Shown here in pieces: positions 1 through 32,000 of a DNA stretch of 32,000 nt (positions are counted from its first letter, which is position 1; each line of letters opens with the position of its first letter). The notes under the pieces were generated by a model. The model did not search any database. It was not told where the DNA came from and saw only the letters and a program-made list of their open reading frames with translations. Position numbers and translations under genes: made by a program. This DNA is from Moraxella nasicaprae. GTDB taxonomy: Bacteria > Pseudomonadota > Gammaproteobacteria > Pseudomonadales > Moraxellaceae. The stretch lies in NCBI RefSeq assembly GCF_025643275.1, contig NZ_CP089977.1, forward strand, positions 360,001-392,000. The letters are read 5' to 3'.

Positions 1-65
1 AATAAAGCAAAAGATAAGCCCACTTGCCCACCGCCAACAATCAACACATGATTTGGGTTATTCAT
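1..65 (-). CDS. N-terminal fragment of an FAD-dependent monooxygenase (UbiH/UbiF/VisC-like); runs off the window
   Basis: Reverse complement of 1-65 reads MNNPNHVLIVGGGQVGLSFAL, a GxGxxG dinucleotide-binding N-terminus. Only 21 codons are visible, so the family call is tentative. Confidence 0.4.
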   Translation of the reverse strand, partial: MNNPNHVLIVGGGQVGLSFAL

Positions 66-213
66 AATCAGTCCAATGTCATCAGTCTCATAGATAATCG
101 GCTAATTTTAGCAGATTTTTGGTAAATTTGATATGAATGCATCAAGCGTATTCTAAAAGAACGATAAATCAAGTACAATAAATTCCATCACCCATTGTAT
201 TAAGTGTCCGATT

Positions 214-1386
214 ATGAACAAGCAACCAAGCCTCTTAGAACGACTGACCATCGCCATGATTGGTTTTTTTGCCTTTTTACAAGTGTATTCAGTACAGGCG
301 ATTTTGCCCGTATTGCAGTCTGATTTACACGCCAGTGAAGTTCAGATTGGCATGGCAGTTGGTGCAACAGTGCTTGCCATTGCTCTGATTTCACCATTCA
401 TTGGTATGCTTTCTGATGCCTTTGGACGCAAGCGATTCATTGTCGGTTCGCTGTTTTTATTGGCGTTACCAACGGCGATGATTGGCTTTGGGCATACCGT
501 TGATGAGTTGATTTTTTGGCGATTTTTACAAGGGCTGAGCATTCCTGGTATCACGGTTGTGCTGATTGCCTACATCAGCGAAGAATACAAAGACAGCCTG
601 ACCGCCATGATGTCTTTGTATGTCTCTGGTACGGTACTAGGTGGATTTAGTGGACGATTTTTTGCAGGCTATTTGGAACATTTTATCGGCTGGCGTTATG
701 GCTATTTGGCGATGGCAGGCTTGACGCTCATTGGGGCGGTGTGGGTGCTAAACAGTCTGCCCACCTCACGGCATTTTGTGGTGAGCGAAAACTTCAAATC
801 CGCTTTTGCCACGCTCATCAGCCACACCAAAAATCCCCATGTCATCAGCAGCTGTGTGCTTGGTGGCTGTGTGCTGTTTTCTTTGGTGGGTTGTTTTACT
901 TTCATCAATCTGCATTTGGCAGACGCTCCCTATCAACTCTCCACCGCACAGCTTGCCAATATTTTTTCTATTTATTTGATTGGCATGGCAATCACACCTT
1001 TGACCACACAACTGATTGCTCGTGCTGGCATGGTTAAAACCATCATGCTTGCCATCAGCCTATCCGTCATTGGCATCATACTGACGCTTAGCACGCCTTT
1101 ATCTTTGGTCATCGTTGGTTTAACTTTAATGTCATCAGGCGTATTCATCACTCAGTCAGCAACCATCAGTTATCTGACCAGTCATGTCAATCAAGGTCGT
1201 TCGCTGGCATCAGGCTTATACTATTTTAGCTACTATGGTGGCGGTTTTATTGGTGCTTATGGCTGTGCCATCGCCTATCAAATGGGAGCTTGGAATGGCA
1301 CAGTTGTGTTGATTTTGATATTGCAACTGATGGCCTTGATGATTGCTTGGTTTTTTATGCACCAAAAAACCCAATCTGCCCATTAG
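214..1386 (+). CDS. MFS transporter, YnfM-like
   Basis: 390-aa ORF, highly hydrophobic and consistent with about 12 TM segments. N-terminal YSVQAILPVLQSDL and MLSDAFGRKR (MFS loop 2-3 motif) resemble the YnfM subfamily. Confidence 0.8.
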   Translation: MNKQPSLLERLTIAMIGFFAFLQVYSVQAILPVLQSDLHASEVQIGMAVGATVLAIALISPFIGMLSDAFGRKRFIVGSLFLLALPTAMIGFGHTVDELIFWRFLQGLSIPGITVVLIAYISEEYKDSLTAMMSLYVSGTVLGGFSGRFFAGYLEHFIGWRYGYLAMAGLTLIGAVWVLNSLPTSRHFVVSENFKSAFATLISHTKNPHVISSCVLGGCVLFSLVGCFTFINLHLADAPYQLSTAQLANIFSIYLIGMAITPLTTQLIARAGMVKTIMLAISLSVIGIILTLSTPLSLVIVGLTLMSSGVFITQSATISYLTSHVNQGRSLASGLYYFSYYGGGFIGAYGCAIAYQMGAWNGTVVLILILQLMALMIAWFFMHQKTQSAH

Positions 1387-1434
1387 CCAAGCCCCACCAG
1401 ACCACCACATCACACCAAGCCAACCACCCGTGTC

Positions 1435-1471
1435 AAAAAACCGCTCAATGTTAACATTGAGCGGTTTTTTT
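1435..1471. terminator. Bidirectional rho-independent terminator between the MFS gene and rep
   Basis: Perfect palindrome ccgctcaatgtt/aacattgagcgg (1441-1464), flanked by an A-run (1435-1440) and a T-run (1465-1471). Confidence 0.75.
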
Positions 1472-1472
1472 A

Positions 1473-3503
1473 TCAGCGTTTTTTGGCATCAAGCATCGCT
1501 TGGATATTGCTTAGATAATTTTCTGCCACTTTCTTTGGGTCTGACTTTGGTCGTCTGTCTGGATATTGTACATATTCCTCAGGCATTTCGTCCAAAAAAC
1601 GAGAAGGTGTTGAATGCTTCATATCTTTACCAACTTTGTACTTTTTGGGGTATAGCACCGTCAGCTCTTTTTTGGCACGAGTGATGCCCACATACATCAG
1701 TCGTCTTTCTTCTTCGACACCATTATCGTTAATCATGGCATTTTTGTGTGGCAGGATTTCTTCTCTAGCACCAATGATGTACACAAAATCAAACTCCAAA
1801 CCTTTGGCAGCGTGCAGCGTCATGAGGCTAACCTTATTCGTATCGCTCTCCTCTCGCTCCTGATCTAGCATATCTAGCAAAATCAGCTTGCGAATGACCG
1901 CATCAATCGTTTTCTCATCATCAGTTTCAGCACGCTCAATCAAGGCAGAAATACTTCTATAAAGCATGTCAATATTATCCAGTCGAGCCTTTTCTTGATG
2001 AGGGTTTTTGGCATCTGATTTGATGTAATCGACATACCCAGTTTCTATAATCATTTGCTTGACTGTCGGGATTGGCTCAGGATTGTCATGCAATTCACGA
2101 GTATAATGCTCAACAAATCTGGCAAAGTCATACAAGGTATTGCCAGCCTTATTACCCAAAGCGGATTTTAGATGATTATGCGAGCAGGCAGATAATAACG
2201 ATAATCCATGCTCTTGGGCAAATAATCCCAATTTTTCAAGAGCAACCGAACCCAAGCCTCGTCTTGGTGTGTTAATCACTCGCAAAAATGCTGCATCATC
2301 ATCAGGATTGATGATTAGACGCAAATAGCCCATCACATCTTTAATCTCGGTGCGTGAAAACATCGAAACACCGCCAGATATTTGGTAAGGCACATTATAC
2401 TCTCGCAATGAAACCTCCACAGCCCGAGATAAAAAATTACTGCGATACAGCACAGCGTATTGCTCCCAGCTGTGGTTGTTTCGCATTTTATGCACCAAAA
2501 TATCTCTGACCGCCCGTTCAGCTTCTTCAAATTCATCATTCGTGGCAATCACACGGATTTTCTCCCCTTGCCCCTTATCCGACCAAAGCTGTTTTTCAAA
2601 CAGATGCGAATTATTAGCAATCACGGAGTTGGCAGCGTGCAAAATGCTGTTGGTAGAGCGGTAGTTTTGTTCTAACTTAACCACCGTCAATGCAGGAAAA
2701 TCCTGTTTTAATAACGCCATATTTTCAGGTTTTGCACCACGCCATTCATAGATGGACTGGTCATCATCGCCCACCACCGTAAAGCGAGACTGAACCCCCA
2801 CCAACAGCTTAATCATCTCATACTGTGCAGTATTGGTGTCTTGGTACTCGTCCACCAGCAAATAGCGAATGCGATTTTGCCATTTTTCACGCACCTCCCA
2901 GTTTTCTCTTAAAATCTTGACAGGCATCACAATCAAATCATCAAAATCAACCGCATTATACGCCCTAAGATTTCTTTCGTACAAAGCATACAAATGGGCA
3001 AATTGCTGGTCTTCTGGGTCTTGTACGGTTTGCAAGGCATCATCAGGGTCAATCAAATCATTCTTCCAGTCACTGATGAGCTGTATCGCCTTGGTCACAA
3101 AAAGACGATTATCAGTACCGCTAATGTTATCTCGCACCATCAAATCCAGCAACAGTCGCTTCGAATCATCGCTATCCATGATGCTAAAATTTGACTTCAA
3201 TGAGGTGTGTTTTAGTTCGGCTCGAATGAGTTGTAAGCCAAACTGATGGAAAGTTGAGACCGTCAAGCCACGAGTTTTATCGGCTGGCAATAATTTTTGG
3301 ACACGAGACTTCATCTCACGAGCCGCCTTATTGGTAAAAGTAACCGCTGTAATGCGTTCGGCTGGAATGTTGCAATTCTCAATCAAATGGGCGATTTTTT
3401 GGGTGATGACCGATGTTTTGCCCGAACCTGCCCCTGCCAAAACCAACAAAGGCCCTGAAATATGAACCATCGCTTCATGCTGTCTGGGATTGAGTTTGCT
3501 CAT
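1473..3503 (-). CDS. rep: ATP-dependent DNA helicase Rep (UvrD/Rep superfamily 1)
   Basis: MSKLNPRQHEAM..LLVLAGAGSGKTS (Walker A), LLVDEYQDTN (motif II), VGDDDQSIYEWRGA, TLHAAKGLEF, YVGITRA. Start moved to the ATG at 3503 (676 aa, Rep-sized); the 35 upstream codons of the ORF-track version have no helicase similarity. Confidence 0.85.
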   Translation of the reverse strand: MSKLNPRQHEAMVHISGPLLVLAGAGSGKTSVITQKIAHLIENCNIPAERITAVTFTNKAAREMKSRVQKLLPADKTRGLTVSTFHQFGLQLIRAELKHTSLKSNFSIMDSDDSKRLLLDLMVRDNISGTDNRLFVTKAIQLISDWKNDLIDPDDALQTVQDPEDQQFAHLYALYERNLRAYNAVDFDDLIVMPVKILRENWEVREKWQNRIRYLLVDEYQDTNTAQYEMIKLLVGVQSRFTVVGDDDQSIYEWRGAKPENMALLKQDFPALTVVKLEQNYRSTNSILHAANSVIANNSHLFEKQLWSDKGQGEKIRVIATNDEFEEAERAVRDILVHKMRNNHSWEQYAVLYRSNFLSRAVEVSLREYNVPYQISGGVSMFSRTEIKDVMGYLRLIINPDDDAAFLRVINTPRRGLGSVALEKLGLFAQEHGLSLLSACSHNHLKSALGNKAGNTLYDFARFVEHYTRELHDNPEPIPTVKQMIIETGYVDYIKSDAKNPHQEKARLDNIDMLYRSISALIERAETDDEKTIDAVIRKLILLDMLDQEREESDTNKVSLMTLHAAKGLEFDFVYIIGAREEILPHKNAMINDNGVEEERRLMYVGITRAKKELTVLYPKKYKVGKDMKHSTPSRFLDEMPEEYVQYPDRRPKSDPKKVAENYLSNIQAMLDAKKR

Positions 3504-3592
3504 TGTTTTTACTCTTATTTTGCTGTACAAATCAGATAGGATTAAGGGTTTTTCTTGGGAATTTTGGTGATTGGCAAGAAATGATTTTTGCC

Positions 3593-3619
3593 AAAAAAAT
3601 CCCATCAAGCGATGGGATT
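3593..3619 (-). terminator. Rho-independent terminator after ispB
   Basis: Minus strand reads aatcccatc-gctt-gatgggatt followed by a T-run. Confidence 0.6.
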
Positions 3620-3632
3620 GCTGATAATGACA

Positions 3633-4625
3633 CTACACCAAGCGACTGCTGGCAAGGGTGGTTAATTGATACAATCCATCACGGTATTGGTTGGCAGGTA
3701 GTTGCTCTAATGCCTGCTGTGCCAGCGTGGTCTCCTGCAATGCTCGCTGCTTACAATAATCCAACGCACCACACTCACGCACCATATCAATGAGCTTGGC
3801 AGGATTGTCCACCTTGCCCGTCTGCACCGCAATGCGTAGCGTGTCATAATCAGGCGAATGGTTATTTTTTAGGATTTCTAGGGTCTTGATGATGGGCAAA
3901 GTTGGCTTACCTTCTGCCAAATCATCGCCCAGATTTTTGCCCATCACAGCAGCATCGCCCACAAAATCAAGCACATCATCAATCATCTGAAAAGCATTAC
4001 CAAAATGATAAGCAAAATCGCCAAGCGGTGCTAACAACTCATCTCTACCCTGCAAAATCGCAGCCCCTTTGGTCGCCATCATAAACAGGCGAGAAGTCTT
4101 GCCATCAATGATTTGCAAATAATCTTCTTCGGTGGTTTGTGGATTGTGCTGATGTTGTAATTGAAGCACTTCCCCTTCGGCAATATCACAAGTACCATCA
4201 GAAAATAGCTTTAATAAAGGCAAATTATTAAAGCCCACCAACAGGTTAAAAGAACGAGCAATCAAATAATCGCCCACCAGTACCGCTGTGGCATTATCCC
4301 AAGTGGCATTGGCAGTTGGACGACCACGACGCAACCCAGACGCATCAATCACATCATCATGCACCAAAGTGGCGGTATGCAACATCTCAGTAATGGCTGC
4401 CAACTGCATTGCTTGTTCGCTTTGGGTGTCGTTTAGCATGCGTGCGGTCAAGAGCGTGATGAGTGGTCGCATTCTTTTACCACCAGCATCAATCACATGC
4501 TTAGAGACACTCATCACCAGTTGCACTTTTGAATTTAGACTGCCAAATACTTGCTTATCCATAATCGCAAAATCATCAGCCACGATGGCTTGAATGTCGG
4601 CATAAGTTGGGTGTGTTGTGGTCAT
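3633..4625 (-). CDS. ispB: Octaprenyl-diphosphate synthase (trans-polyprenyl diphosphate synthase)
   Basis: 330 aa with both aspartate-rich motifs, LVHDDVIDASGLRRG (FARM) and FQMIDDVLD (SARM). Length and layout match IspB. Confidence 0.85.
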   Translation of the reverse strand: MTTTHPTYADIQAIVADDFAIMDKQVFGSLNSKVQLVMSVSKHVIDAGGKRMRPLITLLTARMLNDTQSEQAMQLAAITEMLHTATLVHDDVIDASGLRRGRPTANATWDNATAVLVGDYLIARSFNLLVGFNNLPLLKLFSDGTCDIAEGEVLQLQHQHNPQTTEEDYLQIIDGKTSRLFMMATKGAAILQGRDELLAPLGDFAYHFGNAFQMIDDVLDFVGDAAVMGKNLGDDLAEGKPTLPIIKTLEILKNNHSPDYDTLRIAVQTGKVDNPAKLIDMVRECGALDYCKQRALQETTLAQQALEQLPANQYRDGLYQLTTLASSRLV

Positions 4626-4876
4626 TTTGTTCTGATAATCCTAAACCATGTTACTGGGCAAGCCAGCTTTGCTTTTTAAAATTCGCCTATCATATCATAC
4701 CTAAGAGTTTTCTTAAAGTCTTGACCCGTCAAATCCTGCCATTTGCATCATTGCAAACCATTAGTTTGGCTGATTGCTGATATTTTTCATGTAAACAACT
4801 GTTTTTTTGGCTTGTAAAGTTTGGTAAGTCAAGGCATAATAACACCATTTATTTTATTGTGCTGATGGTGCCAACT

Positions 4877-4904
4877 TTGACACATCACGATACACGCTTA
4901 TGAT
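4877..4904 (+). promoter_or_regulatory. Candidate sigma70 promoter for the DAHP synthase gene
   Basis: TTGACA (4877-4882), 16-nt spacer, TATGAT (4899-4904), about 70 nt upstream of the ATG at 4976. A weaker TTGTAA-17-CATAAT lies at 4812-4840. Confidence 0.35.
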
Positions 4905-4975
4905 GATTGTATCTATTGAACAAAATTAGCCAGCATATTTAGCACAGATTGATTTTTTTAGGCAAGGGGGAAGCG

Positions 4976-6058
4976 ATGAGCCAAACCATTACCCACAATC
5001 CAGACATTGATGACGTGAATATCGAAAAATTTATCCCGTTGGTTACGCCAAGTGCTTTAAAAACAGAATTTCCATTATCTGACGCTGCCAGCAAGACTGT
5101 GTTAGAAGGTCGTCAGGCAATCCAAAATATCCTAGATGGCATCGATAAGCGAATCTTGGTGGTCGTTGGACCTTGCTCCATTCATGATGTCAAGGCAGCT
5201 CATGAATATGCCGATCGCCTTAAACTGCTCGCTCACGAGCTTAAAGACGAACTATTCATCGTCATGCGAGTTTATTTTGAAAAACCACGCACCACCACAG
5301 GCTGGAAAGGGCTAATCAACGACCCTGACATGGACGATAGTTTTGACATCGAAAAAGGGTTGCGTATCGCCAGAAAGCTGCTTCTGGAACTCAACGAAAA
5401 AGGTCTGCCCTGTGCCACCGAAGCCCTAGACCCTAATACACCACAGTATATCCAAGATTTAATCAGCTGGTCAGCCATCGGTGCTAGAACCACCGAATCA
5501 CAGACGCACCGTGAGATGAGTTCTGGCTTATCCTGTCCTGTTGGTTTTAAAAATGGTACTGATGGCTCAATGACGGTGGCAGTCAATGCCATGCAAGCGG
5601 TACAATCAGGACATAGCTTTTTGGGTTTATCGCTCGATGGTCAGGTATGTATCATTCAGTCTAAGGGCAATAAATACGCCCATGTCGTCCTGCGTGGTGG
5701 CAACGACCAGCCTAACTATGACGAAACCGCCATTGCCGCTGCTGAAAATGAACTTGCCAAAGGAAAAACCAATGGCAAAATCATGGTCGATGCCAGCCAC
5801 GCCAACTCTGGCAAAGACCCTTACCTACAACCCATGGTCATCGCCAACATCGCCACCCAAATCCAAAATGGCAACAAATCCATCATGGGTCTGATGATAG
5901 AAAGCCACCTAAAAGGCGGTCGTCAAAACATTCCTGCCGACCTATCGGAACTAGAATATGGCAAATCTGTGACAGATGGCTGTCTGGACTGGGATAAGAC
6001 GGTTGAGACTTTGCGTAGTTTTGCCAAAGCGGTCAAAGAACACCTGCCAAATCGTTGA
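4976..6058 (+). CDS. aroG: 3-deoxy-7-phosphoheptulonate (DAHP) synthase, class I alpha
   Basis: GPCSIHD, VMRVYFEKPRTTTGWKGLINDP, IGARTTESQTHRE and CPVGFKNGTDG align along the whole length with E. coli AroG/F/H. The isozyme (feedback specificity) cannot be determined from sequence alone. Start chosen at the ATG at 4976, preceded by aaggggga. Confidence 0.9.
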   Translation: MSQTITHNPDIDDVNIEKFIPLVTPSALKTEFPLSDAASKTVLEGRQAIQNILDGIDKRILVVVGPCSIHDVKAAHEYADRLKLLAHELKDELFIVMRVYFEKPRTTTGWKGLINDPDMDDSFDIEKGLRIARKLLLELNEKGLPCATEALDPNTPQYIQDLISWSAIGARTTESQTHREMSSGLSCPVGFKNGTDGSMTVAVNAMQAVQSGHSFLGLSLDGQVCIIQSKGNKYAHVVLRGGNDQPNYDETAIAAAENELAKGKTNGKIMVDASHANSGKDPYLQPMVIANIATQIQNGNKSIMGLMIESHLKGGRQNIPADLSELEYGKSVTDGCLDWDKTVETLRSFAKAVKEHLPNR

Positions 6059-6062
6059 TGAT

Positions 6063-6096
6063 AAAAAAACCGCTTGAAGTTTCTGGCGGTTTTTTC
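6063..6096 (+). terminator. Rho-independent terminator after the DAHP synthase gene
   Basis: aaaaaaaccgc-ttgaagtttctg-gcggtttttt. Confidence 0.7.
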
Positions 6097-6102
6097 TTAG
6101 AG

Positions 6103-6855
6103 ATGACAAATAGCCAACCAAACAGTTTTGAGTCAAACATGAGCAATCCAAGTTTTAAAGATTTATTATCCAAAGAATTTAGACAAGATTTAAAAAACCT
6201 TGCCAAGCCCACCAAGTCAGAACACGGCATTGGCAAACCTGAACAAAATGTCAATCTGCCAAATGCCAAGCAAGTGGCTGGTGAGGTCAAGCGATTTAAT
6301 CACGCCCAAGTGGACGAAGATAAAGTGCTGTTCATGCAAGCAATGCAAGGTGTTGCACCACTAAAAACAGACAGCGTCATACACCATCGCCCCATCAAGG
6401 CAGACGAAAACGCCCTACGCCGCCGTGCTGCTGCCGAAGGGCCAGAAGAAATCTTGGGAGCAACCTTATCAGACATGCAAGCCTTGCTCAATCCTGTGTC
6501 TGGCGAAGCCTATTTATCCTACAAAAATCCCACACTACAAAATAAAGTCTTTGAACAACTCAAACAAGGCAAGCTACGCTGGTACGATGCGGTTGATTTG
6601 CACGGTTCAAGCATCGAAGACGCTCGGTCAGCTGTCCAACTGCTAATTCATCAAGCCCTGCAAAATGGCGAAACTGTCGTCAAAATCGTACATGGCAAAG
6701 GCAAAGAAGCCATCATCAAGACCTGCGTCAATGGTTGGCTGCGTCAAATCAGCGATGTGATGGCGTTCGTCTCCGCCCCTGCCAATGATGGCGGTAATGG
6801 TGCAGTATTGGTATTGCTAAAACGCAAAACCCTCACCAAAAATGACACCAATTAA
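6103..6855 (+). CDS. smrB: Smr-domain endonuclease, SmrB-like
   Basis: DEDKVLFMQAMQGVAPLKTDSVIHHRP parallels the E. coli SmrB N-terminal hook. C-terminal Smr domain: VDLHGSSIEDARSAV...VKIVHGKG...GGNGAVLVLL. The ORF-track start at 6055 lies inside the preceding terminator, so the ATG at 6103 (or 6139) is preferred. Confidence 0.7.
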   Translation: MTNSQPNSFESNMSNPSFKDLLSKEFRQDLKNLAKPTKSEHGIGKPEQNVNLPNAKQVAGEVKRFNHAQVDEDKVLFMQAMQGVAPLKTDSVIHHRPIKADENALRRRAAAEGPEEILGATLSDMQALLNPVSGEAYLSYKNPTLQNKVFEQLKQGKLRWYDAVDLHGSSIEDARSAVQLLIHQALQNGETVVKIVHGKGKEAIIKTCVNGWLRQISDVMAFVSAPANDGGNGAVLVLLKRKTLTKNDTN

Positions 6856-6910
6856 AAAAACACCGCCAAACTTAGGCTAACCAAGGTTAGCATTCGGCTT
6901 GGCGGTGTTA
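6854..6910. terminator. Two-tier hairpin between convergent smrB and tatD
   Basis: Outer stem acaccgccaa (6860-6869) / ttggcggtgt (6899-6908) and inner stem gctaacc/ggttagc. There is an A-run on the left side; the T-run on the right is poor. Confidence 0.5.
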
Positions 6911-6921
6911 TGATGAGATAA

Positions 6922-7719
6922 TCACGCCTTGATGACAGGCTTCACCTGATTGAGTAGATTGATAAAATTTTGGCTACTGATTTGCCCAATCTCTTCGGCT
7001 GTCTTGCCATAGACTGCCGCCAATGCTTGTGCCACATAAGGCACATAGCTTGGTTCATTATCCTTGCCACGCTTTGGTACGGGGGCAAGATAAGGACTGT
7101 CTGTTTCAATCAATAAACGGTCAAGGGGTAGTTTTTTGGCAACCTCTCTAAGCTGTTGAGATTTATTAAAACTGACAATGCCTGATAAAGAAATATACAA
7201 TCCCATGTCCAATGCTGCTTTGGCAAAAGCGTCATCTTCGGTGAAACAATGAATGATGCCATGTTCGCATTTTTCTGCTTTTAACAAATCCAAAGTATCA
7301 TCATACGCACTGCGAGTATGCACCACGATGGGTTTGCCCGCCTGCTTGGCAGCCTCGATGTGGGTGGCAAAACTGTGTTTTTGGGCGGCTTTTTTGGTGT
7401 CGTCCCAATGATAATCCAGCCCTGTTTCGCCAAACGCCCATACTTTATCGCCATCATAAGAAAGCAGTTTTTCGACACAGATTGATGATAGTGTCTGCTC
7501 ATCTTGGCAAGGGTGCAGACCTACGCTCATGCCAATATCCACCGCTGCCGTCTGCTCGCCAAGCCTAACCCACTGGGCAATCGGTTCGTATTCATCTAGG
7601 CGACACATGATTGCCATCGCACGAGAGACTTTCGCCTCTTGCATACGCTGCAAAAGCTGGCTTGGGTTGTCTTTGTAGTTATCCAAATAAATCAAATGGC
7701 AATGGCTGTCGGTGTACAT
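6922..7719 (-). CDS. TatD-family metal-dependent hydrolase/DNase
   Basis: MYTDSHCHL (HxH metal site), GETGLDYHW, VHTR, IIHCF and ETDSPYL are canonical TatD/YcfH motifs. The ATG at 7719 is preferred over the GTG at 7728. Confidence 0.85.
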   Translation of the reverse strand: MYTDSHCHLIYLDNYKDNPSQLLQRMQEAKVSRAMAIMCRLDEYEPIAQWVRLGEQTAAVDIGMSVGLHPCQDEQTLSSICVEKLLSYDGDKVWAFGETGLDYHWDDTKKAAQKHSFATHIEAAKQAGKPIVVHTRSAYDDTLDLLKAEKCEHGIIHCFTEDDAFAKAALDMGLYISLSGIVSFNKSQQLREVAKKLPLDRLLIETDSPYLAPVPKRGKDNEPSYVPYVAQALAAVYGKTAEEIGQISSQNFINLLNQVKPVIKA

Positions 7720-7949
7720 CGTTATCACTCAGTTATTTTTTTAATGGCATGACAAACGCCCAAGATGGATTGGCACGCTTGTTGTTTTGCTTATTATAAT
7801 ACAAACCATCATTGAATGGAAAATACAAACGCACTTTGACCCTATTGGACACACCCAAAAAAACCAACATGGCGGCTTTCACCTAAAAAATAATTCATCA
7901 TCAATAGAAAATATTTCATTAAAATTGACGATGTAACAAATTATTTCCA

Positions 7950-7958
7950 TGTTATAAT
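7950..7958 (+). promoter_or_regulatory. Extended -10 element TGTTATAAT upstream of the TonB-dependent receptor gene
   Basis: Exact TGnTATAAT 68 nt upstream of the ATG at 8026. The same 9-mer recurs upstream of ahcY and metF. Confidence 0.35.
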
Positions 7959-8025
7959 AATGGGCGAAATTCTTAACGGATTTCCACCGATAATTTTTAT
8001 AATTGATAAAAGGTTTGATGTTATT

Positions 8026-9882
8026 ATGTCTTCTATTGCTTTACGCCGTGCCATCATTTTGGCATTAGCCCCAACAAGCATGTTAGCTGCCCATGCCCAA
8101 ACAGGCGAACCAACCACTACGGTCGAGCTTGACCCTGTGGTCGTTACTGTCACCAAGACCCCCACCAAAACCAGCAATCTGGTCGCCCAAACCAAAGTTT
8201 TGACCGCCAAAGAATTGGCACATTATCAAGGTCAAAATCTATTTGATGTCATCAAAAATCAAGCTGGCATCAGCTCATACAATAGTGGTGGCACTGACAA
8301 AGCCAGCAATTTTTATATGCGTGGTTTTGACAGCAAAGGTGTCTTAGTCATCATCGATGGTATGCGTTATGGCAGTTTGACCACAGGTCAGCCAGCACTT
8401 GGGCTACTTTCCGCCAACGAAGTGGAGCGAGTAGAAATCCTATACGGTGCATCGGGTTCTAGCGTCTATGGTGCAAATGCGATGGGCGGTGTAATCCAAG
8501 TCTTTACCAAAAAAGGCAGTGCTGATGGCTCAAAAATCGCTCTCACAGTCGGAGCAGGTTCACACGACAGTTTTAATTATGGCATTAGTGCAGGATTTGC
8601 AAACGAAAACACCAAGCTAAATCTATCTGCCAATCACAGCGAAAGCGATGGCATTAACACCATCGTTACCCCATATCACGCCCAAAGCCGTGATGAAGAT
8701 GGTTTTGAACGCCAAAGTGCCAGCCTAGCCCTAAGCCATCGTGCTGGTCAGTTTGAAGCTGGTCTAAACGCCCTAGCCAGTAAAGCCGATGTCGAATACG
8801 ATAACACTTGGTCAGACCAAAGCGACATTCGTGATAAGCAAAAAGGCGGTGCGGTAAGCATCTATGGCACTTATCATTATGGCAATGGCAGTGATGTCAA
8901 AGTGCAATATGGCGAATCTTTGGACGAAAGCAAAAACTTTGCTGGGGCAACCATGACGGGTGAATATCAAAGCCGTCAAAAACAAGCCAACCTATCTTTG
9001 ACGCACGCCATCGGTGCTGGCAAAATTCTAGCAGGTGCTGAACACCTAAAACAAGAAGTAGAATCAAGCGTGGCATACGCCCAAACCAAGCGAGATAATA
9101 CTGGCGTCTATGTTGGCTATCAAGGCACGCACGACAAACTTGATGCACAAGCCTTTGTTCGCTATGATGATAATTCTTGGTACGGCAAGGACACTACCTA
9201 TAATGCAGGTCTTGCCTATCGCATCACGCCAAATCTACGAGTGGGTGCAAACTATACCACAGGTTTTCGAGCCCCAACCTTCAATGACCTATATTGGCCA
9301 GGTGGTGGTAATCCAGACCTACAACCAGAAACCAGCAAAAACAGTGAAGCCTTTATCGAGCTGACTGGCAATCATCACAAAACTCGTCTGACAGGCTATC
9401 ATAGCGATGTCAAAGACTTGATTGCTGGCTGGCCTGCCAAAAACATCAATAAAGCCAAAATCACAGGAGCGACCATCAGCTCAGATTGGCAGTTTGGTCA
9501 CTATTTGGCTGGTGTCAGCTATGATTATCAAGATGCCAATGATGTTACCCCAAATGCACTTGGCGAAAAAACCAAATCCGACCTAGCATTCCGCCCAGAG
9601 CATAAGGGTACAGCGTATGTAGGCTATGCACACGATGATTTTAATGTCCGTGCTGAATACCAAAAAGTTGGTAGTCATTATGCAGGCAGCAATCATAGCA
9701 GCAAAATGCAAGGCTATGGCTTGCTTAATCTAAGTGGCACATACGAACTAACGCCACACATCAGCATCACACATCGTTTCAATAACATTTTGAACAAAAA
9801 ATACACCACCAACGAAAGTTGGGGTACTCGCTACAATGCTGATGGTGCTAATGTTCACACTTCGGTTACTTTCAAATACTAA
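8026..9882 (+). CDS. TonB-dependent outer-membrane receptor (small BtuB-size class, about 618 aa)
   Basis: Signal peptide MSSIALRRAIILALAPTSMLAAHAQ, TonB-box-like LDPVVVTV, plug-domain motifs NFYMRGFDSKGVLVIIDGMR and VERVEILYGASGSSVYG, beta-barrel ending in an aromatic residue (TFKY). Substrate unknown. Confidence 0.85.
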   Translation: MSSIALRRAIILALAPTSMLAAHAQTGEPTTTVELDPVVVTVTKTPTKTSNLVAQTKVLTAKELAHYQGQNLFDVIKNQAGISSYNSGGTDKASNFYMRGFDSKGVLVIIDGMRYGSLTTGQPALGLLSANEVERVEILYGASGSSVYGANAMGGVIQVFTKKGSADGSKIALTVGAGSHDSFNYGISAGFANENTKLNLSANHSESDGINTIVTPYHAQSRDEDGFERQSASLALSHRAGQFEAGLNALASKADVEYDNTWSDQSDIRDKQKGGAVSIYGTYHYGNGSDVKVQYGESLDESKNFAGATMTGEYQSRQKQANLSLTHAIGAGKILAGAEHLKQEVESSVAYAQTKRDNTGVYVGYQGTHDKLDAQAFVRYDDNSWYGKDTTYNAGLAYRITPNLRVGANYTTGFRAPTFNDLYWPGGGNPDLQPETSKNSEAFIELTGNHHKTRLTGYHSDVKDLIAGWPAKNINKAKITGATISSDWQFGHYLAGVSYDYQDANDVTPNALGEKTKSDLAFRPEHKGTAYVGYAHDDFNVRAEYQKVGSHYAGSNHSSKMQGYGLLNLSGTYELTPHISITHRFNNILNKKYTTNESWGTRYNADGANVHTSVTFKY

Positions 9883-9894
9883 CCCTAAATGTGC

Positions 9895-9928
9895 AAAAAA
9901 AAAGACGGCTGATTGGTCGTCTTTTTTG
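9895..9928 (+). terminator. Rho-independent terminator after the receptor gene
   Basis: aaaaaaaaagacgg-ctgattgg-tcgtctttttt. Confidence 0.75.
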
Positions 9929-9970
9929 TCAGTTGGAGCATGGTAAGCAGATGAAATCCGAAGTCTTTTT

Positions 9971-9979
9971 TGTTATAAT
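9971..9979 (+). promoter_or_regulatory. Extended -10 element TGTTATAAT for ahcY
   Basis: Exact TGnTATAAT. The predicted start near 9986 lies just before the structured leader. Confidence 0.45.
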
Positions 9980-9987
9980 GATACATC

Positions 9988-10086
9988 GCCAAGAGATGTT
10001 GCAACTTTTTAAGCAGATTGTTTGATTAAAAAGTCAGGCTTGGTTTAATTATGATTCATCAAATAATTATAAAACAACGACATCTG
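9988..10086 (+). promoter_or_regulatory. Candidate SAH riboswitch (SAH_riboswitch class, AU-rich variant) in the ahcY 5' leader
   Basis: P1 ccaag (9989-9993) / cttgg (10039-10043). P2 ctttttaa (10005-10012) / ttaaaaag (10026-10033). Optional hairpin taattat (10046-10052) / ataatta (10063-10069). Pseudoknot agatgt (9994-9999) / acatct (10080-10085). Unpaired ttgcaac, tcaggc and caacg occupy the positions of the conserved UGCrAC, CAGGC and AACGG as I recall the consensus. The genomic context (ahcY) is the canonical one. Confidence 0.5.
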
Positions 10087-10119
10087 CCTATTTCTTTTTT
10101 ACCGATAAGGAGTGGACAG

Positions 10120-11484
10120 ATGTCTACATTCACTGACTACAAAGTCGCCGATATTTCACTTGCTGAATTTGGTCGCAAAGAGATTAAACTTGCTGAAACC
10201 GAAATGCCTGCCTTGATGGGTCTGCGTAAACGCTATCAAGATGCTCAGCCCTTAGCTGGTGCTAAGATTGTCGGCTGTATCCACATGACCATTCAAACAG
10301 CCGTTTTGATTGAAACGCTGGTGGCATTAGGTGCAGAGGTTCGTTGGACTTCATGCAATATCTTTTCTACCCAAGACCACGCTGCCGCTGCCATTGCTGC
10401 TGCTGGCATTCCTGTCTTTGCGTGGAAAGGCGAAACCGAAGAAGAATATGAATGGTGCCTAGAACAACAAATCCACAAAGACGGACAGCTTTGGGACGCT
10501 AACCTAATCCTAGATGACGGTGGCGATTTGACCGCTTTGATTCACAACAAATACCCACAAATGCTAGACACCATTCACGGCATCAGCGAAGAGACCACCA
10601 CAGGCGTGCATCGTTTGATTGACATGCTAAACAAAGGCGAGCTAAAAGTACCTGCCATCAATGTCAATGACGCTGTCACCAAATCCAAAAATGACAACAA
10701 ATACGGTTGCCGTCATTCACTCAACGATGCCATCAAGCGTGGTACGGATATGTTATTGGCTGGTCGTCGTGCCTTGGTCATCGGCTATGGCGATGTGGGC
10801 AAAGGCTCTGCTCAGTCTCTACGCCAAGAAGGCATGATTGTGCGTGTCAGCGAGATTGACCCCATCTGTGCAATGCAAGCATGTATGGACGGCTATGAAT
10901 TGGTGTCGCCTTATGTGGGTGGCGATGCTGCTAATGGCGTCAATACTGCCCTACTTCAAGATACCGACCTTGTCGTTACCACCACAGGTAACTACCATGT
11001 GTGCGATAGCCAAATGCTAAAAGCCCTAAAATCTACGGCTGTGGTCTGCAATATTGGGCATTTTGATACCGAGATTGACACTCAATTCATGCGTGACAAC
11101 TGGAAATGGGTAGAAGTAAAACCACAAGTTCATCAAGTCTATCGCTCAAACGATGAATCTGATTATCTGATTTTGCTATCAGAGGGTCGTCTTGTCAATC
11201 TGGGTAATGCCACAGGACACCCATCACGCATTATGGACGGTTCATTCGCCAATCAGGTATTGGCTCAAATCCATCTTTATCAAGAAAAATTTGCTGATTT
11301 GCCAGCATCTGAAAAAGCTCAGCACCTGTATGTCAAAGTCCTACCCAAAAAGCTGGACGAGGAAGTTGCTGCTGCCATGGTTGCAGGCTTTGGTGGTGTG
11401 ATGACCAAGCTAACACAGGAACAAGCAGACTATCTGGGCGTGCCTGTTGAAGGTCCTTTTAAATCCGAAGAATATAAATACTAA
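10120..11484 (+). CDS. ahcY: Adenosylhomocysteinase (S-adenosyl-L-homocysteine hydrolase)
   Basis: [71 protein letters not shown] (NAD site), NIGHFD.EID. The ATG at 10120 follows aaggag (10107-10112). Confidence 0.92.
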
Positions 11485-11504
11485 ACCTTCATGATTTGAC
11501 AATC

Positions 11505-11535
11505 AAAAGCGATGGGGAGACTCATCGCTTTTTTA
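11505..11535 (+). terminator. Rho-independent terminator after ahcY
   Basis: aaagcgatg-gggagact-catcgctttttt. Confidence 0.75.
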
Positions 11536-11600
11536 TTAAAAATATCAAATTACCATCAAGCACTCATCACTGAATTTCAATTAACAAATCAGCAAAAACC

Positions 11601-11609
11601 TGTTATAAT
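11601..11609 (+). promoter_or_regulatory. Extended -10 element TGTTATAAT for metF
   Basis: Exact TGnTATAAT 59 nt upstream of the ATG at 11668. Confidence 0.4.
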
Positions 11610-11667
11610 TTTCAACAAAAGTTGAGAATAATTAAATTAAATTTGATTTCATTCATATAGGAACATC

Positions 11668-12615
11668 ATGAGTCAACATACCCTAAATCGCCTACAAACC
11701 ATCGAAACACTCTTGGGCGAATTAAAACAAGATTTGGCGGTCAGCTTACAGCCAGCACGCCAAGAAACCCATGCGAAAATTCCGTTTTCTTTCGAATTTT
11801 TTCCCACCAAAACAGATGATGCACAAGCCAAATTACTCAGCACTTTCAAAGAGCTGGGCGAATTAAATCCACAATACTGCTCAGTCACTTATGGTGCTGG
11901 TGGCACAACTCGTGAACGCACGCTGGGCATCGTCAAATCTTTTCGTGAGCAGTCCGCCATTCCTGTTGTACCGCACATGTCATGTATTGGCGATAGCAAG
12001 GCTGAGATTGGCGAATTGCTTGATTGTTATAAGGGCTTGGGTGTAAAACGAGTGGTTGCCTTGCGTGGCGATTTACCATCAGGTCAGGTTGGTTATGGCG
12101 AACTGCCATTTGCCCTAGATTTGGTCAAATACATTCGTGAGCATAGTGGCGAGCATTTTAACATCAAAGTTGCCGCCTATCCTGAAATGCACCCACAAGC
12201 CAAAAGTTTCAAACAAGACATCAAAAATCTGGCGGATAAATACCACGCAGGGGCGAATGAGGCCATTACTCAGTTTTTTTATAATGCAGACAGTTATTTA
12301 TTTTTAAGAGATGAATTGGCAAAACTGGGTGTTCATCAAGAGAACTTCCCCATCACCGCAGGCATCATGCCAATCACCAAAGCCAGCAATCTGATTCGTT
12401 TTGCTGATAATTGTGGGGCGGACATTCCGCGCTATATTCGCAAACAACTGACAGATTTTGGCGATGACACCAAAGCCATCAAAGAATTTGGCTTTGAGGT
12501 GGTGTATCATCTATGTCAGCGTCTGATGAGCGAGGGCGTGCCTAGTTTGCATTTTTATAGCATGAATCAGGTTCAGCCAAACAAACGACTGGTTGAAAGC
12601 CTAGGCTTGGTATAA
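11668..12615 (+). CDS. metF: 5,10-methylenetetrahydrofolate reductase
   Basis: FSFEFFPTKT, SVTYGAGG.TR, VPHMSCIG, VALRGD and FYSMN are typical MetF motifs. RBS aggaa. Confidence 0.9.
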   Translation: MSQHTLNRLQTIETLLGELKQDLAVSLQPARQETHAKIPFSFEFFPTKTDDAQAKLLSTFKELGELNPQYCSVTYGAGGTTRERTLGIVKSFREQSAIPVVPHMSCIGDSKAEIGELLDCYKGLGVKRVVALRGDLPSGQVGYGELPFALDLVKYIREHSGEHFNIKVAAYPEMHPQAKSFKQDIKNLADKYHAGANEAITQFFYNADSYLFLRDELAKLGVHQENFPITAGIMPITKASNLIRFADNCGADIPRYIRKQLTDFGDDTKAIKEFGFEVVYHLCQRLMSEGVPSLHFYSMNQVQPNKRLVESLGLV

Positions 12616-12620
12616 CGCTG

Positions 12621-13340
12621 ATGTCTCGTTTTTTTATCCCCACACCGTTATCGCCCAGCCAGCTTGGGCAAGAAATTAGTCTGACTGATGACATTTATCA
12701 TCATTGGTGCAAAGTGCTGCGTGCCAAAGTGGGCGATGTGGGCATATTGTTTGATGGCCAAGGTGGCGAATATCAAGTAAGCCTTGTTCATATCAACAAA
12801 AAAACAGCTCTGGTACGCCTAGATGAATACAATCCCATCAACCGCACACCGCCTTTTGTGGCGACGATTGGACTGGTGATGAGTCGTGGCGATCGCATGG
12901 ATTACGCCATTCAAAAGGCGTGCGAGATGGGTGTGGCAAATATTCAGCTTTTGACCAGCGAACGCTGCCAAGAACATCTTAAATACGAACGGGATTTAAA
13001 AAAAATCACACATTGGCAAGGTGTGGCGGTATCAGCGTGTGAGCAATGCGGTCTGAATCTAGTACCCAAAATCATCAATCCTGTCAATCTTGATGAGTGG
13101 GTGGCACAGTGTGACGATGAATTAAAATTGGTGCTGGCGTTGTCCGATGGCAATCCACAGTTTGCCAAACCCCTACCCAAACACATTGCCCTACTCATCG
13201 GTGGCGAAGGCGGTCTATCGCCTCGTGAGATAGCACTTGCCAAGCAACATGGATTTTTGGCATGGACGATTGGCGAGCGAGTGCTGCGTACCGAAACCGC
13301 CCCTGTGGTGGCTTTGACCGCATTACAGATGCTTAGCTGA
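12621..13340 (+). CDS. rsmE: 16S rRNA (uracil1498-N3)-methyltransferase
   Basis: MSRFFIP...HH..VLR.K.GD N-terminal PUA-like region and C-terminal SPOUT knot LLIGGEGGLSPREI....G.....LG.RVLRTETA. Starts 6 nt after the metF stop. Confidence 0.85.
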   Translation: MSRFFIPTPLSPSQLGQEISLTDDIYHHWCKVLRAKVGDVGILFDGQGGEYQVSLVHINKKTALVRLDEYNPINRTPPFVATIGLVMSRGDRMDYAIQKACEMGVANIQLLTSERCQEHLKYERDLKKITHWQGVAVSACEQCGLNLVPKIINPVNLDEWVAQCDDELKLVLALSDGNPQFAKPLPKHIALLIGGEGGLSPREIALAKQHGFLAWTIGERVLRTETAPVVALTALQMLS

Positions 13341-14228
13341 TGTGTCTTGTAGCTGTTGCCACATGGAGAGCATCTGCACGCTACTAGCCACATCATGCAC
13401 TCGCACGATGCTTGCCCCAGCCTGCACCGCCAGTAATGACATACCCGCCCCCATCAGGTCTCTGTCTGCTGGCGTGTGCGTCTTCCATGCAGGATTAGCA
13501 TGACTTAAAAGCTCGCCCAAGAACCGCTTGCGAGACACCCCAAATAACATTGGTAAATCAAAATACTGCACCAGCTCATCAAAGTGCTGCATGATGAGCT
13601 TATGGTGTTCAAAATTCTTGGCAAATCCCATGCCCACATCAACAATAATCTGCTTACGCTGAATACCGACTGCCATCGCTTGATTGATTTTTTCATCAAG
13701 CTCCGCCTTGATTTGTTCTAACACTAAGTCATACACCGCCAAATCATTCATCGTATCAGGCTCGCCACGACTGTGCATCAAAACCACAGGAACACCAAGC
13801 TGTGCCGCCATCAGCAACGCCCCATCACGCCCCAAGGCTCGAACATCATTGATGATGTCTGCCCCAGCATTGATGCCTTGCTCCATCACAGCAGGACTGC
13901 TGGTGTCAAGCGACAACCAGATTTGATTGCCAAAATGCTCACGAATCGCTCGCACCGCTGGCACAACCCGAGCCAGCTCCTCTTCTTGGCTGACCTTATC
14001 AGCATTAGGTCTGGTGGATTCTCCGCCAATATCAATGATGTCCACACCAGTCTGTATCATCTGCTGACAATGTGCCAAAATCCGCTCAATGGTGGTAAAC
14101 TGACCACCGTCCGAAAACGAATCAGGCGTAACATTAAGAATCCCCATAACTTTGGGCGTGGATAAGTCTAATTGCTTATGATTGGCAGTCAATAATACGG
14201 GGGTGGATTTTGGGTAGATGATGGACAT
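13323..14228 (-). CDS. folP: Dihydropteroate synthase
   Basis: VMGILNVTPDSFSDGG, IIDIGGESTRP, ISLDT, IINDV, GFAKN, GVSRK and VRVHDV are canonical DHPS motifs. Confidence 0.9.
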   Translation of the reverse strand: MSIIYPKSTPVLLTANHKQLDLSTPKVMGILNVTPDSFSDGGQFTTIERILAHCQQMIQTGVDIIDIGGESTRPNADKVSQEEELARVVPAVRAIREHFGNQIWLSLDTSSPAVMEQGINAGADIINDVRALGRDGALLMAAQLGVPVVLMHSRGEPDTMNDLAVYDLVLEQIKAELDEKINQAMAVGIQRKQIIVDVGMGFAKNFEHHKLIMQHFDELVQYFDLPMLFGVSRKRFLGELLSHANPAWKTHTPADRDLMGAGMSLLAVQAGASIVRVHDVASSVQMLSMWQQLQDTSAKHL

Positions 14229-14499
14229 AGGCTTTGCTGTGCATAAAAAAATAAATCCTACATATCATAGCACAGTTATGCCATGATTTTGATAAGATAC
14301 TTTCATCTTTTGATGATTCTGGGTCAAACTGTGACAAAAAGATGGATAATACTTGCCATCAAACCAGATTTATTCTTATAATTGACAAAACAACCGACCA
14401 AAACCAATAAAAAGCCATCTTATCATGATACTCATAACAAGATGGTTGGCATTGATGATGGTTTAATATCAATATATGATTGATTTTTAAGGAAAAATT

Positions 14500-15927
14500 T
14501 TGCAATATTTTGACAGGCACGAAGGTGGGGAAAATGCCATTTTGGTGCATTTGGACATTCATCAAATCAGCGACCCAGATGATTTGGAAGAATTTCGCCT
14601 ACTGGTGCATTCTGCTGGGGCAAATGAAATTGAAGTCATCACAGGTTCACGCAGCAAGCCACACGCCAAGTATTTTGTTGGCACAGGTAAAGCCCAAGAG
14701 ATTGCTGATGCGGTCAAGCGATTTAGAGACACGCACGAAGATGGCGATGATGTGATTGTCATTTTTAATCACAATCTAAGTCCAAGTCAAGAACGAAACC
14801 TAGAAGCCACGCTCAAATGCCGTGTGCTAGATAGAACGGGTCTGATTTTGGATATTTTTGCCCAAAGAGCCAGAACTTATGAAGGCAAATTACAAGTCGA
14901 GTTGGCACAATTAAACCATTTGGCAACTCGACTGGTGCGTGGCTGGACGCATCTAGAACGCCAAAAAGGCGGTATTGGTCTTCGAGGACCTGGCGAAACT
15001 CAGCTAGAAACTGACCGCCGCCTGCTCCAAATTCGTGTCAATCAGCTCAAAGCCAAGCTCGAAAAAGTCAAGCAAACTCGTGCTCAGGGTCGCTCAAAAC
15101 GCCAAAAATCAGAAACACCCACCATTTCTTTGGTTGGTTATACCAATGCGGGCAAATCCACCCTATTTAATCGACTTGCCGATGACAACATCTATGCTGC
15201 CGACCAACTGTTTGCAACGCTTGACCCAACGCTTAGACGAGTCAAATGGGCAGGTGTAGGCAATGTGGTGCTGGCGGATACGGTTGGTTTTGTGCGTCAT
15301 TTGCCACACGAGCTGGTAGAAAGTTTTCACGCCACCTTAGAAGAGACTTTGGAGGCGGATTTGCTACTGCATGTGATTGACGCATCAAGCCCAGACATGC
15401 ACGAACAAATCGATGCAGTTAATGATGTACTCTCGCAAATCAAAGCAGATGCCCCGATTTTATTGGTGTATAACAAAATCGACAAAAGTGGCGAACCTGC
15501 TGGTATCTACTACCAAGAAACCAACACACCTGCCAGAGTTTATGTCTCTGCCCGTGATGGCATTGGCATGGATAAACTCATTCAAGCCGTCCAAGAACTG
15601 CTTTCTGGCAATCTACATCACTACATCATCACACTGCCCTATCATGCAGGGCAACTAAAAAATACCTTGCACGAACTTGGTGTGATAGAACATAGCGACT
15701 ATGATGATACTGGCAAAGAAGTGCTGAGCGTTAGGCTTTCTGCCAGCAAACTTAAACAACTTTTGGGGCAATTTAAACTTGATGCCAAAGAAGTATTATC
15801 GCCCAAAGATGCTAAAAGTCTAGCTCCTGCACTTGAACCATTTGAAGAAGCAATACAACAAAGTCGTGCCATCAAAAATAAAAATGATGAACATAGCTTG
15901 ACAGACCTTGACCCTTTTTGTCATTAG
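14500..15927 (+). CDS. hflX: Ribosome-associated GTPase HflX
   Basis: ILDIFAQRA.T.EGKLQVELAQL, GIGLRGPGETQLE.DRR, G1 GYTNAGKST, G3 DTVGF, G4 NKID. TTG start at 14500 with aagga 7 nt upstream. The C-terminus is about 45 aa longer than in E. coli HflX. Confidence 0.85.
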   Translation: MQYFDRHEGGENAILVHLDIHQISDPDDLEEFRLLVHSAGANEIEVITGSRSKPHAKYFVGTGKAQEIADAVKRFRDTHEDGDDVIVIFNHNLSPSQERNLEATLKCRVLDRTGLILDIFAQRARTYEGKLQVELAQLNHLATRLVRGWTHLERQKGGIGLRGPGETQLETDRRLLQIRVNQLKAKLEKVKQTRAQGRSKRQKSETPTISLVGYTNAGKSTLFNRLADDNIYAADQLFATLDPTLRRVKWAGVGNVVLADTVGFVRHLPHELVESFHATLEETLEADLLLHVIDASSPDMHEQIDAVNDVLSQIKADAPILLVYNKIDKSGEPAGIYYQETNTPARVYVSARDGIGMDKLIQAVQELLSGNLHHYIITLPYHAGQLKNTLHELGVIEHSDYDDTGKEVLSVRLSASKLKQLLGQFKLDAKEVLSPKDAKSLAPALEPFEEAIQQSRAIKNKNDEHSLTDLDPFCH

Positions 15928-15993
15928 ACGGTACAATCGCCATTGACCGATGTTTGATGAACATCAAGATAAATACCCAAAAGGATATACATA

Positions 15994-16395
15994 ATGACAA
16001 CCGCTCGACAACCTAGATTTTGGCTCGGTATGATTGCCACCATTGCCATCGTGGTTGGCGTACGAGAATTGTCATTGCTGATTTGTGCTTATTTTGGTAT
16101 GCCCACCGCTGCCAACATTGTCGGCTTGGTAGGTCTGTTTGTGATACTGATTGGCGTGCGTATGACACTAGGCTTGCCAGAGTGGCTTGCTCAGTCAGCC
16201 AGCAGACTGCTGGTCGATAGTGGTTTTGCTTTTTTGCCTGTTTCTGCTGGTGCTGGCATTTTGCTGTTTGGCTTAGGGGCGGATTTGCCAGCCGTCTCTT
16301 TGGTCATCATCATCAGTACCGTACTGCCCTTGTGGTTTTTTGCCAAACTGTCCGCTCTATGGCTGGCTGACCACACTCAGGGAGAAAGCAAATGA
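15994..16395 (+). CDS. CidA/LrgA-family membrane protein (YohJ-like)
   Basis: 133 aa, four hydrophobic segments, and a 4-nt ATGA overlap with the following LrgB-family gene. Confidence 0.8.
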   Translation: MTTARQPRFWLGMIATIAIVVGVRELSLLICAYFGMPTAANIVGLVGLFVILIGVRMTLGLPEWLAQSASRLLVDSGFAFLPVSAGAGILLFGLGADLPAVSLVIIISTVLPLWFFAKLSALWLADHTQGESK

Positions 16396-17087
16396 CAGTC
16401 CTAGATAGCAGTACCATTGCTTTGGCATTCATGATTACGCTGGTGGCACACATTGGCTCAAAATATGTCCTAAGATACCTCAATCGCTACATTCGTGGCA
16501 TTCCAATGATTATCATCGCCATCTGTTTAACCCTACTGATTTTATGGGTGATTGGACTAGATTATCATCATTATTACGCTCACGCCAAGCCTATATTTGA
16601 TAGACTCTTAGGTTATAGCACCGTGCTACTGGCTGTGCCGTTGGCTGGCATGAATTTTCAGGGATTACCCATCAAAAAACTTAGCCTCATTGTACTATTT
16701 GCCAGTATGGTTGGTGCTATCTTACCCATGTCACTTAGCTATCTGCTTGCTCTAAATCACGATACCCTACTTGCCTTTGCTACTCGCTCTGTGACCACGC
16801 CTGTGGGGCTATCTGTTGCCCAAATCATCGAAGCACCGCTGGTCATGGCAAATCTTATCATCATCGTCTCTGGTATCTTAGGGGCTGGGATTTGTCGTGT
16901 GCTATTTCGCCACATCAAGGACGAGCGAGCTCAGGGGCTGTCTCTTGGCTTAGTGGCACACGCCATTGGCACGGTTGAAGCATGGCAAATCAGCCCAACC
17001 GCCGGACGCTATGCCGCTTTTGGTCTGGCGATTAACGGTCTGGTTACGGCGGTCTGGTTGCCGATTTTTATGCTAAATATCATCTAA
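16392..17087 (+). CDS. LrgB/CidB-family membrane protein (YohK-like)
   Basis: 231 aa, polytopic. RSVTTPVGLSVA and LVAHAIGT motifs typical of LrgB. Translationally coupled to the LrgA-like gene. Confidence 0.8.
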   Translation: MTVLDSSTIALAFMITLVAHIGSKYVLRYLNRYIRGIPMIIIAICLTLLILWVIGLDYHHYYAHAKPIFDRLLGYSTVLLAVPLAGMNFQGLPIKKLSLIVLFASMVGAILPMSLSYLLALNHDTLLAFATRSVTTPVGLSVAQIIEAPLVMANLIIIVSGILGAGICRVLFRHIKDERAQGLSLGLVAHAIGTVEAWQISPTAGRYAAFGLAINGLVTAVWLPIFMLNII

Positions 17088-17100
17088 CATACACTCTCTA

Positions 17101-17130
17101 TATCGCCGTCAATCTTGGCGGTTTTTTTTA
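17101..17130 (+). terminator. Weak rho-independent terminator after the lrgB-like gene
   Basis: atcgcc-gtcaatct-tggcggt followed by T8. Confidence 0.5.
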
Positions 17131-17611
17131 TCCAGATGGAAAATAGCCACACCAACAAGCAAGCCATCACACCAATACGATAATACAATCCATCAAACCT
17201 AGCAAAACAGCCATCTTGCCATAACAATTTATACAAGCCATTCATCACCAATGATGTGATGGTCTGTTACTCATCATGTCCATCTTATACAAGCCCACAT
17301 CAATGCCAAAAAATATATTCAACTCACATCAAAATCATACAAAAACCCTTTCTCTTAGTAATAGGCTTGTCGAATTATCAACGAGTGAAGTGGTTTTTGC
17401 TTGATTTCCCAAGCCTGCCACAAACAAAAATCTTGATTGGCTTTTAAGATATGCCTCAAACTTAGCAAAAAAGTCATATATAGTGATTTAACTTCAAAAA
17501 ATCACCAAAACCGTTCGCCCCAAGCTTGCCTTCGGGTGAGGGTTTTCCATTATGGGCAGGCAAGCTTATCACGAACGAAAAAACTTAATATAATGTGTTT
17601 TGAGCTTAATT

Positions 17612-18558
17612 TATACTCAATTCAACTCAAAATAAGACATCAGCCCACCTTCAATACTCTCAAACTTTGACAGATGACTTCTAAGCCATCTCTTAATAGT
17701 TGCCCAAGTGTGTTCTATGGGGTTTAGGTTAGGTGAATAAGGTGGGAGTGGCAAGATAACATGTTTGCATGTTGTGTTATTAGCAAGTACCTGTAACTGC
17801 TTCATTCTATGAAATCTTGCATTATCTAAGATGATGATACAAGGTCTACCTGTTTGCTTGGCGTGGTTGTCAAGGCTAGGTAGAAGCATTTGTTCAAACC
17901 AAGTTTCAAATAAGTTGCTTACCATTGTGTTTTGATAGATAAGTGGAGCAATCAAGTTTTTGGCTTTGTTACCAATTTGTCCAGCAACCAATGATATGCG
18001 TTGATAATATTTACCACTCACCTTATCATAGACTTTTTGACCCTTTAAACTTCTGGCGTGGGTGCGGTGTAGGTAAGTGTCAATACCAGTTTCATCTACA
18101 TAAACAAGCTCGTAGTCTTGTATGCTTTGTAACTGTTTTAGCCTGTCTTGATAGTCTTTGATTTTGTTTGGGTCTTGTTCTTTGTAACTTGTGGTCTTTT
18201 TTTATGGGTAATACCAAGAGAGCGTAAAGCATAAAAGATGGTACTTGTACCACAATTAAAAACTTCAGCAATTTCATACAAGTAAGCATCAGGGTTTTGC
18301 TCTACATAAGTTTTAAGCTTATTTCTGTCCACTTTAACACCACGATTGCCACCACTTTGACAGGACAAATCACCTTGTTCTTGTTTTTTAATCCAAGCAT
18401 ACAAGGTGCTTCTTGAAATGTTGTAAGCAGTACAAACTGTGCTAATATTACCACACTGCTCTAAGTAGGCTAAGGCCTTTTGTTTAAGTTCTATTGAATA
18501 TGCCATAATAGCGATATTTTAGCATAGATTTGTAGGGTTTTAAAGTGAATTTAGTATA
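17612..18558 (-). mobile_element. IS630-family insertion sequence (943-bp body, 17614-18556) flanked by a TA duplication
   Basis: Terminal inverted repeats tactcaattcaactcaaaa (17614-) versus tactaaattcactttaaaa (reverse complement of -18556), 15/19 identical. TA at 17612-17613 and 18557-18558. The transposase stop codon lies inside the left IR. Confidence 0.8.
17617..18506 (-). CDS. IS630-family DDE transposase encoded in two frames (orfA 18138-18506; orfB frame open from about 18200 to 17617)
   Basis: orfA has an HTH (NISRSTLYAWIKK). After a -1 shift at A7G (18196-18203) the reading continues KKTTSYKEQDPNKIKDYQ...LVYVDETGI...IIILDNARFH...YSPNLNPIEHTW (DDE triad). It is either a programmed or transcriptional slippage site or an inactivating frameshift. 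Confidence 0.75.
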
Positions 18559-18636
18559 CTATATTTTTAGCATGATTTGACCAAGTCCTTTATCAATAAC
18601 AAAAATCACTCAAACACCAAAACAAAAACACGCCCA

Positions 18637-18665
18637 CAAAAAACACCACCCATCAAGGGCGGTGT
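18637..18665 (-). terminator. Rho-independent terminator after the TpgA-like gene
   Basis: Minus strand reads acaccgccc-ttgat-gggtggtgt followed by tttttgt. It is preceded by a second perfect 11-bp hairpin at 18682-18712. Confidence 0.7.
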
Positions 18666-18723
18666 TTTGTCATCTTCTGTGTTTACTGTTTGTGTGTTTG
18701 TCAAACAGTAAATACTAACAAGA

Positions 18724-32000: not shown

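Follow-up and report, generated by a model that had tools for sequence, protein, structure and literature searches.

The leader of the ahcY gene of Moraxella nasicaprae very probably harbors an S-adenosylhomocysteine (SAH) riboswitch aptamer, homologous to Rfam family RF01057, at positions 9988-10085 of the window (the whole 32,000-nucleotide stretch of DNA that was analysed; all features described here lie on its + strand). The aptamer would form part of an ON switch that is activated by SAH. Judged by its sequence, the element belongs to the SAH riboswitch class as a divergent member with an ordinary architecture, and adds nothing new in ligand, fold or principle of regulation.

The gene placed under this putative control, ahcY (10120-11484), encodes S-adenosylhomocysteine hydrolase; its product matches the Pfam families AdoHcyase (E 2.5e-126) and AdoHcyase_NAD, and the closest named relative is the AhcY protein of Moraxella caprae (92% identity), with neighbouring matches from Psychrobacter and Acinetobacter. 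Downstream lie metF and then rsmE, which encodes an RsmE-type methyltransferase. No terminator was found between ahcY and metF, and metF has a strong promoter-like site of its own at 11581-11609. The N-terminus of AhcY, as read from 10120, aligns with those of its relatives; a longer reading frame starting from the in-frame ATG at 10051 was rejected, as this codon falls within a variable hairpin (P3, see below), has no Shine-Dalgarno (SD) sequence, and is not conserved. Upstream, a promoter scan identified a candidate promoter at 9951-9979, consisting of a -35-like ATGAAA, a 17-nt spacer, and an extended -10 element, TGTTATAAT, at 9971-9979 (ATGAAA-17-TATAAT with TG, 10/12 matches, the -35 box being weak). 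Transcription of the ahcY leader should accordingly begin at about 9986, 1-2 nt 5' of the first aptamer helix. Other leaders of the genus likewise contain a TATAAT box, located 8-12 nt 5' of P1. The aptamer itself begins 8 nt past the extended -10 and ends 35 nt 5' of ahcY.

The SAH riboswitch architecture can be located in full within 9988-10085: P1, P2, P3 (an optional helix), and P4, the pseudoknot AGAUGU/ACAUCU. The 5' strand of P1, GCCAAG (9988-9993), pairs with CUUGGU (10039-10044), and is followed directly by the 5' strand of the pseudoknot, AGAUGU (9994-9999), which pairs with ACAUCU (10080-10085). Next come the unpaired, invariant UGC (10000-10002; alignment columns T13 G14 C15) and an A (10003), and then the predicted P2 hairpin (10004-10034), in which ACUUUUUAA (10004-10012) and UUAAAAAGU (10026-10034) enclose a loop. 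A single C precedes an AGG that is invariant and belongs to the binding core (10035-10038; columns A30 G31 G32), leading into the 3' strand of P1. The optional P3 hairpin (10046-10072), predicted by folding and by RNAalifold, has two possible registers: UUAUGAUU/AAUUAUAA (10049-10056 with 10065-10072), or UAAUUAU/AUAAUUA, the register originally proposed. Between P3 and the 3' strand of the pseudoknot lies the conserved linker ACAACG (10073-10079), with an invariant A-A-C (columns A39 A40 C41). Besides UGC, the single-stranded blocks are CAGGC (10035-10039) and CAACG (10075-10079). The coordinates stated in the original prediction, which was made from the letters alone, all proved to be correct in the sequence.

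Four features that characterize the class were found at this site: the minimum-free-energy fold places P2 inside P1, the two being separated by an asymmetric internal loop; P4 joins the 5' side of this internal loop to the 3' tail; the conserved unpaired core nucleotides are present (UGC after the 5' strand of P4, AGGC before the 3' strand of P1, AAC(G) before the 3' strand of P4); and the element is placed 5' of SAH-recycling genes (ahcY, metF). The minimum-free-energy fold of 9985-10135, which contains P1, P2, P3 and a hairpin around the start codon, has a predicted free energy of -36.4 kcal/mol (z = -3.69 relative to dinucleotide shuffles, 1/200 of which equals it).

The standard Rfam model largely misses this element. 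Searching the whole window against Rfam at gathering thresholds yielded no family, and a relaxed scan (E<=10) of 9880-10200 did not list RF01057, returning instead implausible matches to eukaryotic snoRNAs and sRNAs (E 0.1-7), which were rejected as noise. When RF01057 was searched against the whole genome (2.1 Mb), its best match was at 9985-10092, covering the full length of the model (positions 1-78), with 16.4 bits and an E-value of 1.3, below the 37-bit gathering threshold, which is an operational rather than a biological criterion. The RF01057 scan proposed in the original prediction thus gave nothing locally and, genome-wide, a match at noise level in the expected place, in keeping with the low covariance-model score that had been forecast for this instance. 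Scores in this range are uninformative by themselves, since RF01057 matches of 17-18 bits occur away from ahcY in two sister genomes (G013, G023); for the 16.4-bit match, it is the location alone that is suggestive. The shortfall can be traced to the pseudoknot, as both of its strands have changed together, and RF01057 reads them as conserved sequence, being unable to represent a pseudoknot.

A model built independently of the genus recovers the element clearly. This covariance model, R1, was constructed from 36 elements, none of them from Moraxella (the Moraxella leaders L070-L072 were left out), with P1 and P2 as its only annotated pairs. R1 scores 45.8 bits at 9987-10088 (E ~9e-11), versus 8.8 bits for the next best match in the window, so that on sequence grounds the resemblance to SAH riboswitches is far beyond chance. 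It finds exactly one match in 32/42 genus genomes, each adjoining ahcY, and a single ahcY-linked copy in 125/151 Moraxellaceae genomes, versus 55/151 for RF01057 at its cut-off. The genome to which the window belongs has one copy of the element; three loose pattern matches, considered as possible second copies, had neither P1 nor the 3' strand of the pseudoknot and were rejected.

The leaders of the genus, in which ahcY is present in 40/42 species genomes, show which parts of the element are constrained. In 29 of 30 fetched loci, the leader runs from CCAAGAGAUGUUGC through P2 to GUCAGGCUUGG, and then through P3 to AACAACGACAUCUG, both hairpins being variable. P2 and P3 vary freely in length and sequence among relatives, while their pairing is kept, in P2 with compensatory changes. 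From 15 genus leaders, RNAalifold predicts P4, P2 and P3, with double changes in 8/16 pairs and, in P3, 2-9 sequences per pair altered on both sides. The outermost P1 pair is either C-G or G-C. Repeat insertions of about 170-260 nt are found in P3 of several species of the genus; in addition, two genomes have a leader without the UGC/AGG core (G012, G057), and in two others the element is absent (G007, G056).

The pseudoknot documents how the Moraxella element differs from the rest of the class. We cut 100 ahcY leaders, from Moraxellaceae and other gammaproteobacteria, at the unpaired anchors UGC, AGGC and AAC. They contain 12 pseudoknot strand combinations, each paired at 6/6 positions, although the anchor pattern limited the strands to purine/pyrimidine classes and so excluded some mismatches beforehand. 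Even so, only 23/81 possible cross-combinations of the strands would pair fully, and none of 20000 shuffles kept all twelve combinations paired. The combinations comprise GAGCGC/GCGCUC, GGGCGC/GCGCCC, GAGCGU/ACGCUC and GGGCGU/ACGCUC; GGGUGC/GCACCC and GGGUGC/GCAUCC; GGAUGC/GCAUCC (Acinetobacter) and GGAUGC/GCAUCU; AGAUGC/GCAUCU (M. osloensis); AGGUGU/GCACCU and AGGUGU/ACACCU (the Psychrobacter type); and finally AGAUGU/ACAUCU (the Moraxella genus of the window). Over 72 distinct trimmed sequences, the pseudoknot is paired in 100%, with compensatory changes in 5/6 pairs and one pair that never varies (G-C, columns 11/44); when the partners are slid by 1-3 columns as a control, pairing falls to 30-39%. 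P1 is paired in 95% of the 72 distinct sequences, with compensatory changes in 4/6 pairs. No variation occurs in the unpaired UGC, AGGCU and AAC (columns T13 G14 C15; A30 G31 G32 C33 T34; A39 A40 C41) in an alignment that takes in members with RF01057 scores of up to 64 bits.

These members also anchor the other end of the series. RF01057 exceeds its cut-off in 55/151 Moraxellaceae genomes, with up to 64 bits, and its scores fall genus by genus. Family members scoring up to 64 bits carry CCGAG/CUCGG in P1 and GAGCGC/GCGCUC in the pseudoknot, exactly the strands that the original prediction had given as the consensus. The P1 variant seen here, CCAAG/CUUGG, is shared by two gammaproteobacterial leaders whose pseudoknots are GC-rich, L114 (GAGCGC/GCGCUC) and L137 (GGGCGU/ACGCUC). 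Aligning ahcY leaders, as had been suggested, bore out the principal structural claims: compensatory changes are present in P1, P2, P3 and P4, the differences in P1 and the pseudoknot form a graded series across related genera, and the conserved single-stranded nucleotides are kept. Read along this series, P4 of Moraxella has drifted from GAGCGC/GCGCUC to AGAUGU/ACAUCU by compensatory changes, and one P1 pair, formerly G-C, is now A-U.

The 3' strand of the pseudoknot is common to P4 and to a second, sequestering helix that links the aptamer to the start of ahcY. GACAUCUG (10079-10086) can pair at all eight positions, without mismatch, with CAGAUGUC (10117-10124), where the ahcY AUG lies at 10120; within this outer helix, an inner helix can form between the anti-SD sequence CUAUUUCUU (10088-10096) and AAGGAGUGG (10107-10115), which includes the SD sequence AAGGAG (10107-10112). 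Together they make up a predicted OFF-state hairpin of 46 nt (10079-10124) with a free energy of -19.2 kcal/mol, of which the inner helix alone accounts for -6.8 and the outer helix adds about -12. Because both structures need 10080-10085, the aptamer and the SD/AUG hairpin are mutually exclusive. In 29/29 genus leaders examined, the platform has an equivalent hairpin as its minimum-free-energy fold, and this holds for the three that carry 190-260-nt insertions, which fold back on themselves; the alternative pairing proposed to bury the start codon is thus recovered both here and throughout these leaders. An intrinsic terminator was rejected as the expression platform, as no terminator-like site is present in 9850-10200.

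The sequestering helix varies with the start codon. In most species of the genus the start codon is GUG, with CGCAGUGUC and a bulged U, while the AUG of the window and of three relatives gives an unbulged outer helix, which in the window is a perfect 8 bp. Between the two start types, the extension of the helix is altered on both sides (CUG-CGU/ACG-CAG versus CUG-UUUAU/AUAGA-CAG). The 3' strand (GGACGCAGUGUC) is mostly conserved and does not covary, there being nine distinct sequence pairs; part of this conservation could reflect constraints on translation start. In Psychrobacter and M. osloensis this strand is the same as in the genus, and the genus-to-genus differences in the pseudoknot strand coincide with a pair that tolerates wobble and with the bulge of the sequestering helix.

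Taken together, these features suggest a translational ON switch activated by SAH. Without SAH, the 3' strand of the pseudoknot would pair with the start-codon region, and the outer helix and the inner anti-SD/SD helix would lock the ribosome-binding site in the 46-nt hairpin. As SAH accumulates, it would stabilize the pseudoknot and so withdraw 10080-10085 from the hairpin; in the SAH-bound state the weak inner helix alone would remain, allowing ahcY to be translated. This inner SD helix is still present in the modelled ON state. The AU-rich pseudoknot duplex is predicted to contribute -4.8 kcal/mol, versus -9.6 for the classic one; with so weak a pseudoknot set against a strong outer helix, switching would need energy from the ligand, tertiary contacts, or co-transcriptional folding. 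A more far-reaching version, in which the AT-rich lineage of Moraxella and Psychrobacter has retuned the switch such that the weak pseudoknot and strong hairpin entail a markedly shifted SAH threshold or exclusively co-transcriptional action, or in which a different ligand preference has arisen within an unchanged ahcY context, strikes us as quite improbable.

Other explanations must be weighed against an SAH-activated translational switch. The aptamer could be real and yet act mainly on transcription or the fate of the mRNA, via Rho-dependent termination or access of RNases, instead of solely on the initiation of translation. Untranslated leaders whose ribosome-binding site is sequestered are commonly open to Rho, most genus leaders have a U-rich tract 3' of the 3' pseudoknot strand, and, with no terminator between ahcY and metF, polarity could carry control downstream. 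The alternative helix conserved in 29/29 leaders, however, encloses exactly the SD sequence and start codon, 9850-10200 is devoid of intrinsic-terminator-like sites, and metF could draw on the strong promoter-like site at 11581-11609, making this account unlikely. Less probable still is an altered affinity or specificity, whereby the AU-rich pseudoknot would impose another SAH threshold or favor another adenosyl compound: although the stability of the pseudoknot is half that of the classic type (-4.8 versus -9.6 kcal/mol), 5/6 of its pairs are unlike those of the crystallised type, and the groove in which SAH binds adjoins the helices concerned (PMC7057144), all unpaired core nucleotides and the never-varying G-C pair (columns 11/44) are kept, the gene context is still ahcY-metF-rsmE, and the change runs by way of Acinetobacter, Psychrobacter and M. 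osloensis forms in which that context is kept.

The degraded or missing elements in some species (no core in G012 and G057, nothing in G007 and G056) and the lengthening of P3 by repeat insertions of about 170-260 nt in several others might also be taken to mark a decaying relic that no longer binds a ligand, the leader hairpin merely setting a constitutively low level of translation. Decay would not keep complementarity, however, and in 29/30 genus loci perfect pairing of the pseudoknot and an invariant core persist despite free variation of P2 and P3, with insertions confined to the tolerant P3 loop or folding back on themselves; we consider a relic highly improbable. Finally, a weak RF01057 match (16.4 bits, E 1.3) that goes unlisted in the relaxed local scan is what a chance resemblance in an AT-rich leader might produce. 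This explanation, to which we assign almost no weight, is refuted by covariation in P1, P2, P3 and P4 along a continuous evolutionary series, by the R1 score of 45.8 bits (8.8 for the next match), and by the ahcY-linked distribution, with the element in a constant position beside this gene. An SAH riboswitch controlling the translation of ahcY thus remains our preferred interpretation.

Several consequences follow for annotation and for understanding the class. A lineage that changes both pseudoknot strands together falls below the RF01057 threshold, creating a blind spot; given the 55/151 Moraxellaceae genomes recognized by RF01057 and the 125/151 recognized by R1, riboswitch censuses and regulon reconstructions (such as '2 of 4 Moraxellaceae') undercount the class. 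The leaders also supply a clean natural covariation series for P4, in which 5/6 pairs have been exchanged and all intermediates are extant, and they demonstrate the tolerance of the aptamer, P3 accommodating repeat insertions of about 170-260 nt in several species. The platform that sequesters the start codon is predicted to be kept in Psychrobacter as well as in Moraxella, and to have its analogue in a helix of Acinetobacter. Our literature search found no published mention of an SAH riboswitch in Moraxella.

The SAH motif was described by Weinberg et al. 2007 (PMC1950547); betaproteobacteria and some of the gammaproteobacteria carry it 5' of ahcY, metH and metF. The riboswitch (Wang et al. 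2008) and its crystal structure (3NPQ; Edwards et al. 2010) are cited here by way of the accounts in PMC7057144 and PMC11790956. According to PMC7057144, the SAH riboswitch activates ahcY, binds SAH with nanomolar affinity, and discriminates ~1000-fold against SAM, with G15, C16, A29 and C46 of 3NPQ contacting the ligand. By position, these four nucleotides would fall in the invariant blocks of our alignment, and the G and C of UGC (10000-10002) most likely correspond to G15 and C16. The Moraxella element shares with RF01057 the arrangement P1-P2-(P3)-P4, in which P4 is a pseudoknot, the invariant single-stranded UGC, AGGC and AAC(G), and a position in the ahcY-metF leader, as well as, by analogy, the expected logic whereby SAH turns the gene on; homology is shown by the intermediates and the family-specific model. 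It differs from the class in the exchange of 5/6 P4 pairs and one P1 pair for A-U or U-A, in a long P2 that is nearly all A-U, and in a predicted pseudoknot stability of about half that of the classic one.

Closer comparisons are available within the family. Leyn et al. 2014 (PMC4239095) reported an SAH riboswitch in 2/4 Moraxellaceae genomes, its targets being ahcY, metF and COG1385 (rsmE); their sample comprised two Acinetobacter and two Psychrobacter genomes, and no Moraxella. The operon, ahcY-metF-rsmE, is the same in these genera, and their platforms are of one type: the 3' strand of the pseudoknot, extended by GCG, pairs with the first codons, as CCGCG/AACGCGG (codons 2-3) in Acinetobacter and as CUGCG/CGCAGUGUC in Psychrobacter and Moraxella. 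The pseudoknots differ, from GGAUGC/GCAUCC in Acinetobacter, AGGUGU/(G/A)CACCU in Psychrobacter and AGAUGC/GCAUCU in M. osloensis to AGAUGU/ACAUCU here, and the window, with its AUG start and perfect 8-bp outer helix, stands apart from most of its own genus, with GUG and a bulged U. The SAM/SAH riboswitch of Rhodobacterales metK (PMC7367207, PMC6411933) is likewise a small, pseudoknotted, SAH-binding aptamer acting on translation. Its fold, however, is unrelated, being a simple H-type pseudoknot; it binds SAM and SAH without discriminating between them, and is an OFF switch on metK restricted to alphaproteobacteria.

Within Moraxella, the optional P3 element of the predicted SAH riboswitch (10046-10072 in the window) tolerates large insertions. 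Between the 3' strand of P1 and the AACG linker, six of the ahcY leaders compared are lengthened by an inserted repeat: P3 measures 256-261 nt in L015, L016, L017, L023 and L070 (the last from a named Moraxella species) and 172 nt in L030. Such repeat-bearing P3 loops, with a total P3 length of ∼170 to 260 nt, occur in several larger Moraxella genomes; the base stem of P3 is kept despite the insertion, and the inserted part is predicted to form an extended hairpin, of -80 kcal/mol in the case of L016. Genomes G004, G002, G042 and G024 each contain at least 40-62 matches to the repeat family from which the insertion derives, whereas the genome of the window contains none. The P3 insertion is a mobile MITE/REP-like element that landed within the aptamer, which was retained.

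Insertions are also found in the expression platform, the predicted hairpin over the Shine-Dalgarno (SD) sequence and start codon. In three leaders (L013, L024 and L037), 120-190 nt have been inserted upstream of the SD and downstream of the 3' pseudoknot strand. The inverted repeats AGGGCGTGTT and AACACGCCCT border the insertions of L024 and L037. In the fold predicted for these leaders, GACAUCUGCG still meets CGCAG(U/C)GUC around the start codon.

Five ahcY leaders are exceptional within the genus. Genomes G012 (leader L155) and G057 (L026) have in common a distinct leader, GCCAUCAAGAC(A/G)CAUUU...UGUCUUUUCUUGAU, which is devoid of the UGC and AGG core and looks like a decayed aptamer. No riboswitch element at all was found in the ahcY leaders of G007 (L157) and G056 (L158), and G053 (L156) encodes an odd variant with additional sequence 3' of AGGC, in which AACA replaces AACG.

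An in-frame ATG at window position 10051, located within P3, extends the mechanically defined ahcY ORF to 477 amino acids (extra stretch 10051-10119). We rejected this codon as the ahcY start, as it lacks an SD and is not conserved; for the same reasons, gene callers that favor the longest ORF would misplace the start and conceal the leader.

Upstream, directly after the gene encoding a TonB-dependent receptor, the stretch aaaaaaaaagacggctgattggtcgtctttttt (window 9897-9930) combines a GACG...CGTC hairpin with an A-run and a T-run and looks like a bidirectional terminator that would insulate the ahcY promoter; a simple terminator scan made no call at this site. Downstream, the sequence at window 11581-11609, in the 183-nt spacer between ahcY and metF, strongly resembles a promoter (TTAACA-17-TATAAT plus TG, 11/12 matches), and no terminator-like site was found in the spacer. 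metF-rsmE may therefore be transcribed both via read-through and independently, partly beyond control by the riboswitch.

In another genus of Moraxellaceae, contig C25 of genome G110 has two SAH-riboswitch matches on the same strand, ∼550 nt apart (25266-25375 and 25923-26006). With scores of 50.9 and 54 bits, both pass the Rfam cut-off, and the pair may represent a tandem or a duplication.

At E<=1, RF01057, the Rfam SAH-riboswitch model, matched 0/16 genomes in group g1, 1/17 in g25 and 4/16 in g34 (probably Psychrobacter), with none of the RF01057 matches listed for these groups attaining the cut-off. Across Moraxellaceae, RF01057 at its gathering score detected the element in 55 of 151 genomes, versus 125 of 151 for the family-specific covariance model.
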